Translations under genes and position numbers: made by a program | Part shown: one piece after another, positions 1 to 64,000 of the stretch | Layout: every line of letters starts with the position of its first letter | Position numbering within the stretch: the first letter of the stretch is position 1 | Notes under the pieces: generated by a model | Database searches by the model: none | What the model was told of the DNA's origin: nothing | What the model saw: the letters and a program-made list of their open reading frames with translations, nothing else | Assembly: GCA_964371245.1 (NCBI GenBank) | Contig: CAYJKP010000001.1 | Location: forward strand, 379,042-443,041 | Length of the DNA: 64,000 nt | Origin: an uncultured Gammaproteobacteria bacterium | Lineage (GTDB): Bacteria; Patescibacteriota; Patescibacteriia; JAHIZJ01 | Direction of reading: 5' to 3'

Positions 1-674
1 CACTCCATATCGCCATCGTGCCAGATGGCAACCGCCGGTGGGCAAAAGCACGTCATTTGCCCACGCTTTTTGGACACAAAAAAGGCGTCGACGTTTTTGA
101 AGACGTTTGTTACGCGGCCTTGGACCGCGGCGTGAAAACAATGACCTTCTGGGCCTTTTCGACGGAAAACTGGGAACGCTCCAAGCGCGAAGTCCAATAC
201 CTTTTGAAATTGTTTGAAGAGGTGTTTACCACCCGCCTGGAAAAAATCCATCGAGAAAATATTCGTCTGGTGGTTTCGGGCCGGACGTGGGAGTTTCCGA
301 AACGGCTCCAAGCCGCTATTCAAAATGCCGTTGAGAAAACAAAACAAAATACGCGCGGCATTGTCCACCTCTGTTTGAATTACGGCGGCCGGGCGGAGAT
401 TGTCGATACGGTCAAGAAAATCGTTAAGAATCATACTGCCCCGGACAAGATTACCGAAGACACAATCTCGAAAAACCTCTATGCGCCAGGATTACCCGAG
501 CCCGACCTGATCATCCGAACATCGGGTGAGCAGCGTTTGTCCGGCTATCTTCTCTGGGAGGCCGAGTATGCGGAATTCCTTTTCGTGAAAAAGCACTGGC
601 CGGATTTCAATCGGCAGGATCTCCAGGAGGCGATCGAGGAATACCAGCGTCGGCAGCGGCGGTTTGGATCGTGA
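1..674 (+). CDS. uppS: undecaprenyl diphosphate synthase (cis-prenyltransferase), 5' end off-window
   Basis: Translating in frame from base 3 gives HIAIVPDGNRRWA, the UppS N-terminal signature, so the ORF-track GTG at 18 is internal. RTSGEQRLS and EAEYAEF motifs are present downstream. Confidence 0.85.
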   Translation, partial: LHIAIVPDGNRRWAKARHLPTLFGHKKGVDVFEDVCYAALDRGVKTMTFWAFSTENWERSKREVQYLLKLFEEVFTTRLEKIHRENIRLVVSGRTWEFPKRLQAAIQNAVEKTKQNTRGIVHLCLNYGGRAEIVDTVKKIVKNHTAPDKITEDTISKNLYAPGLPEPDLIIRTSGEQRLSGYLLWEAEYAEFLFVKKHWPDFNRQDLQEAIEEYQRRQRRFGS

Positions 675-773
675 TGCTGAACGATACTTTATTGAGCGCC
701 GGCGGACAGAAACACGTCCGTTTTTTGATTTTGGCAAGCCCGTAAACATTGGAACGTCGCATAGTCATTAGCG

Positions 774-2078
774 TTGTGCTATGATGGGAATATGCCTGAT
801 TTATTCGACCAAAAAATGGAGCAGGAAATGGCCCGTGAAGCGCCCCTGGCTGATCGGATGCGGCCGCAGACGCTGGACGAAATCCTCGGCCAAGACGAGA
901 TCGTAGGCAAAGACAAAGTCCTGCGCCGCGCCATTGAAAATGATGAGCTTTTTTCAATGATCTTTTGGGGTCCGCCGGGCACGGGGAAAACGACCCTGGC
1001 CAGGATCATCGCGAAAATGACGAAGTCGATCTTTGTCCAGATTTCGGCCGTTACCGCCGGCATCGGCGACTTGCGCCAAATCGTAAAAAAGGCTTTTGAT
1101 GAGCGCAAATTCCACGGCCATCGGACGATCTTATTCGTCGATGAAATTCATCGCTGGAACAAAGCGCAGCAGGATTCGTTTTTGCCGCACGTGGAAAACG
1201 GCACGATCATTTTGATTGGCGCCACCACGGAAAATCCTTCATTTGAAGTCATCAGCCCGCTGTTATCGCGCTGCCGCGTGTATATATTGAAACGTTTACA
1301 AGGCGAGCACATCGGCCGGATATTGAAACAAGCGCTTCAAGATAAGAAGCGGGGATTGGGCAGTTATAAGGTGAAGATCGGAAAAAAGGCGCTCGATCTG
1401 ATTATTGACGCGTCGAACGGCGATGGCCGGACTGCCCTGAACGCGATTGAAATCGCCGTCAAAGGAACGCCGCCTGATAAGCAGGGCATTCGCCACATCC
1501 AAACCAAGACAATCGAAGAAGCGTTGCAGCATCGCTCGCTGCTCTATGACAAGAAAGGCGAGGAGCACTATAACGTTATTTCCGCCTTTATCAAGTCGCT
1601 GCGCGGCTCAAGCCCGGATGGGGCGGTCTACTGGCTGGCGCGGATGCTCGAGGCAGGGGAGGATCCGCGGTTCATCGTTCGGCGCATGGTAATTCTGGCC
1701 TCCGAGGATATTGGCAATGCCGACCCGATGGCGCTCGTGGTGGCGAACGCGGCCGCCCAGGCGGTCGAATTCGTCGGTTTGCCCGAGGCGCAATTAAATC
1801 TCGCCCAAGCCGTGGTTTACCTGGCGCTTGCCCCCAAATCCAATGCCTCCTATAAAGCTCTACTCGCGGCCAAAGCGGACGTGAAAAAAACCATGAACCA
1901 GCCCGTGCCGCTTCATTTGCGCAACGCCGTAACCGGACTCATGGAAGATATCGGCTACGGCAAAGATTATAAATATTCCCATGATTATACGCCCGTGGAA
2001 GGGAAACAAGAGTATCTACCGGATGCGTTGAAGGGAAAAAAATATTATATACCGAAAAAGAATAACACAAAGACATGA
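774..2078 (+). CDS. rarA: replication-associated recombination protein A (AAA+ ATPase RarA/MgsA)
   Basis: Walker A GPPGTGKTTLA, FVDEIHRWNK sensor region and the RarA C-terminal helical lid. True start is probably the Met at 792. Confidence 0.85.
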   Translation: MCYDGNMPDLFDQKMEQEMAREAPLADRMRPQTLDEILGQDEIVGKDKVLRRAIENDELFSMIFWGPPGTGKTTLARIIAKMTKSIFVQISAVTAGIGDLRQIVKKAFDERKFHGHRTILFVDEIHRWNKAQQDSFLPHVENGTIILIGATTENPSFEVISPLLSRCRVYILKRLQGEHIGRILKQALQDKKRGLGSYKVKIGKKALDLIIDASNGDGRTALNAIEIAVKGTPPDKQGIRHIQTKTIEEALQHRSLLYDKKGEEHYNVISAFIKSLRGSSPDGAVYWLARMLEAGEDPRFIVRRMVILASEDIGNADPMALVVANAAAQAVEFVGLPEAQLNLAQAVVYLALAPKSNASYKALLAAKADVKKTMNQPVPLHLRNAVTGLMEDIGYGKDYKYSHDYTPVEGKQEYLPDALKGKKYYIPKKNNTKT

Positions 2079-2959
2079 ATGTCGGCATGATGCTAGCGCT
2101 TGCCTCCGGTCTGTTATGGTCGGTGACGAACATTATTGATAAAACAGTTGTCTCGAAGCATTTCACGAACCAGAAACACATTTTCGTGCCGATGAGTGTT
2201 GTGTACGTGATTCTCGGGACAGGGGCGTGGCTTTATGGCCGAGAGGGGATTTCGCCGACTCATTGCCTGGTCGTAGTCTGTTCCGGCCTGTTGTATCTGG
2301 CGACGAATTATCTATATTTCACAGCGGCGAAGCGCGAGGAGATATCGCGTGTAGTGCCGTTGTTCGCAATCAGCTCGATCTTCGTCGCTCTTTTCGGCGC
2401 CATCTGGTTGGGAGAGATTTTCCATCTTCAAACGTATTTCGGCGTCGTAGCGATCGCTTTCGGCGCGGCGCTGATCATGCTTCGGACGACCATAAGGGAG
2501 CTGATGCGGAGTCATGTACTGGGTATCATGGCGGCGGCGGCACTGGCGAACGCGATCCACGCCATACTTGTAAAATATCTGCTGGGGTTTAATAATTACT
2601 GGACGGTGTTTGGCAGTATTACCCTCGTCAACGGACTATTTGGTCTTATTATTTTTTCTTCTCAGGTGCCGGTTGTTCTGCGACTGGCAAAATCACGGGG
2701 TTGGACTGGAGTAGGCTTGGTAGCATCGTCGGAAACGATCGGCATGTTGGCTTCGCTGCTCTTTACGTTTTCAGCTTCAGTTTGGTATGTAACCCTGGCG
2801 AACGCCGTGTCTCAGATCCAGTATTTGTTTCTTTTTCTAGGGACAATTGTCGTCAGTCGATACCGGCCGAGACTTTTCCAGGAGGCGGTTACGAAACGGA
2901 CGGCTTTGCAAAAAATTGTTGCTATCGCCGCTATTATCTGCGGTGTCGTCCTACTCTAA
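2075..2959 (+). CDS. DMT/EamA-family 10-TM permease
   Basis: Two ~140-aa hydrophobic repeats of 5 TM each, overlapping the rarA stop by ATGA. Confidence 0.6.
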   Translation: MNVGMMLALASGLLWSVTNIIDKTVVSKHFTNQKHIFVPMSVVYVILGTGAWLYGREGISPTHCLVVVCSGLLYLATNYLYFTAAKREEISRVVPLFAISSIFVALFGAIWLGEIFHLQTYFGVVAIAFGAALIMLRTTIRELMRSHVLGIMAAAALANAIHAILVKYLLGFNNYWTVFGSITLVNGLFGLIIFSSQVPVVLRLAKSRGWTGVGLVASSETIGMLASLLFTFSASVWYVTLANAVSQIQYLFLFLGTIVVSRYRPRLFQEAVTKRTALQKIVAIAAIICGVVLL

Positions 2960-3009
2960 CCAAGATATGAATTTACAACCACTCCGTTTTTTGCTATGGT
3001 GGAAGTACT

Positions 3010-3342
3010 ATGACCGACGAAAAATGGCAGGAAACAAAGGGTAAAATAAAGGATACGTTTGACGTGCTCGACGAACGCACCGAAGATCTCATTGACGAGC
3101 CGGGAACGGCTGAAACGATTGAGTTTGTCGGGCCGCTGGGACGGATGCGCTTAGAACGTATCACAAAGCCGGTTGTCATCGGAGAACGGGCGATTGGGGC
3201 GCGTCGGATTGGTTCCCAGAAGACGGTTCAAAAAGAATATTCACCCGACGAAAAAGTGCATTACATAAAAGCCTATAAATTCGACGAAGCGACCGAAGAA
3301 TGGGTGGAAATCGAAATTGAGCCAACCTTATATTCTACCTAA
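3010..3342 (+). CDS. hypothetical acidic soluble protein
   Basis: 110-aa ORF with a GGTGGAAG RBS and no recognizable motif. Confidence 0.45.
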   Translation: MTDEKWQETKGKIKDTFDVLDERTEDLIDEPGTAETIEFVGPLGRMRLERITKPVVIGERAIGARRIGSQKTVQKEYSPDEKVHYIKAYKFDEATEEWVEIEIEPTLYST

Positions 3343-3688
3343 TAATACGCCTATGTTGTTTCAAAGCGAAAAACCAAAAATGATACCGTATGGGATTTAT
3401 GCAGGTTTGCTCGAAGGCGTTTACATCGCGCTAGTGGGCTTGTTCATGATTAACGCAAATAAGTTATTTGGTTCTAACCAGGGGGATACGCCGGCGTCGT
3501 TTATTATCTTTCTCCTGTTATTTGTTTTTAGCGCCGGCTTGTCCGGCCTGATTGTTTTCAGCTATCCGGTTTTTCTCGTTACCCAAAGGAAGTTCCGGGA
3601 GGCAGTTCTGACGGTGTTGGTTACGCTCGTGACGCTCCTATTTCTATTTATCCTGTCATATCTATTGTTTGTCGTGGTGGTTTCATGA
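3317..3688 (+). CDS. hypothetical small membrane protein (3 TM)
   Basis: Hydrophobic 123-aa ORF; start is probably an internal Met (3353 or 3380). Confidence 0.4.
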   Translation: MSQPYILPNNTPMLFQSEKPKMIPYGIYAGLLEGVYIALVGLFMINANKLFGSNQGDTPASFIIFLLLFVFSAGLSGLIVFSYPVFLVTQRKFREAVLTVLVTLVTLLFLFILSYLLFVVVVS

Positions 3689-4257
3689 GACTCGGCACTA
3701 TCAGTAGCAAAAAGCGGCATTGGACGCGACAAACGAAAACTAAGGACAGGCAAGCCTCATTTGCCAGTCGAATACATCCGACAAATGTACGCAATTCGGG
3801 TCGTCGAATGGTCAATAAATTTTTTGATTCGACGTTTTTAGCGGTTCGACGCGTGGCCGTGGTAACATCGTCGTTTCAGCCGAAAAGGAAAATACATCAA
3901 AACTGCGAGCTGCTTGAACAAATAACTGAGCTGCTCGCCAGCCCGAGCGAGGTGGTGCGGCTTTCAGCTCTTCAGGCCTACCTCCAGCTGCCCCTGCCGT
4001 TGGCCGAGTATCGCACAATTGCATTCCACGGACTAACGATTGGCTTGCGGGATCAACAGCCGCGCGTCCGTCGGCAAGCCGTTGTTTTGCTGGGCCAGTT
4101 TATCGAGGTGTATGCGGATCATTGGGAACACGGCATTCCTTTGCTGAACGATTGTTGTCACGATTCGGCAACGTCAGTGGCGAAAAAGGCATATGAAATT
4201 ATACAGCAGCAACACGCCAAAAAAGCAAAAATACAGAAAACATATTTGGTGAGATAG
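3685..4257 (+). CDS. HEAT/PBS-lyase-repeat-like protein
   Basis: Repeats of the form VRLSALQAY...QQPRVRRQAVVLLGQ look like HEAT-like helical hairpins. Start is probably the Met at 3808. Confidence 0.4.
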   Translation: MRLGTISSKKRHWTRQTKTKDRQASFASRIHPTNVRNSGRRMVNKFFDSTFLAVRRVAVVTSSFQPKRKIHQNCELLEQITELLASPSEVVRLSALQAYLQLPLPLAEYRTIAFHGLTIGLRDQQPRVRRQAVVLLGQFIEVYADHWEHGIPLLNDCCHDSATSVAKKAYEIIQQQHAKKAKIQKTYLVR

Positions 4258-4261
4258 TTCA

Positions 4262-5134
4262 ATGCCGGAGTTACCCGAGGTTGAAACAGTTAAAAACGAC
4301 CTGAGACCGCTTCTGCTAAGGAAGCGGATTGTTGATATTGAGGTGCGCTTGCCAAAAATTGTGAAGGTCCCGGTCGCGCAATTCGTTCGACAGATCAAGC
4401 GTGCTCATATCCGCGACGTTCGACGACGCGCGAAAATTCTTTTAATCGATTTGGATAATGGTGCGACGATTTGTATTCATCTCAAGATGTCGGGTCAATT
4501 AATCCTCGCGTCGCGACGCGGCCTCGAGGGTGTCGGCGGACATCAGATTGTCGGTGGAACAGAACATTTACCGAATAAATACACACACGTGATATTTCGA
4601 TTGAGCGGGTCGCGCGTGCTGTATTTTAATGATTTGCGTCAATTCGGGTATCTTACTATCATGCGCACTGATGAATTAGATGCGTTTTTTTCAGAAAAAA
4701 AACTTGGACCCGAGCCATTCCAACGATCATTTAGTATTGATTATTTTACCGGCCAACTTCAACGAAAACGGAAGACGATGATAAAAACGGCGCTGCTCGA
4801 TCAGGCCATGGTTGTCGGGTTAGGCAACATTTATACCGACGAAGTTTTATTTGCCGCGCGGATCAAGCCGACTCGGCGGGTGCACAGCCTCCGTCAGGCC
4901 GAGAAACGCGCCATCTATGACCGGATTAAGTCGATCTTGCGTACCGCCATTCGTCTCCGCGGGACTACCTTTCGCCATTTCCGTGATGGGCGCGGGCAAC
5001 GTGGCAATATGCTCGAATATCTAATGGTTTACGGTCGTTCCGACCAGTTGTGTCGTCGATGCAAAAAAGGTACAATACAAAAGATCCGGCTGGGCAGCCG
5101 GTCGAGTAGCTACTGTCCCGTTTGTCAGCAGTAG
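4262..5134 (+). CDS. mutM: formamidopyrimidine-DNA glycosylase (Fpg/MutM)
   Basis: N-terminal MPELPEVE with catalytic Pro2 and Glu3, H2TH region, and a C-terminal zinc finger CRRC...CPVCQ. Confidence 0.9.
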   Translation: MPELPEVETVKNDLRPLLLRKRIVDIEVRLPKIVKVPVAQFVRQIKRAHIRDVRRRAKILLIDLDNGATICIHLKMSGQLILASRRGLEGVGGHQIVGGTEHLPNKYTHVIFRLSGSRVLYFNDLRQFGYLTIMRTDELDAFFSEKKLGPEPFQRSFSIDYFTGQLQRKRKTMIKTALLDQAMVVGLGNIYTDEVLFAARIKPTRRVHSLRQAEKRAIYDRIKSILRTAIRLRGTTFRHFRDGRGQRGNMLEYLMVYGRSDQLCRRCKKGTIQKIRLGSRSSSYCPVCQQ

Positions 5135-5137
5135 TAA

Positions 5138-5575
5138 TTAGAAGATGAACAGGAAATACAAGCAGCTGATGGCAACGCCGATCAATCCGCCGACAAACGC
5201 TTCCAGCGGGGTATGACCGACTTTTTCATCTAAACGATTGGGAAATTTCAAAGCCTCTGATTGCGGCAATTCGCGTACTAGCATATTCAACATCCGCCCG
5301 TGGGTGCCGAGATACCGCCGAAAACCGATGGCGTCACGGACGATGATGGCTGAGAGGATGAAGACAACGGCAAAGATAGGCGAGTCAATTCCTTCGCTGA
5401 TGCCGATGGCCGTGGTCAGCGAGGCGACAAAAGCCGTATGCGCTGAGGGCATGCCGCCATAGCGATTCAGCATGTGCCATTGGACATTGCCATGCCAGGA
5501 CGCCCGGACAAATTTAAACACCTGAGTAATTATTCCGGCCGTGAGCGAAGCTAATAATATTTTTGGTAAATCCAT
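5138..5575 (-). CDS. divergent PAP2-like (DUF212) membrane acid phosphatase-family protein
   Basis: GGMPSAHTA and GTHGRML phosphatase motifs in a 4-TM protein. Confidence 0.65.
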   Translation of the reverse strand: MDLPKILLASLTAGIITQVFKFVRASWHGNVQWHMLNRYGGMPSAHTAFVASLTTAIGISEGIDSPIFAVVFILSAIIVRDAIGFRRYLGTHGRMLNMLVRELPQSEALKFPNRLDEKVGHTPLEAFVGGLIGVAISCLYFLFIF

Positions 5576-5581
5576 CGTCGT

Positions 5582-6403
5582 ATGATCTATCTCTTTTCAG
5601 TGATCTTCGGGGTGATTCAAGGGCTAACTGAGTTTTTGCCCATTTCGAGTACCGCCCATCTCATTATCTTACATCGTCTTTGGCCGATTGAGGTGGCCTC
5701 GGATTTGGGCTATGATGTCGTTCTTCACGGCGGCACGTTGCTGGCCTTGTTGGCGTATTTCAGGAAAGACGTGGTTCGGTATCTGGCAGGATTTTTCAGA
5801 AGTTTTCGGCGCTGGGACCCGCGCCATGACCATGATCAGCGCCTTGCCTGGTTGATTATCATCGGATCAATACCAGCCGGACTGATTGGCTATGCGTTTG
5901 AGGCTAATATCGAGGAACAGTTGCGCTCGCTTTGGGTGATCGTGGCAACATTATTCGTCGGGGCGGTGTTGTTTTTCATCGTCGAACGCGTGAGTAGAAA
6001 GAATAGAGAAATTGAGACGATTGGCACGGGGACGGCGGTTATCGTCGGTCTGGCACAAGCCCTCGCGCTCATCCCCGGCATTTCCCGTTCCGGCATAACT
6101 ATTATAGCAGGTTTATTCGCTGGGTTGAAGCGAGCGGCCGCCGCCCGGTTCGCGTTTCTTCTCTCCATCCCCATTATTTTTGGCGCGGGATTAAAAAAAA
6201 TCCTTGAATTAGTACAACAAGGAGCTTTGGCTCAGCACCCGCTCGTTTACCTGGTTGGATTGATCGCCAGTATTATCAGCGGCTACCTTTGTATAAAATA
6301 TTTCTTGCGGTTTTTACAGAACCGCTCACTGATACCATTTGCGTATTACCGTCTTGTCCTGGGCGTCGGTTTGGCCATATTATTGCTTGCGGGCGTGTTA
6401 TGA
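5582..6403 (+). CDS. uppP: undecaprenyl-diphosphatase UppP/BacA
   Basis: GLTEFLPISSTAHL and PGISRSG signature motifs in an 8-TM protein. Confidence 0.9.
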   Translation: MIYLFSVIFGVIQGLTEFLPISSTAHLIILHRLWPIEVASDLGYDVVLHGGTLLALLAYFRKDVVRYLAGFFRSFRRWDPRHDHDQRLAWLIIIGSIPAGLIGYAFEANIEEQLRSLWVIVATLFVGAVLFFIVERVSRKNREIETIGTGTAVIVGLAQALALIPGISRSGITIIAGLFAGLKRAAAARFAFLLSIPIIFGAGLKKILELVQQGALAQHPLVYLVGLIASIISGYLCIKYFLRFLQNRSLIPFAYYRLVLGVGLAILLLAGVL

Positions 6404-7213
6404 CACAACCACAAAGACTGCGATAACGGCCACGACCGTGACAATTCTTTTCACGAAGGCAAGAAAGAGCCTCCGCTCGGTCAAAAAAGCCAGCAGGCTG
6501 ACGATAAGCAGGAAATACCCGCCCAGGACGGCCGCCAAGACAGCGGGGGACTTCGGTGCTGATTGCAACGTCGGCCGATCGCGCAGAATCGAGGCCGCTG
6601 ACGCGACATAGCCGGTATTTTCTTCTGGATTGAGATAGTTTGCGTCAACCAGTGTTTCGGATTTTTTCGGAAGCGTGGCGGCATTGACGAGGGTAGCGCT
6701 CGGCACAATGAAATCATTTCGGCTCCCGAATAGCTGGACCGTGACAGTGGTCATTTTTCCATCACGCATGGCGCTCGTGGTGGCAATACCGATTTCTTGA
6801 TAATCCGGGAACAGAATATTCTCGCGGTGGCTTGGACTGTCCATCCAGGCTTGAAATTCCGTACGGGCATCGCCGTAATTGATCGCCAGATTCTCGCCCG
6901 CAAAAATATAGGGATAACCGCTTGCTTCGAAGAAATACCACGGCTTTTTCCCATCGGGCGTATCGTGATCAAAATAGTTTTTTGCAAACATATCTTCAGC
7001 CTTGAGTTTCGCCGCGGCCACGAGCTGTTGATTAATAACCAGCGTATGCAAGTGGTTTTCAAGGCGCGCTTGGTTCGTGAGATAGACGAGGTCGAGCGTC
7101 GGTTGCGCCACTGTTGCCTGGGCCGTTGGCACAACGAAAAAAAGTAGGCCGAAAAGTCCTACTCCAATTGAGAAAATCTTGGCTGATGGCCAATAGCGCG
7201 AAATGTGAAGCAT
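6398..7213 (-). CDS. CAP/SCP/PR1-like domain protein with C-terminal TM anchor
   Basis: YFDHDTPDG...GENLA...SPSHRENIL CAP motifs after a signal peptide. Confidence 0.7.
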   Translation of the reverse strand: MLHISRYWPSAKIFSIGVGLFGLLFFVVPTAQATVAQPTLDLVYLTNQARLENHLHTLVINQQLVAAAKLKAEDMFAKNYFDHDTPDGKKPWYFFEASGYPYIFAGENLAINYGDARTEFQAWMDSPSHRENILFPDYQEIGIATTSAMRDGKMTTVTVQLFGSRNDFIVPSATLVNAATLPKKSETLVDANYLNPEENTGYVASAASILRDRPTLQSAPKSPAVLAAVLGGYFLLIVSLLAFLTERRLFLAFVKRIVTVVAVIAVFVVVS

Positions 7214-7271
7214 GTGTTTTTGTTTTTTGTTTCTATCATAAGTATAGCATATTTAATGGAAAAAATCAACC

Positions 7272-7922
7272 ATGAAGAAATTGATCGATGAATTGATCCG
7301 CGACGACTATCTGAAGACGCCGCGTATAATCGAAGCGTTTCGAAAAATCGATCGAACCGATTTTCTGCCATCCGCCGGAAAAAGCGCCGCGTCGCTTCGT
7401 GACGAGTCGGAGATTAATGCACCGTTGCCAACTGCCTTTGGCCAGACAATCTCTCAACCGCTGACCGTGGCGATAATGCTGGAACTGCTTCAGCCATCAG
7501 CCGGTGATCACGTACTCGATATCGGCAGCGGTTCCGGTTGGACCGCCTGTTTACTGGCCGCGCTGGTCGGAAAAAAAGGGCAGGTGACTAGTCTCGAACG
7601 CATACCCGAACTAAAAGCATTTGCTGAGGAAAATACGAGAAAGTATGCGTTTCCGCATATTACATACCTCGTTGCTGATGGTTGGCGTGGGTATGAGCCG
7701 AACGCGCCATACGACGTTATTCATGTGGCCGCTGCGGCGACCGAGGTACCGGGTGATTTGGTTCAGCAGTTACGGCCGGGTGGACGTCTCTGCCTTCCCG
7801 TTGGCTCAGTCGGACAGGACCTGGTGTTAATAACGAAGAAACCAGACGGTCAGACCACGGAAAAACGCTATCCCGGCTTTGTTTTTGTTCCGCTCGTGCG
7901 CGATGAGAAGAAGGAAAATTGA
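7272..7922 (+). CDS. pcm: protein-L-isoaspartate O-methyltransferase
   Basis: GQTISQP motif and the SAM-binding VLDIGSGSGW motif. Confidence 0.85.
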   Translation: MKKLIDELIRDDYLKTPRIIEAFRKIDRTDFLPSAGKSAASLRDESEINAPLPTAFGQTISQPLTVAIMLELLQPSAGDHVLDIGSGSGWTACLLAALVGKKGQVTSLERIPELKAFAEENTRKYAFPHITYLVADGWRGYEPNAPYDVIHVAAAATEVPGDLVQQLRPGGRLCLPVGSVGQDLVLITKKPDGQTTEKRYPGFVFVPLVRDEKKEN

Positions 7923-7928
7923 ATTACA

Positions 7929-7956
7929 TGACAAAATTAAAATATTTTGGTACAAT
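7929..7956 (+). promoter_or_regulatory. sigma70-like promoter (TGACAA-16-TACAAT), followed by a small hairpin with T-run at 7960..7986
   Basis: Near-consensus hexamers upstream of the nucleotidyltransferase gene. Confidence 0.5.
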
Positions 7957-8015
7957 ATAGGCGGGTATACTTGCCCGTTTTTTCAGACTAATTTCATTGT
8001 TATCGATTAGCGATT

Positions 8016-9101
8016 ATGAAAATCGTCATCCGCGCCGGTGGCAGCGGTACGCGCCTCTGGCCAATCTCGAGGCAGAAAAAGCCGAAACATTTCTTACCGC
8101 TGCTCGGCTCGCGCTCGCTCATGGAAGAGAAAGTCGACGAGCTGAGGCCATTACTGAACCGGTGGAGTGATTTGTATATTTCCGTATCGCGGCCATTCGT
8201 ACCATTGGTGCGGAAACTTGTACCGCGGCTGCCCGAAAAAAACATCATTGCCGAACCGTGCGGCCGGAACACTGGCCCGGCGATCGCTCTTGAAACAGCG
8301 ATTATTGAGGCAGCGGCGCGCGGTAAGGACGACCCAGTGATCGCCAGTCTGACGGTTGACGACGTTTTTTCCGAGGCTGGACGTTTTCGGGATGCGTTAC
8401 GCGCGTCGGAGAAATTTTTGCAGCATCACCCCTTGTGGATTGTCGCCATTGCCTCATCGGTCAAAAAGCCCGATCCGGGCTTGAGTTACATCGAGCGTGG
8501 CCGGACAATGACGCGCTACGGCGGCCAAGCGTTTTCCCGCTCGCTCCGGTGGATCGAGAAGCCGTCCGGCGTTCAATTGACGCGGCTTTTTAAAAACCCA
8601 AACGTGTACGCGCATACTGGTTTGTATGTCTGGAAGGCGTCCACGATACTCTCGCTATTTGAAAAGCACGAACCCAACGTCTACGCATTGAGCCGCCGTA
8701 TTCAACAGTATTACGGTCGTGCCGCCTTTACTCGAAGATTACAACAGTACTTTACCGCCATGCCGTCCCTGACCATCGAAGAAGCGGTGGCGCGGAAAGC
8801 AAAGAATATCGCCGTGGCCGCCGGTGACTTTGGCTGGAGCGACACGGGCAAATGGTATTTGGTCAAGGACCTCATCTCTGAGGGAAAAAATAATGTTACC
8901 CGGGGGCGCGTCGTCACTGTCGGCACTGAGGATTCGCTCATTTACAGTCCGCGCGGAAAAGTTGCCGGGATTGTCGGGGTGAGAGGACTGATCGTCGTCG
9001 ATACGGGTGACGCTTTGCTGGTTTGTCCAAAAGATCGCTCCGGCGACGTGAAAACGCTCGTTGACCGGCTGAAAGAATATAAATTAAACCGCTATCTCTA
9101 A
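8016..9101 (+). CDS. sugar-phosphate nucleotidyltransferase (mannose-1-phosphate guanylyltransferase-like)
   Basis: N-terminal IRAGGSGTRLWPIS motif and NTP_transferase fold. Confidence 0.7.
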   Translation: MKIVIRAGGSGTRLWPISRQKKPKHFLPLLGSRSLMEEKVDELRPLLNRWSDLYISVSRPFVPLVRKLVPRLPEKNIIAEPCGRNTGPAIALETAIIEAAARGKDDPVIASLTVDDVFSEAGRFRDALRASEKFLQHHPLWIVAIASSVKKPDPGLSYIERGRTMTRYGGQAFSRSLRWIEKPSGVQLTRLFKNPNVYAHTGLYVWKASTILSLFEKHEPNVYALSRRIQQYYGRAAFTRRLQQYFTAMPSLTIEEAVARKAKNIAVAAGDFGWSDTGKWYLVKDLISEGKNNVTRGRVVTVGTEDSLIYSPRGKVAGIVGVRGLIVVDTGDALLVCPKDRSGDVKTLVDRLKEYKLNRYL

Positions 9102-9102
9102 C

Positions 9103-10161
9103 ATGCGAGTTTTTACCATTATTATCATCATCCTGGCCGTGATCGTGGTCTTTGCGGGTTTGGGGTTTTTATATTTCACCAGCTTATTGAATGCACCTCA
9201 AACGGGAGCCAGCGTGAAAACCGTCACCTTTGAAATCACTTCGGGCCAGGGAGTGAAAGAAATAAGCAAAAACCTTCACACCGCCGGTCTTATCCGCAGC
9301 GCGACCGCCTTTGAATATTACGTCTGGATGGAGGGGGTTGGAAGCGACATCCAGGCCGGAAAATACGAGCTAAATACTGGCCAGAAAGCAAGTGCCATCA
9401 TCGAAAAGATAACCAAGGGCGACGTTACGGAAAACGAGGTGGAATTTCAAGTTCTTGAGGGATGGAGCATGGTTGATATCGCCGAACAGTATGGCGAGAC
9501 GTTTTCCAGCCTGCAAAACAAAAGCCTCTCGGCCTTAAAAGAGGACTTTTTGAAGGCGGCGGCCACGACCGATTCGCGGAAGCTCATACCCGGCGAAGCG
9601 TATTCATTCCTCTCCGACAAGCCAAAAACGGCCGGCCTGGAGGGGTATCTTTTTCCGGATACCTATCGGCTCTATGACACCGCCACACCCAGCCAGGTTG
9701 TCCAGAAGATGCTTGATAATTTTGGCGATAAGGTGACGGACGAGCTCCGTCAAAAAATCAGCGCGCAGGGTTTAACGCTTTTTCAGGGCGTCACCTTGGC
9801 TTCAATAATTGAGAAAGAGGTGCGGACCGATCAAGATAAAAAGATCGTGGCGGATTTATTCCTCCGGCGCATGGCTGCCGGCATACCGCTTCAGTCAGAC
9901 GCGACGGTCAATTATGTTACCGGCAAAAGCGCGCTCCAGCCGACGATCGACGACACGAAAACAGAGTCATTGTATAATACCTATCTACATCAAGGCCTGC
10001 CGCCCGGTCCGATCTGCAATCCGTCGTTGGCCAGCCTCGCCGCCGTGGCCAGTCCGCAGCCGAATGAGTATTTCTACTATTTGAACACGCCTGAGGGCGA
10101 GACGATATTTAGCAAAACGTTCGAAGAGCACAAGCTCAATAAAGCAAAATATCTTCAATGA
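9103..10161 (+). CDS. mltG: endolytic murein transglycosylase MltG (YceG family)
   Basis: N-terminal TM, LEGYLFPDTYRL motif and C-terminal GLPPGPICNP. Confidence 0.8.
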   Translation: MRVFTIIIIILAVIVVFAGLGFLYFTSLLNAPQTGASVKTVTFEITSGQGVKEISKNLHTAGLIRSATAFEYYVWMEGVGSDIQAGKYELNTGQKASAIIEKITKGDVTENEVEFQVLEGWSMVDIAEQYGETFSSLQNKSLSALKEDFLKAAATTDSRKLIPGEAYSFLSDKPKTAGLEGYLFPDTYRLYDTATPSQVVQKMLDNFGDKVTDELRQKISAQGLTLFQGVTLASIIEKEVRTDQDKKIVADLFLRRMAAGIPLQSDATVNYVTGKSALQPTIDDTKTESLYNTYLHQGLPPGPICNPSLASLAAVASPQPNEYFYYLNTPEGETIFSKTFEEHKLNKAKYLQ

Positions 10162-10850
10162 AAAAGACGCTGGTCATTTCGTTAGGCGGTTCAATCATCG
10201 CGCCCAAGCCAGGCTTTATTGATATCGCTTTTATTCGAAAGTTTCGCCGGTTAGTACTCGGGTATATTCAGAGAGAGAGGCGCCAAGTCATCATCGTCAC
10301 GGGCGGCGGCAAGCTCAATAAGGAATACAATCGGGCGGTGAAAGAAATCGTCCGCCCGCAGCCGATCGATCTGGATCGACTTGGCATCGCGGCAACCAGA
10401 TTTCACGCCGAGTTTCTCCGGGTGATTTTTGGGAAACAGGCGTATCAAGAAGTGCTTCTTAATCCGACCAAACGAATCCATACGAATCGGCCGGTTATTT
10501 GTGCGGCGGGCTGGAAGCCGGGCTGCTCAACGGACAAAGACGCGGTGCTGCTGGCAAAAACCTATCGCAGCCGCTCCGTATTAAATCTGACGAACATCGA
10601 TTTTGTGTATACGAAAGACCCGACGCGGTTTGCGAAGGCGAAGAAAATTACCGACACAACCTGGTCAGTCTATAGAAATATTATTCCGAAAAAATGGTCG
10701 CCGCGGCTCAGCACGCCCTTTGATCCGGTGGCCTCCCGGCTGGCCCAGCAGGAGCGATTAACCGTGGTGATAATAAACGGCCGGAAAATACAGGAAATTA
10801 GCCGGTTTATGACCAATCGAACATTCCAGGGAACAATAATACATCCCTAA
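10158..10850 (+). CDS. amino-acid-kinase fold protein, UMP kinase-like
   Basis: LVISLGGS N-terminus and VTGGG motif in 230 aa. Cannot be distinguished from isopentenyl-phosphate kinase by eye. Confidence 0.55.
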   Translation: MKKTLVISLGGSIIAPKPGFIDIAFIRKFRRLVLGYIQRERRQVIIVTGGGKLNKEYNRAVKEIVRPQPIDLDRLGIAATRFHAEFLRVIFGKQAYQEVLLNPTKRIHTNRPVICAAGWKPGCSTDKDAVLLAKTYRSRSVLNLTNIDFVYTKDPTRFAKAKKITDTTWSVYRNIIPKKWSPRLSTPFDPVASRLAQQERLTVVIINGRKIQEISRFMTNRTFQGTIIHP

Positions 10851-10910
10851 TCCGTCGTTCTGCCTGGAGGTCGGGGATAAATCACAGGATGATATGAATC
10901 CGGCGAGGAT

Positions 10911-10938
10911 TTGACAGACGATATCCTTCTGGTATACT
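10911..10938 (+). promoter_or_regulatory. sigma70-like promoter of the rplJ-rplL operon (TTGACA-16-TATACT)
   Basis: Consensus -35 and good -10, about 140 nt upstream of rplJ. Confidence 0.6.
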
Positions 10939-11076
10939 GTGGATATTACCGCAGACAGAGGGCCCCAGTACCCGAACGTACGTGAGTGGTGCTGGGTTAA
11001 TACACCAGCCTTCCGAGGTATAAATACATTTGTATTTTTTGTCTGCGGCCAGCAGATTTTTTTGTTAACAACCAAT
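10939..11076 (+). promoter_or_regulatory. ribosomal protein L10 leader (autoregulatory 5' UTR with attenuator hairpins plus U-runs at ~11028-11040 and 11042-11063)
   Basis: Structured leader between promoter and rplJ ATG. TCTGCggccaGCAGA followed by TTTTTTT sits immediately before the RBS. Confidence 0.55.
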
Positions 11077-11601
11077 ATGCCAAAAACACGTCAGAAAAAG
11101 GAACAAGACTCGAAACGCCTCGAAGAATTGTTACAAGGCAATAAACTTGCCGTTATTTCGACGTTTGAGGGTGTGAAAGTGAAAGATTCAAACGCCTTTC
11201 GGAAAGATCTCCGTGCCCAGCAGGCCGAGCTTTTGGTGACGAAAAAAACTATTCTGACGCGGGCCCTAAAAAACATACACTACGACGGTTTTGAGCCGGA
11301 AAAAGTGCAGGGGATGATGGGCATTGCCTTCAGTCAGGATGAAGTGACTGCCGCGAAACTGATAAAGACTTTTTCGAAAGATCGTAAGATTGTTTTTGTG
11401 GCTGGTTTTCTCGAGGGGAAATATTTGACCGCCCAGGAAATTGAAGCCTTAGCCGATCTTCCGTCGCGTGACATGCTCCTGGCTCGGACCGTTGGCGCCC
11501 TGAAATCACCGGTCAGCGGGTTTGTCCAGGTGTTACGCGGCACCTTGCAAGGCTTAGTGTACGCACTCAAGGGCATTGCTGATAAGAAGCCGGTTTCCTA
11601 A
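11077..11601 (+). CDS. rplJ: 50S ribosomal protein L10
   Basis: MPKTRQKKEQ...LAVISTFEGVKV; ORF-track N-terminal extension trimmed to the conserved start. Confidence 0.9.
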   Translation: MPKTRQKKEQDSKRLEELLQGNKLAVISTFEGVKVKDSNAFRKDLRAQQAELLVTKKTILTRALKNIHYDGFEPEKVQGMMGIAFSQDEVTAAKLIKTFSKDRKIVFVAGFLEGKYLTAQEIEALADLPSRDMLLARTVGALKSPVSGFVQVLRGTLQGLVYALKGIADKKPVS

Positions 11602-11640
11602 ACTTGTAATTTTGAATTAATAATTCTGAATTAAAACCCT

Positions 11641-12051
11641 ATGTCAGACGAACAAAAGAAAGAAGTCGAGGTTCCTGAAAAATTCAAGGATCTCATCGAA
11701 AAGATCGAGAAGATGAGCGTCCTGGAATTATCAGAACTCGTCAAAATCCTCGAGGATAAATTCGGCGTTTCGGCGGCCGCTCCAATGATGATGGCGGCTG
11801 GTCCAGCGGCTGGCGCGGCCGGTGCTGAGGCAGAAGAAAAGACTGCCTACAATGTTGAATTAACCTCGATCGGCTCAAACAAGATTGCCGTGATTAAGGT
11901 TGTCAAAGAATTGACTGGCGTCGGTTTGCAGGACGCGAAGAAGCTCGTCGAATCCGCTCCAACGATGGTGAAAGAAGACGTGGCCAAGGACCAAGCTGAG
12001 GAAATGAAGAAAAAGCTTGAGGAAGCCGGCGCGAGCGTGACGCTGAAATAA
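11641..12051 (+). CDS. rplL: 50S ribosomal protein L7/L12
   Basis: Ala-rich hinge and C-terminal domain [20 protein letters not shown]. Confidence 0.95.
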
Positions 12052-12076
12052 CTCTATACATCGTCCATATAAAAAA

Positions 12077-12107
12077 CCTCCAGCAAGTGCTGGAAGTTTT
12101 TTTATAG
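12077..12107 (+). terminator. intrinsic terminator after rplL
   Basis: CCTCCAGCA-agtg-CTGGAAG followed by TTTTTTTAT. Confidence 0.75.
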
Positions 12108-12196
12108 AATTTCAACTAACGTTTACGTGTATGCAATGTTTCAATATCGTATACACGCCGTTAGCTGATGTACTTGTGCCGTGCGTTTGTACTCGT

Positions 12197-12475
12197 CTAT
12201 TCCTTAACCTCATTCAACCGGTTTTTCACTCTCCTCAAATTGATGGTCATTTGAAGAAAGAACTTGCCTTCAGGGGATAAGCGCGTCTCGTGTTCCCGCA
12301 AGAAGGATTGTATTTCTTCCTCGCTTTGATCGAGGTTGTTAGTGAGCCCGGTGAGTTCCGACAATTCCTTTTGCGGCAGCCTTTCAAGCGCTTCTTGCCA
12401 GGTTCGTTGTGCAACATCAACCTCGAGGAGTGTTTGTTCTCTTTTGGAGAGCTGAGGCGCGCGTTCTCTATTCAT
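12197..12475 (-). CDS. hypothetical small helical protein
   Basis: 92-aa charged, coiled-coil-like ORF directly downstream of the 772-aa gene. Confidence 0.4.
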   Translation of the reverse strand: MNRERAPQLSKREQTLLEVDVAQRTWQEALERLPQKELSELTGLTNNLDQSEEEIQSFLREHETRLSPEGKFFLQMTINLRRVKNRLNEVKE

Positions 12476-12614
12476 GGTTATTAGAGTTTTTACGAATAAA
12501 TTAGAAATGGTACAAAAATTTCACCTAACGTTTGCGAATCATGTGCTTGTCCCGACGCATCGAAGCGCGGGTCAAGATGGCAGATAGACGCTATTGTGCG
12601 AAATATAAAATTGG

Positions 12615-14933
12615 CTATTCCGTTAAGTCAATCTGAAAGACGATCGTGCCGTTCAAGAGGTATGCTTTCTTATCTTTCGGCACAATCACCATATCCTTCA
12701 GTTGGTCAAATGTATCGGCGGTATATTGGTTTTTTAAACGGCCTTGTTTCGTGTATGAAATCAAGCGCTTGTTCACGGGGTCGAGGATGTAGAAATACCC
12801 GGTATTTTCATCTGTCCACACCTTGGCAGGGCTGGTGAGCGCCGGCTCAATCGTTTGGAGTTTAAAAGTCGCATCGAGATTTCCCTGGAAGAACTTCGAC
12901 AAATCGCCCGTTGATCGAGTAATGTAGACCGAGCCGTCAACGACGATGGACGTACCGTCTGTGACCGAAACGTCTTTTCCGTTCAGCCAGCCTTTGCCGG
13001 CGCCGTATCCTTTTCCGGCCTTGGTATACCGGAAGATCTGATCGTTTTTTGTATCGAGAAAATATAACCGATCGCCATAGACAGCCATGCCAACAAGTTG
13101 GCGGTCCTGGTTTTCGTATTGGATCGGCGCGGCCGTGAAGGTGTTGGTATTCGAATCAAATTGTATCAATGAATCGTCGGCCAGGGCGACCAGGCCATAC
13201 CGAGCGGTTACACCGGTGGCCAGGTGGGCGAGCTTATCTGACGCGTCTTTGTATGTCAGGATGGCGGTTTCATTTGTATCAATGTTTGTTTTGTACACGA
13301 GGGTTTCCGTGGTTGAGAAGACGGTCAGGTCCTTGCCAAATAGCCCAACGAAACCACCGGCCGTGGCATTTGTTTGATCAGCCGCGAGGTCAGTCAGGCG
13401 TTTCGGATCAGCGATCGTGGTGATATGCTTCGTTTTCTCGTTCAATGCGTTGATTTTCGTCTCGAGCCCAGCGATTTCACTCTTATATTGTTTGGCGCGT
13501 AGTTTTTGAGGGATAGACGCGATCAGGTCTTGGGCTTGCTTCAGGAGATCGCGCGCAGAATCATCGTTTCCATAAAGCAGGGCGGCATCGGCTTCTTCCT
13601 GTTTCTTATTGGCGTCAGTAAGGGCTTGCTGGTAGGTGGCTTGCTGTTTTTTCTGGTCGTCACGCTGACTGAGATAGATGACGCTTTGGGCAAAGATGAA
13701 AATGAAGAGAACCGCCACCACGAGGACAATCTTCCGTTGTTTTGTTAAACGCTGAAACAGGATAATGCGTTTTGAGGCCGCGGTCGTGGCGTTGGCCGGA
13801 AAATGCTCTAACCGTTGCTTGAGATTTTTACGGCCGCTAATCGCGTTTATTAACCAGCCAAACATCCGTCCGAGGCCGCGGAAAAGAAACTGAAGACCAG
13901 TGAATATCCGGCCAAGAACAAAAACGGTGCGCGACGGATAGCGGCTGCTTCGAGGCGGTTTCCAGCGATCGCGGACCGGCGCGTAATATTGCGTCGTTTG
14001 ATGGGACGCCGTCTGATCGCCTCGTTGCTTCGATCGGAAAATATTTTTCAGCCAGGGCTGGAGGCGAGAAAAAAACGACTGAATATTTTTTTGGGCAATC
14101 GTCCAAATTGAAGGCGAGAGCAGCTCGTTCGTCTGGTGTTCGCGGTCGATCAACGTATTCATCGATGCCTGTGACAACGCGCCCCCGACAATCGGCTGGG
14201 CGGCGTGGCTTTCGGTCATCACCCCGACTGTTTCCGGCACGAGACGGATCAGGAGCGCCCCAAAACCATGGGCACCGGCATTCGGGGCCAGTAGATTCTC
14301 GAGGCTCAAGACGGCTTGCTGGGTCGAGGTTGACTGGATGACGGCGCGGATCCGTTCGAGCGACAGGTAGTCAAGAATGCTCGGCGTACAGATAATCAGG
14401 GAATCGTTTTCATAGAGCTGCCCTGAAATGGTTTGCGAAAATATTTTCAGGGGGTTAATGCGGCCATCCACGCCCTTGGCCGCTTCGAGAATATTGACAA
14501 TCCGCTGGCGGTGGACCAGAAAGGCGTGCAAATTGCCGACTTGGGTAAAAAATAAATCCGAGCCTTTGAGGACGCCAATAACGGCGTTGAAATCATCAAG
14601 CCATTCGGTTGAAGAATGTTCTAGGTAACCACTGAGCAGCTCGTTGAGTTTTTTCAGCATTGACTCAAAAGCCAGCTCAATATTAGACTCGAGCTGCTGG
14701 TAGTAGATTGAACGCCCCTCGGTTTCAAGTGATTCGACAATTTTTTTTACCTGTTCATCACCGGGCGAAACTCGAACCACCATAAATAACTGGCCGAGTG
14801 ATTGTAATTCTTGAGGGGTTGGGCGGGAGATAAGTAAAGAAATAATTTCCCGCTCAGATCGTGGATCATGCAGAAGGAATGGGCTAAATTCAATTTTTGT
14901 CGTTGGCATATGAAAATTGAAAGCTCTCAACAT
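12615..14933 (-). CDS. hypothetical bitopic membrane protein: N-terminal cytoplasmic domain, 1 TM, coiled coil, C-terminal beta-propeller-like region
   Basis: 772-aa ORF with a TM segment near residue 390. The second half has repetitive YF.D/Y.T.KG-type strands. Confidence 0.6.
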   Translation of the reverse strand: MLRAFNFHMPTTKIEFSPFLLHDPRSEREIISLLISRPTPQELQSLGQLFMVVRVSPGDEQVKKIVESLETEGRSIYYQQLESNIELAFESMLKKLNELLSGYLEHSSTEWLDDFNAVIGVLKGSDLFFTQVGNLHAFLVHRQRIVNILEAAKGVDGRINPLKIFSQTISGQLYENDSLIICTPSILDYLSLERIRAVIQSTSTQQAVLSLENLLAPNAGAHGFGALLIRLVPETVGVMTESHAAQPIVGGALSQASMNTLIDREHQTNELLSPSIWTIAQKNIQSFFSRLQPWLKNIFRSKQRGDQTASHQTTQYYAPVRDRWKPPRSSRYPSRTVFVLGRIFTGLQFLFRGLGRMFGWLINAISGRKNLKQRLEHFPANATTAASKRIILFQRLTKQRKIVLVVAVLFIFIFAQSVIYLSQRDDQKKQQATYQQALTDANKKQEEADAALLYGNDDSARDLLKQAQDLIASIPQKLRAKQYKSEIAGLETKINALNEKTKHITTIADPKRLTDLAADQTNATAGGFVGLFGKDLTVFSTTETLVYKTNIDTNETAILTYKDASDKLAHLATGVTARYGLVALADDSLIQFDSNTNTFTAAPIQYENQDRQLVGMAVYGDRLYFLDTKNDQIFRYTKAGKGYGAGKGWLNGKDVSVTDGTSIVVDGSVYITRSTGDLSKFFQGNLDATFKLQTIEPALTSPAKVWTDENTGYFYILDPVNKRLISYTKQGRLKNQYTADTFDQLKDMVIVPKDKKAYLLNGTIVFQIDLTE

Positions 14934-15050
14934 CTATATTTATACAATATATCGCCCTAAAACGCAAGTCGCAACCAACTCCTTTACACTAGCGTCGGCG
15001 GCGTTTATAATACTGATAGAGGAGCATTATTTCTAAAAAAAGGATCTGGC

Positions 15051-15623
15051 ATGCTTGAACAATTATTTGGTTCAGCTACACGAGTGAAACTGCTGCGTCT
15101 TTTTTATGCTAATCCAGAGCAATCATATTTCGTACGGGAGCTGACTCGGAAAATACGACAGCGGATCAACGGCGTCCGGCAAGAATTAAAGAATTTAGAA
15201 AATATTGGGATCGTCGAACAAGTCGATAGAAACAATAAAAAATATTATACTCTCCGAAAAGATTTTCCGTTGTTCCACGAACTCAAACTCCTCATGATCA
15301 AAGCGCAAATACTTTTGGAGAACGATTTTGCTCGGGCGGTCAAGGATATCGGCCAAGTAAAGTATCTTGCCTTAACCGGGCAGTTTATCGGTCGTAAGGA
15401 TATCGCCACCGACCTCCTCTTAATCGGAAAGGTTAATCGCGTTAAGTTCAATCGCTTGTTGAAAAAATTTCAAGAGTATTTTGACCACGACATAAACTAT
15501 ACCTTGATGACCATGAAGGAATACGAATATCGGCGCCAGTTAACCGATCGTTTTCTCTTTAACGTTTTGGAAAACAAAAAAATAATCGTGGTCGATCATT
15601 TACCAAAGCCGAAATCAAATTGA
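15051..15623 (+). CDS. winged-helix (ArsR/MarR-like) transcriptional regulator
   Basis: N-terminal TRVKLLRLFYANPEQSYFVRELTRKI HTH region. Confidence 0.55.
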   Translation: MLEQLFGSATRVKLLRLFYANPEQSYFVRELTRKIRQRINGVRQELKNLENIGIVEQVDRNNKKYYTLRKDFPLFHELKLLMIKAQILLENDFARAVKDIGQVKYLALTGQFIGRKDIATDLLLIGKVNRVKFNRLLKKFQEYFDHDINYTLMTMKEYEYRRQLTDRFLFNVLENKKIIVVDHLPKPKSN

Positions 15624-15626
15624 TTT

Positions 15627-16805
15627 ATGGAACGTTTCGTTTCCTATCATAATCGACGCGGCCAGAAGCTGGTTGGCGTGTTTCATCAACCAGACAATTA
15701 TAAAACTCGGGCCGCCGTGTTGGTTTGCCACGGTTTTAACGATCGAAAAGAAAGAGATTACCTAAAGAATATTTGTGTCGAGGCTTCGCGACGCGGACTG
15801 GCCGCACTGCGCTTTGATTTTAGTGGACAGGGCAAATCGGATGGTCAATTCGATCAGATTACCTACACGCGTTATCTCCAAGACGTCTCGGCAAGTCTGG
15901 ACTTCTTGTCACGACAGGGGATAACACGCGTTGGTATCGTTGGACATAGCATGGGCGGGGCGCTGGCCGCCCTCACGGCGCGTCGAGATCGTCGCGTTGC
16001 CGCCTTAGTCGGCCTCGCACCAGTCGCCCGGATATATGAAACGCACACGCGTCGCTGGCGCGATCAATATAAGGCGGGTCAGGCGAAATATTTGTTTCTA
16101 CGCGATATCCGTAATCCAAAACTGATAATCAAAATCGGCCTGGGATTTTTACGCGACGCGAAGCGTCACGATCTGATCCGGGAAGCCCGACAGATTACTC
16201 AGCCCACATTATTAATTATCGGTAATAAAGATACGCGAGTTTTTAGCAAAGAAGTCCAAGCCTTATATCGGAAACTGGGTAGCGTTCAGAAGAAGTTTCT
16301 CCGGCTCGACGAGTGCGATCACGTATTCTCCGGACACGAGAAAGAGATTGCGTCATTAACGGTCGACTGGTTCGTTCGCTACTTATTCACGCGGTTATAT
16401 ATTGACACGTCCGAAATGAACGTTATTCGTTTAGCGTTGCTAAAAAATGGACGGATCATAACCTTTACGAAAAAAATAGCCTTTGATCAACGCGACACGC
16501 TTCTCAGGTTGATCTCAGGGTTTATCGCTAAACATAAAATAGGCGCACATCAGCTCGATGCGATAGTAGTGAATCGCGGGCCCGGACCATTTACCGCCCT
16601 GCGAGTAGGCATTACAGTTGCGAATACGCTTGGGCTTGCCGGTAACTTTCCAGTAATTGGAATTCGCACAGAAAAGGCGACACAGCAAACGGCCGAGATC
16701 GAAGCCATGCTTTTTTCCGAGCCGACGACGAATGATTTTGTTCGTCCCTGGTACGACAAGAAGCCAAATATAACAAAACCGAAACCGCGGCTGAAGCATT
16801 CATAG
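15627..16805 (+). CDS. tsaB: alpha/beta-hydrolase fused in frame to tRNA t6A-complex protein TsaB (YeaZ-like)
   Basis: Residues 1-~260 carry HGFNDRKE, the GHSMGG nucleophile elbow and a CDH triad. Residues ~264-392 start MNVIRLALL and carry TsaB/Kae1-inactive-paralog motifs. An internal in-frame ATG at 16416 could also start a separate TsaB. Confidence 0.7.
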   Translation: MERFVSYHNRRGQKLVGVFHQPDNYKTRAAVLVCHGFNDRKERDYLKNICVEASRRGLAALRFDFSGQGKSDGQFDQITYTRYLQDVSASLDFLSRQGITRVGIVGHSMGGALAALTARRDRRVAALVGLAPVARIYETHTRRWRDQYKAGQAKYLFLRDIRNPKLIIKIGLGFLRDAKRHDLIREARQITQPTLLIIGNKDTRVFSKEVQALYRKLGSVQKKFLRLDECDHVFSGHEKEIASLTVDWFVRYLFTRLYIDTSEMNVIRLALLKNGRIITFTKKIAFDQRDTLLRLISGFIAKHKIGAHQLDAIVVNRGPGPFTALRVGITVANTLGLAGNFPVIGIRTEKATQQTAEIEAMLFSEPTTNDFVRPWYDKKPNITKPKPRLKHS

Positions 16806-16837
16806 TCGGTTGGTAAAACGGAAAATAGAAAACCCGC

Positions 16838-16866
16838 TTGCCATAAGTTGCAAATAATTTTATAAT
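16838..16866 (+). promoter_or_regulatory. sigma70-like promoter (TTGCCA-17-TATAAT) for hpf
   Basis: Consensus -10 with 17-nt spacing, 25 nt upstream of the RBS. Confidence 0.6.
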
Positions 16867-16891
16867 TATCACCGAAAACAGAGAAACAACC

Positions 16892-17236
16892 ATGCGCGTT
16901 ATTATTTCTGGAAAAAATTTCTCGCTTACTCCCTCACTCAAAGAGTACACTGAGAAAAAAGTATTGAAGCTGATGAAGTTTTCGCCGTCAATTGAACAGG
17001 CGAGAATCGAACTTGATGTCGATCATAATCAGCGTTCCGGGAACATCAATCGCGTAGAAATTTGGCTATTATTACAAAAAAAGACGCTCCAAATCGGAAT
17101 AAAAGCAAACGATATGCGCGCGGCGATCGATCAAGCGATCGACAAACTGGAAATACAACTTGTGCGTTTGAAAGAAAAACGGCAAGCAAAAATCCGACGC
17201 GCGCCGCGCCTGACCGACGTTTTGCGGCGTGACTAA
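16892..17236 (+). CDS. hpf: ribosome hibernation promoting factor / RaiA (YfiA family)
   Basis: MRVIISGKNFSLTPSLKEY...IDQAIDKLEIQL S30AE-family signature. Confidence 0.85.
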   Translation: MRVIISGKNFSLTPSLKEYTEKKVLKLMKFSPSIEQARIELDVDHNQRSGNINRVEIWLLLQKKTLQIGIKANDMRAAIDQAIDKLEIQLVRLKEKRQAKIRRAPRLTDVLRRD

Positions 17237-17338
17237 CTTATCCACATATTCACTGTCTAATGCGCAACGGAAGGAACCTCCGATCCCTCAGCCGTTGCCA
17301 GACAAGGAGTCATCACCATCAATCAAGTCAAACCGGCG

Positions 17339-18841
17339 GTGAACGGTAGCAAGGCTTCTGAGAGAACAATCAAACCAGACCGGATCGAAAAACCGCCCGA
17401 GGTTATCCAACCTCAAACGAAGAATGGCAACGGCCTCATTGAGCTTGAGCAGCCGATGAATCTTCAATTGCTTAAGCGCCATAAAAAGTTTTGGCGGCTG
17501 GGCTCGAAAGATTACCATTCCGAATATTTTGATATCAACCGGGAAGGAAATTTGATCGTCAAAGAGGGCAACTATCAGTATCACATTAAAGATATTGTTC
17601 AAAAATTCGGGACCTCTTTGCAAATCCTTTTCCCGTTTATTATCAAAGACCGACTCGAAAACGTAATTGATCTCTTCAACCTCCTGATCAAGTATTACCG
17701 CTACCGGGGCAAGTTCTTCTACCATTTTCCCATGAAGGTGAATCAGAACAAGGAAGTTCTGCTCTCCATGGTGTCCGAGGGCGCGAATCTCGAAACGGCG
17801 TCGTATAACGAATTATGGTTGGTGAAAAAATTATGGGAGCAGAACAGCTTTCTGCCGAGCATCCGCGTGATCTGCAATGGACCAAAAACAGAGGATTACC
17901 TGAATTTGATCGAAGAACTTCAGGGCAAGAATCTGAACATTATTCCGGTCATTGAAGACATGAGTGAGCTCAATTTTTTTAGCAAGTACAAAGGTGATAT
18001 CGGCGTACGGGTTGATCTCGACGTCTCGGTCAGCTCGCACTGGGACAAGAAGATTGACCGCTACGGCCTACTGGCCGATGAGCTTATCAAGCTCGGAAAA
18101 ATCCGTAATTTAAAAATGCTCCATTATCACATTGGTTCGCAGATAGAATTACAGGAAGACATGATCGCCCCGGTGAAAAAGTGCATGAAACTGTTTGTCG
18201 AAATGAAAAAAAAGAATCCGTCGCTCGATACGCTGGATATCGGCGGCGGGATGCCGATACCGTATGACTTGAAGAAGAGGTTTGGTTTTGAGGGTGTGGC
18301 TCGGCGGATGATCAGATTGCTGCAATCGATGGCCGATAAAGCAGAAATTCCACACCCGAACATCGTCTGCGAATGGGGACGCTATGTGGTCGCGCCCGCT
18401 CAAATCACGATTTTCCGGGTGATGGGTGAAAAAGACATCCCGCGCGGTAATGCTCGCAAATGGCAAATCGTCGACGGCAGCTTTATGAACGATTTACCCG
18501 ATACGTGGACGCTGCATCAAAAATGGCACGTCGTGCCGGTTAATCACTTAAATTTTTCGAAACGGCACCTCGTGCGAGCCTGGCTGGCTGGCTCGAGTTG
18601 CGACTCGGACGACAAATACATTGCTCACGGCAACTACGTACTGCTGCCGGATCTCGAATATTTAGACGAGGGCGATACGCAATACATTGCTTTTCTTTGC
18701 ACCGGCGCCTATCAGGATTCGCTTTCCTGCAACCATTGCCTGCTGTCTTCACCAGCAAAAATCGTCGCTCGAAACGGCGAGTTGAAAATTAATATCCGGC
18801 GGCAGACGCCCGAAGACATTTCAAAACTTTTTGGCTGGTAA
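17339..18841 (+). CDS. PLP-dependent Orn/DAP/Arg decarboxylase family-2 enzyme (arginine decarboxylase-like)
   Basis: HYHIGSQ motif, a CxGxYxD-type C-terminal region and TIM-barrel N-terminus. Start is possibly the Met at 17456. Confidence 0.6.
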   Translation: MNGSKASERTIKPDRIEKPPEVIQPQTKNGNGLIELEQPMNLQLLKRHKKFWRLGSKDYHSEYFDINREGNLIVKEGNYQYHIKDIVQKFGTSLQILFPFIIKDRLENVIDLFNLLIKYYRYRGKFFYHFPMKVNQNKEVLLSMVSEGANLETASYNELWLVKKLWEQNSFLPSIRVICNGPKTEDYLNLIEELQGKNLNIIPVIEDMSELNFFSKYKGDIGVRVDLDVSVSSHWDKKIDRYGLLADELIKLGKIRNLKMLHYHIGSQIELQEDMIAPVKKCMKLFVEMKKKNPSLDTLDIGGGMPIPYDLKKRFGFEGVARRMIRLLQSMADKAEIPHPNIVCEWGRYVVAPAQITIFRVMGEKDIPRGNARKWQIVDGSFMNDLPDTWTLHQKWHVVPVNHLNFSKRHLVRAWLAGSSCDSDDKYIAHGNYVLLPDLEYLDEGDTQYIAFLCTGAYQDSLSCNHCLLSSPAKIVARNGELKINIRRQTPEDISKLFGW

Positions 18842-19063
18842 TAAATACATGGTACGCTGCTCGTATTCGAAAGAAGGGGAGGGAAGCCGAGCCTTTGTTC
18901 GCATCAGCCCGAACCGGCTGAGTCGCTCAATCTGGAAAAGCTGCCTGATGCCGACGAACTTAGTCCGATTCCGAGTTTGAAGCGCCGAATTTTCTAGCGG
19001 CCAAACTCGCGTATCAATTAGCGATCAACATCCTTCGACAAAATAATCAATAAGAACAATCAC
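18842..19063 (+). promoter_or_regulatory. long structured intergenic leader; candidate riboswitch (weak TPP-like CUGAG/AUCUGGA elements)
   Basis: 220-nt untranslated region with several hairpins before a small substrate-capture-like membrane protein. Confidence 0.25.
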
Positions 19064-19603
19064 ATGTCTATAACCCAAGCACTTACACATCCAACAATTC
19101 GACTGACACCACTTCGTTGGGCGTTATTCAGCGCTACCTTTTCGGCGTTGGCCATTGTTACGCCGGTTATTGCCCATCAATTTCATCTGGCCGGGCCAAC
19201 ATTTTTACCGATGCACCTTTTTGTTTTTGTGGCCGCACTCCTTTTTGGTTGGCGGGTCGGGCTCACCGTCGGCGTACTATCACCGCTGCTCAGCCATGCG
19301 ATTACCGGCTTGCCCATCGCCAGTCTTTTGCCACTCGTGACGGCTGAGCTTATTGTCTATGGTGTAGTTGCCGGGTGGCTGAAGGAAAAAATGAACATGC
19401 CTGTCTGGCTTGCCTTGCTCGCCGCGATGGTGGCTGGTCGGCTCGCTCTCTTGCCAATGGCTGCAATCGTCGGTCCAATGACGCCAGTCGCCTATGTCGC
19501 TCAGGTAATTCGGATTGGCTGGCCGGGTATCGTCATCCAGATCGCCCTGATTCCTTGGATGATCTCGTTACTCCGGCCTTACCTACAGAGGAATCTGGAA
19601 TGA
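19064..19603 (+). CDS. small 5-6 TM membrane protein, possibly an ECF-transporter S-component-like substrate-capture protein
   Basis: 179-aa hydrophobic protein with Gly/Pro-rich TM helices. Confidence 0.5.
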   Translation: MSITQALTHPTIRLTPLRWALFSATFSALAIVTPVIAHQFHLAGPTFLPMHLFVFVAALLFGWRVGLTVGVLSPLLSHAITGLPIASLLPLVTAELIVYGVVAGWLKEKMNMPVWLALLAAMVAGRLALLPMAAIVGPMTPVAYVAQVIRIGWPGIVIQIALIPWMISLLRPYLQRNLE

Positions 19604-20022
19604 CAAAAGCGAAATCAGCGCTGGAACAATTTAAGGCCGGACCGTGGTCCATCACGATTGTGAAGCGCGAACGCATTCTTTTTCGTTCCAACATGAGCGG
19701 GATCAGTCCGTTGCTGCAAGCGGTGCATCAACTGGGAAAAGAGCTTGACCGGGCTGATATTTATGATAAAGTCATTGGACGAGCGGCCGCCTTTCTGGTT
19801 GTTTCAACGGGTATCCGGCGGGTCTATACGCCGGTGATCAGCCAGCCAGCCTTGGAGATTTTGCGTCGTAACCACCGGCCGGTAAGCTATCTGAAACGGG
19901 TTGACCGGATTCTCGATCGTAATTTGCGAGATCTCTGTCCGATGGAAAAGCTGTCGCTCGATGCTGATACGCCGGAACAGTTTATTAGATTAGTTTCACG
20001 TGCCTATGGCCTTCCTGGCTAA
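19600..20022 (+). CDS. hypothetical protein (DUF1893-like?)
   Basis: ATG at 19600 overlaps the upstream stop. The ORF-track N-terminal extension overlaps the membrane gene in another frame, so it was trimmed. Confidence 0.45.
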
Positions 20023-22756
20023 AATCTTTGGTGATGCCAATAAGCGGATAGTTGAAAAACTACAGTCGGAAATCGCTCGATTGAGCGAGCGTGAGCCGGA
20101 GTTGCAAAAATTATCTGACTCAGACATCATCGCCAAAACAGAAGAACTGAAAGCCGCCCTGGCGAACGGAAAGTCGCCGGATGATATTATGCCGGAGGCT
20201 TTTGCATTGGTTCGGGAGGCGTCGCGTCGCCGTACGGGTATGCGTCATTTTGACGTCCAATTGATTGGCGGACTCGTCCTCCATCGGGGAAAAATAGCGG
20301 AAATGCGGACCGGTGAAGGAAAAACCCTTGTCGCCACTTTGGCTCTGTATCTCAATGCCCTGGCTGGCAAGGGCGCCCACCTGGTGACCGTCAACGATTA
20401 TTTGGCGCGCCGCGATACGGTCTGGATGGGACTAATTTATCATGCCCTTGGAATGAAAGTCGGCTGTATCCAGCACGAGGCGGCCTTTCTGTTTGATCCT
20501 GAGTTTAAAGCCGAGCAGGAAAGCTATAATTTTTTACGACCGGTTACGCGGAAAGAGGCCTATCAGGCTGATATCACCTACGGGACAAACAACGAATTTG
20601 GCTTTGATTACCTGCGCGACAATATGGCTGGACGGAAAGAGGATAAAGTCCAGCGGCCGCTCTATTACGCGATTGTCGATGAAGTCGACAGTATTTTGAT
20701 TGACGAAGCCCGGACGCCGCTGATCATTTCTTCGCCGGCCGAAGAATCAACTGACCTGTATTATAAGTTTGCAAAACTCATCCCGCAATTGAAAGAAAAC
20801 GAGGATTTTAATATCGATGAAAAGATGCGTTCGGCGACGCTGACCGATGCTGGCGTAGTGAAAATGGAACAATGGCTCGGACTCGACAACCTTTACGTTA
20901 TCGGCGGCTTGGAATTGATCCATCACATTGAACAGGCGCTTCGGGCGCAGACGCTCTATAAAAAAGACAAGGATTACGTCGTAAAAGACGGTGAAGTGAT
21001 CATCGTCGATGAATTCACCGGCCGGCTCATGCCCGGGCGGCGCTATTCGGAAGGCTTGCATCAAGCGATAGAGGCCAAGGAGGGCGTGAAGATTCAGCAA
21101 GAAAGCCGGACCATGGCGACGATCACGTTCCAGAACTATTTCCGCATGTACAAGAAGCTTGCCGGTATGACTGGAACGGCAGCCACCGAAGCCGAGGAAT
21201 TTTCGAAAATCTACACCCTCGATGTTGTCATTGTCCCGACCAATAAGGATATGATCCGGAAGGACCAGAATGATTTGATTTATAAAAACGAACAGGCGAA
21301 GTATCAGGCGGTCATGGAGGACATCAAGAATAATCAAGCGCAGGGCCGTCCGGTTCTCGTTGGAACGATCTCTATTGAAAAGAATGAGATACTGAGCGAA
21401 CTTCTCGAACGAAATGGCGTTCCTCACCAAGTGTTGAACGCAAAACAGCACGAGAAAGAAGCGAAGATTATTACCCAGGCCGGCCGGCTCGGCGCCGTCA
21501 CCATCGCGACAAACATGGCTGGTCGCGGCGTCGATATTGTCTTGGGCGGTAATCCACCCGAACCAGGGGAGGCAAAAAAGGTGCGAGAACTCGGCGGGTT
21601 GTACGTCATCGGGACGGAACGCCACGAGTCGCGGCGGATTGACAACCAGCTGCGCGGACGTTCTGGTCGGCAGGGTGATCCGGGTGCGTCGCGATTTTTT
21701 GTTTCGCTGGAGGATGATCTCATGCGGATCTTCGGCTCGGACCGGCTGAAAAGCGTCATGGAACGGCTCGGCGTCCCGGATGACATGCCGATCGAGAATC
21801 GGATGATCTCCTCGTCCATCGAATCGGCCCAGAAAAAGGTTGAGGGCTATAATTTTGATATCCGGAAACGGCTCGTCGAATTTGACGATGTCATTAACAA
21901 ACATCGCGAAGTTATTTATAAAAAACGTGACGACATACTCGAGGCGGCCGAACATGAGGGAGCACTGCGAGAAAAAATACGGGAAATGGTCAACGCTGAA
22001 GTGGAACAAGTTATTTCCTTCCATACCGCCGATGAAAACAGCCAAAACTGGAACCTCAAAGAAGTCAGTGAGGTGCTCAATACCATATTTCCGTCCCGGC
22101 CTGATATTTTGAAACGGCTGCAGGAAATAGTTGAAAGCGCCCGCGACAAGCTCCATCTGGCCCAGGTACGGACCGAAATAATCAATTATTGCAACGACCT
22201 GGCTCACGAAACAATCCAGCAAATGGAGCAGCGGGTGAATAATCCGCAATTAATGCATGAAATCAGACGCGGCGTTCTTTTGCGCAGTATTGATCTGCTT
22301 TGGGTTGAGCATTTGGAACAAATGGATTATCTCCGGAAGGGGATTGGCTTGCGCGGTTACGGCCAGCGCGATCCGCTGATTGAGTATAAGAAAGAAGCCT
22401 ATGACATGTTCTCGCAGCTGATCAGCAGTATTCAGAACCAAGTCGTTCATACGATCTTCAAAATCGGCCAGGTCAAGCAAGAGAATGCTCCCGAGACGAC
22501 GGCGCCGGTAATTGAAATGGGACCCTCTAAAACCATGGAAGAAGGACGCGGTCAATTCCAGCAGATCCAAGCCCCACCGCCGGGCGAAAAGGGCGGATCT
22601 GAAAATGATGACGCGACAATAACAAAACCGGGTCCGATCCCTGGCACCATTATAAAAGCGGGCAGGCTGCGGATGAAAGACGGCACTAAAATCGGCCGAA
22701 ACGATCCTTGTCCGTGCGGCTCAGGAAAGAAGTTCAAGAAGTGCCATGGAAAATGA
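20000..22756 (+). CDS. secA: preprotein translocase ATPase SecA
   Basis: DEAD-motor motifs MRTGEGKT and [18 protein letters not shown], the [25 protein letters not shown] motif, and a C-terminal zinc finger [14 protein letters not shown]. Confidence 0.97.
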
Positions 22757-22771
22757 AAATAAGTAACAATA

Positions 22772-23191
22772 ATGGCAAGTAAAAAATGCCTCGGCATTGA
22801 TCACATTCAGATCGGAGTAAAGAATATTAGCCAGTCGGGTCCATTTTATGATCAGTTGCTTAAATATTTCGGTTTCAAGGTTTTATCGACAAGAAAAAAT
22901 TATCGCAACTGGCACAACGGCGGACGCAATACATTCAGCATTAAACAGGTTGCGGCAAAACATGCCCGGATTAAATATCACCGAAAACAAATCGGCTTGA
23001 ATCATATCGCTTTTCGGGCGACAACCAAATCGCAAATCAATGCATTTTATAAAGACTTTTTGGTAAAGCACAATATTCCTGTCTTATATGGCGGCCCAAA
23101 AAGCTATCCGGAATATTATGAAGATTATTACGCCGTTTATTTTGAAGACCCGGATAGAATCAAGCTGGAATATATGTGGTTTAGACGATAG
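22772..23191 (+). CDS. VOC/glyoxalase/bleomycin-resistance fold protein
   Basis: LGIDHIQIGV...LNHIAF pattern of the paired beta-alpha-beta-beta-beta fold. Confidence 0.6.
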   Translation: MASKKCLGIDHIQIGVKNISQSGPFYDQLLKYFGFKVLSTRKNYRNWHNGGRNTFSIKQVAAKHARIKYHRKQIGLNHIAFRATTKSQINAFYKDFLVKHNIPVLYGGPKSYPEYYEDYYAVYFEDPDRIKLEYMWFRR

Positions 23192-23205
23192 AATCGAGCG
23201 TTGTC

Positions 23206-23739
23206 ATGGGAAATAGCGATCAAGATATGTCGAATTACTATATTTCAACAAAAGAGCATCCCTATCATCTTTCCGTTGGCGCGATCGTAGTAAATGATCG
23301 AGGTGAAGTTCTTTGCCACCATTTTCATTCAATTGATGTGCCGGGTACTACGTTTAAAGACCTATATTTACTCATTCGAGAGTCACTTGATCCTAACGAA
23401 ACGCTGGAGGCCGCGGTGCATCGGGGTTTACTTGAAGAAGCGGGCGTTGAAGCGGCTGTCCAAATGTTCATCGGATCGATTGTCAGCCAGTTTAATCGGG
23501 AGGATATTATTGCCCAGAAAACAACACTCTATTTCTTATGTAAGTTAATAAAATTCGATATCGTAAGGCGCGATAAATCTGATCCCGAGGCTGGGAGCGA
23601 GATAACCTTTCTTCCGATTGACTCCTTGATTGATAAAATGAAGTCACAATATGATCGTTATAAAAGGTCAGACTTTGATGAAACGTACATATTAGAAGAG
23701 ACCAAGAAATATTTAGGACGTCACGGGAGACGGCAATGA
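23206..23739 (+). CDS. NUDIX hydrolase
   Basis: Nudix box REx2EExGV (LLEEAGVEA). Confidence 0.7.
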   Translation: MGNSDQDMSNYYISTKEHPYHLSVGAIVVNDRGEVLCHHFHSIDVPGTTFKDLYLLIRESLDPNETLEAAVHRGLLEEAGVEAAVQMFIGSIVSQFNREDIIAQKTTLYFLCKLIKFDIVRRDKSDPEAGSEITFLPIDSLIDKMKSQYDRYKRSDFDETYILEETKKYLGRHGRRQ

Positions 23740-24188
23740 ACGAAATAAAAAACAATCTGGTGCTTGAGCTACACATCCCTGATTTCGCTAAAGCCAGGGA
23801 TTTTTATTCGTTGTTTGGTTTTACCCAGCTGAACTACGACCCGACCTCGGGCGGCGGCAGCGATCTCGGATATATGGTGTTAAAGCGATCCGACACGATC
23901 GGCGATACATACATCAATTTTTACGGGGACTCAGAGAAAGTTGCCCAACATGGCTTTTTTGAGGATATACCGGCCACAACGCCGCGCGGGTATGAGGTTG
24001 AAATAACAATTCCGGTTTCAAACGTTGAAGGATTGTGGGCGTCGGTCAAAGATATTGTGCCGCCGGAACAGCTCGCGCAGCCGTTAACGCTCAAGCGTTG
24101 GGGGAAAAAGGACTTTCGCGTGGCTGATCCATTCGGCTTTTATGTCCGATTTACCGAGCTCTTCGATTGGTTCAAGACTGGACGATAA
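23736..24188 (+). CDS. VOC/glyoxalase-fold protein
   Basis: LELHIPDFAKARDFYSLFGF N-terminus typical of bleomycin-resistance-like proteins. Confidence 0.55.
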   Translation: MNEIKNNLVLELHIPDFAKARDFYSLFGFTQLNYDPTSGGGSDLGYMVLKRSDTIGDTYINFYGDSEKVAQHGFFEDIPATTPRGYEVEITIPVSNVEGLWASVKDIVPPEQLAQPLTLKRWGKKDFRVADPFGFYVRFTELFDWFKTGR

Positions 24189-24277
24189 TAGAAATTTAGG
24201 CTATACTTTATTCCTAATTCGCAATCGATAAACCACCGGGATTGCCTGGTGATTTTCGGTATAATACGCGTTTGGCC

Positions 24278-24781
24278 ATGTCTAAGAATTCTATAAAAAA
24301 AGTAATCATCGTTGACGAGAACGATCACGAAATCGGCGCGAAAAAACGCACGGAAATGACGGCGGAGGATATGTACCGCGTGGCCGCGCTTTGGATAACC
24401 GATGTGCGCGGCGGCATTCTGTTGGCGAAACGGAGCAATGAAAAATCACACGACCCGGGCAAATGGGGGCCGGCCGTGGCCGGTACGGTTGAGGCTGGTG
24501 AAACCTACGATGACAATATCATAAAGGAAACCGAAGAGGAGCTGGGCATTAAGCTTGAGAATCTACGGCAAGGACCGAAAATTGAAATTTATGGCGAGTA
24601 CCACTATTTCTGCCAGTGGTACTTCATGCAAATAGATAAACCGCTGAAGAAATACCGCCTGCAAAAATCAGAAGTTGCTGAAGTGCGCTGGTTTAAAAAG
24701 GAAGAACTCATCCAGGAGCTAAAAAACCAGCCCGAGTTATTTTTACCGAGCATGGCTCAATTTATCAATTCTTTCTTTTGA
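24278..24781 (+). CDS. NUDIX hydrolase (IDI-like)
   Basis: Nudix box GTVEAGETYDDNIIKETEEELGI. Start taken at MSKNSIKK. Confidence 0.7.
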   Translation: MSKNSIKKVIIVDENDHEIGAKKRTEMTAEDMYRVAALWITDVRGGILLAKRSNEKSHDPGKWGPAVAGTVEAGETYDDNIIKETEEELGIKLENLRQGPKIEIYGEYHYFCQWYFMQIDKPLKKYRLQKSEVAEVRWFKKEELIQELKNQPELFLPSMAQFINSFF

Positions 24782-24808
24782 AGCCACTGTTATTTACGAA
24801 ACCAAAAT

Positions 24809-25321
24809 ATGCCGGCCGAAAAAATAAGCCTGAGCGATGCCAAGCCAAACAAACTCTTCTATTTCGTCGCCAACGTCGTGATCTATCGCGAGAGTGACGG
24901 CCGCTGCCTGATCTTAAAGCGCGCGCAGACTGAAAAAGTTCATCCGGGCAAATACTGCGTACCGGGCGGGAAGCTCGAATGGGAACAATTTGATCTCAAT
25001 AATCCGACTCGCCGGAATGGTGACGTTTTGGATTATGAGAACGCGGTGGAAGAGCTGCTGAAGCGCGAAGCGCGGGAAGAAGCCGGTGTTGAAATTGAAC
25101 CAACGATTCGGTATATTAATAGCGTGGCGTTTGTCCGGCCAGACGGCATCCCAGTCGCCTTGGTCAAGTTTGCAGCCAAATATGTGAGCGGTGAGGTAAA
25201 ACTTGAGGCTGGAGCATTTGAAGACTTCGCCTGGGTAAATGCGGATGAGGTAGAAAAATTCGATTGCATTCTTGGCTTACCCGAAGAAATCAGGCAGACA
25301 ACAAAAACATTTCTGAAATAA
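24809..25321 (+). CDS. NUDIX hydrolase
   Basis: Nudix box GGKLEWEQ...REAREEAGVEIE. Confidence 0.7.
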   Translation: MPAEKISLSDAKPNKLFYFVANVVIYRESDGRCLILKRAQTEKVHPGKYCVPGGKLEWEQFDLNNPTRRNGDVLDYENAVEELLKREAREEAGVEIEPTIRYINSVAFVRPDGIPVALVKFAAKYVSGEVKLEAGAFEDFAWVNADEVEKFDCILGLPEEIRQTTKTFLK

Positions 25322-25325
25322 TTGA

Positions 25326-26054
25326 ATGTCAGTAACGTTCAATATTCTAAAAAATCATCCCGAAGTCATCTGCGGTATCACTGAACAGTCTGATGGTTCA
25401 ATGGGGTATACGACGCCGGGTGAGACAAAAAAGTATCAGCTAGCGAATCGGGAGCGCTATTTTACAGATCACGACCTGCCGATAAAACGGTTGTATCTGC
25501 CGCTCATGAAACACGGGACGGATATTACGGTTCTCGAACAATACAAAAACGTCAGTCCGGCGATCGCTGATGGCGTCGTCACGCATCTGTCTGGCGTCGT
25601 GCTGGGCATCACGAATGCGGACTGCTTTCCAATTTTTGCGTACGATCCGATACAACACGTGATCGGATTGGCGCATGCGGGCTGGCGCGGCGTCGTTGGG
25701 AATGTTGCGGCCAACCTGATCGTCACTATGACAACGAAATTCCGCTGCTTGAAAGGGGATATCCATGTCGGTATCGGGCCGGGCATACGGAAGTGCCATT
25801 TTGAAATCGACGCGAACGCCTTACCACGCTATATCGCGTATTCCGAGTTTGTGTATGGACGCGATAAAAAGATCTTTGTCTCGCTTGATGATATTCTGCA
25901 TCGGCAATTGCTCTATGCCGGTATAAAACGCGAACACATTGAATTGTCGCAACAATGCACCTATTGTATGGCAGAAACATATTTCTCTAATCGTCGCGAT
26001 AAGCCGAAGAGGCTCGAGACAATGATTTCGTATATTTATCGCCGGACGGATTGA
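25326..26054 (+). CDS. pgeF: peptidoglycan editing factor PgeF / YfiH (DUF152, Cu-oxidase_4)
   Basis: NADCFPI, HAGWRG and CTYC conserved motifs. Confidence 0.8.
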   Translation: MSVTFNILKNHPEVICGITEQSDGSMGYTTPGETKKYQLANRERYFTDHDLPIKRLYLPLMKHGTDITVLEQYKNVSPAIADGVVTHLSGVVLGITNADCFPIFAYDPIQHVIGLAHAGWRGVVGNVAANLIVTMTTKFRCLKGDIHVGIGPGIRKCHFEIDANALPRYIAYSEFVYGRDKKIFVSLDDILHRQLLYAGIKREHIELSQQCTYCMAETYFSNRRDKPKRLETMISYIYRRTD

Positions 26055-26114
26055 TAAATTCAAATTGAATCATACAGCGCGTATCAACGCGCCTCTTTTG
26101 TTTGGCTAAGAGGA

Positions 26115-26143
26115 TTGACAAGGGCATGAAAATGTGCTAATAT
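26115..26143 (+). promoter_or_regulatory. sigma70-like promoter (TTGACA-17-TAATAT)
   Basis: Consensus -35 and near-consensus -10. Confidence 0.65.
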
Positions 26144-26302
26144 TACGGTAGAGGAAATCAAAACAAACACAAAAAGGGGCTAGACGTATTTCTAGCCTCA
26201 GGGCCCAAGAGAGGCCCGCTGGGACTGTAGCGCCTAGCCCCCATTTCCCCTGATTTCCTCCGCAGTCCCACGTTGGTTTACATAAAACAAAAACAAAAAA
26301 CA
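26144..26302 (+). promoter_or_regulatory. structured GC-rich 5' leader (nested hairpins GGCTAG..CTAGCC and GGGCC..GGCCC) upstream of the FG-GAP/LDT gene
   Basis: ~160-nt UTR with local GC elevation and several perfect inverted repeats. Confidence 0.4.
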
Positions 26303-27736
26303 ATGTCGAAAACATTCAAAACCATTTTTGGTTTCAGCGTTGGTTTATTCGCCGCTGTTTTTTTATTTTCACGTCCGGCTCTCGCTGAACCCTCGCGGGC
26401 GCCGCTTTTACGGATCGTCAATCCAGGCACGATGCAAACGGAACGCGAGTTCTATGCCTTTGATGAAAATTTCAAAGGCGGCGGAACGGTTGCGGTTGGC
26501 GATCTTGGTGGCGATGGCATGAAGGAAATTGTTGTTGGTGCCGGACCCGGCGGGGGACCACAAGTGCGTATCTTACGACTCGACGGTACGGAGATCAGAA
26601 ATTTCTTTGTTTATGGTGAAGACTTCCGAGGTGGTTTGCGCGTGGCGGTCGGCGATTTAAATGGCGACGGCCGTGACGAAATTATTACCGGGACGGGCGA
26701 AGGTGGCGGACCGCAGATACGCGTTTTTGACGGTTATGGAAGGGAAAAGTTTACAGCTGGTTTTTTTGCCTTTGCGGAAGACTACCGCGGCGGCGTACAA
26801 GTGGCGGCCTGCGACGTCGATGGCAACGGGTTAAAAGAGATACTTGTTGGCAGCGGACGGAACAGCCAGGCGCACGTTCGGGTGTTTAATCGATTTGGCG
26901 TTTCTACCGGCGTTGAATTTCGTCCATTCGGCGATAAAGAAATAAACGGTGTTTCACTCGGCTGCGCCAACATTGACGGCGGGGAGAAAGAAGAGGTTGT
27001 TATTGGCGCGAATGGCCGTGAGTCGTCGATTGTAAAAGTATATAGCTCCGAGAACGCGACAACCGCACAAAGTGAGTTCTTAGCTTTTCCGAGCTCGTTC
27101 CAAGGTGGCGTAAATGTCGCCGGGGGCGATATCGATGGCGATACGTATGATGAAATCGTTGTCAGCGCCAATTCCGGCGGCGGTCCACATGTCCGCGGTT
27201 TTGAGGCAGACGGACGCGAACTGCCACTGAATTATTTCGCCTATGAGACGGACTTTCGTGGCGGCGTCAATATTGCGCTTGGAAACGTCCTCGGAAGTCC
27301 GAAGGCTGAAGTCATTACGCTGCCGGACCGGCTCCTGTCAGAAGGACGGACTGACCTGCCAAAATATATCGAGATCGATTTGGCAAAACAAATCTTTAGG
27401 CTATTTATAGACGGTTATAAAGTCGCCGAGTTTCCGGTCTCAAGCGGCAAGTCAGGTATGGACACACCGAAGGGCGAATTCAAGGTACTAAGCAAAGCGC
27501 GCGTAGCATATTCCAGCAAGTATGGACTTTGGATGCCGAACTTCATGCTGTTCACGAGGCAAGGTCACGGTATTCATGGATTGCCGTTCTGGAAGTTACG
27601 CGGTGGTGGTGTTATTTATGAGGGCGAAATCCATTTAGGGCGCAAAGTATCGCACGGCTGCGTCCGTTTGCCAGTGCCCGGATCATATGAAGTGTTTGAT
27701 AAGATCGACGTCGGCACGCCAATCTTCATCCACTAA
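26303..27736 (+). CDS. secreted FG-GAP-repeat beta-propeller protein fused to an L,D-transpeptidase (YkuD) catalytic domain
   Basis: Signal peptide, six or more FG-GAP-like repeats (VGDLxGDGxxEIV...GGGPQVR). The C-terminus carries HGxxxxxxxxxSHGCVRL with the catalytic Cys. Confidence 0.8.
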   Translation: MSKTFKTIFGFSVGLFAAVFLFSRPALAEPSRAPLLRIVNPGTMQTEREFYAFDENFKGGGTVAVGDLGGDGMKEIVVGAGPGGGPQVRILRLDGTEIRNFFVYGEDFRGGLRVAVGDLNGDGRDEIITGTGEGGGPQIRVFDGYGREKFTAGFFAFAEDYRGGVQVAACDVDGNGLKEILVGSGRNSQAHVRVFNRFGVSTGVEFRPFGDKEINGVSLGCANIDGGEKEEVVIGANGRESSIVKVYSSENATTAQSEFLAFPSSFQGGVNVAGGDIDGDTYDEIVVSANSGGGPHVRGFEADGRELPLNYFAYETDFRGGVNIALGNVLGSPKAEVITLPDRLLSEGRTDLPKYIEIDLAKQIFRLFIDGYKVAEFPVSSGKSGMDTPKGEFKVLSKARVAYSSKYGLWMPNFMLFTRQGHGIHGLPFWKLRGGGVIYEGEIHLGRKVSHGCVRLPVPGSYEVFDKIDVGTPIFIH

Positions 27737-27852
27737 AAATATCGATATACTTTACCAGGGCGGCGACACAGCCGTCTTTTGGTTTCCATTGACAAAATAT
27801 GAAAATATGCTAGGCTAGCAGGTTCTTTGTTAGGTTATCCACGGAGCAAACA

Positions 27853-28857
27853 TTGTCGGAAACGGCAATACGGCATAGCTTGGGACTGGTCCAACAGAAA
27901 GAGGTGAGTCAGATGGCTGCAACTGAAAGCAACTGGCAGATCGTCTACCGAAACGCGCCGTTGTTGTATCACTCCGTCCACGACCCTCGCGGAAAGGGAG
28001 CGGCGAGGAACCAGCGCGTGAATTCAATCACCCGGGCCGACGTCTTTGACCCGGACTGGCTGACTGTCGCGGACAATCCGGCGCTGGCTGAGAAGCGCGA
28101 TTTCCCGGCCTGGCTCTATTACGAGGTTGTGGCCGGCCGGCAACGGTACCTGTACCTCTTCTTCGAAGTCTATCACCCGATAGACGACAAAGGGCTGCCC
28201 CTCGGTCTGGGCAGCCATCCGCAGGACTTGGAGTGGGTCTGCCAGGTCTATGACCGCGAGCAGAATACCGTCGTCGCGGCCATCACGCTGTTCCATGATA
28301 TGTGGTACTGGGGCTATCGGAAGGACGCCGGTGTGCTGCCGCGGTCGAACATTCTGACCATGCGGCCACTGCATATCGACGCACCGACCCAGCGCCCCAC
28401 CATCCACATCCAGGACGGCGGACACGGAATCCGGCTATTCGATCCGAAGAAGCCGCGGGAGCCATGGCTCATCTTCGTGCCGCACACGACGACGGCTGAT
28501 GTCCCGGCTGAGATCCCATGGTTCACCAAGGGCGGCATCACGCCCTGGAAGACGGTCCGGTATCGACTCGTGAGTATGTCGCAACCCGGCGGTCTCCTGG
28601 CTCATCGGGATGATCTGAACGTGTTCCGGACTACCAATCGGCAACAGCGGCTCGCGGCTAGGGCGAATGGCAAGATCGTCGCCAGTCCGGCCACGCCGGT
28701 TTGGAGCACGGGCCTGGCGACCGAACTTGTTCGGACGCGAGTAGCCGGCGTGGATCGTTGGCTCGCACCCATCGTTATCAACCCGAACAGGATCGTTGTT
28801 CAGGCATTCAAAGGCATCGCGCGGGAGGCGATTGTCGAGAACCCGTTTCTCGTCTAA
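27853..28857 (+). CDS. hypothetical protein encoded in a GC-rich (~62%) island
   Basis: 334-aa ORF with clean codon structure, its own promoter-like TTGACA upstream and a strong terminator downstream. No recognizable family. Confidence 0.6.
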   Translation: MSETAIRHSLGLVQQKEVSQMAATESNWQIVYRNAPLLYHSVHDPRGKGAARNQRVNSITRADVFDPDWLTVADNPALAEKRDFPAWLYYEVVAGRQRYLYLFFEVYHPIDDKGLPLGLGSHPQDLEWVCQVYDREQNTVVAAITLFHDMWYWGYRKDAGVLPRSNILTMRPLHIDAPTQRPTIHIQDGGHGIRLFDPKKPREPWLIFVPHTTTADVPAEIPWFTKGGITPWKTVRYRLVSMSQPGGLLAHRDDLNVFRTTNRQQRLAARANGKIVASPATPVWSTGLATELVRTRVAGVDRWLAPIVINPNRIVVQAFKGIAREAIVENPFLV

Positions 28858-28861
28858 GCGT

Positions 28862-28906
28862 GGGGGCAGCGAACACAACCGTGTTCGGACGCCCCCTTTT
28901 TCTTTT
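28862..28906 (+). terminator. intrinsic terminator
   Basis: GGGGGCAGCGAACACAACCGTGTTCGGACGCCCCC followed by TTTTTCTTTT. Confidence 0.8.
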
Positions 28907-28957
28907 CAAAAAGTATATATTCGTGTATCATAGGTATGTTAATACTTTTCGAGAATT

Positions 28958-29497
28958 ATGGAACAATCACAAACAAGCAATAAATTTAGTTCACGGACAA
29001 TCTGGGGCATTATTATCGTCGGCGTCGGCGTCGTCTTTCTTTTACGAGAGATGGGCGTAAATATAAACCTCGGTGATTTTTGGCCGGCAGTTCTGATTGT
29101 GCCGGGCTTGGCGTTTTGGGCGCTGTTTTTTTCAAAGCGCGGTCAAAGGGGGATTGAAGGCGTCTTAATCCCAGGCACGATCCTCGTCCTCTACGGCGGA
29201 TTCTTCCTTTTTGAAACATTGGTCGACTGGAAATACACGAGCGAAACCGCTTTCTTTTATACACTCGCGGTCGGGCTGGCATTTTTCGCTGCTCATTATT
29301 TGGGCAATCGTTCGCGTGGATTTCTCGTGCCGGCCTGGATATTGACAGGTGTAAGCGCGCTCCAGTTTTTCTCAACAACGCTTACCTGGGATTTCATGTG
29401 GTCGGTCGTCTTGATCATCGTCGGGTTATGGGTGTTGTTAAAGCGGAAGAAACAAGCACCAGACAATCAACCCGACCAAAATGTTGACAAAAAGTAA
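28958..29497 (+). CDS. membrane protein with LiaF/LiaI-like N-terminal TM module (DUF5668-like)
   Basis: 4-5 TM helices. The WPAVLIVPGLAFW motif resembles the 45710 paralog. Confidence 0.5.
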   Translation: MEQSQTSNKFSSRTIWGIIIVGVGVVFLLREMGVNINLGDFWPAVLIVPGLAFWALFFSKRGQRGIEGVLIPGTILVLYGGFFLFETLVDWKYTSETAFFYTLAVGLAFFAAHYLGNRSRGFLVPAWILTGVSALQFFSTTLTWDFMWSVVLIIVGLWVLLKRKKQAPDNQPDQNVDKK

Positions 29498-29513
29498 TAC
29501 ACGTATTGTCCCA

Positions 29514-29541
29514 TTGACATATTAGGAGTATCCAGTATAAT
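29514..29541 (+). promoter_or_regulatory. sigma70-like promoter (TTGACA-16-TATAAT) of the giant adhesin gene
   Basis: Perfect hexamers. Confidence 0.7.
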
Positions 29542-29606
29542 ACCAAAACTGACCTGTGATACCCAACGCCTATGACGGGAAAACAACTAATATACGCTAA
29601 TATTAG

Positions 29607-29631
29607 CTAACCAACTACTGGTTAGTTTTTG
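29607..29631 (+). promoter_or_regulatory. leader hairpin plus U-run (possible attenuator) in the 5' UTR of the adhesin gene
   Basis: CTAACCAactacTGGTTAG followed by TTTTTG, about 65 nt before the RBS AAGGAG. Confidence 0.45.
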
Positions 29632-29694
29632 TTTATATATCAATTGTGGCAATTTAAAGAGATAGCTTACTCATTTAAAGAAGGAGACAATAAA

Positions 29695-32600
29695 ATGAAG
29701 ACTGAAAAATTAGCAAGCCAGCGTTCGTTAAAAAATAAAATATCAAAAGTATTTAATATAGTTGCACAAACGAGCCTGGTTTTTTACTATACGCTCGGGC
29801 CGGCGATGCTATTGGCGCCGCAAAAGGCAGCCGCTGCGACCGTTGGAAATGACGTATCAAAAGTTACAGCCAATACAGCAGTTGTGCCGGCGTCGCTACT
29901 GGCAGATACTGGCTATCAACTGCCGACAGATACTCATTCGCCTAATGAGTGGGGCGAGGGTTCTCTCGGTGATGCCAGCAATGCACTCACGGATAACGGT
30001 CAGTATGCCCAAGACGATGACGAAGGCAATGAGCAAGGTTATCAAGATTTCGGTTTTTCCATTCCAGCGGGCTCTACCATCCGGGGTATCAGTGTCAAAG
30101 CGGAAGCTAAGTCATCGGACGTCAGTGGATGCGTGCTGCAGATGAAACTGTCATGGAATAACGGAAGTAACTACACAAGCAACTGGAAGACAGACGCCCT
30201 GACCGGAACAGATGCGATCCTCGATTTTGGCGGTTCAGCCGATGACTGGGGTCGAAACTGGTCACCGGCAAATTTTACTGATGCAAACTTTGTCGTAAAA
30301 ATGGCCTATGACGATTTAGGTCCAGGAAATACTTGTCAAAGCTCAACAGTATCAGTTGATTATCTTCAGGCAAAGGTTGATTTCATGCCGCCAGCTGTGC
30401 CGCTGCCAAACCCGGTTCTTCCAAGTTCATGCGGCCTCGATATGGGTCTTGTGATCGATAGTTCAGGCAGTATTGACTCGACCGAACTCGGGCAGATGAA
30501 GACGGCGTTCAATGCATTTGTTGACGCCTTTTTACCCGGAACACCGACCCAGATGAGCGTGGTCGAGTTCGATACAAATGTTATTCCGCCAACGCTCGGG
30601 TTCACGGATAATGTTACTAATATAAAAAACCGGATCAACACATCGTCCAGTGGTGGTTATACGAACTGGGAAGATGCGCTAGTTGAATCGCATAGCCTCT
30701 TTCCAAATCGAGCTGCGAAACCAGACTTACTGGTGTTTGCCTCGGATGGGAATCCGAATACGATCGGAACAACGCCGCCGTCGGATGGCGGCGGGGCGAC
30801 CGAAACAGTTGCGGTCAATGCAGCAGTTGCGGCAGCCAATGCCGCGAAGACCGACGGTATTCGAGTACTTGCATTAGGCATTGGTAATGATCTTGATATA
30901 AACAACCTGAAAGCCATTTCCGGAACAAATGTGAATACCGGAATAACGTCTGATGTGATAACTTCGGATTTCGAAACGTTGGCCGAGGATCTGGCGGAAT
31001 ATGCTCATACGCTTTGCGGTGGTAAAATTCTTGTCCAAAAACAATTTGATACGAATGGCGATGGAGTGCCAGAGCTTGATGGTTCAGTGCCCGATCCACT
31101 TCTTAGTGGATGGACGTTTGACGTCAATGGTTCGCCCTCGAATCCCGATGCCCAAACTACAACGAACACCGGATCGCTTGAATTTTCTGTTCAGAACGGA
31201 ACATATTCGGTAATAGAAACAAACCTGAAACCTGACACCGCGCTGTCGAGCGCCCAGTGCGTAAAGGGTACAACGCCAGTCGGTATATACGATCCTATCA
31301 CCCGAACGATATCAGGTTTAACAATGAATACCGATGAGACAATCAGTTGTCGCTTTGTAAATTCTACGACCGTCGGCGCCCTTCGAGTTACCAAGGTAGT
31401 AAATGGCGGACCGGCTGAACCGGATGATTTCGGCTTTCGTATTGTCGGCTGGCAGGGCGAGTATGAATATCCAGCGAGCGGACAAAATTTTGTCGAATTT
31501 GATAATCTTGTAACCGGCCCGTATTCAGTCGAAGAAACAACGGAACCGAACTACGTTCTCAGCTCAGATTGTGAAAACGTCAATGTCACGGCGGGCCAAA
31601 CGACCGAGTGCACGATGACGAATACCTATCACGAGCCCGAACCACTGACGATTGTGGCGCGCAAAATCGTGTGCGACAATGAGTCCGACCTTCCTGACTG
31701 GGGCGTGAACAGCCCGGCCGGGCCTGATGTTACGGCGGCCACTGCCCAGGATTGGATAAACATACATCCTTCTTGCCATTTCGCGTCAGACTGGCGGTTT
31801 CAATGGTCGTATGACGGCGTTCAGAATCCCGGCGATAACACGGGCGAATCAAGCTCGCCGGATTGGCATACCTTTGGACCGACTGATGATACCGGCCTGG
31901 CTTCAACAACGATCAGCGATTTGCAAGGCACGCCAAAAATCTGGGTGCGTGAAGCCTGGCAAAGTGAGTATATCCCGTTTGCCTCGGTCATTAACACGAA
32001 CGAACCGCAGTATAGCGCTGAGTTTTATTGCCATACCGACGTGCTGAACTTCGACAACTGGGAATGGATCGGCAATCCCGAGCTTGAACACACCTATTAT
32101 TGCATAGCGTTTAACGTTCGACAGACCGGCGAGGTGACGTTTGAGAAGCAGGTCGTCGGCGAAGGTGATCCGAATGATTGGACGTTTACCGTTAATGGAC
32201 ACACCTACGCGAACGGCGAAACAGTAAGTTTGCCGACCGGCGTATATACCGTGATTGAAAATGGCCCTGATGGGTATACAAATACCGGCGTTGCAGGCAT
32301 TTGCTCCCAAGACGCCACTCGGGCGAGCGCTGTTGGCGCCAGGATGAATGTGACCACCGAAGGCGGTACCTGCACGTTTATCAATGAACAGGATACCGGA
32401 ACAATTGTTGTTCATAAAAATGTTCTCGATCCCGAGAATAACGAAACGGCAGACAATCATACATTTGCGGTTCAGGTTGACGGAGCTGACCAGAAATCAG
32501 TCAGCGAATCGACCAATGCTACCTATGACAATGTTCCGGTGGGCGAATATGTGATCACCGAAGTACCGGACGGAGATTATGACCTGGTATCAATCACGAA

Positions 32601-34944
32601 CAACGGCTATATCAAAGTGAAGAGCGGACAGACTACAGACGTCTATGTGGTGAACAAGCAGAAATATGCCCACCTGACCGTCTTCAAAGACGTTCTCACT
32701 TGGGATAAACAGCCAGTTGATGACAACACCGTATTTACCGCGCACGTCGTTGATGAAAATCAAGGGTTTGATAAACAGATAGAGATTTCTGAGAATGCCC
32801 CTGTTCAACTCGATCAGCTTATTCCAGGCACGTATAAAATCAGCGAAATCGTTGATGAGAACTATTACCTGTTGAATGGGTATGAACCGTCGGACATAGT
32901 CACGCTGGGTTCAAACGGAAAAGCCGAGGTGACTGTATATAACCTCCAGAACCATCATGAAGTCACGCTTGAAAAGACCGACGAACCCGATGCGGTCCAA
33001 GCTGGCGGTTTGCTCACCTACACGTTGAATTGGGAAAATACCGGTACCGCGCCCGTCAACGGATTAACCATTACAGACACTGTGCCGACAGATACTACCT
33101 ATAGTATCTGTACCGGCGGCGAAACCTGCGGTGTGTCGGGCGGAATCGTAACTTGGGATCTCGGCACGCAATACCCGGGCGCGAAAGGCAGTGTTACGCT
33201 CACGGTACTGGTCAATACGCCATTGCGCGACGGCACAATAATTTATAACAACGAAGCCTCGATATTCTCGAAAGAAACGAAACCAGTATATGCTTCAGCA
33301 GAAACAACGGTAAAGTCTGACTTCAATGTAATTCTGACGAAATCAGCCATCGATCTAACTAATCCCGGAACGAAAATCGACTATACCCTGAACTGGTCGG
33401 TCAGCGGTAATTCACCGATCGACAGCCTCGAGATCACTGATCCGATTCCAACCAATACCACATTCGTGGCAGCTTCTGACAGCGGGACTGAAGCCGGCGG
33501 AACAGTAACGTGGGATTTGGGCGTGCATAATCCCGGCGATAGCGGTTTCGTTACGGTGACCGTTCAGGCTGCCTGGCCATTGGCCGATGGGACGGAGATC
33601 ATGAATACCGCCAGATTCTGCGGCCAGGCTGAAAGTTCGGATACACCTGAATTCGCGAAACTGAGCGATGACCAGAATGTCATCGAACACTGCACGACCG
33701 CTGACAAAACAACCACCATCACGTCGTCACCGATATTAACCGTGGTTAAATCAGACACACCGGACCCGGTACTCGCTGGTAGCGAGTTAACGTATGAAAT
33801 TGCCTGGTCAGTCAGCGGCAACAGTCCGGCGACAAATGTCGTGATAACGGATGTCTTACCAGCTGATACAACCTTTGTTTCAGCTGATAGTGGTAGCTAT
33901 GATGTTGCCACTCGGACGGTAACCTGGGCACTGGGAAATAAAGTACCGCCAGATTCCGGCACAGTCATGTTAAAAGTTACTGTGGCTGGAACCGTGCTTG
34001 ACGGTACGAATATCGCAAATACCGTAACCATAGATAGCACAGAAAACGTTCCGGTGACAGACAGCGAAAATACGTTGGTCACAAATGTTCCAATCCTCAC
34101 CCTGACCAAAACCGTTGACGCGACCAAGGCCGTGAATCCGGGCGATGAAGTAAACTACACGGTTACGGTGAAAAATACTGGATACGCGACTGCCAAGAAT
34201 CTCGCTTTGAACGATGTCATGCCAACTGAGCTGTATTACTCAGATGTTCTCGGCTCAAGCCGGACGTTCGTCTCAGGCGGCGACCTGGCGATCGGCGATA
34301 CGCTGACCTTCACCTATCCGGTGACCGTTAAAACCGGCACCGCCGATGGTGATTACGTCAATACGGCGACGCTGACTGCGGATAACTATAAGACCTTGAC
34401 CGCTCAGGCGACAATTGCGGTTACACAGGGAACGGTGAAAGGTGAGACAGCCGTGCCGAAACTGGTGATCGAGAAATCGGTCGATGTATCATTTGCGAAT
34501 CCGGGCGATACGGTAACCTACACCGTGAAGATTTCGAACACCGGCGAAGCGCCAGCCGATCAATTGGTATTAGGCGACATTCTCCCAGCCGGATTCAGTT
34601 TCGTCGAAACCGGCGGTACGACCCGGAGTTGGGATCTCGGCACGCTCGCGCAAGGGAAGAGCGTCACGGTAACCTATGAGGTGGATATCGCAACATCGGT
34701 TGCAGCCGGAACATACGATAATATCGCCACGGCCAGCGCTGACAATGCCGACCCGGTTACAGCCAAGAAAAAACTCGAGGTGAAATCAGTCGAAGTAAAA
34801 GGCGCGGAAGCCGGTCCGGAATTGCCTCAGACAGGCGCCGGCTTGATGGACTACATCATCTTCGGTAGCGCCTTGATAACACTGGCCGGCTCGGCTCTTG
34901 GTCTTCGGCGCAGTGTTCGAGCCACAAAAGTAAAACGGTCATAA
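29695..34944 (+). CDS. giant cell-surface protein: signal peptide, vWA (MIDAS) domain, multiple DUF11/Ig-like repeats, C-terminal LPXTG sortase signal
   Basis: MIDAS DSSGS...SDGNPN. More than 10 repeats with the T(I/V)TDxxPxxTT(F/Y)...GxVTWxLG DUF11 signature. C-terminus LPQTG, then a hydrophobic stretch and RRSVRATKVKRS. Confidence 0.9.
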   Translation: MKTEKLASQRSLKNKISKVFNIVAQTSLVFYYTLGPAMLLAPQKAAAATVGNDVSKVTANTAVVPASLLADTGYQLPTDTHSPNEWGEGSLGDASNALTDNGQYAQDDDEGNEQGYQDFGFSIPAGSTIRGISVKAEAKSSDVSGCVLQMKLSWNNGSNYTSNWKTDALTGTDAILDFGGSADDWGRNWSPANFTDANFVVKMAYDDLGPGNTCQSSTVSVDYLQAKVDFMPPAVPLPNPVLPSSCGLDMGLVIDSSGSIDSTELGQMKTAFNAFVDAFLPGTPTQMSVVEFDTNVIPPTLGFTDNVTNIKNRINTSSSGGYTNWEDALVESHSLFPNRAAKPDLLVFASDGNPNTIGTTPPSDGGGATETVAVNAAVAAANAAKTDGIRVLALGIGNDLDINNLKAISGTNVNTGITSDVITSDFETLAEDLAEYAHTLCGGKILVQKQFDTNGDGVPELDGSVPDPLLSGWTFDVNGSPSNPDAQTTTNTGSLEFSVQNGTYSVIETNLKPDTALSSAQCVKGTTPVGIYDPITRTISGLTMNTDETISCRFVNSTTVGALRVTKVVNGGPAEPDDFGFRIVGWQGEYEYPASGQNFVEFDNLVTGPYSVEETTEPNYVLSSDCENVNVTAGQTTECTMTNTYHEPEPLTIVARKIVCDNESDLPDWGVNSPAGPDVTAATAQDWINIHPSCHFASDWRFQWSYDGVQNPGDNTGESSSPDWHTFGPTDDTGLASTTISDLQGTPKIWVREAWQSEYIPFASVINTNEPQYSAEFYCHTDVLNFDNWEWIGNPELEHTYYCIAFNVRQTGEVTFEKQVVGEGDPNDWTFTVNGHTYANGETVSLPTGVYTVIENGPDGYTNTGVAGICSQDATRASAVGARMNVTTEGGTCTFINEQDTGTIVVHKNVLDPENNETADNHTFAVQVDGADQKSVSESTNATYDNVPVGEYVITEVPDGDYDLVSITNNGYIKVKSGQTTDVYVVNKQKYAHLTVFKDVLTWDKQPVDDNTVFTAHVVDENQGFDKQIEISENAPVQLDQLIPGTYKISEIVDENYYLLNGYEPSDIVTLGSNGKAEVTVYNLQNHHEVTLEKTDEPDAVQAGGLLTYTLNWENTGTAPVNGLTITDTVPTDTTYSICTGGETCGVSGGIVTWDLGTQYPGAKGSVTLTVLVNTPLRDGTIIYNNEASIFSKETKPVYASAETTVKSDFNVILTKSAIDLTNPGTKIDYTLNWSVSGNSPIDSLEITDPIPTNTTFVAASDSGTEAGGTVTWDLGVHNPGDSGFVTVTVQAAWPLADGTEIMNTARFCGQAESSDTPEFAKLSDDQNVIEHCTTADKTTTITSSPILTVVKSDTPDPVLAGSELTYEIAWSVSGNSPATNVVITDVLPADTTFVSADSGSYDVATRTVTWALGNKVPPDSGTVMLKVTVAGTVLDGTNIANTVTIDSTENVPVTDSENTLVTNVPILTLTKTVDATKAVNPGDEVNYTVTVKNTGYATAKNLALNDVMPTELYYSDVLGSSRTFVSGGDLAIGDTLTFTYPVTVKTGTADGDYVNTATLTADNYKTLTAQATIAVTQGTVKGETAVPKLVIEKSVDVSFANPGDTVTYTVKISNTGEAPADQLVLGDILPAGFSFVETGGTTRSWDLGTLAQGKSVTVTYEVDIATSVAAGTYDNIATASADNADPVTAKKKLEVKSVEVKGAEAGPELPQTGAGLMDYIIFGSALITLAGSALGLRRSVRATKVKRS

Positions 34945-34953
34945 TACGACTGC

Positions 34954-35532
34954 ATGTCGGATAATACGAAGCGGCTGGTTTCTTCACGAGCCAGCCGCCT
35001 TCTGAAAATAGTATTTATCGTTCTGGCCGTTCTCGCGGCTGTGGTTGTAATTTATCCGTTATATCCGGCCGTTCAGTACCAGGTTGGTTGGGTGCGCCGA
35101 GCGGATCGTTTGCCCTCACTGCAAAATTCCGAGCCACCTGCAGAGAATCGGCTCGTCATACCGAAGATCGGGGTGGATACGCAGATAGTTGAGGGTAAGA
35201 CCGAAGCAACGCTGTATAAGGGCGTTTGGCGCGTTCCAAGCGGTTCTACGCCGGATGTTGGGAGCAATACCGTCTTGACAGGCCATCGTTTTCAGTACCG
35301 GCCGCCGAATAACACAACCTTTTATTTGCTGGATAAGTTGACGGTCGGGGATGAAGTGATTGTCTTTTGGAACCAAGTAAAGTATCAATACAAAGTTACG
35401 GAAACGAAAGTCGTCGCGAATAACGACTTCTCGATCCAATCAGCCACGAGCGATCCACGGCTCACGCTCTACACCTGCACGCCGTTATTCTCAACCACGA
35501 AACGACTGGTTGTGATCGCGTCGCCGATATAA
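34954..35532 (+). CDS. sortase (class E/D-like transpeptidase)
   Basis: N-terminal TM anchor, catalytic His in LTGHR, Cys in TLYTCTP (TLXTC motif) and a conserved Arg. Confidence 0.85.
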   Translation: MSDNTKRLVSSRASRLLKIVFIVLAVLAAVVVIYPLYPAVQYQVGWVRRADRLPSLQNSEPPAENRLVIPKIGVDTQIVEGKTEATLYKGVWRVPSGSTPDVGSNTVLTGHRFQYRPPNNTTFYLLDKLTVGDEVIVFWNQVKYQYKVTETKVVANNDFSIQSATSDPRLTLYTCTPLFSTTKRLVVIASPI

Positions 35533-35639
35533 CAATACGGCACTCCCTGATCAAGCATGCTGTTATTCGCTCTTATCCCTTAGAGGCAAGTGGGTTGACG
35601 ATAATATAGAATGTGTTTAAATGACAGTATATAAGGAAC

Positions 35640-36050
35640 ATGGATAATACTGAAAAATATCTAAGTTTTGAAGAAACCTGCGGAAAGCCCCTCAAGTCAT
35701 ATTTTGCGATAGATGGCGAAAAACGCAATGTAGAAATATGTACGAAAAAAAAGGCCGTACATAACAGTTCTCACCCGCTCGAAGAAAGTCCAACTGTTTT
35801 TTATAATTTAAAAAATGTACTTTTATATCCTGATTATACTAGAACTTCAAAATCAAAGAATTCTTTATCAAAAAAACATATAGAAACCGCCAAAGAGGTA
35901 AAAGAATACACAAAAAAGAATTTTATTGAAAAGTTAAATCTACCTGGTGGATATGAACGAGGTGATGCGACGCTTATAGTTAAATATGGTGATAAAGATA
36001 CTGGTAAGAATTATACCTTGACTTACAGGATTAATTCTCCATCATCATGA
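35640..36050 (+). CDS. hypothetical protein (AT-rich cassette gene 1)
   Basis: 136-aa Lys/Tyr/Asn-rich ORF in a ~32% GC segment. Confidence 0.5.
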   Translation: MDNTEKYLSFEETCGKPLKSYFAIDGEKRNVEICTKKKAVHNSSHPLEESPTVFYNLKNVLLYPDYTRTSKSKNSLSKKHIETAKEVKEYTKKNFIEKLNLPGGYERGDATLIVKYGDKDTGKNYTLTYRINSPSS

Positions 36051-36319
36051 AATACCCTAATTTTAATGATTGGTTCATTTCATATGATCCTTATACAGAC
36101 TTTTTTCAAATGTATGACGAGAGTATTTTAAAGAGTTATAAGGAAGACTTGGTGTTGAAAAAAAATGGTCATGCAAGACTATATTTTAGCAAAAGATCTC
36201 CCAAGCTGTTATTGATAGAGGTCGATGGGGTATATGATAAATTTAAAAAAGATATAAACAGTATGACAAAAAAGCAGGTTGTCGGTTTGATAAAACCATT
36301 AATTAATTCATTTATTTAA
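36047..36319 (+). CDS. hypothetical protein (AT-rich cassette gene 2)
   Basis: ATGA start/stop overlap with gene 1 suggests translational coupling. Confidence 0.5.
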   Translation: MKYPNFNDWFISYDPYTDFFQMYDESILKSYKEDLVLKKNGHARLYFSKRSPKLLLIEVDGVYDKFKKDINSMTKKQVVGLIKPLINSFI

Positions 36320-36323
36320 TTTT

Positions 36324-36587
36324 ATGGCAGAAAATCAGCAACAAAAAATTACAATTATTAGCAAGCCCATTGGAATAGCATCAGATGGCAACGCAATAAA
36401 TGTACAAGAAAATGGAAATGTTGAATTAATATTTTTCCAAATTGTTCAGAAACTAGAACATGAGCTTCAGGTACAGGGAGTTGCAAATATTCGAATGAAT
36501 ATTGGTCAATTAGAGCAATTTATGCGTATATGTAATCAGGCCATTTCTGAATATAAGAAAAAACAGGAAGATAAAAAAAGTGCATAA
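36324..36587 (+). CDS. hypothetical protein (AT-rich cassette gene 3)
   Basis: Starts 4 nt after gene 2. Acidic/helical C-terminus. Confidence 0.5.
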   Translation: MAENQQQKITIISKPIGIASDGNAINVQENGNVELIFFQIVQKLEHELQVQGVANIRMNIGQLEQFMRICNQAISEYKKKQEDKKSA

Positions 36588-36695
36588 ATTCTATAATCTT
36601 CTCGACAATGCTATCCAATCACTCGCATTAGTAAAAGCTGGAAAATCTGTCCGTTCCGGTGGTTATACAAATTAAGAAAGTTTTTATGAATTATT

Positions 36696-36724
36696 ACGAC
36701 GGCAATATAGGTGCCGTCGTTTTA
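36696..36724 (+). terminator. hairpin terminator after the AT-rich cassette
   Basis: ACGACGGCA-atatagg-TGCCGTCGT followed by TTT. Confidence 0.5.
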
Positions 36725-36790
36725 GCATTGACAAAAAGACAAATTTATAGTATCCTTTACTGTTGAGCAATTACTTTGTACAATACAGGT

Positions 36791-38269
36791 ATGGCCGAGA
36801 AATTGTATAAAAATATCCAGCTGATCCACGAACGCGGGTCGCAGTATTTCAAGCACTACTTCATCCCGCACGACGGCAATCGGCATCAGCCCGGGATTCT
36901 CCACCCGAATCTTTTGCGTGCCTACAGCGTGATTGTCATTGCGGTGAAAATATTTCTCACCGGTTTTTTGTTTCTGTCATATCCCAGCCCGGGCGAATTC
37001 GCGTCAGTCACGGCCAGCCAGATTATCGAATTGACCAATGTTGAACGGAAAAACAGCGGTTTAGTGGCCTTACAGAGCAATGGCAAGCTCGCCCAGGCGG
37101 CGGCCCGAAAAGCGCAAGACATGATTGACCGCGGCTATTTTGACCATACCGGACCGGACGGCTCGCGGCCATGGACGTGGATTTCAAAGGCCGGCTATAG
37201 CTATCTCTATGCCGGCGAAAACTTGGCCAAGGATTTTTCCAGCGCCAAGAGCACGATGAACGCGTTGATGAACAGCGCCAGCCACCGGAAAAATATCCTG
37301 AACGATAAATACAAAGACATCGGCGTCGCGGTCGTAAACGGTAATTTTCAAGGCAAGGATACGATGATTATGGTTCAGTTCTTCGGTTCGGTCGTCGAAA
37401 CCGCGCCGGTCAAGGCGATCGCGCAGCCGTCGAATCCGACCACTCAGCCAAGCCAACCGAGTGCACCGCCTCAGACGAACCAAACTTCTCCGCCAGCACC
37501 CAAACCCGCTGAAACGTATATCGCGTCATATGTCACGCAGAGCGCGGAATCAATCGAGCTCGCCAGCGGCGTGGCAACGTCAATTTGGGCGGAATTTAAA
37601 AATACCGGCACAGCCACCTGGCGAAATACCGGCGACCATTTTATTGCCGTCAACGTTACGAATCCAGCCGGGCGATCAAGCCCATTTACTACCAAAGACT
37701 GGGTCGAGCCATACCGTCCGCTGATCATGAAATCGGCCGAGGTGAAGCCCCAGCAAGCCGAACGTTTTGAATTTACCGTGCAGGCGCCGACGAAGCCCGG
37801 GAAGTATTCGGAAAGTTTCGCCCTGGTGGCTGAAAACCTTGCCTGGATCGACGGTGGCGTCTTTACCATGCCGATTACCGTGATCGCGCCGCCCGACTCG
37901 AAACCGGCCGCAACCACGCCGCCAACAAAACCCATAACCAAACCCAGCACGCCAACTGAGCCGGCCACTGTTGTTTCCAACGACGTTCCAACAGCCGTGA
38001 GTCCGATTGCGATATCATTTACCCAGACGGCTACGACCGTAAAAAATACCAGCTCAACCGACCGGGTCATATCGTATACGCAGATATTCTTCCTGGTGCT
38101 GGTCGCGTTCCTGGTGCTTGCCCTCTTGCTGAATGTTTTCATTAAGATCCGCGTCCAGCATGTTCCGACAATCCTGCGGACGCTGTTGGTCATTATCTTG
38201 GCAGTGCTCGTCTATGCGACGCGTTTCCATTTCCTTGAGTCGCTTGGCAAATATATAAATATCTTCTAA
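36791..38269 (+). CDS. CAP/SCP-domain protein with N-terminal TM, Pro/Thr-rich linker, Ig-like module and C-terminal TM
   Basis: GYFDHTGPDG...GENLA...SASHRKNIL CAP motifs. Confidence 0.7.
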   Translation: MAEKLYKNIQLIHERGSQYFKHYFIPHDGNRHQPGILHPNLLRAYSVIVIAVKIFLTGFLFLSYPSPGEFASVTASQIIELTNVERKNSGLVALQSNGKLAQAAARKAQDMIDRGYFDHTGPDGSRPWTWISKAGYSYLYAGENLAKDFSSAKSTMNALMNSASHRKNILNDKYKDIGVAVVNGNFQGKDTMIMVQFFGSVVETAPVKAIAQPSNPTTQPSQPSAPPQTNQTSPPAPKPAETYIASYVTQSAESIELASGVATSIWAEFKNTGTATWRNTGDHFIAVNVTNPAGRSSPFTTKDWVEPYRPLIMKSAEVKPQQAERFEFTVQAPTKPGKYSESFALVAENLAWIDGGVFTMPITVIAPPDSKPAATTPPTKPITKPSTPTEPATVVSNDVPTAVSPIAISFTQTATTVKNTSSTDRVISYTQIFFLVLVAFLVLALLLNVFIKIRVQHVPTILRTLLVIILAVLVYATRFHFLESLGKYINIF

Positions 38270-38307
38270 ACTGAAAAAAAGCGGCAGGTGAGACCGACGC
38301 GGTTTGT

Positions 38308-39780
38308 GTGTTGCATAAATCCCAGATAACCAGCCTTTGTTTCATTGGTTTATTGACGGGCGTATTGGTGCGCTCGTTTTATAGTTGGCCGCAAAGCCTG
38401 ACGCTGGTTGTGGCCAGCTTGTCGTTTGCCATTATTTTATTGAAAAGTCGATATGGCCTGGCCGCGATGGTGTTTATAATTGCGGCAAGTTTTGGCGCAA
38501 CCTATTATGCGTACCGATTGCCGTCGTCATCGCCCGGCAATATTGAATATTACAATGATTCCAAGGTTGAAATTATCGGACGTGTTCAAACCGAGGTGGA
38601 CCGTCGGACGACCGGGCAGACAATCGTTTTATCTGTTACCAACGCTCTGGCACCGGTACATCGGGAAATGCGGGGGAGGGTATTGCTCAAACTGCCGCTC
38701 TATCCAGAAATAGCGTATGGCGAAATCATGCGCGTAACGTGTCAATTGGAGAAACCCGAGCCGTTCAACGATTTTGCCTATGACCGGTATTTAGCGGTGG
38801 CGCATATTTATACCATCTGCAATTGGCCGAAAATTATCGAGCGACGTTCTCAGAACGAAATCTCATTTAGCGGAACCGTCCTCGCAGTAAAAAAGAAATT
38901 CCTCAATCGTTTAAACGCTATCATGCCCGAACCGCAGGCTTCGCTGTTGGCCGGTTTACTTGTTGGGTCGCGTCAGGGAATACCAGACGATATTAATGAG
39001 GATTTTAAGCGCACCGGGCTATCACATATTATTGCCATCTCCGGCTATAACATCACGATCATTGCGACCTGTATTCTAGGCATGACCAAGAGGCTGATTG
39101 GGCGAAAGAGAAGCTTCTGGTTTGTTGTCGGTGTGCTTGGCGTTTTTGTCATCCTCACCGGTGCTCAGGCATCTGTTGTCCGGGCAGCCGTTATGGGCAT
39201 AACTGTATTATTATCTCGTTACCTCGGCCGACAGACCGACCTCAGTGTCATTATTCTGTTGGCAGCGGGGGTAATGGTGTTGATTAACCCGCTGGTGTTA
39301 GCGTTTGACATTGGGTTTCAGCTGTCATTTTTGGCGACGATCGGACTTGTCTATCTAAGTCAAAAAATGGATCGGTTTTTCGGCTGGGTGCCCGAATCTT
39401 TTTCAATGCGCGAATCAGTTCGCTCAACGCTCTCTGCCACAATTATGACGTTGCCATTGCTGATTTATTATTTCGGACGCGTCTCTATAATCTCGCCGCT
39501 GGCCAATTGTATAATATTGCCGATCATTCCATTGGTGATGGCGACTGGGTTTATTGCGGTTGTCGTGGGTCTGATCTGGAACCAACTGGGTCTGTGGCTG
39601 AGCGTCTTTCCCTGGTTTGGACTTGACTATATGATCCGGGCTATCCGACTCCTGGCTCAATTTCGGTATGCCTCAATGGAAAGCATTCAAATACCACCGA
39701 GCATGGTTTGGTTTGCCTACGGATTTATAATCATCGGAGCGTTACTCAAGTGCTTTCGAACGAAAAATAAACGAATATGA
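38308..39780 (+). CDS. comEC: DNA internalization channel ComEC/Rec2 (DUF4131 + competence membrane domain only)
   Basis: N-terminal DUF4131-like OB region, then a polytopic competence domain (GLSHIIAISGYNITII). Confidence 0.8.
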   Translation: MLHKSQITSLCFIGLLTGVLVRSFYSWPQSLTLVVASLSFAIILLKSRYGLAAMVFIIAASFGATYYAYRLPSSSPGNIEYYNDSKVEIIGRVQTEVDRRTTGQTIVLSVTNALAPVHREMRGRVLLKLPLYPEIAYGEIMRVTCQLEKPEPFNDFAYDRYLAVAHIYTICNWPKIIERRSQNEISFSGTVLAVKKKFLNRLNAIMPEPQASLLAGLLVGSRQGIPDDINEDFKRTGLSHIIAISGYNITIIATCILGMTKRLIGRKRSFWFVVGVLGVFVILTGAQASVVRAAVMGITVLLSRYLGRQTDLSVIILLAAGVMVLINPLVLAFDIGFQLSFLATIGLVYLSQKMDRFFGWVPESFSMRESVRSTLSATIMTLPLLIYYFGRVSIISPLANCIILPIIPLVMATGFIAVVVGLIWNQLGLWLSVFPWFGLDYMIRAIRLLAQFRYASMESIQIPPSMVWFAYGFIIIGALLKCFRTKNKRI

Positions 39781-40694
39781 AACATCGGCGCAACCTGAAA
39801 AAAATATATTTTCTCATTATCCTGGCTGTCGTGGCGATCGGCGTACGACAATTCGCCAGTCTGCCGGCGAAGCCAGAAGCAATATTCTTCGACGTCGGCC
39901 AGGGCGATGCTACGCTTATAAACGGTCCACAAAACACACAAATCGTGATTGACGGCGGACCGGACGATACCGTGGTAAAAAAGCTCGGCCAATATCTTCC
40001 CGTCAACGATCGGACGATCGAAATGGTTCTCGTCAGCCACCCGGATAGCGATCATCTCACGGGATTAATCGAACTGGCCCGGCGCTATGCCATCACCTAT
40101 GTCATCCAGCCGGCGTTTACGGCCGAATCGCCAATGATCGAAGAATGGCGCGCTGTCCTCAAGGAAAAGAACATTTCAGTCATCGAGGCTGCTGCCGGGA
40201 TGAATTTCACTTTTCCGAGCCAAGGCCAGCTAGAAATCTTCTCGCCAAAAAAGGGCGTTGTGTATAAAGATACGAATGCTCAGTCGATAATCTGTGTTTA
40301 TCGGTTAGCTGACATAAAATTACTTTTTCTTGGCGATACGACGCCTGAGTCACAAGACGCCCTTCTTGGAATAAAGGAACTTGAGAATGTCCAATACATT
40401 AAAATATCCCACCACGGTAGCGAAAAATCATATTCAAATAGTTTAATCGACATGATTGATCCAAGCGTGGCGATTATCCAGGTCGGGGCGGATAATCGGT
40501 TCGGCCACCCTTCGCTATCAGTCATCAAGCAGCTGAATGAAAGAAACATCACCCTGCGAAGGACTGACCAGGAAGGCGATATCGTTGTTCCGTTGACCGC
40601 TGACACTGACATACAAAATAGCGCTCCAATATTTGAAAAAATTCTATTTGTATGGTATAATCTAGTTAGAAACATTAAATCGTTGCTAACATGA
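39777..40694 (+). CDS. metallo-beta-lactamase-fold protein corresponding to the ComEC C-terminal nuclease domain, encoded separately
   Basis: DVGQGDATLI, VSHPDSDHLTG and ISHHGS MBL motifs; start overlaps the comEC stop (ATGA). Confidence 0.75.
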   Translation: MKHRRNLKKIYFLIILAVVAIGVRQFASLPAKPEAIFFDVGQGDATLINGPQNTQIVIDGGPDDTVVKKLGQYLPVNDRTIEMVLVSHPDSDHLTGLIELARRYAITYVIQPAFTAESPMIEEWRAVLKEKNISVIEAAAGMNFTFPSQGQLEIFSPKKGVVYKDTNAQSIICVYRLADIKLLFLGDTTPESQDALLGIKELENVQYIKISHHGSEKSYSNSLIDMIDPSVAIIQVGADNRFGHPSLSVIKQLNERNITLRRTDQEGDIVVPLTADTDIQNSAPIFEKILFVWYNLVRNIKSLLT

Positions 40695-43600
40695 AAAAAA
40701 TAACATTCGTCTTTTTAGCTCTCGTTGGGAGTTTTTTTATTACGCGAAACGTCCAGGCGGCGTACGGCGATACCACAACGTATCTCGGGAGGCCGTATGC
40801 CGGCGACGGGAGTCCGGCGGTCAGCGCCTATCTCGATTTTCCTGAAGATGTAACGGCTGACGCGAACGGTAATTTTTATATCGCCGACACCGCCAATCAC
40901 GTGATTCGAAAAATCGACACGGCCGGTAAAATCCATACCGTGGCCGGAACGGGCTCGTATGGGTCAGCCAATGGCGCTGCGAATATGGCGGAATTCGCCC
41001 TGCCGCGGGGAGTCGCCATTGACAGCAAAAAAAATATTTATGTGGCCGATTCGGGGAATAATCTTATCCGAAAGATCAATGCCTATGGCGTTGTTTCGAC
41101 GCTGGTCAGTTCGGGCTTGAACAATCCGCAGGGCGTGCTTGTTTACGGCGACGACCTCTATATCGCCGATACGGGCAATAATGCGATCAAGACGGTATCA
41201 ACCAGCGGCGGCATATTGCGCGTTCTCACGAACGACTTGAATGCTCCCAAGAAAATCGCAATCGATGGTAACGGAACATATATCTATGTAGCCGATTATG
41301 GCAGCCATAAAGTAAAGCGCGTTACCCGAAGCACGGGTAAGGTGGTAGCGATAGCCGGATCCGGGCAAGCGGCCTATGCCGAGGGAACGGGCAGCGCGGC
41401 GTCATTTCAAAATCTTTGGGGCGTCGCGTATGCCGCCGGAAAACTGTATATTAGCGACGGGGACGGCTTAAACGACAAATTGCGGCAAATTGACTTGTCA
41501 AACAATAAGACAAGCTTGTTGGCCCGCGATCTGGTTATGGCGTCGATAAATTATCCCAGCGGCCTGGTGGTTTATGGAAGTAGTGTCTATATTGCGAATT
41601 CAGGCATCGGCACTATCCAGAAGTTTAATCTCGCTGATCCATCCCATCAAAACTCGCTCTTTGCTGGTATCGAGCGTTTTGGCAATCGAAACGGCGCCGC
41701 AGTAGACGCGCTGTTCGGACGACCCTGCGATATTATTTTGAGTCCGGATCGGAAATGGCTGTATCTCGCTGAAAATAATAAGATCCGGAAAATAAACTAC
41801 GCCACAAAAACTACCAGCGCTTTGATTGGTAACAGCGTCGACAATTACAAAGATGAGACTGGTAGCAAGGCGCGCTTCAGCAATGTTACCGCGTTGGCCA
41901 TTGAATCAACCGGCAAAACTCTCTACGCCGTCGACCGCTGGAATAACCGGATCCGAAAGGTCGACATCGCCACCCAAACATCCTCGCTGGTTTCCGGCGG
42001 CGGACTGGCGCCGACCGACGGCGATGACAACAACGGCTACCGCGAAGGCGTCAAAGAGGCGGCCCGATTCAACCATCCGGCCGGTATCGCGATATCGCCC
42101 AACGACAAATATTTATATGTTACCGATTCGGGCAACAACCGGGTCCGCCGGGTAACGATCGCGACCGGCGCAACGAAGCTGGTCGCCGGCTCCGGCCAAG
42201 CCGGGTTTGCTGATGGGAAGGGGAGCCAGGCTAAGTTCAACAAACCGTATGGCTTAGCGATCAGCGCTGACGGCGCCTATTTGTTTCTGGCGGATACCAA
42301 TAATCACGCGATTCGCCGTATTACCGTGGCGGATGGCACTGTCATAACCGTGGCCGGCACGGGTTCGGCCGGTTACCGCGATGCCATCGGGACCGAATCG
42401 ATGTTCTCATATCCCGAGTACGTCAATCTCGACTCAGCCGGCAACATCTATGTGAGCGAAGTCGGCTCACAGCGAATTCGGATTATCGAAACGAACACGT
42501 ATATCACAAAATTAGTCGCCGGGTCGGGGGTGCGCGGCTATGAAAACGGCTCGCGCAGCGTGGCCCGCTTTAATAATCCCAAGGGCTTTCTTGTCGATAA
42601 AAAGAAAAATGTTATTATCGCCACCGATTCGTTTAACGATGTTTTGCGGCAGATAAATATTTCCGGCTCAGCCCCCTATACCTACAGCGCGCCGGCGCTT
42701 TCAAGCGTTCAACCTGACGTGGTGTCACCGAATTGGGATACGGGCAGCGGCTTGCGCATTAAGATAACCGGTACAAATTTCCGTAATGGGGCGACGGTTT
42801 GGTTCGGTACGTTGATGGCAACGAAAACATATGTCGTCAGTTCAACTGAACTGGTGGCAGAATTGCCGCTCGATCAGATGGCTGCCGGCCGGTACGATAT
42901 TCTGGTTAAAAATTCCGATGGCCAACCGTCACTGTTGGTCGCTCAATTCGGCCTGATGAATGACAGCGGCACGGTTCCGGATATTATCTTTTCAGCAGAT
43001 TTTGGCAGCAGCTTTTATGCCTATAGTCCGACTCTCCGCGGGGGCTTCAATATCGCGGTCGGCAATGTCGTCGGCGACGGAAAAGATGAGATTATAACCG
43101 GAACAGGCAGCGGCCTTAGTCCACAGGTGCGCGTTTTTGATGGTGAGGGTGCGGTCGTCGGTCAGTTTTTTGCCTACGACCAGGCGCTGCGGACCGGTGT
43201 CCGTGTCGCCTCATGTGATCTTGACGGTAATGGACGCGATGAAATTGTCACGGTGCCAGGACCCGGCGGACGACCGCATGTTCGGATTTTTGACGCTTAT
43301 GGAAATGTTCGCGTCGGCAGCGGGTTCTTCGCGCTTGACGGGAAGTTCATGGGTGGCGCAAACCTTGCCTGCGGTGACGTTAACGGTGACGGAAAAGGAG
43401 AAATTATCGTCGCCGCCGGAGCGGGTGGCGGGCCGCACATCACGATTCATCGGGCGGACGGACGCATGATCGGAAATTTCATGGCCTATGGCCTTAATTT
43501 CCGTGGCGGCATACGGGTGGCCACGGCCGAGCTGAATACCGACGGTAAGATGGAGATTATTACCGGGCCGGAACGCGGTGGCCCGCATCTCGAAATGTTC

Positions 43601-43942
43601 ACCGGGACAGGACACCAGATTAATCCAGGAGTATTCGCGTTTGATAAGAATTTTGGCGGTGGTTTGGCGGTGACGACCGGCGATACCAATGGCGACGGTC
43701 GCAGCGAGATGATTGTCACGCCGGGTCCGGAAGCCGCATCGTTAGTCAAGATTTACAAAGACTTTGGTTTAAACATTGTTTCGAGCTTCTATTTATACGA
43801 CCGAAGTTTTGTCGGGGCGTCAAATATTGCCGCCGGTGACATCAATGGCGACGGCCTGGCTGAAATTGTTGGCATCGCCCGATCAAACGGGACGTCGCGT
43901 GTCGTCATATTTGACGGCCTGGGCAATGAACTCGACGGCTAA
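40691..43942 (+). CDS. giant secreted protein: ~3 NHL-repeat beta-propellers, IPT/TIG domain, C-terminal FG-GAP repeats
   Basis: Repeated YIADTANHVIRKI / YVADSGNNLIRKI NHL signatures, an IPT-like segment (RIKITGTNFRNGATVWFG), then FG-GAP repeats (VGDGKDEIITG...SPQVRVFDG). Confidence 0.85.
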   Translation: MKKITFVFLALVGSFFITRNVQAAYGDTTTYLGRPYAGDGSPAVSAYLDFPEDVTADANGNFYIADTANHVIRKIDTAGKIHTVAGTGSYGSANGAANMAEFALPRGVAIDSKKNIYVADSGNNLIRKINAYGVVSTLVSSGLNNPQGVLVYGDDLYIADTGNNAIKTVSTSGGILRVLTNDLNAPKKIAIDGNGTYIYVADYGSHKVKRVTRSTGKVVAIAGSGQAAYAEGTGSAASFQNLWGVAYAAGKLYISDGDGLNDKLRQIDLSNNKTSLLARDLVMASINYPSGLVVYGSSVYIANSGIGTIQKFNLADPSHQNSLFAGIERFGNRNGAAVDALFGRPCDIILSPDRKWLYLAENNKIRKINYATKTTSALIGNSVDNYKDETGSKARFSNVTALAIESTGKTLYAVDRWNNRIRKVDIATQTSSLVSGGGLAPTDGDDNNGYREGVKEAARFNHPAGIAISPNDKYLYVTDSGNNRVRRVTIATGATKLVAGSGQAGFADGKGSQAKFNKPYGLAISADGAYLFLADTNNHAIRRITVADGTVITVAGTGSAGYRDAIGTESMFSYPEYVNLDSAGNIYVSEVGSQRIRIIETNTYITKLVAGSGVRGYENGSRSVARFNNPKGFLVDKKKNVIIATDSFNDVLRQINISGSAPYTYSAPALSSVQPDVVSPNWDTGSGLRIKITGTNFRNGATVWFGTLMATKTYVVSSTELVAELPLDQMAAGRYDILVKNSDGQPSLLVAQFGLMNDSGTVPDIIFSADFGSSFYAYSPTLRGGFNIAVGNVVGDGKDEIITGTGSGLSPQVRVFDGEGAVVGQFFAYDQALRTGVRVASCDLDGNGRDEIVTVPGPGGRPHVRIFDAYGNVRVGSGFFALDGKFMGGANLACGDVNGDGKGEIIVAAGAGGGPHITIHRADGRMIGNFMAYGLNFRGGIRVATAELNTDGKMEIITGPERGGPHLEMFTGTGHQINPGVFAFDKNFGGGLAVTTGDTNGDGRSEMIVTPGPEAASLVKIYKDFGLNIVSSFYLYDRSFVGASNIAAGDINGDGLAEIVGIARSNGTSRVVIFDGLGNELDG

Positions 43943-43955
43943 CGCGGTAAAAATA

Positions 43956-43980
43956 AAAAACCGTCTCAAACGGTTTTTTA
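43956..43980. terminator. bidirectional intrinsic terminator between the NHL gene and tRNA-Asp
   Basis: AAAAAACCGTCTCAAACGGTTTTTT, palindromic with A/T runs on both sides. Confidence 0.7.
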
Positions 43981-43987
43981 ATTGTAA

Positions 43988-44064
43988 TGGCGGAGCGGAC
44001 GGGACTCGAACCCGCGACCTCTGCCGTGACAGGGCAGCGTTCTAACCAACTGAACTACCGCTCC
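43988..44064 (-). tRNA. tRNA-Asp (GTC)
   Basis: Reverse complement GGAGCGGTAGTTCAGTTGGTTAGAACGCTGCCCTGTCACGGCAGAGGTCGCGGGTTCGAGTCCCGTCCGCTCCGCCA. 7-bp acceptor stem, anticodon loop CTGTCAC, T-loop GGTTCGAGTCC, encoded CCA. Confidence 0.95.
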
Positions 44065-44134
44065 AAAATCAAGAGATAAAAAAAGACACATCTATCATAT
44101 TGGTTTTCCTGGGCATTGTCAAGAAATAATACGT

Positions 44135-44524
44135 ATGAAAACGAAACTTATTGTCTGGTTGCCGCCGATTATCTGGGCTGTATTTGTTTTTCTGCTCTCG
44201 TCGCTCCCAAGCGTTACCGTTGAGGCGCTCGGGACGTGGGACTATTTCTTCCGAAAAATATGGCACATGATCGAATACGCCGTCTTAGCAGTGTTATTCG
44301 CCAGACTTGGAATATGCAAAAAGCTACCCAATCGGGAGGTCTATATTATCAGCATCATCGGCGCGTTTTGCTATGCGCTAACTGATGAATGGCACCAAAC
44401 ATTTGTAGTTGGTCGGGTTGGCACGCCCATTGATGTTGGCATTGACACGCTGGGCGCGATCGCCGGCGTTATGCTCTATGCTCGAATCAAAAGGTCAAAA
44501 GGGATAAGCACCGGGTTTAAATAG
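44135..44524 (+). CDS. VanZ-like membrane protein
   Basis: 4 TM with the conserved DEWHQ motif. Confidence 0.7.
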   Translation: MKTKLIVWLPPIIWAVFVFLLSSLPSVTVEALGTWDYFFRKIWHMIEYAVLAVLFARLGICKKLPNREVYIISIIGAFCYALTDEWHQTFVVGRVGTPIDVGIDTLGAIAGVMLYARIKRSKGISTGFK

Positions 44525-44759
44525 TTTTTTCCGGCTCCTTTTTTGCAAGTTTTTCTTTGATTTTTCCTAGTCTTGACGTCACTATGACGGCCACCACGGT
44601 GACAGCCACGGCATAGACGAACAGCGATATAATACCGCCCGCCTTACCGAAGATTTCCTTAAAAAGCGTTTGGATTGCCTCATTCCAAGCTAATGCGGCA
44701 ACGAGACCGAAAGCCGAAGTGGCTAATGTAACCATTTGGTCAAATACTTGTTTACTCAT
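44517..44759 (-). CDS. hypothetical small membrane protein
   Basis: 80-aa ORF with 2 TM. Confidence 0.45.
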   Translation of the reverse strand: MSKQVFDQMVTLATSAFGLVAALAWNEAIQTLFKEIFGKAGGIISLFVYAVAVTVVAVIVTSRLGKIKEKLAKKEPEKTI

Positions 44760-44930
44760 AGGTTCGTAGTTAGTGGTTAATCTGCCTCAATATAGATTAG
44801 CAAAGATTGTTGTCGGAAGCCAGCAACGAAAAAAACAGACGATCAACACTGGACAATCGAATTCAGTTGTGATAGTGTGTCCGGTGTTCACGTTCGTCGG
44901 TTGGTTATTGCTTATCGCCAGGAGGGGTTG

Positions 44931-45299
44931 ATGGAGCAAGCGACGACATCGTCCTTTTTCCTTGGGCATCTGATTCAGGGCGCGCACCTGACAGAAGCTG
45001 ATGGCAGCGCTGACAAACTGTTTGTGCTGCTGACGTACCGCACCCGGATGCGTCCACATCATGGGCAGGATCTTGAGGTAGCGATGATGGCGCTGGCGGC
45101 GGCTCGTCAGATCGGCCATTCGGTTGATGAGCTGTCGAATTGGATCCGACGCATGTGCGAACGGGTGCTGGCCAATCCGGACGCGATCGCCGAGGTGAGT
45201 TCCATTTTCGAACAGACGCCGATGACGGGCAACGAGACCGAACTGCTCGATTGGTTCCGCCAGGCGCTCGCCCGGGTACAAGGTCTTTCGCGCTGCTAG
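44931..45299 (+). CDS. hypothetical protein in a GC-rich (~60%) segment
   Basis: AGGAGG RBS 5 nt before the ATG at 44931, followed by a terminator. The overlapping minus ORF 44787..45281 is Arg/His-rich, typical of antisense. Confidence 0.5.
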   Translation: MEQATTSSFFLGHLIQGAHLTEADGSADKLFVLLTYRTRMRPHHGQDLEVAMMALAAARQIGHSVDELSNWIRRMCERVLANPDAIAEVSSIFEQTPMTGNETELLDWFRQALARVQGLSRC

Positions 45300-45303
45300 T
45301 TTG

Positions 45304-45340
45304 GCTCTCGCATCAGTCCGATGCTTGAGCTGTTTTTTTT
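45304..45340 (+). terminator. intrinsic terminator
   Basis: Hairpin GCTCTCGCATC..GATGCTTGAGC followed by TGTTTTTTTT. Confidence 0.65.
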
Positions 45341-45376
45341 ACCAAAACATGGTATAGTAAAAGTCGAGGAATATAT

Positions 45377-45673
45377 ATGAACCAACCAATACCGCTATTT
45401 CATTGGTTCCAGGCCGCCCTTGAATATGCCATACCTGTTTATTTGGCTGTCATTGTTGTATGCATCTTTGTCAAAAAAGCCAGAAAATACGACATCATTG
45501 TGACGCTCGGAGCGATCATCCTGATTGGTGCATCATTGTTTCGACTCATGGCCTGGGGACGGACAATCGTTAATACGGATCGGTCGCTGCATTATCTGAC
45601 GTTGATTGTGGGGTTATTGTTACTTACTAAGCTGTACGAAAAAGCGAAGAGCCAAAATAAACCATGGATCTAA
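45377..45673 (+). CDS. hypothetical small membrane protein (3 TM)
   Basis: 98-aa hydrophobic ORF. Confidence 0.45.
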   Translation: MNQPIPLFHWFQAALEYAIPVYLAVIVVCIFVKKARKYDIIVTLGAIILIGASLFRLMAWGRTIVNTDRSLHYLTLIVGLLLLTKLYEKAKSQNKPWI

Positions 45674-45709
45674 ACAACACGTATTTAATAAGAGTATCCA
45701 TTTGAAAAT

Positions 45710-46096
45710 ATGTTTATTGCGCTCATCCTCGTTGCCTTCGGCGCGACGTTACTACTAAAGAATATCGGTGTTATCACGGGCGGGATTTGGCATATCCTCT
45801 GGCCTCTTTTTATCATCATTTTCGGCTTGACGATAATATTCAAACAACGTCGTCGAAAACATTGGTGGGATTTTTTTGAAAATCGTACCACGGAAGATTG
45901 GGAACAATGGGGAAAAGGCTTAGGACAGCATTTTGAGGAATGGGGTCGGCGAGTCGAGCGTTCCTATCGTGGACATCCTGATGAATGGGAAAATGAAATT
46001 GGCCAGCGAATAGAACGAAAAATAAAAAGCTATTTCGAACGAACAAACTCGGCAAAGGGACAAAATCAAAACAACGACCCGGGAAAGACTCAATAA
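45710..46096 (+). CDS. LiaF/LiaI-like TM-module protein with charged Trp/Glu-rich tail
   Basis: The WPLFIIIFGLTIIF motif is a paralog of the 28958 gene. Confidence 0.5.
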   Translation: MFIALILVAFGATLLLKNIGVITGGIWHILWPLFIIIFGLTIIFKQRRRKHWWDFFENRTTEDWEQWGKGLGQHFEEWGRRVERSYRGHPDEWENEIGQRIERKIKSYFERTNSAKGQNQNNDPGKTQ

Positions 46097-46107
46097 TCAT
46101 ACGCACG

Positions 46108-46377
46108 ATGATTAATTTTCATGACATCCCAGTGTGTCAAAGCTGCAGTATGCCACTGGCAAAAACTGAAGATTTCGGCACGAATACAGACGGCAGCGCC
46201 AACAGCGACTACTGTATAAATTGCTTTTCTGGGGGCGCATTCCGGCAAGCGAACATGACGAAGGACGAAATGGTTGATCAGGTAACAGAATTATTGGCGC
46301 AAACGGAAAAAGCACCGATTGAACAGGTGCGTCTCGCCGTAGACCGTCGGATTCGAAATCTCCGTCGTTGGCAATAA
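46108..46377 (+). CDS. zinc-ribbon domain protein (Zn_ribbon_2-like)
   Basis: CQSCSMPL...DGSANSDYCINCF, a four-Cys pattern. Confidence 0.6.
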   Translation: MINFHDIPVCQSCSMPLAKTEDFGTNTDGSANSDYCINCFSGGAFRQANMTKDEMVDQVTELLAQTEKAPIEQVRLAVDRRIRNLRRWQ

Positions 46378-46400
46378 AACTTCGGGCGTCTATTCTATTA

Positions 46401-47360
46401 ATGGAAACTGAATCAATACTCAGACATTATCATGTCGGTACCGTAACCTCGGTCGTTCCGCTGAGTGTTGGTGCGATACACGAAACATATAAAATTGCGA
46501 CCGAAACCGGCATCTATATCGCACGAATTTTTGAGACCGAAAAAATTGAATCGGCCATCGCGTTTGAATTGACGGTATTGCAGTACCTCGCGAAAAATAA
46601 TTTCATCGCCCCGAAGCCGATTGAAACGATTGATGGACGGTTATATGATCGCGAAAAAAATTATTTTGCACTCTATGATTATATCCCGGGCCACGCCCTG
46701 AAGGGTCCGGAACTGTCAATCGATCATGTCCACTCAGTCGGCGAGACGCTTGGTTGGTTTCATGAGCTTCTGTCGAATTATCATGTACCAGAAACAAAAC
46801 CAAGGCTTGATTGGCAAACAATCTGGACAAAGTGTGAGCAGGCCGAAAAGGCGACCCATCGCACTGAGACGAATGAAACGTTTAGTCGAATACAAAAAGC
46901 GCTTCTTGAATCGCGCCTGCCGGAAAGCTTGCCAACCGGTATTGTCCACGGCGACCTGCATGATCAAAATGTTGTTTTTCGCCATGGCCACGTCTCTGGT
47001 GTGCTTGACTTCGACCAATGCACATATGGAACGATCATCGCTGACGTCGCCACCGAAATTGTCTGGTGGTGCTTTCGCGATACCTCATACCACGCCCATC
47101 TGGCCCAAGCGTTTTTAAAAGGGTATCAGAGCCAGCGAACGATTACTACGGAAGAAATCCAATCCCTCTGGTTAGCGTTAAAATTTGCGATTACACGTTT
47201 AGAGCTTATTGCCCTTGAACGGGATCAGCGGTCACGAGAACAATTTGAAACCTATGCTTCCAGAAGCGATAAAATAACGCCACAATATTTTCAAGCAATC
47301 TATTCGTATATCATTGAAAAAAAAGAACGCATCGTTGATTCATTATCGTTTTTGTTATGA
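46401..47360 (+). CDS. aminoglycoside/choline-kinase-type phosphotransferase (APH family)
   Basis: IVHGDLHDQNVVF catalytic loop and DFD motif of protein-kinase-like phosphotransferases. Confidence 0.7.
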   Translation: METESILRHYHVGTVTSVVPLSVGAIHETYKIATETGIYIARIFETEKIESAIAFELTVLQYLAKNNFIAPKPIETIDGRLYDREKNYFALYDYIPGHALKGPELSIDHVHSVGETLGWFHELLSNYHVPETKPRLDWQTIWTKCEQAEKATHRTETNETFSRIQKALLESRLPESLPTGIVHGDLHDQNVVFRHGHVSGVLDFDQCTYGTIIADVATEIVWWCFRDTSYHAHLAQAFLKGYQSQRTITTEEIQSLWLALKFAITRLELIALERDQRSREQFETYASRSDKITPQYFQAIYSYIIEKKERIVDSLSFLL

Positions 47361-47503
47361 CGCAACGATGTAAAAAATGTCAGAAAAAATATGAAGACGG
47401 CAGCGACGGCTTTTGCCGCCATTGTCTAAATGGTGAACAGAAGAAAATTCTCGGTCGCTGGAACAACCTCGGTAGTGAAAAGCCAAAGGGGAAAACCGTT
47501 TGA
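47357..47503 (+). CDS. 48-aa CxxC...CxxC zinc-ribbon mini-protein (not in the ORF track)
   Basis: MTQRCKKCQKKYEDGSDGFCRHCLNG..., ATGA-coupled to the upstream kinase gene. Confidence 0.4.
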   Translation: MTQRCKKCQKKYEDGSDGFCRHCLNGEQKKILGRWNNLGSEKPKGKTV

Positions 47504-47546
47504 TTTTTTTAATAAAATATGCTATAATGTAAATAGGAAAACAAAA

Positions 47547-48686
47547 ATGAAAGATAAAAGCCTATATCGGTCAATAGCGATTGTCATCGGTACGGCAATC
47601 GGTGCTGGTATTTTTGCCTTACCATATGCCTTTATGAAAGCCGGGTATTTCGCCGGGATTTTTTATTTGATTGCCCTCGGCATTATTTCCCTTGTGCTCC
47701 TTAAGGCCTACGGTGAAGTGGTCTTACGCACGAATGAGCGGTCGCAAATTATTGGCTATGTTCAGCGTTATCTCGGTCCCTGGGGCAGGGGAATATCCCT
47801 GATTTCATTTCTTTTTGGAATTACTGGTGCACTCATCGCCTATACACTTCAAATTGGGCGGTTTTTAGAGATACTGATCGGCGATCGGCTTGGCGGCAAC
47901 GCTTTTATTTACGGTCTGTGTTTTTACGGCATTGCGAGCCTCATCATTCTTATTGGTTTACGGCTCGTTGCCAGGTTTGAGCAATACTTAGTGACGCTCC
48001 TCATTCTCTTGGTGGCGTTTATTATTTTAGTTGGTTTGCCGAAAGTAAACGTAACAAACCTATTCACGCTGGATGCGACAAGTTTGTTTTTACCCTACGG
48101 TGTTGTTTTGTTTGCCTTAAGTGCGGCGTCAGCGATTCCTGATTCCATTGACGCACTGCCGGACCGAAAAAAACTATCAAAAGTTCTTACGATCGGTTTA
48201 CTCGTTCCGCTCATCGTCTACACGCTTTTTACGCTGGTGGTTGTCGGGATCAGCGGCGCCTTTACTGACGAAGCGGCCATCCCCGGACTGACGCCCATGC
48301 TTGGACAAGGCATTGTCGCTGTTGGCGCGCTTCTTGGAATTATGACCATGACAACAGCTTTCCTTAGCCTTGGTCTTGTTATCCGTGAGATTTATCAATT
48401 TGATTTAAAATTTCCAAAAGCATTAGCCTGGCTTGCCGGTTTAACGCCGCCGATTATTGTCTATCTCTTTCATCTGACCAGTTTCATCTCAATTATTAGT
48501 TTAGTCGGTGGTGTCATGGGTGGTTTCGATGGTATTTTGATCATTCTCATGTGGCGGAAGGCAAAGAAGTATGGCAATCGCCAACCGGAATGCACGATCG
48601 ATATCCCAAACTGGTTACAAGGCGTTATGATTTTGATATTTGCGCTCGGAATCGTCTACGAGATGTATTTTAATGTGTTGCATTAG
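47547..48686 (+). CDS. amino-acid permease (aromatic/hydroxy amino acid HAAAP-like, 11 TM)
   Basis: N-terminal SIAIVIGTAIGAGIFALPYAF motif typical of the Trp/Tyr permease family. Confidence 0.65.
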   Translation: MKDKSLYRSIAIVIGTAIGAGIFALPYAFMKAGYFAGIFYLIALGIISLVLLKAYGEVVLRTNERSQIIGYVQRYLGPWGRGISLISFLFGITGALIAYTLQIGRFLEILIGDRLGGNAFIYGLCFYGIASLIILIGLRLVARFEQYLVTLLILLVAFIILVGLPKVNVTNLFTLDATSLFLPYGVVLFALSAASAIPDSIDALPDRKKLSKVLTIGLLVPLIVYTLFTLVVVGISGAFTDEAAIPGLTPMLGQGIVAVGALLGIMTMTTAFLSLGLVIREIYQFDLKFPKALAWLAGLTPPIIVYLFHLTSFISIISLVGGVMGGFDGILIILMWRKAKKYGNRQPECTIDIPNWLQGVMILIFALGIVYEMYFNVLH

Positions 48687-48711
48687 GTAAATACAATAGA
48701 AGACAAACGAT

Positions 48712-48745
48712 CAATGAACAATATATTTGTTCATTGTTTTCGTTT
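48712..48745 (+). terminator. intrinsic terminator (part of a 40-nt near-palindrome)
   Basis: CAATGAACAAtatatTTGTTCATTG followed by TTTTCGTTT. Confidence 0.75.
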
Positions 48746-48905
48746 CCCTTGACAAAAAAGAAAATAATATATCGAAATAAATGATAGAAAGAAGAATTAT
48801 CTGCATGATTAGCGCAAGTTGCGAAAATTAAGACACGTTATCCACTTGACGTTACGAAGCGATGGGATGATGGTGAAATCACATACTTATTTGACGGGAG
48901 GGATT

Positions 48906-49088
48906 ATGACAAGCCGAGACACGCTCCTGAGAGTTCTTGACCAGCAGGTCGAGAATCTCTACATTATCAAGCGTCCAAGGCAACATCCCTGTCCAGCCTG
49001 CGGTGCGCTGACATTCCATCTCTGGGTGTGTCGCAACTGCCTGAACCGACAGGCAGAAGAATATTTCAAAAAACGGCACGCTGCTTAG
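48906..49088 (+). CDS. small CPxC..CRNC zinc-finger protein
   Basis: GGGAGGG RBS before the Met at 48906; its stop overlaps the dinB stop region. Confidence 0.4.
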   Translation: MTSRDTLLRVLDQQVENLYIIKRPRQHPCPACGALTFHLWVCRNCLNRQAEEYFKKRHAA

Positions 49089-50377
49089 GACAAAAGCGGG
49101 TCAACCTCAAGGCGGTTGAGCTCAACTGCTTGGGCTGGTTGTGTCTTCCGGAAGCCGATCCGATCGGGCGCGTTTCGATCAGTTTCCCACATGCTACCCA
49201 AATAAATTGTAAACTCACCATAGACGTCGTTTATTTCATCTAGGGCGTTTGACAGCGCCGTATTTTTTTTCTCAGATGAAGACCAGAGCGAGAGCTGGTG
49301 TGAATGCGGTACGAGCCGAAAAGCCGTCACCGCCAGCATGCTGATGGGACGGCCGGCGAAGGAGCGACGGAAGATGGCCATCACTTGGTGAAAGATGTTG
49401 GCGGTGTCAGCGATTGGATACGGCAGAGTTTGGTGGCCGCTAAAGCCTCCACCCGTGCTGTAGCTCCAATAGACGCTGATGCCGCGGGCGACGCGTTTTT
49501 GCTGGCGCAGGCGACGGCCGACTTTTTCGCACAGCTTCATAAAAATTTTACGGTGATAGGCGGGATCGGCAGTTTTGATCGGAACACAGTATGAGTGGCC
49601 GATCGATTTTGGCTCAGTGGGCTGTTGAACGCCGCCCAGCTCGAGGCCGTGAAGGTTGGCCCAGAGATAATACCCGGGCTTGCCCAAAGATTGCAGAAGG
49701 TTGGCAACCGGATAGCGATACAGCTGGCCGGGCGTGAAGATGCCGAGGGCGTTCAGCCGCGCTTCCAAACGGTGGTTAATGCCCCAGATGTCCGTAAGCG
49801 ATATGCGTTCGTAAAAATCAAACAGATCATCCCTTGAAAGCGGCAAAACGCTCTGTGGGCCAGTGTAATCAGAAGCGAGCTTGGCCAGAAAGCGGGTGAA
49901 GGAGAGGCCGATTGATGAACGCAACCATTCGCCGACCTCGGTAGTAATTTCGTGTTGAATGCGAGACGCTAAACGGCCGGCTTCAGACAAGCCCGAAACA
50001 TGGCCGGTTAGATCGAGAAACGCCTCGTCAATGCTGTATGGCTCAACATCATTCGTATACCGTTTTAAAATAGTGAATATCTTTTCGGTCGTCGAGCGGT
50101 ACTTGGCCGGGTCATTTTGGATCAGAATAACCTTTGGGTAGAGCTGGCGAGCGTCGCGGACGCGGCAGCCGGTTTTAATGCCGACCTTTTTTGCTTCGAT
50201 CGACGAGGCAATAATACAGCCATTCTCACTCAGATAGGCGCAGACGCCGACCGGCTTGCCGCGCAAAAACGGATTTGCCTGCTGCTCAACCGAGGCGAAA
50301 TAGCTGTTCATGTCGATGTGGAGGATGATTTTTTTTGTATTTTGTTCTAACATAAGCCATTTAAATAATCTTTCCAC
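49085..50377 (-). CDS. dinB: Y-family DNA polymerase IV
   Basis: ILHIDMNSYFASVE and SIDEAFLDLTG catalytic motifs. Start is probably the Met at 50353. Confidence 0.88.
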   Translation of the reverse strand: MERLFKWLMLEQNTKKIILHIDMNSYFASVEQQANPFLRGKPVGVCAYLSENGCIIASSIEAKKVGIKTGCRVRDARQLYPKVILIQNDPAKYRSTTEKIFTILKRYTNDVEPYSIDEAFLDLTGHVSGLSEAGRLASRIQHEITTEVGEWLRSSIGLSFTRFLAKLASDYTGPQSVLPLSRDDLFDFYERISLTDIWGINHRLEARLNALGIFTPGQLYRYPVANLLQSLGKPGYYLWANLHGLELGGVQQPTEPKSIGHSYCVPIKTADPAYHRKIFMKLCEKVGRRLRQQKRVARGISVYWSYSTGGGFSGHQTLPYPIADTANIFHQVMAIFRRSFAGRPISMLAVTAFRLVPHSHQLSLWSSSEKKNTALSNALDEINDVYGEFTIYLGSMWETDRNAPDRIGFRKTQPAQAVELNRLEVDPLLS

Positions 50378-51332
50378 ACCTTATGCAGTCCTGTTTCTTG
50401 ACAGGCAAATAGGGCATGGTAGTATGAAAGTCTGCGTTTTTGACAATTCGTGTGTGAGAGAGGAGCGGGGAGAGCGCCGTGTTCTGCCCAGTCGTAAAAG
50501 CCCGGACTCCTGTCTGCGCCGGCGAATGTCGGCAGGACGGGCTCCGGTGCACTTGGCACTGGGCCACGCGCTCAAGAAGAACTTCGCTACGGTCTAGCGA
50601 GATCTTGCGTCAGGGTAAGCCTCCGGGGAAATGCGGCGTCTGTCGCGTTCCGGCCGGTCTATCCAAAGGCTGATCCGACACTTTCTGGCCAACACTAGTC
50701 GGATTGGAAGCGCTTTTCTCGGGTCGCGGGAGACGGCCGTCAGTGGTTCGTAAGCGGGGAGAACCTGCGCCACCGATTGCGTCGTCGTTCATGTCGATAC
50801 CGCGCCATCTACGCTTCCACCCTGTAGTACGTTCGCTTCTCTCTCACACTTTCGTTCTCTTCGTCTCTCCGCCACCTCCGTGGGGGAGGAAATCCTCGGC
50901 TGGACCCGGACTGCTGGTCGAGGTGGCTGCATGGCTGAGTGTTGGACGGGGCTCCACCAGGAGCTTCATACGCCGCAACGGCCTTCCGTTGGACGTTCAG
51001 CGCTTACGCGCATGGCCTACGTTCAGTCCGAAACCACCAGTGCGTCTAGCCTTTACCGGCTAGCGCGGGGCCCAATCCCATCAGGGAGCGGGCTCTTTTT
51101 CTTTGCAAAGAGCCAACAAATAATAAAGCCAACGGACATCGTAGAGCTATGTTTTTATCAAAGCCAATGATGGCGGGGTCTCGTTCTATTATCCTTTGCT
51201 GATTCTACAAGGCTTGCGCCGAAAACAAAGATTTTCGGCTACGATATTGGTTGCGTGCAGGCGGGCCGTTGTTATTTTCATGATTGTCCAACTACACGGC
51301 ATTAAACTCGTCGTTTTTATCCACACATTTTC

Positions 51333-51360
51333 TTGACACTGTGGCAGGGCGTGATATCCT
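51333..51360 (+). promoter_or_regulatory. sigma70-like promoter (TTGACA-16-TATCCT with upstream TG)
   Basis: Perfect -35 hexamer inside the GC-rich segment, facing a downstream terminator. Confidence 0.45.
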
Positions 51361-51366
51361 GAAAGC

Positions 51367-51662
51367 CTGTACCATGAAAGGATAAAACCGAGAGCGAGGA
51401 GGGAGAGCGTCGCCGAGAGAGCCGACGCCGCATTCCGGTTCTGATAGGGGACCATCGCTGATACGCGCACCTGCAGCCCGTCCGCGGCGGCGTTTTCCAG
51501 AAACTGACCGTTCCCGAGTCTTTCTGGAGACTGACCGTGTCAGAAGCCACCTGACAACCAAAGCCCTTCGGCTGGTTGTCCTTCGCCGTCCGTCTGACGC
51601 CCCCTCCTCCATTGTTTCTCTCGTTTCTATCCCTTGCCCGGCTCTTCGGAGTGCGGGTTTTT
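51367..51662 (+). ncRNA. candidate ~300-nt structured sRNA (promoter-to-terminator unit on the plus strand)
   Basis: Region bounded by the promoter and an intrinsic terminator. Contains hairpins GCGTCG..CGACGC, AGTCTttctggAGACT, CAACCAaaGCC(CTTCGG)GCTGGTTG and a direct repeat ACTGACCGT x2. Confidence 0.4.
51637..51662 (+). terminator. intrinsic terminator with UUCG tetraloop
   Basis: CCCGgCTC-TTCG-GAGtgCGGG followed by TTTTTAATTT. Confidence 0.65.
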
Positions 51663-51920
51663 AATTTGATCCATCCGTGTAGAGATCCTCTAGTTTCCAA
51701 GCAAGCGCGGAAGGGGAAAACGACAGAACGAATGTGTTTGAACTGTCTGATACGGAAAAGAAAAAAACAAGCTCGCGGCCGACCCGGTTCGTATGAACGA
51801 GGTTCAGCCTTTTCACGGTGTATCGCTTCCGTCCCCAGGTGAAGGCATGAGGCGTGATTTTCCGCCCGACAAAGGAAGCCAGAACGTGAACCGGTTCGTT
51901 TATCTTTTCATACATAAAGC

Positions 51921-51952
51921 AATTCAAAATTCAAAATGTAAAATTAAAAATT
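51921..51952 (+). repeat. AT-rich heptad-periodic repeat copy a (AATTCAAAATTCAAAATGTAAAATTAAAAATT)
   Basis: 7-nt periodic AATTnAA units; related copies at 51982, 52687 and 53136. Confidence 0.75.
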
Positions 51953-51958
51953 GAGGAA

Positions 51959-51975
51959 GCCCGCCCAGAGCGGGC
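51959..51975 (-). terminator. lexA terminator hairpin, centre of a ~95-bp AT-rich palindromic element
   Basis: GCCCGCCcagaGCGGGC; on the minus strand it is followed by TTCCTCAATTTTTAATTTT. Confidence 0.65.
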
Positions 51976-51981
51976 ACAATC

Positions 51982-52016
51982 ATTTTGCATTTTGAATTAT
52001 TAATTTTGAATTTCAT
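51982..52016 (-). repeat. AT-rich repeat copy b, inverted relative to a
   Basis: ATTTTGCATTTTGAATTATTAATTTTGAATTTC is the reverse complement of the a/c family. Confidence 0.75.
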
Positions 52017-52020
52017 CATT

Positions 52021-52677
52021 CTATTTCGCCGGCTGAAAGTTTCTGGTGTACGTCTTATAATTCTGCCAGTTGTGCTCGAACGTCCGAAAGATCGCCCGGA
52101 CAATGCCCTGGATGGCCGGGTTCTTCGCGTAAATCGGTTTCATCTTTGCGTTGGCTGGCTGGAGCCGAATGCGGTCGCGTTCGCGGTAGTAGCGTTTTAG
52201 GGTGGCATAGGTGTTGTCGAGCAGCGCCACGACGACGTCACCGTTCCGCGGGTAGAAGCTCCGCTCGACGATCACAAAGTCGCCGTCGAGAATGCCATCG
52301 TCAATCATTGATTCGCCTTTGACTTTCAGAACGTAGGAGTTTTCGTCGCGTACGATCTCGGCCGGGACGGTAATTGTTTCCCGCTCTTCGATTGCCTCGA
52401 TCGGCGCACCAGCCGTAATCAAGCCGGCCAGGGGCAACTCAATCGCTTTTTTGAAGCGGGCCACGCGGGTCGGTTCGAGCGAACGGGCCTTGCCGGCGTC
52501 GGCCTTAAGAAACCCTTTGTCCTCCAGGCCGCGGATATGCTCGGCGATGGTAGCGGGGGAGGAGAGGCCAAGGTGGTCGGCGATTTCCCGATAGCTAGGA
52601 GAAAAATCGTTGATCTTAATGAACTCGACGACGAAGTCGAGAATTTCTTTTTGTTTTTTGGTAAGGCGTTCGGTCAT
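52021..52677 (-). CDS. lexA: SOS repressor LexA
   Basis: N-terminal winged HTH (SPSYREIADHLGLSSPATIAEHI), Ala-Gly cleavage site region (LAGLITAGAPIEA), Ser (GESM) and Lys (VALLDNTYATLKRY) of the S24 peptidase dyad. Confidence 0.92.
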   Translation of the reverse strand: MTERLTKKQKEILDFVVEFIKINDFSPSYREIADHLGLSSPATIAEHIRGLEDKGFLKADAGKARSLEPTRVARFKKAIELPLAGLITAGAPIEAIEERETITVPAEIVRDENSYVLKVKGESMIDDGILDGDFVIVERSFYPRNGDVVVALLDNTYATLKRYYRERDRIRLQPANAKMKPIYAKNPAIQGIVRAIFRTFEHNWQNYKTYTRNFQPAK

Positions 52678-52686
52678 ATGGTTGGA

Positions 52687-52727
52687 AATTAAGAATTAAT
52701 AATTCAAAATTTAAAATGCAAAATTAT
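52687..52727 (+). repeat. AT-rich repeat copy c, located in the lexA promoter region
   Basis: AATTAAGAATTAATAATTCAAAATTTAAAATGCAAAATTAT. Confidence 0.75.
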
Positions 52728-52753
52728 GGAATACGGAATTAAAGGACAGTGGT

Positions 52754-53101
52754 TCACTCTTTTGATTTGAGTATGATGGTTGCGATAATTTTTGAAAGCT
52801 CATCATTTTCCATCGCTATGTTTTTTATTTGGGAATGCTTGATACCAGACAGCGATCCCAATACAGTCAACCAATATTCAGTTTCTCTGGCAGAGCGCAA
52901 GGCAATGCTCATATAGCGCCGGAACTCTTTCTTTGTTGCACCGTGTTGTGCCTCAACAATATTTGCCCCGATTGAACACCCTGAACGCATAACTTGGCTC
53001 CTGACGGCTCTTGATTCCGGTGTTAGAGTGACCGATTGAAGAAAATGGGCGAGGGTGATGCTAAATTGCAGTGCCCGCTGATGAATAGTAACAGTAGCCA
53101 T
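52754..53101 (-). CDS. four-helix-bundle protein (23S rRNA intervening-sequence protein / Avd-like, PF05635 family)
   Basis: ALQFSITLAHFLQ...SQVMRSGCSIGANIVEAQ...FRRYMSIALRSARETEYWL motifs. Start trimmed to MATVTIH. Confidence 0.75.
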   Translation of the reverse strand: MATVTIHQRALQFSITLAHFLQSVTLTPESRAVRSQVMRSGCSIGANIVEAQHGATKKEFRRYMSIALRSARETEYWLTVLGSLSGIKHSQIKNIAMENDELSKIIATIILKSKE

Positions 53102-53135
53102 AAAAATCTTTTCTGTTCCTTGCCGCCTTCCTTCC

Positions 53136-53160
53136 TTTTGAATTTTACATTTTGAATTTC
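53136..53160 (-). repeat. AT-rich repeat copy d, inverted, immediately upstream of the four-helix-bundle gene
   Basis: TTTTGAATTTTACATTTTGAATTTC; with copy c it brackets the 4HB gene. Confidence 0.75.
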
Positions 53161-53245
53161 TAGCCATTTTCATTATACCGAACAAAAACCGAACGTCAAG
53201 GGGTAGTTATCCACAAAGGTAAAAAACCGCTAATTATGGAAGTTT

Positions 53246-53273
53246 TCAAAACAAAAAGCACCGAGAAGGGTGC
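53246..53273 (-). terminator. intrinsic terminator of the 53310 gene
   Basis: On the minus strand, AGCACCcttctcGGTGCT followed by TTTTTGTTTT. Confidence 0.6.
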
Positions 53274-53309
53274 TTACGATGAAGGGTGCTAGCGATAGTT
53301 GGGACGCGT

Positions 53310-53687
53310 TTACCCGCGAGAGTGATGTTCCAGAGTGTGTTGTTGGTAGGCATGCCGCACCCAATGGAATAGGCCGAAGGAAACAAGGCCAGGGAGAAAG
53401 AGCACGAGGAGGCAGAAAAGCAGCGGCGTAAAGGTCTGTGACCCGAGGGAGGACGAAAGCTCCATGATCATCGATTGCGCTGTTTCCTGCAGAACGAACG
53501 TTGCCACGACCGTGAACGCCATCCAGCCGAACAGCAGAAGCCAGGGCGTGGCGGACCCATCGGGGCGGTGAATGAAGTGCCAGAGAGCCGATACAGCAAG
53601 TATCAGAGCGATGGCGTTACAGATCCAGAACGCGATCGCGGGACCGACGAGACGTTTCATGGGTACCTCCTCTTGAACAAGCCGCAC
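53310..53687 (-). CDS. hypothetical 4-TM membrane protein (GC-rich)
   Basis: 125-aa ORF with a probable start at MKRLVG (53660). GC ~58%. Confidence 0.5.
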   Translation of the reverse strand: MRLVQEEVPMKRLVGPAIAFWICNAIALILAVSALWHFIHRPDGSATPWLLLFGWMAFTVVATFVLQETAQSMIMELSSSLGSQTFTPLLFCLLVLFLPGLVSFGLFHWVRHAYQQHTLEHHSRG

Positions 53688-53963
53688 TCCATCGGTATCC
53701 TACAGGGTTTATTATTTTTTGGCTAGATAGAGGAATGCATGAATATTGAATTCTCGCTAGACAAAAATCAGTAGATATGCTATAATTATACTATGAAAAT
53801 AAATATCAAAAGAAATTCACAACGGTTTAGAGTATGTAATCCCGCCCAGCGAGCTGAGTGGGTTTTTATTATGCCAACGCTACATTCAAAAGATGACCTG
53901 TCGAAACAGCAGCGCTGGTATGAAAAGATAATCATGCGGTTTGGCATTCATGCCTAAATAGAC

Positions 53964-56390
53964 ATGTGGAAACCGTTTACCAGTAGTTTAACGCGCCGGG
54001 TAATATTCCAAGTGTCGCTGTCAGCGACTGTTATGCTTGGAGCATTGATTTACGTTTCACTATCAAACACCTCGGCGAGTTTGAAAAAAGAAATACAACT
54101 GCGCGTCAATCAGCAAGGGGAAGCATTATCCCTTATTTTTAATAATAGCCTTGAGAGACTCTATTTTGATACTGATTCTTTTGCCCAGCGAACAGCCATC
54201 AAAAACGGAAGCCAAACATTAAGCAATCAACCTGACCTGACAACCATCGGCAACCTAGCGGAATATACGTCGCTGAAAGAAGCGCTTATCGATGAACAGA
54301 GTGCGCGAGACGCAAGTTTTATCGCCATTGTCAACGCCAAAGGGCAAATATTGGCCGCGAGTACGAACGCCCAAACGGGTAAAAAATTATCAATCAATGG
54401 ATATGTTGATGAGGTATTGAAGAGTGGACTCTCGGTTAAATCTTTCGAAATTATTCCCAGTACCGAATTAACCCTTCTGAGCCCAGAATTATTAGAACAG
54501 GCGAGGGTTGATCGTCGCACGACCGAATACCAAAAAACAGGCTGGCGCGATAAAAAAGCTGAAACGGACGGTTTGTTCATGACGGCGGTATCTGTGATAA
54601 AGAAAGACAACACGGTAATTGGCGCTGTCGTCAGCGGTATCCTAATGAATAACGACATGGCGCTTCTTGAGAGCGTCACCAAAAAAAGCGGCGGCATCGC
54701 CACAATCTATTTATACGACGCTCGGATAGCGACAACACAAACGGATCAAGATCGGAACGAAACAGCCAAGGGTACGCTCGCCTCGGAAGACGTTGTGAAT
54801 GCCGTTTACGTTTCACAAAATGATTTTTCGGGCCGGTCTTTTGAAGTGAATGACTGGTATCTGATGTCGTATATTCCGTTACGCGATAGCAACAACGAGG
54901 TCGTTGGGAGCATCGCTCGGGGCATCATAGAATCAGAAATACAAAAAAATATTTCGGGGTTGCAATGGCGGTATGTCATTATGGGAGGAATAGCCGTAAT
55001 GATCGTTTTTATTGTCACGAGTATCATCACTCGGCAAATCGTCAATTCATTGAAAAAGTTGGCAGCGAACGCCTATCGGATCAGCCGCGGTAATCTGGAT
55101 ATCGACATCAAGGCGCCGGATCGTGACGATGAAATCGGCGATCTGACGCACAGCTTCATTATCATGAAGGATAAACTCCTAGAATATTACACGAAACTTG
55201 AAGATCTGGTCGCACAACGGACACAGGAGCTGCGTCAAAAAGTGAAAGATCTTGAACACGCTCAGCATTCAATCGAACGAGAAAAAAACAAATCAGAATC
55301 AATCCTAGCAAATGTCGGCGATGGCGTCATGGCGTTGGATGAGAATCTTACCTTTATTGCGTGTAACGAAGCGGCCGTTGAATTATTCGGCTATACAAAC
55401 ACTGACGTTATTGGAAAACAGCTTGATGACATTATTGTTCTAAAAAGCCTGAAGCTTGCCAATGCGAATAAAGAGTACTCGCCCATCATGGAGTCCATAA
55501 AAACCGGTCAGATCATCGTAACCGGAACCGGTGAATACGCGATCGTAAACAAGGCAAAAAAAGAAATACCCGTCACCATTACGGCGGCGCCGCTCATTGA
55601 CGCGCACGGGGTTATTAAGGGCGGCGTTGTCGTGCTCCGGGATGTGACAAAAGAGCAGGAAATTGATAAAATGAAGTCAGAATTCGTCTCGGTCGCCTCG
55701 CACCAACTGCGGACGCCGTTATCGGCCTCAAAGTGGTTCTTGGAGATGTTGCTCGATGGTGACGCCGGCAAGCTCAATGATGAGCAACGGGAGTACCTTG
55801 ACCATACCTATAAATCGAATGAACGGATGATCGCGTTGGTCAACGACCTGCTCAATGTTTCTCGGATTGAATCCGGCACAATCGCCATCGAACCGACCAG
55901 CACCGATATGGATGGCATGGTCAAAAGCGTTCTCTTTGAACTGACTCCGCTGATCAAACAGAAAAATATCAAAACAGTTTTTAAGGCATTGCCCGGCGGC
56001 ACGCCGAAGATTAAAATCGATTCAAAGCTTATTCGCCAGGTCTTTCAAAATCTTCTTTCAAATGCAGTGAAATATACGCCGGAGAGCGGAACGACAGGCG
56101 TGCGAATCACAAAAGCAGGCAAGTATCTCCAATTTGAAATTTTTGATTCCGGCGTCGGCATACCAAAAGTACAGCAGTCAAAGGTGTTTAAGAAATTTTT
56201 CCGGGCCGACAATGTGATTACGCTCCAGACGGAAGGCACCGGGCTAGGACTCTATGTGGCGAAATCAGTCGTTGACGCCTCTGGCGGTAAAATCTGGTTT
56301 ACGTCCAACGAAGGACAGGGGACGAGCTTTTTCTTCACGCTCCCCTTGGCCGGCAGCAAGCGGCGCGAAGGCGAAAAAACATTAATCTAA
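53964..56390 (+). CDS. sensor histidine kinase: periplasmic double-Cache-like sensor, HAMP, PAS, HisKA, HATPase_c
   Basis: Two TM flank a ~290-aa extracytoplasmic domain. HAMP (IGDLTHSFIIM), PAS (ILANVGDGVMALD), H-box SHQLRTPL, G-box GTGLGLYV. Confidence 0.88.
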   Translation: MWKPFTSSLTRRVIFQVSLSATVMLGALIYVSLSNTSASLKKEIQLRVNQQGEALSLIFNNSLERLYFDTDSFAQRTAIKNGSQTLSNQPDLTTIGNLAEYTSLKEALIDEQSARDASFIAIVNAKGQILAASTNAQTGKKLSINGYVDEVLKSGLSVKSFEIIPSTELTLLSPELLEQARVDRRTTEYQKTGWRDKKAETDGLFMTAVSVIKKDNTVIGAVVSGILMNNDMALLESVTKKSGGIATIYLYDARIATTQTDQDRNETAKGTLASEDVVNAVYVSQNDFSGRSFEVNDWYLMSYIPLRDSNNEVVGSIARGIIESEIQKNISGLQWRYVIMGGIAVMIVFIVTSIITRQIVNSLKKLAANAYRISRGNLDIDIKAPDRDDEIGDLTHSFIIMKDKLLEYYTKLEDLVAQRTQELRQKVKDLEHAQHSIEREKNKSESILANVGDGVMALDENLTFIACNEAAVELFGYTNTDVIGKQLDDIIVLKSLKLANANKEYSPIMESIKTGQIIVTGTGEYAIVNKAKKEIPVTITAAPLIDAHGVIKGGVVVLRDVTKEQEIDKMKSEFVSVASHQLRTPLSASKWFLEMLLDGDAGKLNDEQREYLDHTYKSNERMIALVNDLLNVSRIESGTIAIEPTSTDMDGMVKSVLFELTPLIKQKNIKTVFKALPGGTPKIKIDSKLIRQVFQNLLSNAVKYTPESGTTGVRITKAGKYLQFEIFDSGVGIPKVQQSKVFKKFFRADNVITLQTEGTGLGLYVAKSVVDASGGKIWFTSNEGQGTSFFFTLPLAGSKRREGEKTLI

Positions 56391-56397
56391 CAATACT

Positions 56398-56778
56398 ATG
56401 ACGACTCAACCTATTACCGTACTGGTGGTCGAGGATGAGGACATTATTAGCAAGGCGCTGCAAACAAAACTTGAAAAGAACAATTTTAGCATTCGAGTAG
56501 CTCGGGAAGGTGAAGCGGGCTTGGCCTTGGCGGCTTCAGCGAAGCCAGACGTTATTCTTGTAGATTTATTGATGCCAAAGGTAAGCGGTTTTGAATTTTT
56601 ACGACGGTTGAAAGAAAACAGCGATCTAAAAAGTATCCCGGCGATTGTCTTAACGAATCTTGATGACACGAGCTACCAGAAAAAGGCCATGGACTTAGGC
56701 GCGGCTGAATATCTCGTGAAAACCCGGACCAATCTGGACGAATTGAAGAACAAAATTCACGAATACGCTAAACGCTAA
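56398..56778 (+). CDS. single-domain response regulator (CheY-like receiver)
   Basis: VEDED...D(54)LLMP...K receiver motifs; no output domain. Confidence 0.85.
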   Translation: MTTQPITVLVVEDEDIISKALQTKLEKNNFSIRVAREGEAGLALAASAKPDVILVDLLMPKVSGFEFLRRLKENSDLKSIPAIVLTNLDDTSYQKKAMDLGAAEYLVKTRTNLDELKNKIHEYAKR

Positions 56779-56782
56779 GACA

Positions 56783-57148
56783 ATGGCGAAGATACTCGTG
56801 GTTGAGGACGAGATATTTTTATCTGAAGCCTTAACGGATAAGCTTCGGAAATCGAAATATACCGTTGAGGCGGCGATGGACGGTGAGCAGGCCTTGATAA
56901 AGGTTGGCTCGTTTAAACCCGAGCTGATCCTGCTCGATATTCGGATGCCGAAAAAGGACGGTTTTTCAGTAATCCGAGAATTAAAGAACAGTCCAACCAC
57001 AAAAGATATTCCCGTTATTATGCTTTCAAATTTTGGAGAAGCAAACGAGGTTACGAAAGCAAAATCGCTTGGTGCGCAGGATTATTTCGTCAAGGCAAAT
57101 CTTAAATTAGTCGATTTGTGCACGAAGATAAAAAATCTACTCGGCTAA
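56783..57148 (+). CDS. single-domain response regulator (CheY-like receiver)
   Basis: VEDE...LDIRMPKKDG...K receiver motifs; no output domain. Confidence 0.85.
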   Translation: MAKILVVEDEIFLSEALTDKLRKSKYTVEAAMDGEQALIKVGSFKPELILLDIRMPKKDGFSVIRELKNSPTTKDIPVIMLSNFGEANEVTKAKSLGAQDYFVKANLKLVDLCTKIKNLLG

Positions 57149-57175
57149 CGCGTCATTATTTTTAAATTATCGTCA

Positions 57176-58090
57176 ATGTCATACAGATCGCTCGATCGAG
57201 TGCTGGGGGATATCCAAAAGTTCAAATATCAAGGCGCCACAGCGGTTGCCCGGGCAACGCTCAACGCCTATTGCGACTTTGGTATTCACTTGCAGCTGAA
57301 ACGTACCGCCAATTGGCTGGCCCAAATGAAGGCGGCGCGCAACTACCTCCGGCAGAATAATCGGCCGACCGAGCCACTGGCCCAGAATGGCCTACTTTTC
57401 GTTTGGGACCGCATCCGGCGCCAACCGACAAAATTCATTCTCAAAAAATCAACCGCTGAATTTCTCCTCTTGCTGACGCAAACCCAAGAACGCATCAGTC
57501 TTCTTGGCCGGGCCCTCATTCAAACGGGTGATAAAGTCTACACCCATTGTCATTCGTCAACCGTCGAGCAGCTTCTCGTTAAAACGCACGAAAAAAAGAA
57601 ATTTCAAGTCTTTGCCTCTGAAACGCGGCCGCTGTATCAGGGACACATTACTGCGAAGAAATTACGAGTGAATAAGATACCGGTTACGATTGTCGTTGAT
57701 GGCGCCGGTCCGTTTCTGGTCAGCGAAGCCTCAGGCAAAGAACTCATGATGGATTCGGTCGTCATCGGCGCCGACGTTATTTACGCCGATGGATCAATAA
57801 TTAACAAAATTGGGAGTTATGGCGTAACGCTGGCAGCCGCCGAGCAAGGCGTGCCCGTTTATATCGTTTGCAGCCTGTTAAAATACAGCCAGGCAACCGT
57901 TGTACCGATCGAATGTCGTCCGGCAAAAGAAGTATGGTCAGGCGCGCCAGCGGGTATTGAGATCATTAATTTCGCTTTTGACTGCGTACCGGCGAAAAAT
58001 ATTACCCGGCTCGTGACCGAATTCGGCTTGATCGTGCCGCGTCAGGTTCGGGCGTATGTAAGAAAGTATTATCCCTGGCTGAAACGATGA
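57176..58090 (+). CDS. ribose-1,5-bisphosphate isomerase (e2b2 / eIF-2B alpha-beta-delta family)
   Basis: eIF-2B-like fold motifs (THCHSSTVE, GADVIYADGSIINKIG) and synteny with RuBisCO and AMP phosphorylase. Confidence 0.75.
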   Translation: MSYRSLDRVLGDIQKFKYQGATAVARATLNAYCDFGIHLQLKRTANWLAQMKAARNYLRQNNRPTEPLAQNGLLFVWDRIRRQPTKFILKKSTAEFLLLLTQTQERISLLGRALIQTGDKVYTHCHSSTVEQLLVKTHEKKKFQVFASETRPLYQGHITAKKLRVNKIPVTIVVDGAGPFLVSEASGKELMMDSVVIGADVIYADGSIINKIGSYGVTLAAAEQGVPVYIVCSLLKYSQATVVPIECRPAKEVWSGAPAGIEIINFAFDCVPAKNITRLVTEFGLIVPRQVRAYVRKYYPWLKR

Positions 58091-59328
58091 GAAACGGTTA
58101 TCTCAAACAAAATTATCTCGCGCTCGGAAAACGCATAATCGTGGCGAAACACATCATCGCGACGTTTCGGATCGAATCAACATTGCCCTTGCGTGACAGC
58201 GCTCAAATCGTCGCCGGCGAATCATCGATTGGAACCTGGACAACCATTAAGACAATGAAGGCGGCAACGTTTCACCGTCTTTCTGCAAAAGTAATTCGTC
58301 TATTGCCAAAAGACAAGCTTGTACAGATTGCGTATCCTCTCGAGCTGTTCGAACCAGGAAACATACCGCAACTTTTATCGAGCATCGCTGGAAACATTTT
58401 TTCAATGAAGATCATTGACAAACTTCGCCTCGAGGATTTAAAAATGCCAGCAGCATATTTACATTCATTCCTTGGACCGGCGTATGGTATAGCCGGCGTT
58501 CGACGCTTGCTTAACGTAAGAGAACGGCCACTCATCGGGGCAATCATGAAGCCGAAAATGGGTTTGTCGTGGCGTGAACATGCGAAATATGCCGCTGAGT
58601 GTTTTCTCGGCGGCGCTGATCTCGTCAAGGACGATGAAAATTTAACTGATCAGACGTTTAATCCGTTTGAAAAAAGAGTTCGAGAGACGCTTCGACTGAC
58701 CAAGAAAATTGAAAAGGAAACCGGTGAGCGTAAAATGTGTGCGTTTAATATTACCGCACCAGCCGACGAGATGATTCGGCGGGCGCGCTTCATAAAGCGG
58801 TCTGGTGGCACCTGTGCGATGGTGGATATTATAACAGCGGGTTTCGCTGGCGTTCAAGCCGTGCGTCAGGCAAAGACCGGTCTGGTTATTCATGGGCATC
58901 GAGCCATGCATTCGGCTATGACCCGCGATCCAAAACATGGTATTTCAATGCTCGTGATAGCAAAATTGGCGCGCCTGGCCGGTATTGATCAACTCCATAC
59001 CGGTACGGTCGTTGGAAAAATGGAAGGTTCAGCGCGCGAGACAGTCGCTATTAATTCCTTTTTGAAATCAGCCTGGGGGAACATAAAACCGGTCATGCCA
59101 ATCGCCTCGGGCGGGCTCCACCCGCGGCTGGTGCCAAAATTATGTGATATTATTGGGCAGGACGTGATCATCAACTTTGGCGGCGGCATTCATGGCCATT
59201 CCGATGGAACGCAAGCTGGCGCTCGCGCGGTCAGACAGGCGGTTGAGGCAGTTGCGTCGCACCAACGCTTGACCGATTACGCGAAAACACATTTCGATTT
59301 ACAAAAGGCGCTACGCAACTGGAAATAA
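58087..59328 (+). CDS. rbcL: RuBisCO large subunit, form II/III-like
   Basis: Active-site motifs GGADLVKDDEN, GLVIHGHRAMH and FGGGIHGHS; ~413 aa as in archaeal/CPR type III enzymes. Confidence 0.9.
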   Translation: MRNGYLKQNYLALGKRIIVAKHIIATFRIESTLPLRDSAQIVAGESSIGTWTTIKTMKAATFHRLSAKVIRLLPKDKLVQIAYPLELFEPGNIPQLLSSIAGNIFSMKIIDKLRLEDLKMPAAYLHSFLGPAYGIAGVRRLLNVRERPLIGAIMKPKMGLSWREHAKYAAECFLGGADLVKDDENLTDQTFNPFEKRVRETLRLTKKIEKETGERKMCAFNITAPADEMIRRARFIKRSGGTCAMVDIITAGFAGVQAVRQAKTGLVIHGHRAMHSAMTRDPKHGISMLVIAKLARLAGIDQLHTGTVVGKMEGSARETVAINSFLKSAWGNIKPVMPIASGGLHPRLVPKLCDIIGQDVIINFGGGIHGHSDGTQAGARAVRQAVEAVASHQRLTDYAKTHFDLQKALRNWK

Positions 59329-59335
59329 TGTACCC

Positions 59336-60829
59336 ATGCCGTTTTTCTTAAAAAGCAAAAAACTCGATTTCAAAGCAGAGGGAACGCTGGTCGCCGTGTT
59401 GCGCGAGTCAGAAGCGCGCAATTTTGGGGTTCAACCGGGCGATGATTTGGAAATACGGTGGGGCAAGCGCCGGATCATTGCCGAAGCCGATTTTACGAAT
59501 TCAAAAGTGCGGCCGGGCGAAATCGGACTGTTTCGTGAGATCTGGGAGGAATACCCGCTGCGCCAGCGTGAGATCGTGCAGGTAAAAGTACTCTCACGTC
59601 CCGCTTCGATCCAAGCCATTATAAAAAAGCTGCTTGGCAAAAGACTGTCATACAAGGAAATACATTCGATCATAAAAGATATTGTTGATCGCCGGCTCGG
59701 CCAAAGTGAAATCAGTTATTTCATCGCCAGCAGTTTCGCCCGGCATTATTCAGACGAAGAACTGTATTACCTGACGAAGGCAATGGCTGAAACGGGCGAG
59801 CAATTGAAGTTTTCGGGAAAAGTCGTCGATAAACATTCTGTGGGCGGATTGGCTGGGAATCGCACCTCCATGATCGTCGTGCCGATTGTCGCCTCGACCG
59901 GCCTAGTGATACCAAAAACCTCGTCACGCGCGGTCACCTCAGCCGCTGGCACAGCCGATACGATGGAGGTCTTGGCGCCTGTTGAGCATACCGTTCGGCG
60001 GATAACGAACTTTGTGAAGAAAAATAATTGTTGCTTGGTCTGGGGCGGTGAATTAAACGTCGCGCCCGCGGACGATCGAATTATCCGGGCGTCGCATCCG
60101 CTCGGTATCGAGCCCTACAATAAGATGATTGTCAGCATCATGGCCAAGAAAGTCGCCATGGGGATCAAGTATTTGATCATCGATATGCCGGTTGGGCCGA
60201 CCACGAAGATCCCGAATGTTAAGTTGGCCTGGGAGGTCGAGCGGAAATTCCTCTATCTCGGGAAACGATTTGGCATGAAAATAAAAGTCATGATGCGTGA
60301 AGCGCGAGAACCAGTCGGCCGCGGCGTCGGTCCGGCCTTGGAAGCGCGCGATGTTCTGCGCGTTTTGCAACGGCATCCCTTGCGGCCGCGTGACCTGGAA
60401 CGGAAGTCGATCGCGCTAGCCGGCGAACTCTTAGAATTGTGCGGTAAGTGCCGAGCCGGAAAAGGCCGAACGGTTGCCTATCAAATTTTAGATTCTGGTC
60501 GTGCCTGGAAAAAGATGCAAAAGATTATCGAGCTTCAAGGCGGGAATCCGAATATAAAAGCCGACCGCGTAACCTTGGGTGCGTATAAAAAAAGATATTA
60601 TGCCGCCCGGAGCGGAACGTTAGAAGATATCGATGATGCGGTGATTGATGATGTTGCCCGCTTCCTTGGCGCGCCCGAAGAAAAACTTGCCGGGCTGCAT
60701 TTGCATCAGCGCATCGGAAACAAAATCAAAAAAGGCGATCCAACGTACACAATTTACGCGCAAAGCACCGAGCGACTCCAGCTGGCGATCCAAGCCCTGC
60801 GTAAAATAAAAATATTCACCATCCGATAA
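59336..60829 (+). CDS. AMP phosphorylase (thymidine-phosphorylase family, DeoA-like)
   Basis: DKHSVGG...SSRAVTSAAGTADTME glycosyl-transferase family-3 motifs, with the N-terminal extra domain typical of AMPpase. Confidence 0.8.
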   Translation: MPFFLKSKKLDFKAEGTLVAVLRESEARNFGVQPGDDLEIRWGKRRIIAEADFTNSKVRPGEIGLFREIWEEYPLRQREIVQVKVLSRPASIQAIIKKLLGKRLSYKEIHSIIKDIVDRRLGQSEISYFIASSFARHYSDEELYYLTKAMAETGEQLKFSGKVVDKHSVGGLAGNRTSMIVVPIVASTGLVIPKTSSRAVTSAAGTADTMEVLAPVEHTVRRITNFVKKNNCCLVWGGELNVAPADDRIIRASHPLGIEPYNKMIVSIMAKKVAMGIKYLIIDMPVGPTTKIPNVKLAWEVERKFLYLGKRFGMKIKVMMREAREPVGRGVGPALEARDVLRVLQRHPLRPRDLERKSIALAGELLELCGKCRAGKGRTVAYQILDSGRAWKKMQKIIELQGGNPNIKADRVTLGAYKKRYYAARSGTLEDIDDAVIDDVARFLGAPEEKLAGLHLHQRIGNKIKKGDPTYTIYAQSTERLQLAIQALRKIKIFTIR

Positions 60830-60991
60830 ATGGACCAAAAGCTTGATTCGCGATCACTTGAACTCGAACGCCGAAAACATCGGAGTCGTTTGATGTATAT
60901 CGCCGGAATCGGTTGCCTGGCACTGCTCGTGATCCTCGTCGCGTTAGTGGTTATATTTTTTAATTTGATTGTCGAAGTGCTATCGAAATAA
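60830..60991 (+). CDS. 53-aa single-TM mini-protein (not in the ORF track)
   Basis: ATG overlaps the upstream TAA (ATAAATGG); charged N-terminus then a TM helix. Confidence 0.3.
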   Translation: MDQKLDSRSLELERRKHRSRLMYIAGIGCLALLVILVALVVIFFNLIVEVLSK

Positions 60992-61010
60992 CGAGATAAA
61001 TTCTGAGTTC

Positions 61011-61985
61011 ATGGAAAATATTCATAATACACCGCTCGTATCAGTTATCATCCCGGTCTATAACGCCGAAAAATTTATTGGTCAGACAATAACGGCGCTC
61101 TTACAACAATCCTATAGCAATATCGAGCTGCTTATTATCGATGACGCCTCAACTGATCGAACCGTAGAGGCCATTGAAAAATATCAGGCCCGTGATCGGC
61201 GCATTAAAATTTACAAACATGCGCAAAACACGGGCCAGGTGGTCAGCCGCAATGAAGCGCTACGCACAGCCACTGGAAAATATGTTGCCATCAACGACCA
61301 TGACGATATCTCGCTGCCGAACCGGTTCCGTGACCAGGTGGCGTATTTGGAAAGTCATCCTGATATATTTCTTGTTGCTTCGATCGCAGACCGGATTGAT
61401 GACTCTGGACATGTTGTTGATTCTGTTAGACCGCCGTTGGATCACGAAACCATTGCGCAACAATTGTTGCAAAGAAATATTTTCATTCACTCAAGCGTGA
61501 TGTACCGCAATGATCCGGGAAATATTTTTTACCGACCGAAAATGCACTTTGTCGATGATTACGATTTACTGTTGCGACTGCTGACGCAAAAGAAGAAGTT
61601 TGCATGCCTGCCGCAGACCCTTATCCAATATCGTTCCGGAGCCAATACGCAGACGCTGCGTAATTTAGGAAAAGTGGAAATGTTTGCAGAAAAAGCGCGT
61701 CAGTTTTATCGCGAAAGACAAGAAAACGGACAGGATACGTATGAATCATTCCAGTCTGAGGCCATCCTTGCGCTGGATCCGGAAAACACTGATAATCCAA
61801 CGATCCTGCGGGGAGAAATACAGTCGGCCTTTCGGCTGAACCGATTTTCGAGAGTACGGATAATGTGTCGAAGATTTTTCAAGAAAAACGGATTATTCAA
61901 TAAAATGCTGCTCTATTACATTGCCAGCTATTTTCCGAAATTCGCCATTTCGGGTTTGAGAAAAAGAAAAGGAACGAAAAGCTAG
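61011..61985 (+). CDS. family-2 glycosyltransferase
   Basis: VSVIIPVYNAEKFI...DDASTD...D-D motifs of GT-A fold GT2. Start taken at MENIHN. Confidence 0.8.
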   Translation: MENIHNTPLVSVIIPVYNAEKFIGQTITALLQQSYSNIELLIIDDASTDRTVEAIEKYQARDRRIKIYKHAQNTGQVVSRNEALRTATGKYVAINDHDDISLPNRFRDQVAYLESHPDIFLVASIADRIDDSGHVVDSVRPPLDHETIAQQLLQRNIFIHSSVMYRNDPGNIFYRPKMHFVDDYDLLLRLLTQKKKFACLPQTLIQYRSGANTQTLRNLGKVEMFAEKARQFYRERQENGQDTYESFQSEAILALDPENTDNPTILRGEIQSAFRLNRFSRVRIMCRRFFKKNGLFNKMLLYYIASYFPKFAISGLRKRKGTKS

Positions 61986-62175
61986 AACTCGAGAGAATTG
62001 GCCAATATATTGTTCGTAATCGTCTTGTAATTCATAAGAAAATAAACTAAAGTAAACAGACTCTTAAGTCTGTTCTTTTGTCGTTACGAAGCCTTGACAA
62101 GATTAAACTAGTATGCTAGTATATTATGTTTTTAAGACAATTTAGCTATTAAATTTAGTTTGTTAACAGAACACT

Positions 62176-63090
62176 ATGAATTATTTAGCGAAGATCAAGC
62201 AAAATTGGCTAATGATAACGCTTGTATCGGTTACGACGCTGGCCTTAGCCGTGATATTTACGTTTGTACAGCCGTTCGAATACCGGTCGTCTTTTTCATT
62301 GCTTGTCATTGAAAAGGATCCGAATCTCGACGCGTATTCTGCGGCCAAATCAGCTGAACGTTTGAGCGTTTCGCTTGGCCAAATGATTTACACAACCTCG
62401 TTTTACGATAAGGTTGTGAATTCAGGCTACCTGAGTTCCGATATAAAATTTCCGCAAGACGAAATCAAGCGTCGCGAGCAATGGAAACGGCAGATTGAAA
62501 CCCGCGTTTCACCGGATATCGGAGTAATAAAGATGGCGGTATATAATCAAAACCGTTCTCAAGCGGAAAGCCTGTCTAATGCCATCGCCATGGTCTTGTC
62601 TGAGAATGGCACTGAGTATCTCGGCGGCGGAAATTCAATCGTCTTGAAAATCGTTGATTATCCGACCACGAGCAATCAACCGGTCCGGCCGAACATCGCC
62701 TTGAATCTGGCCGCCGGTATCTTACTTGGATTGGGTGGCTCAATCGGCTACTCGGTGCTTCTCGCCATGCGATCAAAAAATCAAGAAACGGTTCCGTTGA
62801 CTTCCAACAGTACACCTTCTGAAGTGGTACCTGAACAACCGTTCGAACAGCCACTGCCGGTTGAGAATAATTTCATGTTTCAAGAATATGTACCAAAATC
62901 ACAACCGCTCGAACCGATAAACGAAATCACTCCAGAAACCGTTCGACAGAGCAAGCCGATTGCGCCGAATGAAGATACAGGCAATACGAAAATTCGAACG
63001 ATCTACGACCATCTGAAGGATACGCCGGAAACGGTTCCAGGACAACCGGTTTGGAACGGTCCAGAAGAAGAATTTCAAAATTTCGAATAA
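62176..63090 (+). CDS. Wzz/YveK-type polysaccharide chain-length determinant N-terminal domain protein
   Basis: N-terminal TM, Wzz domain, second TM (GILLGLGGSIGYSVLL), Pro/Glu-rich tail. Confidence 0.65.
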   Translation: MNYLAKIKQNWLMITLVSVTTLALAVIFTFVQPFEYRSSFSLLVIEKDPNLDAYSAAKSAERLSVSLGQMIYTTSFYDKVVNSGYLSSDIKFPQDEIKRREQWKRQIETRVSPDIGVIKMAVYNQNRSQAESLSNAIAMVLSENGTEYLGGGNSIVLKIVDYPTTSNQPVRPNIALNLAAGILLGLGGSIGYSVLLAMRSKNQETVPLTSNSTPSEVVPEQPFEQPLPVENNFMFQEYVPKSQPLEPINEITPETVRQSKPIAPNEDTGNTKIRTIYDHLKDTPETVPGQPVWNGPEEEFQNFE

Positions 63091-63299
63091 GGCAAACCTC
63101 GCAAGAGGTCTTGCCACGTTTAGGACGATGCGAATCGTACTGGACGTGTGAGCTCTCTTGCAAGTGGTAGGAAGCGACAGCGCAAGCTCACTGATGCAAA
63201 TTGACATTTTATCTACGGATCCAAGTCACTGGTTCTACAGATAGAGCTAACCAAACGGCATACACAGTCTCACGGTTTGAAAAGGGGAGGATTCGGTCA

Positions 63300-64000
63300 T
63301 GAAGCAGCTCACGGTTCTGTTGTTCGTCTGCGCGCTGGTCTTTTCGGCCAATGCGCTGGCTCAGTGCACTCAGCCCCCGGTGGGCACCGTTATCAACCTG
63401 AAGACCGTGAGCTTGCCGAATGGCAGGAACACGGTTGACGTGGGCGTTCTGGTGAACGACCGCGTGGTCAGGATACCGGTGCCCAAGGCCACAGACTTCT
63501 GCGTCGAACAGACCGGAAAGGACGCCTTCTGGGTGAAGTACCGGGTCTTGGCCTACTGCGACTCGACCAACTGGGTCGCCGTCCAGGATACCAAGCTCGA
63601 GCTGAAACGCTCGGAGAAGCAGCCGGAACCTATCCGGTTGCCGCCCACCAGAGTCGTCAAGCCGGGTGAAGGCTGGAAAACCCTCTCGAAGGAGCTGGGA
63701 GTTCCGGCCGACACTCTTCGCGCCTGGAATGGCCTTGAACGACGGCACGTTTTGCCTGGCGAGCACATCTTCACTGCTGCGCCGGCTGATAAGACCGTCA
63801 TCAGGCGATGGGAGTTTCTCAAGGGAGCCCCGGCGAAGAAAAAGCTAATCAAGCAGATCGAGGACCCGAGGGTACCCGTCCCGGAGTACGTGAAGAATGA
63901 GTGGAAGAGCTTGATCGAGGCATCGCGCCCCGACACCGTTCGCATGTACAGCACGCCGGAACATCCACTCTTCCACGACTTCATCTGCTACGGCGATGAC
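63300..64000 (+). CDS. secreted LysM-domain protein, 3' end off-window, GC-rich (~60%)
   Basis: GGGGAGGA RBS, signal peptide MKQLTVLLFVCALVFSANALA, LysM-like segment GEGWKTLSKELGVPADTLRAWNGL. No stop before the window end, so absent from the ORF track. Confidence 0.55.

What the first reader, a model, noticed from the sequence alone, without database searches (positions are those of the whole stretch)
35580..36727. Compositionally foreign AT-rich three-gene cassette of unknown function beside the sortase/adhesin/comEC locus
Three tightly packed ORFs of 136, 90 and 87 aa (ATGA overlap, then a 4-nt gap) sit in a ~32% GC block, with sharp boundaries against ~50% GC neighbours. They have their own promoter-like region and a terminator hairpin. 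None shows a recognizable domain. Small translationally coupled gene triplets of alien composition are the typical footprint of horizontally acquired toxin-antitoxin, abortive-infection or anti-phage modules. This is my best candidate in the window for an undescribed small system.
Basis: seen in the sequence. Interest (0 to 1): 0.7.

Follow-up and report, generated by a model that had tools for sequence, protein, structure and literature searches.

The report
Mobile three-gene RNase-toxin-like cassette
A recently acquired, AT-rich three-gene operon in an ultra-small (Patescibacteria) bacterium most likely encodes an undescribed RNA-cutting toxin, its inhibitor and a third helper protein; this is a selfish or anti-virus module of a familiar general kind, but it is built from protein families nobody has catalogued.

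The parts
35607..35612 (+). Candidate -10 promoter box TAGAAT, within the conserved ATAGAATGT at 35606-35614. It marks the 5' limit of DNA homology between the window cassette and the L001 cassette.
   Evidence: DNA alignment A4 and sequence. Transcription start not demonstrated.
35640..36050 (+). P1, 136 aa: predicted BECR-fold (PBECR2-like) endoribonuclease, the candidate toxin. It retains K36, H41, N56, S72, K92, T126 and T128.
36047..36319 (+). P2, 90 aa: obligatory partner of P1 with an ATGA stop/start overlap, and the candidate antitoxin or immunity protein. It is a new family with invariant W9 and Y13 and the motif W.ISY.PYTD.FQ.YD.
   Evidence: It follows P1 in 15 of 15 loci with room. 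A solo copy lies in phage-like contigs next to RtcB or a 2H protein.
36324..36587 (+). P3, 87 aa: third component of unknown role. It is a new family with invariant D21, G22, F37, Q39 and R57, and every member ends in a Lys-rich C-terminal tail.
   Evidence: Present in 11 of 12 evaluable loci. One weak DUF3467 hit among 9 homologs. Not SecB-like.
36610..36618 (+). Short conserved non-coding piece GCTATCCAA, downstream of P3.
   Evidence: Identical in L001.
36642..36666 (+). 25-nt block AAAATCTGTCCGTTCCGGTGGTTAT. It is 24/25 identical in the L001 cassette even though synonymous sites are saturated. Its function is unknown, and it is specific to this sub-lineage.
   Evidence: No shared reading frame, no Rfam family, and the predicted hairpin is not conserved.
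36696..36723 (+). Terminator-like stem-loop (9-bp stem, 7-nt loop) followed by TTTT. It marks the 3' edge of the AT-rich block.
   Evidence: Not conserved in L001. It misses the strict scan criteria.

Best explanation
The block is a recently acquired, self-contained operon encoding a tripartite toxin-antitoxin-like conflict module. P1 is a metal-independent endoribonuclease of the BECR fold and is closest to the phage PBECR2 family. Its predicted active site is the invariant His41 together with Lys36, Asn56, Ser72, Lys/Arg92 and the C-terminal Thr126 and Thr128. P2 is translated by stop/start coupling right after P1 and binds and neutralises it. P3 is an accessory component, probably a nucleic-acid-binding regulator or adaptor given its conserved Lys-rich tail. 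When P2 is lost or titrated, for example when the element is lost or a phage shuts off host expression, P1 cleaves cellular RNA (tRNA, rRNA or mRNA), leaving 2',3'-cyclic-phosphate and 5'-OH ends, and arrests growth. The module moves between ultra-small bacteria on, or next to, IS elements, integrases and phage-like elements. Shown here: the gene structure, purifying selection, family membership of all three proteins, recent presence/absence, multiple contexts, and the phage-borne solo P2. Inferred: RNase activity, the P1-P2 interaction, toxicity, and any anti-phage role.
For: (1) Recent acquisition. The GC z-score is -5.3 and the GC3 gap is large. The sister MAG has sortase 98% and CAP 98% identical, carrying consecutive accessions MFA5107451 and MFA5107450, and the run 453 to 447 is fully accounted for by the flanking genes. 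No P1, P2 or P3 relative from that MAG appears in any search.
(2) A conserved unit. P1+P2 occur together in 15 of 15 loci and P3 in 11 of 12. Junctions are overlapping or at most 7 nt apart almost everywhere. pN/pS is 0.31-0.51 with synonymous sites saturated.
(4) P2 as the inhibitor. It is always coupled to P1 and is retained when P3 is replaced (L027). A solo homolog lies in phage-like contigs immediately beside RtcB (E 2.8e-64) or a 2H phosphoesterase (E 2.4e-10), enzymes that repair exactly the RNA ends BECR RNases produce.
(5) Mobility. An IS1595 transposase lies directly downstream in L031, L035 and L042. A tyrosine integrase lies directly upstream in L039. Serine recombinases are nearby in L023 and L025, the latter together with a terminase small subunit.
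Confidence: 0.5

Rival explanations
1. The cassette is a phage- or mobile-element-derived offensive or accessory module (a moron or remnant), not a host TA or defence system. P1 would be a solo PBECR-type RNase used by an element to degrade host or competitor RNA such as mRNA or crRNA. P2 and P3 would be its regulators or self-protection factors. The copy in this genome would be cargo left by an element.
For: PBECR2 is described as a phage-specific family with solo versions in phages (PMC5512222). The best BFVD matches are phage polyvalent, nuclease and MuF-C proteins. L025 places the triplet beside a terminase small subunit and a serine recombinase in flanks that are equally AT-rich. P2 occurs in phage-like contigs. 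Integrase and IS genes lie next to several copies.
Against: No hit in 2.9 million IMG/VR viral contigs with three protein patterns, a P2 DNA pattern and the 25-nt block. No hit in the 50,697 phage records. Most copies sit alone between housekeeping genes with no other phage genes. The phage contigs carry P2 only, never P1.
Confidence: 0.2
2. The cassette is an orphan interbacterial toxin-immunity module. P1 would be a CdiA-CT- or colicin-D-like RNase delivered to neighbouring or host cells by the adjacent cell-surface machinery, and P2 would be the cognate immunity protein.
Against: P1 is a full-length stand-alone protein of 131-145 aa in nearly all of the roughly 47 clusters. It has no signal peptide, no pre-toxin or delivery domain, and no fusion to large exoproteins. 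The adhesin/sortase neighbourhood is unique to the window, and other copies sit next to tgt, dsbA, groES/EL, Rrf2 and similar genes. The sister strain has the same adhesin and sortase without the cassette.
Confidence: 0.12
3. The cassette is not a conflict system. The three small proteins would perform a benign accessory function such as RNA processing or binding, with an inactive or specialised BECR-like domain as in phage Mu MuF. The composition would simply reflect origin from an AT-rich donor.
For: All homology to toxins is sub-threshold. P1 is acidic in half of the homologs. Inactive PBECR domains exist (PMC5512222). P2 and P3 have no recognisable antitoxin features.
Against: His41 is invariant and Lys, Asn, Ser, Lys/Arg and Thr are strongly conserved across about 30%-identical homologs, which argues for a catalytic site. 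Patchy distribution, presence/absence between 98%-identical genomes and repeated association with IS, integrase and recombinase genes are typical of selfish or defence cargo. The phage solo P2 beside RNA-repair enzymes is hard to explain otherwise.
Confidence: 0.13

Closest known systems
PBECR2 (Pfam PF18810) and the wider BECR-fold endoRNases (colicin D/E5, CdiA-CT tRNases, RelE, BrnT, EndoU, barnase)
   Different: All hits are below Pfam's threshold and the window protein has none. PBECR2 was described only inside large phage polyvalent proteins or as phage solos. P1 is instead a stand-alone protein of about 136 aa with an extra N-terminal beta-hairpin, it is always paired with P2 (and usually P3), and it is found mostly in bacterial chromosomes of ultra-small bacteria.
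Type II toxin-antitoxin pairs with toxin-first gene order and RelE/BrnT-like RNase toxins (e.g. BrnT-BrnA, HigB-HigA)
   Same: A small operon with the toxin gene first and a translationally coupled partner. The predicted RNase belongs to the same fold class. Distribution is patchy and mobile.
   Different: P2 has no RHH, HTH, AbrB or Phd-type DNA-binding domain and no homology to any known antitoxin. A conserved third gene is present. There is no consistent charge complementarity.
Tripartite toxin-antitoxin-chaperone (TAC) systems such as HigB1-HigA1-SecB(TA) of Mycobacterium tuberculosis (comparison from general knowledge)
   Same: The gene order matches: a RelE-fold toxin, then an antitoxin, then a small third protein predicted by eye to be a beta-sheet plus a C-terminal helix.
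   Different: P3 is not detectably SecB-like. The hhalign probability is 0.06% against validated E. coli SecB, there is no Pfam SecB hit, and it is about half the size of SecB.
Phage-encoded antitoxin mimics and RNA-repair counter-defence (T4 Dmd against RnlA/LsoA; T4 Pnk/Rnl1 repair of PrrC-cleaved tRNA; comparison from general knowledge)
   Same: A phage-like lineage carries only the putative inhibitor (P2), immediately next to RtcB ligase or a 2H phosphoesterase. That is the arrangement expected for countering an RNase toxin.
   Different: No experiment links this phage, P2 and P1. The evidence comes from a single set of related contigs, and their host is unknown.

Membership tests
PBECR2 (PF18810) / BECR-fold RNase | Sequence match to the family model at or above the curated gathering score (27.1 bits) | tested here: not met
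   The window P1 has no PBECR2 hit at E <= 10. Four of 48 relatives hit below threshold: best E 3.7e-5, P0006 at 16 bits, P0028 at 14.3 bits.
PBECR2 (PF18810) / BECR-fold RNase | BECR core fold: an N-terminal helix followed by a 4-5-stranded antiparallel sheet | tested here: inconclusive
PBECR2 (PF18810) / BECR-fold RNase | [quoted passage not shown] | tested here: met
   H41 is present in 47 of 47 residues at that column, T/S126 in 43 of 48 and T/S128 in 43 of 48. K36 (44), N56 (46), S72 (44) and K/R92 (46) are also conserved, and all are present in the window P1.
PBECR2 (PF18810) / BECR-fold RNase | Endoribonuclease activity | not testable with these tools
   Requires biochemistry.
Type II toxin-antitoxin system | Toxin and cognate partner encoded in one tightly coupled operon | tested here: met
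   P2 follows P1 in 15 of 15 loci. The junction ranges from -11 to +5 nt except in one locus (+38).
Type II toxin-antitoxin system | Antitoxin carries a DNA-binding domain and autoregulates the operon | tested here: not met
   No HTH, RHH, AbrB or Phd domain, nor any other domain, was found in 15 P2 and 11 P3 homologs or by PDB profile searches. Autoregulation itself cannot be tested here.
Type II toxin-antitoxin system | Toxicity of the toxin that is neutralised by the antitoxin | not testable with these tools
   Requires expression experiments.
Toxin-antitoxin-chaperone (TAC) systems | Third gene encodes a SecB-like chaperone | tested here: not met
   hhalign of the P3 profile against E. coli SecB gives probability 0.06%, with the SecB sequence validated against PDB 5jtl. 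There is no SecB Pfam hit.
Known anti-phage defence systems (PADLOC-DB v2) | Match of any component to a catalogued defence protein model | tested here: not met
   No hit for P1, P2 or P3 at E <= 10.
Polymorphic / contact-dependent toxin-immunity modules (CdiA-CT/CdiI type) | Toxin domain at the C-terminus of, or orphaned downstream of, a large delivery protein that shares a pre-toxin region | tested here: not met
   P1 homologs are stand-alone proteins of 131-145 aa that match full-length. The adhesin neighbour is unique to the window, and the sister strain has the adhesin and sortase without the cassette.
DUF3467 (PF11950), considered for P3 | Sequence match to the family model | tested here: inconclusive
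   One of 9 P3 homologs scanned hits at E 0.014 (15.9 bits against a cutoff of 25), covering residues 31-82 against profile positions 39-86 of 92. The other eight do not hit.
IS/transposon passenger or integron cassette | Terminal inverted repeats, target-site duplications or attC bounding the unit | tested here: not met
   No consistent repeats across loci. The window's boundary inverted repeat is matched by 130 of 300 shuffles. In L035 an inverted-repeat pair (82% complementary) brackets the transposase gene alone and excludes the cassette.

The most novel reading that the evidence does not exclude
P1-P2-P3 is a previously uncatalogued three-component abortive-infection or defence system of ultra-small (CPR/Patescibacteria) bacteria. 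A PBECR2-like RNase would be held in check by a new inhibitor family (P2) and controlled by a new Lys-tailed sensor or regulator (P3). Their phages would counter it with a captured P2 decoy placed next to RtcB and 2H RNA-repair enzymes. That would be a complete defence and counter-defence pair visible in metagenomes of organisms in which almost no immunity beyond R-M and CRISPR is known.
Probability: 0.25. Interest if true: 0.75.

Novelty: new variant of a known kind. Interest (0 to 1): 0.55.

Why it matters
Patescibacteria have tiny genomes and are mostly uncultured. Few conflict systems have been described in them, and this cassette matches no model in the standard defence catalogue used here (PADLOC). 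If the reading is correct, this is a new three-protein toxin module. Its toxin links the phage-only PBECR2 RNases to chromosomal TA-like operons, and its two partner families have no relatives in Pfam, NCBIfam, PHROGs or PDB. The presence/absence difference between 98%-identical genomes gives a natural before-and-after pair. The phage-borne solo P2 beside RNA-repair genes predicts what P1 does and how phages escape it, and that prediction can be tested. The proteins are small (87-136 aa), so toxicity and rescue assays in E. coli would be simple. The family is small (about 47 clusters at 50% identity) and the general principle of an RNase toxin plus inhibitor is well known, so this extends current understanding and does not change it.

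Tried and rejected
1. Direct family searches of the three window proteins and the L001 versions against Pfam, PADLOC, PHROGs and NCBIfam gave only noise.
2. Profile searches of P1, P2 and P3 against PDB sequences, with 2-sequence and then enlarged alignments, found nothing.
3. AF2 of P1 with a 2-sequence alignment failed (pLDDT 33). It worked only with the 48-sequence alignment.
4. P2 and P3 could not be modelled. The afdb50 fold library was unavailable.
5. Foldseek of the P1 model against PDB gave no meaningful hits.
6. Viral-contig scans with protein patterns, a P2 DNA pattern and the 25-nt block found nothing, and tblastn of P1 against phage records found no match.
7. P3 as a SecB-like chaperone (the TAC idea) is rejected at sequence level. 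P2 against SecB and P2 against P3 are also unrelated.
8. P3 as DUF3467 rests on only 1 of 9 weak hits and is kept as a lead only. My by-eye impression that P2 resembles DUF2283 received no support from any scan.
9. The basic-toxin/acidic-antitoxin charge signature is absent.
10. Terminal repeats marking an element were not found consistently, and the window's boundary inverted repeat is chance.
11. Co-divergence of the cassette with the adjacent IS1595 transposases is not supported, because the pairwise identity rankings disagree.
12. A hairpin, an Rfam family or a shared ORF as the explanation for the conserved 25-nt block was not supported.
13. P0051, a 976-aa hit in the HMMER search, is an unrelated Flg_new repeat protein.

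Full report
OBSERVATION. The three ORFs exist exactly as reported: P1 at 35640-36050 (136 aa), P2 at 36047-36319 (90 aa, ATGA overlap) and P3 at 36324-36587 (87 aa, 4-nt gap), all on the + strand. In 300-nt windows GC falls from 0.50-0.55 to 0.29-0.31 and recovers within about 150 nt at each edge. The reported span has GC 0.314, against 0.492 +/- 0.033 for all other windows of the same length (minimum 0.408), giving z = -5.3. GC3 is 0.22-0.31 against 0.52-0.65 in the adhesin, sortase, CAP and ComEC neighbours. A stem-loop at 36696-36720 followed by TTTT closes the block.

ARE THEY GENES? A search of 5.8 billion proteins found one P1 relative (54% identity) in another Patescibacteria MAG and only self-matches for P2 and P3. 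The locus of that relative, L001 (identical to L014), carries the same three genes of 139, 88 and 89 aa. They are 54%, 52% and 43% identical to the window's. Between the two cassettes synonymous sites are saturated (pS 0.66-0.80), while pN/pS is 0.31-0.51 for all three genes. All three are therefore protein-coding and under purifying selection.

HORIZONTAL ACQUISITION. In L001 the cassette lies between tgt and small membrane-protein/dsbA genes. It is again AT-rich there, at 0.27 against 0.46. An exhaustive HMMER search of 1.84 billion cluster representatives with the P1 profile returned 47 credible clusters, nearly all 131-145 aa and matching full-length; a 48th hit, P0051, is an unrelated repeat protein. 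I sampled their contexts, and also ran a metagenome scan with a hand-designed P2-motif DNA pattern. Together these gave 16 independent lineages. P2 follows P1 in 15 of 15 loci with room, and P3 follows in 11 of 12. The exception is L027, where a 213-aa P1 and a P2 are followed by unrelated genes at native GC. Neighbourhoods are unrelated to one another.

Six of the 16 have a mobile-element gene nearby. An IS1595-family transposase lies directly downstream and convergent in L031, L035 and L042. A tyrosine integrase lies directly upstream in L039. A serine recombinase plus a terminase small subunit are nearby in L025, and a resolvase is nearby in L023. The cassette is more AT-rich than its flanks in most loci, but not where the flanks are themselves AT-rich, as in L025 and L039.

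The most telling evidence is a sister Patescibacteria MAG. Its sortase and CAP proteins are 98% identical to the window's, and it carries them as consecutive accessions, MFA5107451 and MFA5107450. No P1, P2 or P3 relative from that MAG appeared in any search. The cassette is thus a presence/absence polymorphism between near-identical genomes. Given its un-ameliorated composition, gain is more likely than loss. One caveat applies: I could not fetch the sister's DNA, so a pseudogenised remnant is not formally excluded. All contigs carrying exactly this sortase that extend far enough do have the cassette.

WHAT ARE THE PROTEINS? Searched singly, none of the three hits Pfam, PADLOC, PHROGs, NCBIfam or PDB.

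P2 and P3. Both are new families. P2 has invariant W9 and Y13 and the motif W.ISY.PYTD.FQ.YD. P3 has invariant D21, G22, F37, Q39 and R57, and every member ends in a Lys-rich tail. One of 9 P3 homologs gives a weak DUF3467 hit (E 0.014) and the other eight do not. The idea that P3 is a SecB-like chaperone, as in TAC systems, is rejected at sequence level (hhalign probability 0.06%). P2 and P3 are unrelated to each other.

THE PHAGE CLUE. The P2-motif scan also recovered four related phage-like contigs: L029, L032, L034 and L037. They carry NinG, Amidase_2, a lysozyme-like domain and HNH. They have a solo P2 homolog of 124 aa with a roughly 40-aa N-terminal extension and GC 0.28-0.31, and no P1 or P3. 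This gene lies immediately next to RtcB (E 2.8e-64) in L029 and next to a 2H/2'-5' RNA-ligase-superfamily protein (E 2.4e-10) in L032. Metal-independent BECR RNases leave 2',3'-cyclic-phosphate and 5'-OH ends, and RtcB and 2H enzymes act on exactly those ends (established knowledge). An inhibitor decoy placed beside RNA-repair genes is what a phage countering a P1-type RNase would be expected to carry. This is one phage lineage and therefore a single observation.

MECHANISM. The best-supported reading, at about 50% confidence, is a tripartite toxin-antitoxin-like conflict module. P1 would be the RNase toxin, P2 its co-translated inhibitor and P3 an accessory regulator or adaptor, and the module would be spread by or alongside mobile elements. 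The rivals are a phage or mobile-element offensive module left as cargo (about 20%), an orphan interbacterial toxin-immunity pair (about 12%) and a non-conflict function (about 13%). The points against the main reading are these. All toxin homology is sub-threshold. There is no charge complementarity. P2 and P3 have no DNA-binding domain. PADLOC gives no hit. The neighbourhoods are not defence islands.

UNEXPLAINED. DNA homology between the window and L001 cassettes begins at a conserved -10-like ATAGAATGT (35606-35614) and continues about 85 nt past the P3 stop. There a 25-nt block (36642-36666) is 24/25 identical and a 9-nt piece (36610-36618) is identical, even though synonymous sites are saturated. 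No shared reading frame, conserved hairpin or Rfam family explains the block. It is absent from the other cassette lineages and from viral contigs. It may be a protein-binding, RNA-processing or recombination site specific to this sub-lineage.

VERDICT. The feature is real and was recently acquired. It belongs to an uncatalogued family of three-gene cassettes whose first gene is most likely a PBECR2-like RNase toxin. I rate it a new variant of a known kind (RNase toxin plus inhibitor modules), of moderate-to-good interest and readily testable.

Noticed in passing
L029 4543-6459; L032 5655-6611; L034 1217-3927; L037: Related phage-like metagenome contigs carry a solo P2 homolog (124 aa; a 227-aa fused form in L029) directly beside RtcB RNA ligase or a 2H/2'-5' RNA-ligase-superfamily gene. 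HNH, NinG, amidase and lysozyme-like genes lie nearby, and there is no P1 or P3.
   Followed up: partly
L029 4532; L032 8019 and 6040 (- strand); L034 1584; L037 1981 and 1574 (- strand): In those phage-like contigs many genes end in ...KKD-stop and the next begins MTD.... The shared junction sequence GAAGGACTAACYATGACAGACA (RBS + stop + start) recurs at six or more gene boundaries. It could be a recombination or mosaic boundary, or a translational-coupling element.
   Followed up: partly
L031 188-1054; L035 8515-9387; L042 4738-5616: An IS1595-family (ISXO2-like DDE) transposase lies immediately downstream of P3 and convergent with it in three separate cassette lineages. The three transposases are 40-51% identical to each other, but their similarity ranking differs from that of the cassettes, so the linkage is recurrent without being clearly co-inherited.
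   Followed up: partly
window 36582-36677 (GTG start, 31 aa) and L001 10947-11048 (33 aa): A short ORF overlaps the P3 stop in both cassettes. The two share only their N-terminal half (F..LLD.AIQ). Downstream the reading frames differ while the nucleotides are conserved, so it is probably not a conserved peptide.
   Followed up: partly
window 29629-35532: A 1771-aa VWA/CLIPPER-repeat surface protein ends in an LPQTG sorting signal, a hydrophobic helix and a basic tail. It is followed directly by a sortase, so this is a sortase-substrate pair in a Patescibacteria genome.
   Followed up: no
window 38308-40694: ComEC appears split. The DUF4131 + Competence membrane part (ending at 39780) and the metallo-beta-lactamase domain (39777-40694) are separate ORFs that overlap by 4 nt.
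   Followed up: no
L027 4661-7065 (also L028): A variant cassette at native GC (0.51). P1 has a roughly 70-aa N-terminal extension (213 aa) and an acidic P2 (pI 4.2), and these are followed by unrelated 177-aa and 313-aa genes in place of P3. This suggests that P1-P2 is the core pair and that the third component is exchangeable.
   Followed up: partly
L030 270-3379: One cassette copy lies directly downstream of a 650-aa DEAD/ResIII-type helicase and a 386-aa protein of unknown function. This is a possible defence-type neighbourhood and was not examined further.
   Followed up: no
window 10931-11071 and 43988-44064: These are ordinary features: a ribosomal protein L10 leader (Rfam RF00557, 44.8 bits, just above the gathering score) and a tRNA-Asp(GTC) on the minus strand.
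   Followed up: no

Follow-up and report, generated by a model that had tools for sequence, protein, structure and literature searches.

Two tandem predicted structured RNA genes between gene D and dinB in a Patescibacteria lexA operon

Bacteria have few large structured non-coding RNAs, and every class added so far has led into new biology. The closest described counterparts of the RNAs considered here, namely, OLE, GOLLD, ROOL and the raiA motif RNA, are encoded by stand-alone genes of several hundred nucleotides that have their own promoter and terminator, and the RNAs themselves are GC-enriched compared to the genome, multibranched, closed by a long-range helix and narrowly distributed. 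Relevant in a different respect are the constitutive antisense RNAs of E. coli that are matched with SOS-induced genes in the pairs IstR-1/tisB, SymR/symE and AgrB/dinQ, which are ~60-140 nt long and target the mRNA of a small toxin. To our knowledge, no class of large structured non-coding RNA has been reported in Patescibacteria, the genomes of which are streamlined. In a 64-kb stretch of Patescibacteria DNA (the window, that is, the whole stretch that was analysed), the interval between the lexA and dinB genes consists of a small protein gene, D, and two tandem predicted non-coding RNA genes, units A and B, on the opposite strand. These units resemble the large RNAs in size, in the predicted possession of their own promoter and terminator, in GC enrichment, in the predicted multibranched fold with its closing helix and in narrow spread, but differ from them in that only the frame of the units is conserved, whereas OLE, GOLLD, ROOL and raiA RNAs have conserved cores, alignable even between distant hosts, in that no Rfam 15 family matches them, and in their location inside an SOS operon. 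Like IstR-1, SymR and AgrB, the units lack a LexA box, lie on the strand opposite to a LexA-controlled unit and would be complementary to SOS transcripts that extend into them; unlike those RNAs, they are 300-670 nt long, are predicted to be highly structured, apparently come with no conserved small toxin ORF and adjoin the gene for a DNA polymerase.

Both genes that delimit the interval are real and are encoded on the same, minus strand, as the first-pass annotation of this DNA had it: lexA (52021-52677) contains the Pfam domains Peptidase_S24 (3.5e-29) and LexA_DNA_bind (1.1e-19), and dinB (49085-50377), which encodes the Y-family DNA polymerase IV, contains IMS (7.5e-42) and IMS_C (1.3e-17). 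The start of dinB is either GTG at 50377 or ATG at 50353, and the gene callers of other assemblies give a product of 422 or 430 aa. The same annotation described the intervening DNA as one 1.5-kb, ORF-free element with a GC content of about 60%, and this description has to be taken apart. The absence of ORFs holds for positions 50378-51660, a non-coding stretch of 1283 nt (~1.28 kb) that is the longest in the window, in a genome that is ~89% coding; it does not hold for 51661-51915 on the minus strand, where gene D encodes a conserved small all-beta protein of 84 aa. Instead of a single element, there are this protein gene and two separate RNA units on the other strand, with an unconserved spacer between the units. 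The GC content of 50378-51920 is 0.551 overall and bimodal, and only the two blocks that correspond to unit A (0.61) and unit B (0.595) reach the claimed value, compared with 0.44 in the spacer, 0.486 in D, 0.526 in dinB, 0.556 in lexA and 0.49 in the window as a whole.

Gene D is conserved in related loci, and in about 35 of the 80 that were compared it is the gene that comes next after lexA; the structural model of its product is confident, yet a structural search with it yielded no meaningful neighbour. In this clade, the slot that was supposed to be usually occupied by sulA or imuA/imuB contains D followed at once by dinB, the two genes being 0-50 nt apart in L009, L044, L050, L052 and L059. 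By this comparison of gene orders, the operon of the Patescibacteria clade was ancestrally lexA-D-dinB, and the RNA cassette is an insertion specific to certain lineages. Of the three readings proposed for the segment at the outset, that of a foreign non-coding element or large structured RNA comes closest, given that the cassette appears inserted relative to the ancestral order and resembles structured RNA.

The operon's LexA-controlled promoter, TTGAC-GTTCGGTTTTTGTTC-GGTATAAT (53172-53199, minus strand), includes the operator, a direct repeat GTTC-N7-GTTC (53180-53194), which is the sole copy near the locus and lies upstream of an inserted PF05635 gene (52754-53185); the same operator-in-promoter arrangement is found upstream of lexA in most of the related loci. 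No LexA box was found at the promoters of the RNA units, within the cassette or at dinB, and no minus-strand terminator was found after D. The neighbouring genes are dinB, D, lexA, the PF05635 gene, a permease and a histidine kinase; the PF05635 gene is bAvd-like and belongs to a family that is scattered through these genomes. An AT-rich palindromic repeat element (51914-52019; arms at 51914-51951 and 51982-52019; inverted repeats I1-I7) surrounds a GC hairpin, GCCCGC-CCAGA-GCGGGC, in the DNA that separates lexA from D. The element had been noticed beside lexA, correctly, and was thought to abut the GC-rich segment, which it does not: it adjoins gene D. Further copies are located at 52685-52731, 53127-53160 and 11589-11632, and L097 and L153 lack the element between their lexA and D genes.

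Unit A (50432-51100, plus strand) is a predicted structured RNA of ~670 nt in which a leader, GUCUGCGUUUUUGACA, is followed by the closing helix P1, a multibranch domain of 400 nt, a CU-rich linker, a second domain of 200 nt and the terminator. Its candidate promoter, TTGACA and TG-n-TAGTAT separated by 16 nt (50398-50425, plus strand), matches the consensus at 10 of 12 positions, has an extended -10 element and is conserved in L001, a relative with ~89% identity. It bears a 28-nt motif, TTTCTTGACA-N7-RGGGCRTGRTA, that occurs in the window only at units A and B, with a chance expectation of 0.01. The purine-rich 5' strand of P1, GUGUGAGAGAGGAGCG (50452-50467, plus strand), and the pyrimidine-rich 3' strand, CGCUUCUCUCUCACAC (50834-50849, plus strand), make up a 16-nt inverted repeat with 94% complementarity that is present in both the minimum free energy (MFE) and the centroid structures, and the CU-rich single-stranded linker (50850-50870) comes next. 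The terminator module, GGGCCC AAUC .. GAGC GGGCUC followed by U5 (51068-51100, plus strand), is of the intrinsic type, is unique in the window and shows 82-97% identity over 6 lineages. The MFE of unit A is -312 kcal/mol (z = -4.29), with none of 20 shuffled sequences equally good. A 12-nt match between 50787-50798 and the 5' coding region of dinB raised the possibility of pairing with the dinB mRNA; the match is not kept in L001 and is probably a relic.

Described bacterial bidirectional promoters are characterized by symmetry of the -10 element, with reciprocal -7T and -11A, and by start sites 18 bp apart (PMC10268837). A similar configuration can be read from the sequence upstream of unit A, where a candidate divergent promoter for dinB, TTGTCA and CATACT separated by 15 nt (50421-50447, minus strand), has its -10 region in common with the unit A promoter: TAGTAT of unit A (50420-50425) and CATACT on the minus strand (50426-50421) display the reciprocal -11A/-7T, -35-like hexamers are present on both sides, and the predicted starts of unit A and dinB are ~18 bp apart. 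In comparison with the described promoters, the minus-strand spacer here is 15 nt long, and the arrangement is not found in all lineages: L097 has an equivalent in the same place (ATGTCA, 15 nt, TATAAT), whereas L153 and L002 have other, weak sites.

Units A and B are separated by a spacer (51101-51316; GC 0.44) that is unconserved, cannot be aligned with L001 and includes a hairpin, GCGCCGAAAA..UUUUCGGCUACG, similar to hairpin repeats in L091. In an SOS-linked type I toxin-antitoxin system, a small hydrophobic ORF under LexA control would be overlapped by the RNA or complementary to it; the sole candidate among the minus-strand ORFs listed, one with a hydrophobic stretch (51189-51470), lies mostly in this spacer, which L001 does not conserve. 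A DnaA-box-like sequence, TTATCCACA (51317-51325, plus strand), one of three exact copies in the window, precedes the -35 element of unit B by 7 nt; the motif is also found beside the lexA-operon promoter and beside the RNA promoters in L092, L153 and L154. The unit B promoter, TTGACA and TG-n-TATCCT separated by 16 nt (51333-51360, plus strand), again with 10 of 12 matches and an extended -10 element, is paralogous to that of unit A. Unit B itself (51367-51662, plus strand; ~296 nt) is predicted to fold with P1 formed by 51390-51403 and 51602-51622, has an MFE of -119 kcal/mol (z = -4.22; none of 100 shuffles equally good) and terminates at 51637-51662 in a hairpin with a C(UUCG)G loop, the U-run of which overlaps the stop codon of D. 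The early impression of a hairpin-rich segment is borne out by these z-scores, which place the folding of both units far above chance; the "several" C(UUCG)G loops amount to two (51566 and 51644), both in unit B. Taken together, these features suggest that the cassette consists of two tandem, paralogous genes, predicted to be independently transcribed, for large GC-rich RNAs.

Comparison with L001 provides evidence of constraint. Unit A is ~93% and unit B ~94% identical to the L001 counterpart, compared with 74% at the four-fold sites of the flanking genes, and there are invariant runs of up to 80 nt. Locally low divergence may explain part of this conservation, given that identity at four-fold sites reaches 0.85 in lexA and 0.94 in D as opposed to 0.66-0.70 further off. 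Within unit A, substitutions affect 4.7% of the paired and 10.7% of the unpaired positions (Fisher p = 0.006); the contrast is weaker for units A and B combined (p = 0.04). Among the 31 altered pairs in the two units, 19 are still able to pair, as against ~37% expected (p = 0.005), and one double compensatory change, A51499:U51525 to G:C, was detected, in unit B. The L001 counterpart of unit A contains a 139-nt insertion at a hairpin tip (50594-50596) that is predicted to form an independent branch on the stem of this hairpin, all of its pairs lying within the insertion. Such length variation through self-contained insertions at hairpin tips, with units ranging from 150 to 820 nt, is reminiscent of the expansion segments of rRNA, the difference being that, according to Rfam, the units are no part of rRNA or of a known ribonucleoprotein RNA.

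The units do not behave as protein-coding sequence. Substitutions relative to L001 are distributed over the codon positions as 15/20/9 in unit A and 7/3/4 in unit B, compared with 21/9/83 in dinB and 57/20/237 in the kinase gene; the indels in the units measure 1, 1, 1, 2, 3, 5 and 139 nt and are frameshifting, and ORFs of 119 and 93 aa have no Pfam match. A gene or pseudogene was rejected on these grounds, and with it the decayed gene considered by the first-pass annotation.

RNA units at the D-dinB junction were found in at least 7 lineages (~8 as counted), namely, the window, L001, L002/L099, L092, L097/L098, L153, L154/L155 and L156, and in the other loci fetched the units are missing. The units share the promoter (9 to 11 of 12 matches in the same place in L097, L153 and L002), a closing helix that is purine:pyrimidine in every homologous unit but differs in sequence each time, a CU-rich single-stranded tail that, in most units, leads up to the terminator, and a 39-nt terminator module that is 82-97% identical across lineages with dinB proteins of only ~60% identity; each unit ends with a hairpin and then a U-run. 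Promoter, closing helix and terminator are kept across lineages in which dinB identity ranges from 59% to 100%. The interiors, of 150-820 nt, are unalignable between lineages: no k-mers or common internal motif beyond chance were shared among five lineages, so that no conserved core is visible, and a comparison of hairpin loops by eye revealed nothing conserved. The fold z-scores of the homologues are -5.3 in L002, -6.4 in L097 and -4.2 in L153, with L092 weak (-2.1) and L154 no better than shuffles (+0.26). All this points to a lineage-restricted RNA family with a conserved frame and a fast-evolving, expansion-prone body. The RNA is dispensable: L093 is without it, and L094-L096 retain just a stub of ~150 nt. 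The junction also accepts unrelated cargo, namely, PF05635 genes, GIY-YIG genes and the gene for a 185-aa secreted protein, a decayed remnant of which is seen in L094, and, from this pattern of occupancy, is an insertion hotspot. In L092, a duplicated dinB 5' end of ~70 nt lies beside the RNA promoter, and a unit-B-like 5' end is combined with a unit-A-like terminator.

Beyond these loci, blastn of units A and B against the 80 lexA loci from GTDB genomes matched L001 alone, and no similarity was detected in phage and plasmid collections. In viral contigs, the terminator pattern had no matches and the leader pattern (off by one T) had 25, all unrelated chance matches. In the single metagenome scan, only one of the 28 matches to the terminator pattern was real, namely, L137, which is L001's contig; the pattern demanded AATC, so the AAAC variants of L153 and L156 would escape it.

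Searches against described RNA families were uniformly negative. Rfam 15 at gathering thresholds recognized only a tRNA-Asp and an L10 leader in the whole window; cmscan of 48000-54000 at E <= 1 gave a single match, a spurious miRNA outside the region; the RNA regions of L097, L002, L092 and L094 matched nothing at E <= 5; and a scan of 12 other loci at gathering thresholds matched no family. No covariance-model match was obtained to GOLLD, ROOL, HEARO/omega RNA, OLE, raiA, group I/II introns, RNase P, 6S, tmRNA, SRP or any other family in Rfam 15, so the intron-like elements and the Rfam classes named as candidates beforehand (group I/II introns, GOLLD, ROOL, HEARO, raiA) find no counterpart in the window and four homologous loci with cut-offs of E <= 1 to 5. 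Group II introns are recognized by insertion into a host gene with exon junctions, a 5' GUGYG and the domain V/VI hairpins. An ORF-less group II intron was rejected because the units have predicted promoters and terminators of their own, interrupt no gene and match neither Intron_gpII nor group-II-D1D4; the GUGUG at the start of unit A P1 is not conserved in other lineages. Neither this group-II-like resemblance nor an RNase P-like one, GGAGGAAAUCC, is supported by Rfam or by conservation, and a triple helix of the pyrimidine motif that would join the CU-rich tail to P1, possible-looking in unit A, is not conserved either. The neighbouring genes include no reverse transcriptase, contrary to what would be expected of a retron msr/msd RNA or the template of a diversity-generating retroelement; for the latter, blastn of the region against the window yielded the AT-rich elements only, with no TR/VR repeat. 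A MITE, an IS-derived or another multicopy mobile element was likewise rejected: the units have no flanking terminal inverted repeats, and their promoter and terminator motifs occur at no other locus in the window.

We propose to define a dinB-adjacent RNA family by the terminator GAGCCCAAWC..GCGGGCUC-Un, together with location on the opposite strand at the D-dinB junction, a sigma-70-type promoter, a purine:pyrimidine closing helix and a CU-rich tail. Unit A displays all of these features and unit B all except the terminator sequence and the position beside dinB, given that it adjoins D; L001, L092, L097, L153 and L156 share the features, and L002 and L154 have some of them. On balance, units A and B are probably genuine structured RNA genes of this new family.

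What such RNAs might do is a matter of conjecture. The RNAs are probably constitutive because they have no LexA box. Their transcription would converge with that of lexA-D and diverge from that of dinB; the insertion would sever dinB from the LexA-controlled promoter, and the promoter region of unit A is probably bidirectional and may now drive dinB. Any transcript that reads through from D would be the exact antisense of the RNAs of units A and B, which we take to be abundant and stable. Because of this potential antisense read-through and the separation of dinB from its LexA promoter, our preferred guess, weakly held, is that the RNAs exert cis-acting antisense or insulating control over the error-prone polymerase. 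The variability of the -10 overlap with dinB, which is absent in L153 and L002, speaks against such a mechanism, and so does the consideration that a GC-rich structured body would be superfluous in a simple insulator. The more specific proposal that a CPR-specific class of RNA acts as a gate on dinB, with the bidirectional promoter and antisense interference setting the level of the translesion polymerase in place of LexA control, strikes us as unlikely.

The RNAs might, alternatively, act in trans, in a structural, ribonucleoprotein or regulatory capacity, for instance as a scaffold or sponge that contacts a partner through the CU-rich, anti-Shine-Dalgarno-like tail or the conserved 3' hairpin; the position near dinB would then reflect a permissive hotspot and vertical inheritance, with no tie to the SOS response. 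We regard this as possible but doubtful. The size, GC enrichment and folding stability of the units are those of other large bacterial non-coding RNAs, the terminator module is conserved beyond the needs of termination, a CU-rich tail precedes it in most units, and the junction admits cargo as diverse as PF05635, GIY-YIG and secreted-protein genes. However, there is no conserved internal motif with which to bind a conserved partner, no candidate partner gene co-occurs with the RNA, the RNA is lost or shrunken in close relatives and, in the data examined, it is never found away from the D-dinB junction.

Less probable still is an exchangeable cassette, the bodies of which are swapped or diversified by recombination between conserved ends, namely, the promoter with the dinB 5' end and the terminator module, so that the RNA would be a selfish element, or else a decoy or defence RNA that diversifying selection keeps changing. 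The contrast of conserved ends and unalignable interiors would be accounted for, as would the duplicated dinB 5' end and mixed unit ends in L092, the exact 12-nt match of unit A to dinB and the attraction of the site for selfish small genes. The same pattern could, however, also result if a weakly constrained RNA body simply drifted fast, and recombinases, terminal inverted repeats and target-site duplications were not seen (with one locus per genome region), nor does the element occur in the viral, plasmid and phage collections searched.

That the segment is functionless debris, a decayed gene or mobile element or hairpin-rich junk with incidental motifs, is very improbable. The RNA is dispensable in relatives, the L154 homologue folds no better than chance, and decay is known in this slot from L094; but the units show no codon periodicity, have indels that shift the frame and contain no ORF with a Pfam match, which does not fit a decayed gene, and neither long invariant runs at 74% four-fold-site identity, nor avoidance of paired bases by substitutions, nor retention of promoter, closing helix and terminator over the whole range of dinB divergence is expected of junk, and a useless stretch of 1.3 kb would be unusual in so densely coding a genome. 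The suspicion of a chimeric assembly join, prompted by the compositional step alone, can be dismissed because the 1.3-kb segment with its flanks is 100% identical in 8 or more assemblies made independently from different samples (ENA and Logan), with contigs of up to 918 kb, recurs in a 91-95%-identical version in another MAG and, in diverged form, occupies this junction in 6 further lineages.

Correction of the annotation exposes D as a widespread, uncharacterised protein of the SOS operon and puts on record that the LexA operator here is GTTC-N7-GTTC. In a streamlined Patescibacteria genome, 1.3 kb of non-coding DNA is costly, and the separation of dinB, the gene for a mutagenic polymerase, from its LexA operator by two antisense, strongly promoted predicted RNA genes presents a compact, testable case. 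Should the RNAs turn out to have no effect on dinB, they would still constitute a new RNA family with an odd mode of evolution, in which the ends are conserved and the body is unalignable; should they influence dinB, as in the cis control that we tentatively prefer, this would be a new control route for stress-induced mutagenesis.

Pfam assignments agree with the first-pass annotation that lexA (52021-52677) and dinB (49085-50377 with a GTG start, or up to 50353 with an ATG start) both lie on the minus strand. The description of the intervening interval (50378-51920) as ORF-free holds in that no long ORF there looks real, but the 3' quarter of this interval is coding: gene D (51661-51915, minus strand) encodes an 84-aa protein with 10 invariant residues in the alignment. 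Of 80 related loci, about 35 have D directly after lexA by tblastn, some of them with two copies in tandem, and the profile search retrieved at least 611 cluster representatives, all 'hypothetical', all from Patescibacteria and all without a Pfam domain. The truly non-coding sequence spans 1283 nt (50378-51660), the longest such stretch in the window, which is about 89% coding. The GC content of the interval, previously put at about 60%, is 0.551 (window average, 0.49) and is bimodal, namely, 0.61 at 50432-51102, 0.44 in the spacer that follows, 0.595 at 51367-51662 and 0.486 in gene D; the C(UUCG)G tetraloops, once counted as several, are only two. The AT-rich palindrome reported at one edge is real but is located between lexA and D. 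Such repeats (TTCAAAATTCAAAATG...) form a family with members near lexA and at other sites in the window (51914-52019, 52685-52731, 53127-53160, 11589-11632), in some cases with a GC hairpin inside. Similar elements flank lexA in four related loci (L027, L058, L093, L094); to judge by appearance, these genomes carry a small element of the REP or MITE type.

A near-consensus promoter (10 of 12 matches, extended -10 TG) lies ahead of each GC-rich block on the plus strand: TTGACA-16-TAGTAT (50398-50425) for the first block, unit A, and TTGACA-16-TATCCT (51333-51360) for the second, unit B. The two promoters are paralogous; a 28-nt motif (TTTCTTGACA-N7-RGGGCRTGRTA) occurs in the window only at these two sites, with 0.01 occurrences expected by chance. 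The predicted plus-strand transcripts are ~50432-51100 (A) and ~51367-51662 (B), and at the 3' end of each block stands a hairpin with a U-run behind it (51068-51100 in A, 51637-51662 in B). Both units fold much better than dinucleotide shuffles (z = -4.29 and -4.22) and, in the predicted structures, a long-range helix, P1, formed by a purine-rich 5' strand and a pyrimidine-rich 3' strand, closes a multibranched body. In unit A, P1 joins 50452-50467 with 50834-50849 on the plus strand (94% complementarity). A CU-rich, mostly unpaired stretch follows P1 up to the terminator in both units, and unit A contains an additional 200-nt second domain between P1 and the terminator. Hairpin repeats of the form GC(C/G)SGAAA ... 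TTTCSGGCTACG are found once in the A-B spacer (51216-51243) and three times downstream of D in another locus (L091:1000-1290).

The lexA product of the window is 100% identical to that of the Patescibacteria (CPR) MAG JBAZLK010000004.1 (locus L001), the DNA of which is only 88-90% identical to the window, so that L001 represents a related species. Three-base periodicity of substitutions between the two was not found in the units (15/20/9 in A, 7/3/4 in B), and the indels measure 1, 1, 1, 2, 3, 5 and 139 nt; such periodicity is strong in the flanking genes (dinB, 21/9/83; lexA, 3/0/36; kinase, 57/20/237). Four-fold degenerate sites of the flanking genes are 74% identical, and the units match at ~93-95% of positions and contain unchanged stretches as long as 80 nt, a level of conservation to be read with the caveat that the lexA-D neighborhood itself is unusually similar in the two genomes (four-fold-site identity of 0.66-0.70 in distal genes, 0.78 in dinB, 0.85 in lexA and 0.94 in D). 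The A-B spacer could not be aligned at all. Under the predicted minimum free energy structure, substitutions affect 4.7% of the paired and 10.7% of the unpaired positions of unit A (Fisher p = 0.006), although for A and B combined the contrast reaches only p = 0.04. Of the 31 pairs altered in A and B together, 19 retain pairing, compared with ~37% expected (p = 0.005); one pair in unit B changed on both sides (A51499:U51525 to G:C). The 139-nt insertion in L001 sits precisely on the tip of the hairpin at 50584-50600, where it is predicted to fold by itself into a branch carried by that stem. These comparisons speak for selection on structure.

In this CPR clade, lexA, D and dinB ancestrally follow one another in this order on a single strand, and D frequently overlaps dinB or is less than 50 nt away from it (L009, L044, L050, L052, L059). 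Insertions are concentrated at the D|dinB junction, a hotspot. In other lineages, this junction carries repeat-flanked genes for PF05635/bAvd-like four-helix-bundle proteins (L011, L023, L029), GIY-YIG genes bracketed by short lineage-specific repeats (L028, L034, L035) or a gene for a 181-185-aa secreted protein without a Pfam match (L093, L097, L156). Among the closest dinB and D relatives, retrieved by exact-protein look-up, RNA units in the same orientation as in the window occupy the junction in L092 (dinB 78% identical; ~430 nt), L002/L099 (65%; ~470 nt), L097/L098 (64%; ~820 nt), L153 (62%; ~495 nt), L154/L155 (59%; ~285 nt) and, in partial form, L156; L094-L096 retain only a ~150-nt RNA stub, and L093 lacks a unit. 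All homologous units share a promoter with 9 to 11 of 12 matches, a P1 of lineage-specific sequence and a CU-rich tail. The predicted folds of L002, L097 and L153 are good (z = -5.3, -6.4 and -4.2), that of L092 only reaches -2.1, and L154 scores +0.26. A 39-nt terminator module (GAGCCCAAWC..GUGCGGGCUC-U5-CUUUGC) is common to six lineages with 82-97% identity, and a leader, GUCUGCGYUUUUUGACA, to three; blastn and k-mer analysis detected nothing in common between the unit interiors of different lineages. The L092 unit joins a unit-B-like 5' end to a unit-A-type terminator, and its RNA promoter is separated from the true start of dinB by a ~70-nt pseudo-copy of the dinB 5' end (L092:505-575, encoding MSEKNREIILHLDMNSYFASVEQ). 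This duplication hints at recombination-mediated turnover and suggests that the RNA cassette came by recombination, bringing a piece of a foreign dinB along. Positions 50787-50798 of unit A are a 12-nt exact copy (GTTCATGTCGAT) of the plus strand within the N-terminal coding region of dinB (50306-50317) and, as such, are complementary to the dinB mRNA there; this match is absent from L001 and is probably a relic of an L092-like duplication, or else due to chance.

Searches with Rfam 15 identified no family in the region at E <= 1 and none in four homologous loci at E <= 5, which excludes, as currently modelled, GOLLD, ROOL, HEARO, OLE, raiA, group I and II introns, RNase P, 6S, tmRNA and SRP. 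The lack of a nearby RT gene argues against a retron or DGR, and the TR/VR repeat of a DGR is absent. Neither terminal inverted repeats of the units nor extra copies in the window were found, phage, plasmid and IMG/VR sequences showed no similarity to the cassette, and a full-text literature search yielded no description of such an RNA. In the whole window, Rfam and ARAGORN turned up just two features: a ribosomal protein L10 leader (10931-11071, plus strand; 44.8 bits, just over the 44-bit threshold) and tRNA-Asp(GTC) (43988-44064, minus strand). Other stretches without an ORF of at least 100 aa, at 36051-36775 (725 nt, GC 0.31), 12052-12614 (563 nt, GC 0.43) and 18842-19374 (533 nt, GC 0.51), have no Rfam match at gathering thresholds.

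The LexA operator of this clade takes the form of a directly repeated GTTC (GTTC-N7-GTTC) placed within the lexA promoter (TTGACGTTCGGTTTTTGTTCGGTATAAT), in the stretch that separates -35 and -10; most loci (in the range L002-L097) have it ahead of lexA. The only local copy in the window (53180-53194, minus strand), within the promoter at 53172-53199, is upstream of a PF05635 four-helix-bundle gene (52754-53185) that is inserted between this promoter and lexA and so has come to head the SOS operon. This operon consists of the PF05635 gene, lexA and D, and the antisense cassette separates dinB from it. No LexA box is present in either RNA promoter or in the short dinB upstream region. Just 20 nt separate the unit A -35 element from the dinB start if this is the GTG, and 45 nt if it is the ATG, so any dinB promoter must overlap the unit A promoter and leader. 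A candidate on the minus strand (TTGTCA, 50447-50442; 15 nt; CATACT, 50426-50421) uses the same -10 region as unit A, and the pair predicts divergent starts ~18 bp apart with reciprocal -11A/-7T, the geometry described for bacterial bidirectional promoters (PMC10268837). ATGTCA-15-TATAAT occupies the equivalent position in L097, and a shared dinB promoter could be the reason for the conservation of UUUUGACA in the leader; the divergent arrangement is not general across lineages. No minus-strand terminator was found after D, so that any SOS-promoter transcript extending past D would run antisense to A and B alike. DnaA-box-like sequences (TTATCCACA/TGTGGATAA) occur 4-40 nt upstream of, or within, many lexA-operon promoters and several RNA-unit promoters, including those of L092, L153 and L154; of only three exact copies in the 64-kb window (51317-51325, 53207-53215, 17238-17246), two are at this locus, and shared regulation by DnaA or another factor could be involved.

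We consider it probable, if well short of certain, that A and B are real genes for structured ncRNAs, that they are paralogs from a lineage-restricted family with no earlier description, and that they were inserted into the SOS operon in antisense orientation. Rather tentatively, we propose that the RNAs are made constitutively, that the cassette uncouples dinB from LexA and supplies, or overlaps, a new dinB promoter, and that the RNAs or their convergent transcription may act in cis on read-through and dinB expression. The main rival, a trans-acting structural or regulatory RNA for which the location is incidental, is a serious but lesser possibility. An exchangeable, diversifying cassette is unlikely, though unalignable interiors between conserved ends and the composite L092 unit fit such turnover. 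Very unlikely is functionless debris, for which the poorly folding L154 unit might speak, and against which stand the substitution patterns of the paired positions. The chimeric assembly join considered in the first-pass annotation is excluded for practical purposes by the recurrence of the 1.3-kb segment, at 100% identity and between the same flanks, in no fewer than eight independent assemblies (a series from ENA and one from Logan, with contigs of up to 918 kb). As a kind of object, the large stand-alone structured ncRNA is already known, but the family is not, and its combination of features is unusual, namely, a patescibacterial host, a site within the SOS operon beside dinB, tandem paralogs, and a body that expands at its hairpins and defies alignment, set between conserved ends.

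Follow-up and report, generated by a model that had tools for sequence, protein, structure and literature searches.

A candidate non-coding transcription unit facing the lexA-orf84-dinB operon of Patescibacteria

RESULTS

A predicted plus-strand unit lies opposite the damage-response operon

In the 64,000-nt stretch of DNA analyzed here (hereafter, the window), which comes from a MAG of an uncultivated patescibacterium, the segment at 51333-51662, which we call U2, is a plausible, unclassified, lineage-restricted candidate non-coding transcription unit for which we found one orthologue and one paralogue, as judged from sequence and predicted structure. It combines a sigma-70-type promoter, an intrinsic terminator, and a lack of protein-coding potential, as would be expected of a stand-alone sRNA gene. 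We tentatively favor, at somewhat less than even confidence, the reading that U2 is an independently transcribed, non-coding, highly folded cis-antisense RNA and the orf84-proximal member of a U1/U2 pair that faces a LexA-controlled operon. On the minus strand, the gene order is a LexA-box promoter (53180-53215), a 23S_rRNA_IVP gene, lexA, an AT-rich hairpin, orf84, a gene-free interval of 1.3 kb, and dinB. The gene-free interval contains two tandem plus-strand units, U1 and U2. The features of the locus are as follows:

49085..50353, minus strand: dinB, Y-family DNA polymerase (Pfam IMS, IMS_C, and IMS_HHH), divergent from U1
50398..51105, plus strand: U1, larger paralogous unit with promoter, closing helix, 3' domain, and terminator
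50398-50425, plus strand: U1 promoter, TTGACA/TG/TAGTAT
50452-50468 / 50833-50849, plus strand: U1 closing helix of 17 bp (inverted repeat), followed by the 3' domain
51067-51096, plus strand: U1 two-tier terminator, followed by UUUUUCUUU
51106..51316, no strand assigned: AT-richer spacer between U1 and U2 (GC 0.44)
51317..51325, plus strand: perfect DnaA-box-like nonamer TTATCCACA, 7 nt 5' of the U2 -35 element
51333..51360, plus strand: U2 promoter from the consensus scan (TTGACA at 51333-51338, 16-nt spacer, TG at 51352-51353, TATCCT at 51355-51360)
51380..51412, plus strand: U2 5' purine-rich, Shine-Dalgarno-like strand (outer-helix part 51380-51394; closing-helix part 51396-51412, containing CGAGGAGGGA)
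51413..51594, plus strand: U2 variable interior (multibranch domain 51424-51494; hairpins 51495-51529, 51531-51543, and 51553-51580, the last with a UUCG loop)
51595..51636, plus strand: U2 3' pyrimidine-rich strand GACGCCCCCUCCUCC (anti-Shine-Dalgarno-like), then the CU-rich tail AUUGUUUCUCUCGUUUCUAUCC
51637..51662, plus strand: U2 intrinsic terminator, CCCGGCUC-UUCG-GAGUGCGGG at 51637-51657, then UUUUU at 51658-51662
51661..51915, minus strand: orf84, conserved 84-aa DUF6504-like gene, convergent with U2 and called on every contig spanning it
52021..52677, minus strand: lexA (Pfam LexA_DNA_bind and Peptidase_S24)
52754-53185, minus strand: 23S_rRNA_IVP gene (four-helix-bundle), inserted between the operon promoter and lexA
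53180..53194, minus strand: LexA box of the clade type, GTTCGGTTTTTGTTC, in the operon promoter, 5' of the inserted 23S_rRNA_IVP gene

Transcription signals and predicted fold of U2

The initial annotation had described U2 as running from promoter to terminator, and both ends were recovered. The TTGACA and TG-extended TATCCT elements at 51333-51360 are present in the sequence and in our consensus scan, where this TG-extended promoter scored 10 of 12 matches to a sigma-70-type consensus. The transcription start, which is predicted rather than mapped, would fall at ~51366-51368, giving a predicted plus-strand RNA of about 51367-51662. Across the 2.8-kb region, six promoter-like sites were found against 1.8 expected, all of them (6/6) on the plus strand. 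The UUCG terminator at 51637-51662 is likewise borne out, folding as a 9-bp bulged GC-rich hairpin of -12.5 kcal/mol that is followed by UUUUU and was equaled in stability by 2 of 200 shuffles. It was not picked up by a simple terminator scan because the hairpin is bulged. The run of U residues coincides in part with the orf84 stop codon, which is read from the other strand. In reverse complement, the element forms only a weak fold (-7.7 kcal/mol) and lacks a U-run; termination of the minus-strand operon transcript would therefore not be expected here.

Between these ends, the RNAfold prediction has a multibranch domain and three hairpins enclosed by two helices, an outer one (51380-51394 / 51618-51632) and a closing one (51396-51412 / 51595-51609). 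The annotated minimum of four inner hairpins is predicted, and the two UUCG loops (51569-51572 and 51645-51648) and the direct repeat of ACTGACCGT (51503-51511 and 51530-51538) are present as described. U2 also holds four copies of CUGAC, which the other units lack. The surrounding segment had been called GC-rich; its GC content of 58-62% is only a modest excess over the window mean of 49%.

The full U2 unit is more stable than its dinucleotide shuffles, with a z of -4.3 in one run and -3.2 in another, and the minus strand scores an equal z. Most of this signal is due to the long-range helix, since 300-nt windows that sever it score only about -1.5. For U1, the full-unit z was -4.3 in one run and -5.6 in another. 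Across the U-type RNAs, full-unit values were about -3 to -6 (-3.2 to -5.8), and flanking coding sequence scored close to 0. Minus-strand values of the units were also negative (-2 to -5), and the plus-strand z was equal or better in 7/7 units tested on both strands. We used z and dropped raw folding energy as a criterion of strand: owing to G+T skew, the plus strand gives the better fold in flanking coding DNA as well. A long-range closing helix in which the 5' strand is rich in purines and the 3' strand in pyrimidines is predicted in six U-type RNAs, whose sequences differ and whose helices include G-U pairs on the plus strand. In an ungapped-helix test, which does not capture the bulged U2 helix, p was about 0.005-0.1 per unit. 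This test was used because RNA duplexfold pairs whole segments and is uninformative for the closing helix.

Two of the three perfect DnaA-box nonamers TTATCCACA in the window (17238-17246, 51317-51325, and 53207-53215, against 0.37 expected) directly adjoin -35 elements, those of the U2 promoter and of the lexA operon promoter. This suggests that DnaA input into the lexA-orf84-dinB locus is possible.

U2 fits no RNA family and encodes no recognizable protein

A search of 51333-51662 against Rfam 15 returned no family at E<=10, with 6S, tmRNA, RNase P, SRP, OLE, ROOL, GOLLD, HEARO, raiA, and Y RNA all included, in agreement with the annotated lack of RNase P, tmRNA, SRP, and 6S signatures. The only weak matches nearby were AT-rich hairpin noise at 51821-52013, and the homologous regions of 10 relatives gave no match at the gathering threshold. 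Elsewhere in the window, an L10_leader match was seen at 10931-11071 on the plus strand (44.8 bits against a gathering score of 44), and a tRNA lies at 43991-44064 on the minus strand.

The absence of an ORF that had been noted is true of the plus strand, on which no ORF or gene was found inside U2, but the minus strand has three ORFs that overlap it, of 93, 106, and 127 aa. These are arginine-rich and of low complexity, had no Pfam match, and were never called as genes on the listed contigs spanning the interval. By tblastx, no conserved peptide was found among the units, the shared terminator being the sole match. A pseudogene of the SnoaL-like ORF that occupies this position in some relatives was rejected, as tblastn with two such ORFs (from L011 and L022) gave no match in the window better than E=0.6. 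We also rejected a mobile or foreign origin: a sensitive blastn-mode search gave no match in plasmids and phages, and the conserved U1 terminator had no exact match in viral contigs.

The initial annotation had set U2 convergent with lexA and concluded that it is not simply a lexA leader. The opposite orientation and the lack of a downstream gene on the same strand agree with this, although the direct convergent neighbor is orf84. Because only the antisense of orf84, and no same-strand gene, follows the terminator, U2 is not a riboswitch or 5' leader.

orf84 and control of the operon

The product of orf84 is a distant DUF6504 relative; its homologue P0159 scores above the Pfam cut-off for DUF6504 (PF20114). 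It is 54-66% identical in four aligned close relatives, 57 Patescibacteria protein clusters contain homologues, and the gene lies between lexA and dinB at every examined locus having both genes. An AlphaFold2 model (pLDDT 93) predicts a 7-strand all-beta meander, which had no match in the PDB with E<0.1 and no recognizable RNA-binding fold. This confident all-beta model, with no significant PDB match, appears to rule out orf84 as an RNA-binding or toxin partner. As a soluble all-beta DUF6504-like protein, it is also unlike the small hydrophobic toxic peptides partnered by type I antitoxins such as RatA and SR4, and U2 is therefore not an antitoxin of that type.

A clade LexA box of the GTTC-N7-GTTC type, GTTCGGTTTTTGTTCGG, is present in the lexA promoter spacer of all relatives. 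LexA regulation of U1, U2, or dinB was rejected, as around the locus a box of this type was found at the operon promoter but at none of dinB, U1, and U2. Scans of the window and L011 found no operon-direction promoter between orf84 and dinB, and scans of the window, L011, L013, and L021 found no convincing operon-direction terminator after orf84. Weak dinB-direction promoter-like sites were seen in L013 and L021.

Several further observations concern the lexA side of the operon. AT-rich repeats (AATTCAAAATGTAAAATT / ATTTTGCATTTTGAATTATTAATT) flank lexA at 51914-52019 and 52690-52735, and one of them forms a hairpin of ~105 nt between lexA and orf84, a gap that measures 6-10 nt in L011/L013 and 74 nt in L015. 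The 23S_rRNA_IVP insertion between promoter and lexA is found in the window and in L022. As the same AT-rich repeats accompany the IVP gene in L022, a small mobile element is suggested.

U1 is a paralogue of U2

U1 lies 935 nt upstream of U2, in tandem and on the same plus strand, so that both are found between dinB and orf84 and antisense to the operon genes. The two align over ~100 nt spanning the promoter, leader, and purine-rich strand at roughly 70% identity, and by this alignment they are paralogous over the promoter and first ~100 nt. A 37-nt degenerate pattern built from the two promoters matches just these two sites, with 0 matches expected. The purine-rich 5' strand of U2 is paralogous to U1 50463-50479, and the 3' pyrimidine strands and tails of the two units are alike. 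Other GC-rich stretches in the window are coding, and no further copies of the units were found in it.

Related U1-type RNAs occur in other species. They have a terminator GAGCCCAA..GCGGGCUCUUUUUCUUU in common, with 17 nt unchanged among the window, L013, and L032; the U1 terminator GCGGGCTCTTTTTCTTT is identical in L013 and L032, with a related form in L011. The window and L011 also have the U1 leader GUCUGCG(C)UUUUUGACA in common. The leader sequence GTCTGCGTTTTTGACA (50429-50446) is kept in L011 and partly in L021. On the minus strand, the U1 leader reads TTGTCA, a possible -35 element of a dinB promoter. The -10 of such a promoter would fall on that of U1 (50419-50425), and the putative dinB and U1 promoters would therefore be divergent, overlapping, and mutually exclusive.

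The U2 orthologue keeps its ends and changes its interior

One relative, L031, has a U2 orthologue in the same position, adjoining orf84, with promoter core CTTGACGCTGTGG, CU-rich tail, and terminator. Its promoter core has CTTGAC(A/G)CTGTGG in common with the window U2, its 5' strand CGAGGAGGGA is identical to that of the window, and its 3' strand reads CCUCCUCC. The L031 closing helix is of 15 bp with three G-U pairs. In a second relative, L028, the same U2 3' end is found, and CCUCCUCCUUCAUGG..UCUCU..UUUCU can be aligned among the window, L031, and L028. These ends are kept in L031 and L028 at only 57% identity of orf84.

The initial annotation had proposed a search of other Patescibacteria genomes for the hairpin series with compensatory changes, and such a series was not conserved. 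Interiors are unalignable both between orthologues and between paralogues, and the interior hairpins are not conserved. In L031, the interior (~190 nt) cannot be aligned with that of U2, and the overall z is only -1.9, which is marginal against shuffles. A k-mer enrichment among the units revealed no shared internal motif beyond U-runs and GAGAG/GGGAG. Because of this divergence, covariation could be assessed for the closing helix only. There, the first 8 bp are common to the window U2 and L031, and the extension is GCGUC/GACGC in one and AUCGGCU/AGUCGGU in the other, both of which pair; in these two sequences, the change is consistent with compensatory change.

The slot between orf84 and dinB is variable in close relatives

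Contigs with identical LexA represent the same strain and therefore provide no variation. In the nearest other species, identity to the window is 81-86% for LexA and 54-72% for orf84. Wherever the contig of a relative extends to dinB (those of L028 and L030-L032 stop short of it), the order lexA-orf84-[slot]-dinB is retained. Slot length ranges from 276 to 1544 nt, and there is almost no nucleotide or translated similarity between species. In seven close relatives whose contigs reach this point (L011, L013, L015/16, L021, L022, L031, and L032), the slot contents are driven by a TTGACN/-10 promoter pointing away from dinB, with a TG-extended -10 in five; no TTGACA was found in the L017 slot. 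The contents of the slot differ as follows:

L013 and L021: U1-type RNA only (460-500 nt)
L011 and L032: U1-type RNA plus a 181-aa SnoaL-like ORF with its own promoter
L022: SnoaL-like ORF only
L015: short hairpin RNA plus a remnant of the SnoaL-like ORF (C-terminal)
L029: a different ORF
L017: 276 nt

The initial annotation had held that absence from close relatives would count against the unit. U2 is indeed missing from most of them or replaced, whereas the L031 orthologue has conserved ends. In distant Patescibacteria (L033), the operon is a compact lexA-orf84-dinB arrangement with an orf84-dinB gap of 55 nt and the same GTTC-N7-GTTC box in its promoter. The opposite-strand insert of 0.3-1.5 kb, which carries U-type RNAs and/or a small protein gene, was found only in the small clade of the window. 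As the operon is compact in distant Patescibacteria, this clade has acquired an opposite-strand insert inside its SOS operon.

Other observations were made at these loci. The protein that occupies the U2 slot in some relatives is SnoaL/NTF2-like, 181-186 aa long, with a signal peptide or lipoprotein-like N terminus and weak Pfam LEH/SnoaL_2 matches only. It is encoded at the following positions:

L011, 6967-7512, minus strand: SnoaL-like ORF
L022, about 4300-4860, minus strand: SnoaL-like ORF
L032, 507-1055, minus strand: SnoaL-like ORF

A hairpin-rich gene-free segment near orf84 in L030 (858-1436, minus strand) contains two copies of a hairpin of ~50 nt, GCC(C/G)GAAAC..ATCAGG..GGATTTC(G/C)GGCTACG. 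In L026, a purine/pyrimidine hairpin lies between lexA and orf84 (3570-4010). A DnaA-box motif is found beside the -35 element of the L013 U1 promoter, inside the spacer of the L031 U promoter, and inverted 5' of every clade lexA promoter; association of this box with promoters was seen in L011, L013, L015, L021, L031, and L033.

DISCUSSION

The reading of this segment as a candidate novel sRNA is upheld insofar as U2 runs from promoter to terminator, lacks conserved coding and an Rfam family, and has an orthologue in L031 and a paralogue in U1; it is weakened by unconserved hairpins and a narrow distribution. The unit itself had been correctly recognized, whereas the tandem U1, the intervening orf84, and the antisense place within an ancestrally compact operon had been overlooked.

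How might such a unit act? Under the cis-antisense reading, the strong U1 and U2 promoters would fire toward the operon, and the operon transcript, if it reads past orf84, would enter the antisense of U2 and then of U1. Such a crossing would be expected because no minus-strand promoter or terminator was found between orf84 and dinB and the operon promoter has the single LexA box. Transcription from opposite directions, together with RNAs that are perfectly complementary, may then limit or uncouple read-through into dinB, and the same antisense interference may determine where the lexA-orf84 mRNA ends at its 3' side. A long untranslated transcript could be kept intact by its strong folding and raised GC, which would make it resist RNases and perhaps Rho. 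Conservation of primary sequence is not required for a cis-antisense role, which thus fits a unit whose promoter, helix-forming ends, and terminator are kept while its interior is free. We favor cis-antisense action or interference because it would explain the kept position, orientation, promoter, and terminator alongside freely changing sequence, the same-orientation protein gene that fills the slot in some species, and the end of U2 exactly at the orf84 stop codon. Against it, the z of U2 is equal on both strands and that of L031 is marginal, U2 is absent from most relatives, the interior hairpins are unconserved, and covariation support comes from one helix in only a few sequences. Moreover, the weak dinB-direction sites of L013 and L021 mean that dinB may be independent of read-through.

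An antisense role also leaves the conserved GGAGG / CCUCC-like closing helix unexplained, and this keeps alive a model in which U2 acts in trans through a C-rich seed. In Firmicutes, C-rich sRNAs base-pair with the purine-rich ribosome-binding sites of their mRNA targets. In U2, the C/U-rich 3' strand and tail (CCCCCUCCUCC-AUUGUUUCUCUCGUUUCU) could do likewise, with the 5' purine strand masking the seed until processing or opening. We regard this as unlikely, although no RNA segments are better conserved among the window, L031, and L028 than the CCUCCUCC strand and the CU-rich tail, the L031 fold leaves the tail unpaired, and U1-type RNAs have a similar pyrimidine tail. In the window, the U2 tail is paired in the minimum-free-energy fold, the distribution of the units is very narrow with frequent loss, and complementarity is uninformative because any CU-rich sequence pairs with any Shine-Dalgarno site.

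It is rather improbable that the function resides instead in the minus strand, as a structured intercistronic spacer of a lexA-orf84-dinB mRNA that governs processing, stability, or attenuation of dinB, the plus-strand signals being secondary. In its favor, lexA, orf84, and dinB share the minus strand and are compactly arranged as an operon in distant relatives, the minus-strand z is also negative, and no minus-strand terminator follows orf84. However, plus-strand promoters (mostly TG-extended) and U-run terminators are kept species after species, G-U pairs of the closing helix become A-C mismatches on the minus strand, and in none of the seven units was the minus-strand z the better one. We are similarly doubtful that U2 is a non-functional relic in a cargo hot spot, a decaying gene or duplication remnant with leftover promoter and terminator. 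The highly variable slot (SnoaL-like ORF in L022, L011, and L032; remnant in L015; other ORF in L029; 276-nt gap in L017) and the unalignable interiors would suit such a relic. Yet no trace of the SnoaL-like ORF was found in the window by tblastn, there was no match in plasmid, phage, or viral collections, the U2 ends persist in L031 and L028 despite the divergence of orf84, and GC of 58-62% against a 49% background together with folding above shuffles is the opposite of neutral decay. Finally, a protein-binding or scaffold RNA, whether a partner of the DUF6504-like protein or DinB or a ribosome/30S decoy acting through the Shine-Dalgarno-like strand, is highly improbable, since the constant linkage of U2 to orf84 and dinB and its GGAGG-like conserved sequence are offset by the presence of orf84 and dinB without any U RNA in most Patescibacteria, an orf84 model without a recognizable RNA-binding fold, and the lack of a conserved internal loop or junction.

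Few descriptions of regulatory RNAs seem to exist for Patescibacteria (the Candidate Phyla Radiation), and in the literature searched we found nothing relevant to this locus on structured or noncoding RNAs of the group, on DUF6504, or on CPR noncoding RNAs at lexA. Here, non-coding units that fold strongly and lie on the opposite strand interrupt a compact lexA-DUF6504-dinB damage-response operon. Should they be true regulators, a bacterium with a reduced genome would tune its error-prone polymerase by RNA and not by an extra LexA site, and the U units would be a defined family with conserved ends and a free interior. If the units are not transcribed, the locus would simply be a variable insertion hot spot. 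A more far-reaching proposal, which we consider speculative and improbable, is that U1 and U2 belong to a new class of "clamped" antisense RNAs that evolve fast and that entered the SOS operon of this clade to gate error-prone DinB. Selection would then act only on the SD/anti-SD-like closing helix, the CU-rich tail, and the transcription signals, and DinB could be gated by overlapping promoters at U1 and by antisense interference at U2, perhaps with control from the DnaA box.

Comparison with known systems offers partial parallels to the cis-antisense reading. In B. subtilis, RatA/txpA and SR4/bsrG are convergent cis-antisense RNAs that overlap mRNA 3' ends. Like these, U2 would be a discrete promoter-to-terminator unit of 200-300 nt opposite a protein gene, with the 3' ends touching. 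Unlike them, its partner orf84 is predicted to be a soluble all-beta DUF6504-like protein and not a small hydrophobic toxin, the overlap with coding sequence is of the stop codon only, and there are two tandem units over 1.3 kb, both of them candidate RNAs. As with cis-antisense units and transcriptional interference in operons generally, U2 would be perfectly complementary to a read-through transcript, and no sequence conservation is needed. Among the C-rich or anti-Shine-Dalgarno-like sRNAs of Gram-positive bacteria, RoxS/RsaE and the S. aureus Rsa RNAs, with their UCCC motifs, resemble U2 in that its conserved C/U-rich tract just 5' of the intrinsic terminator could pair with ribosome-binding sites, but U2 has no sequence or covariance-model similarity to them (Rfam E<=10), its tract is paired to the purine strand in a long helix, and it is much larger. 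Like OLE, ROOL, GOLLD, HEARO, and raiA, large structured RNAs discovered by screening for long GC-rich intergenic regions, U2 occupies a long ORF-free intergenic region with GC above background and a strong predicted fold in a small-genome organism; in contrast to U2, which lacks an Rfam match, those RNAs have conserved cores with covariation, whereas the U units are conserved at their ends only.
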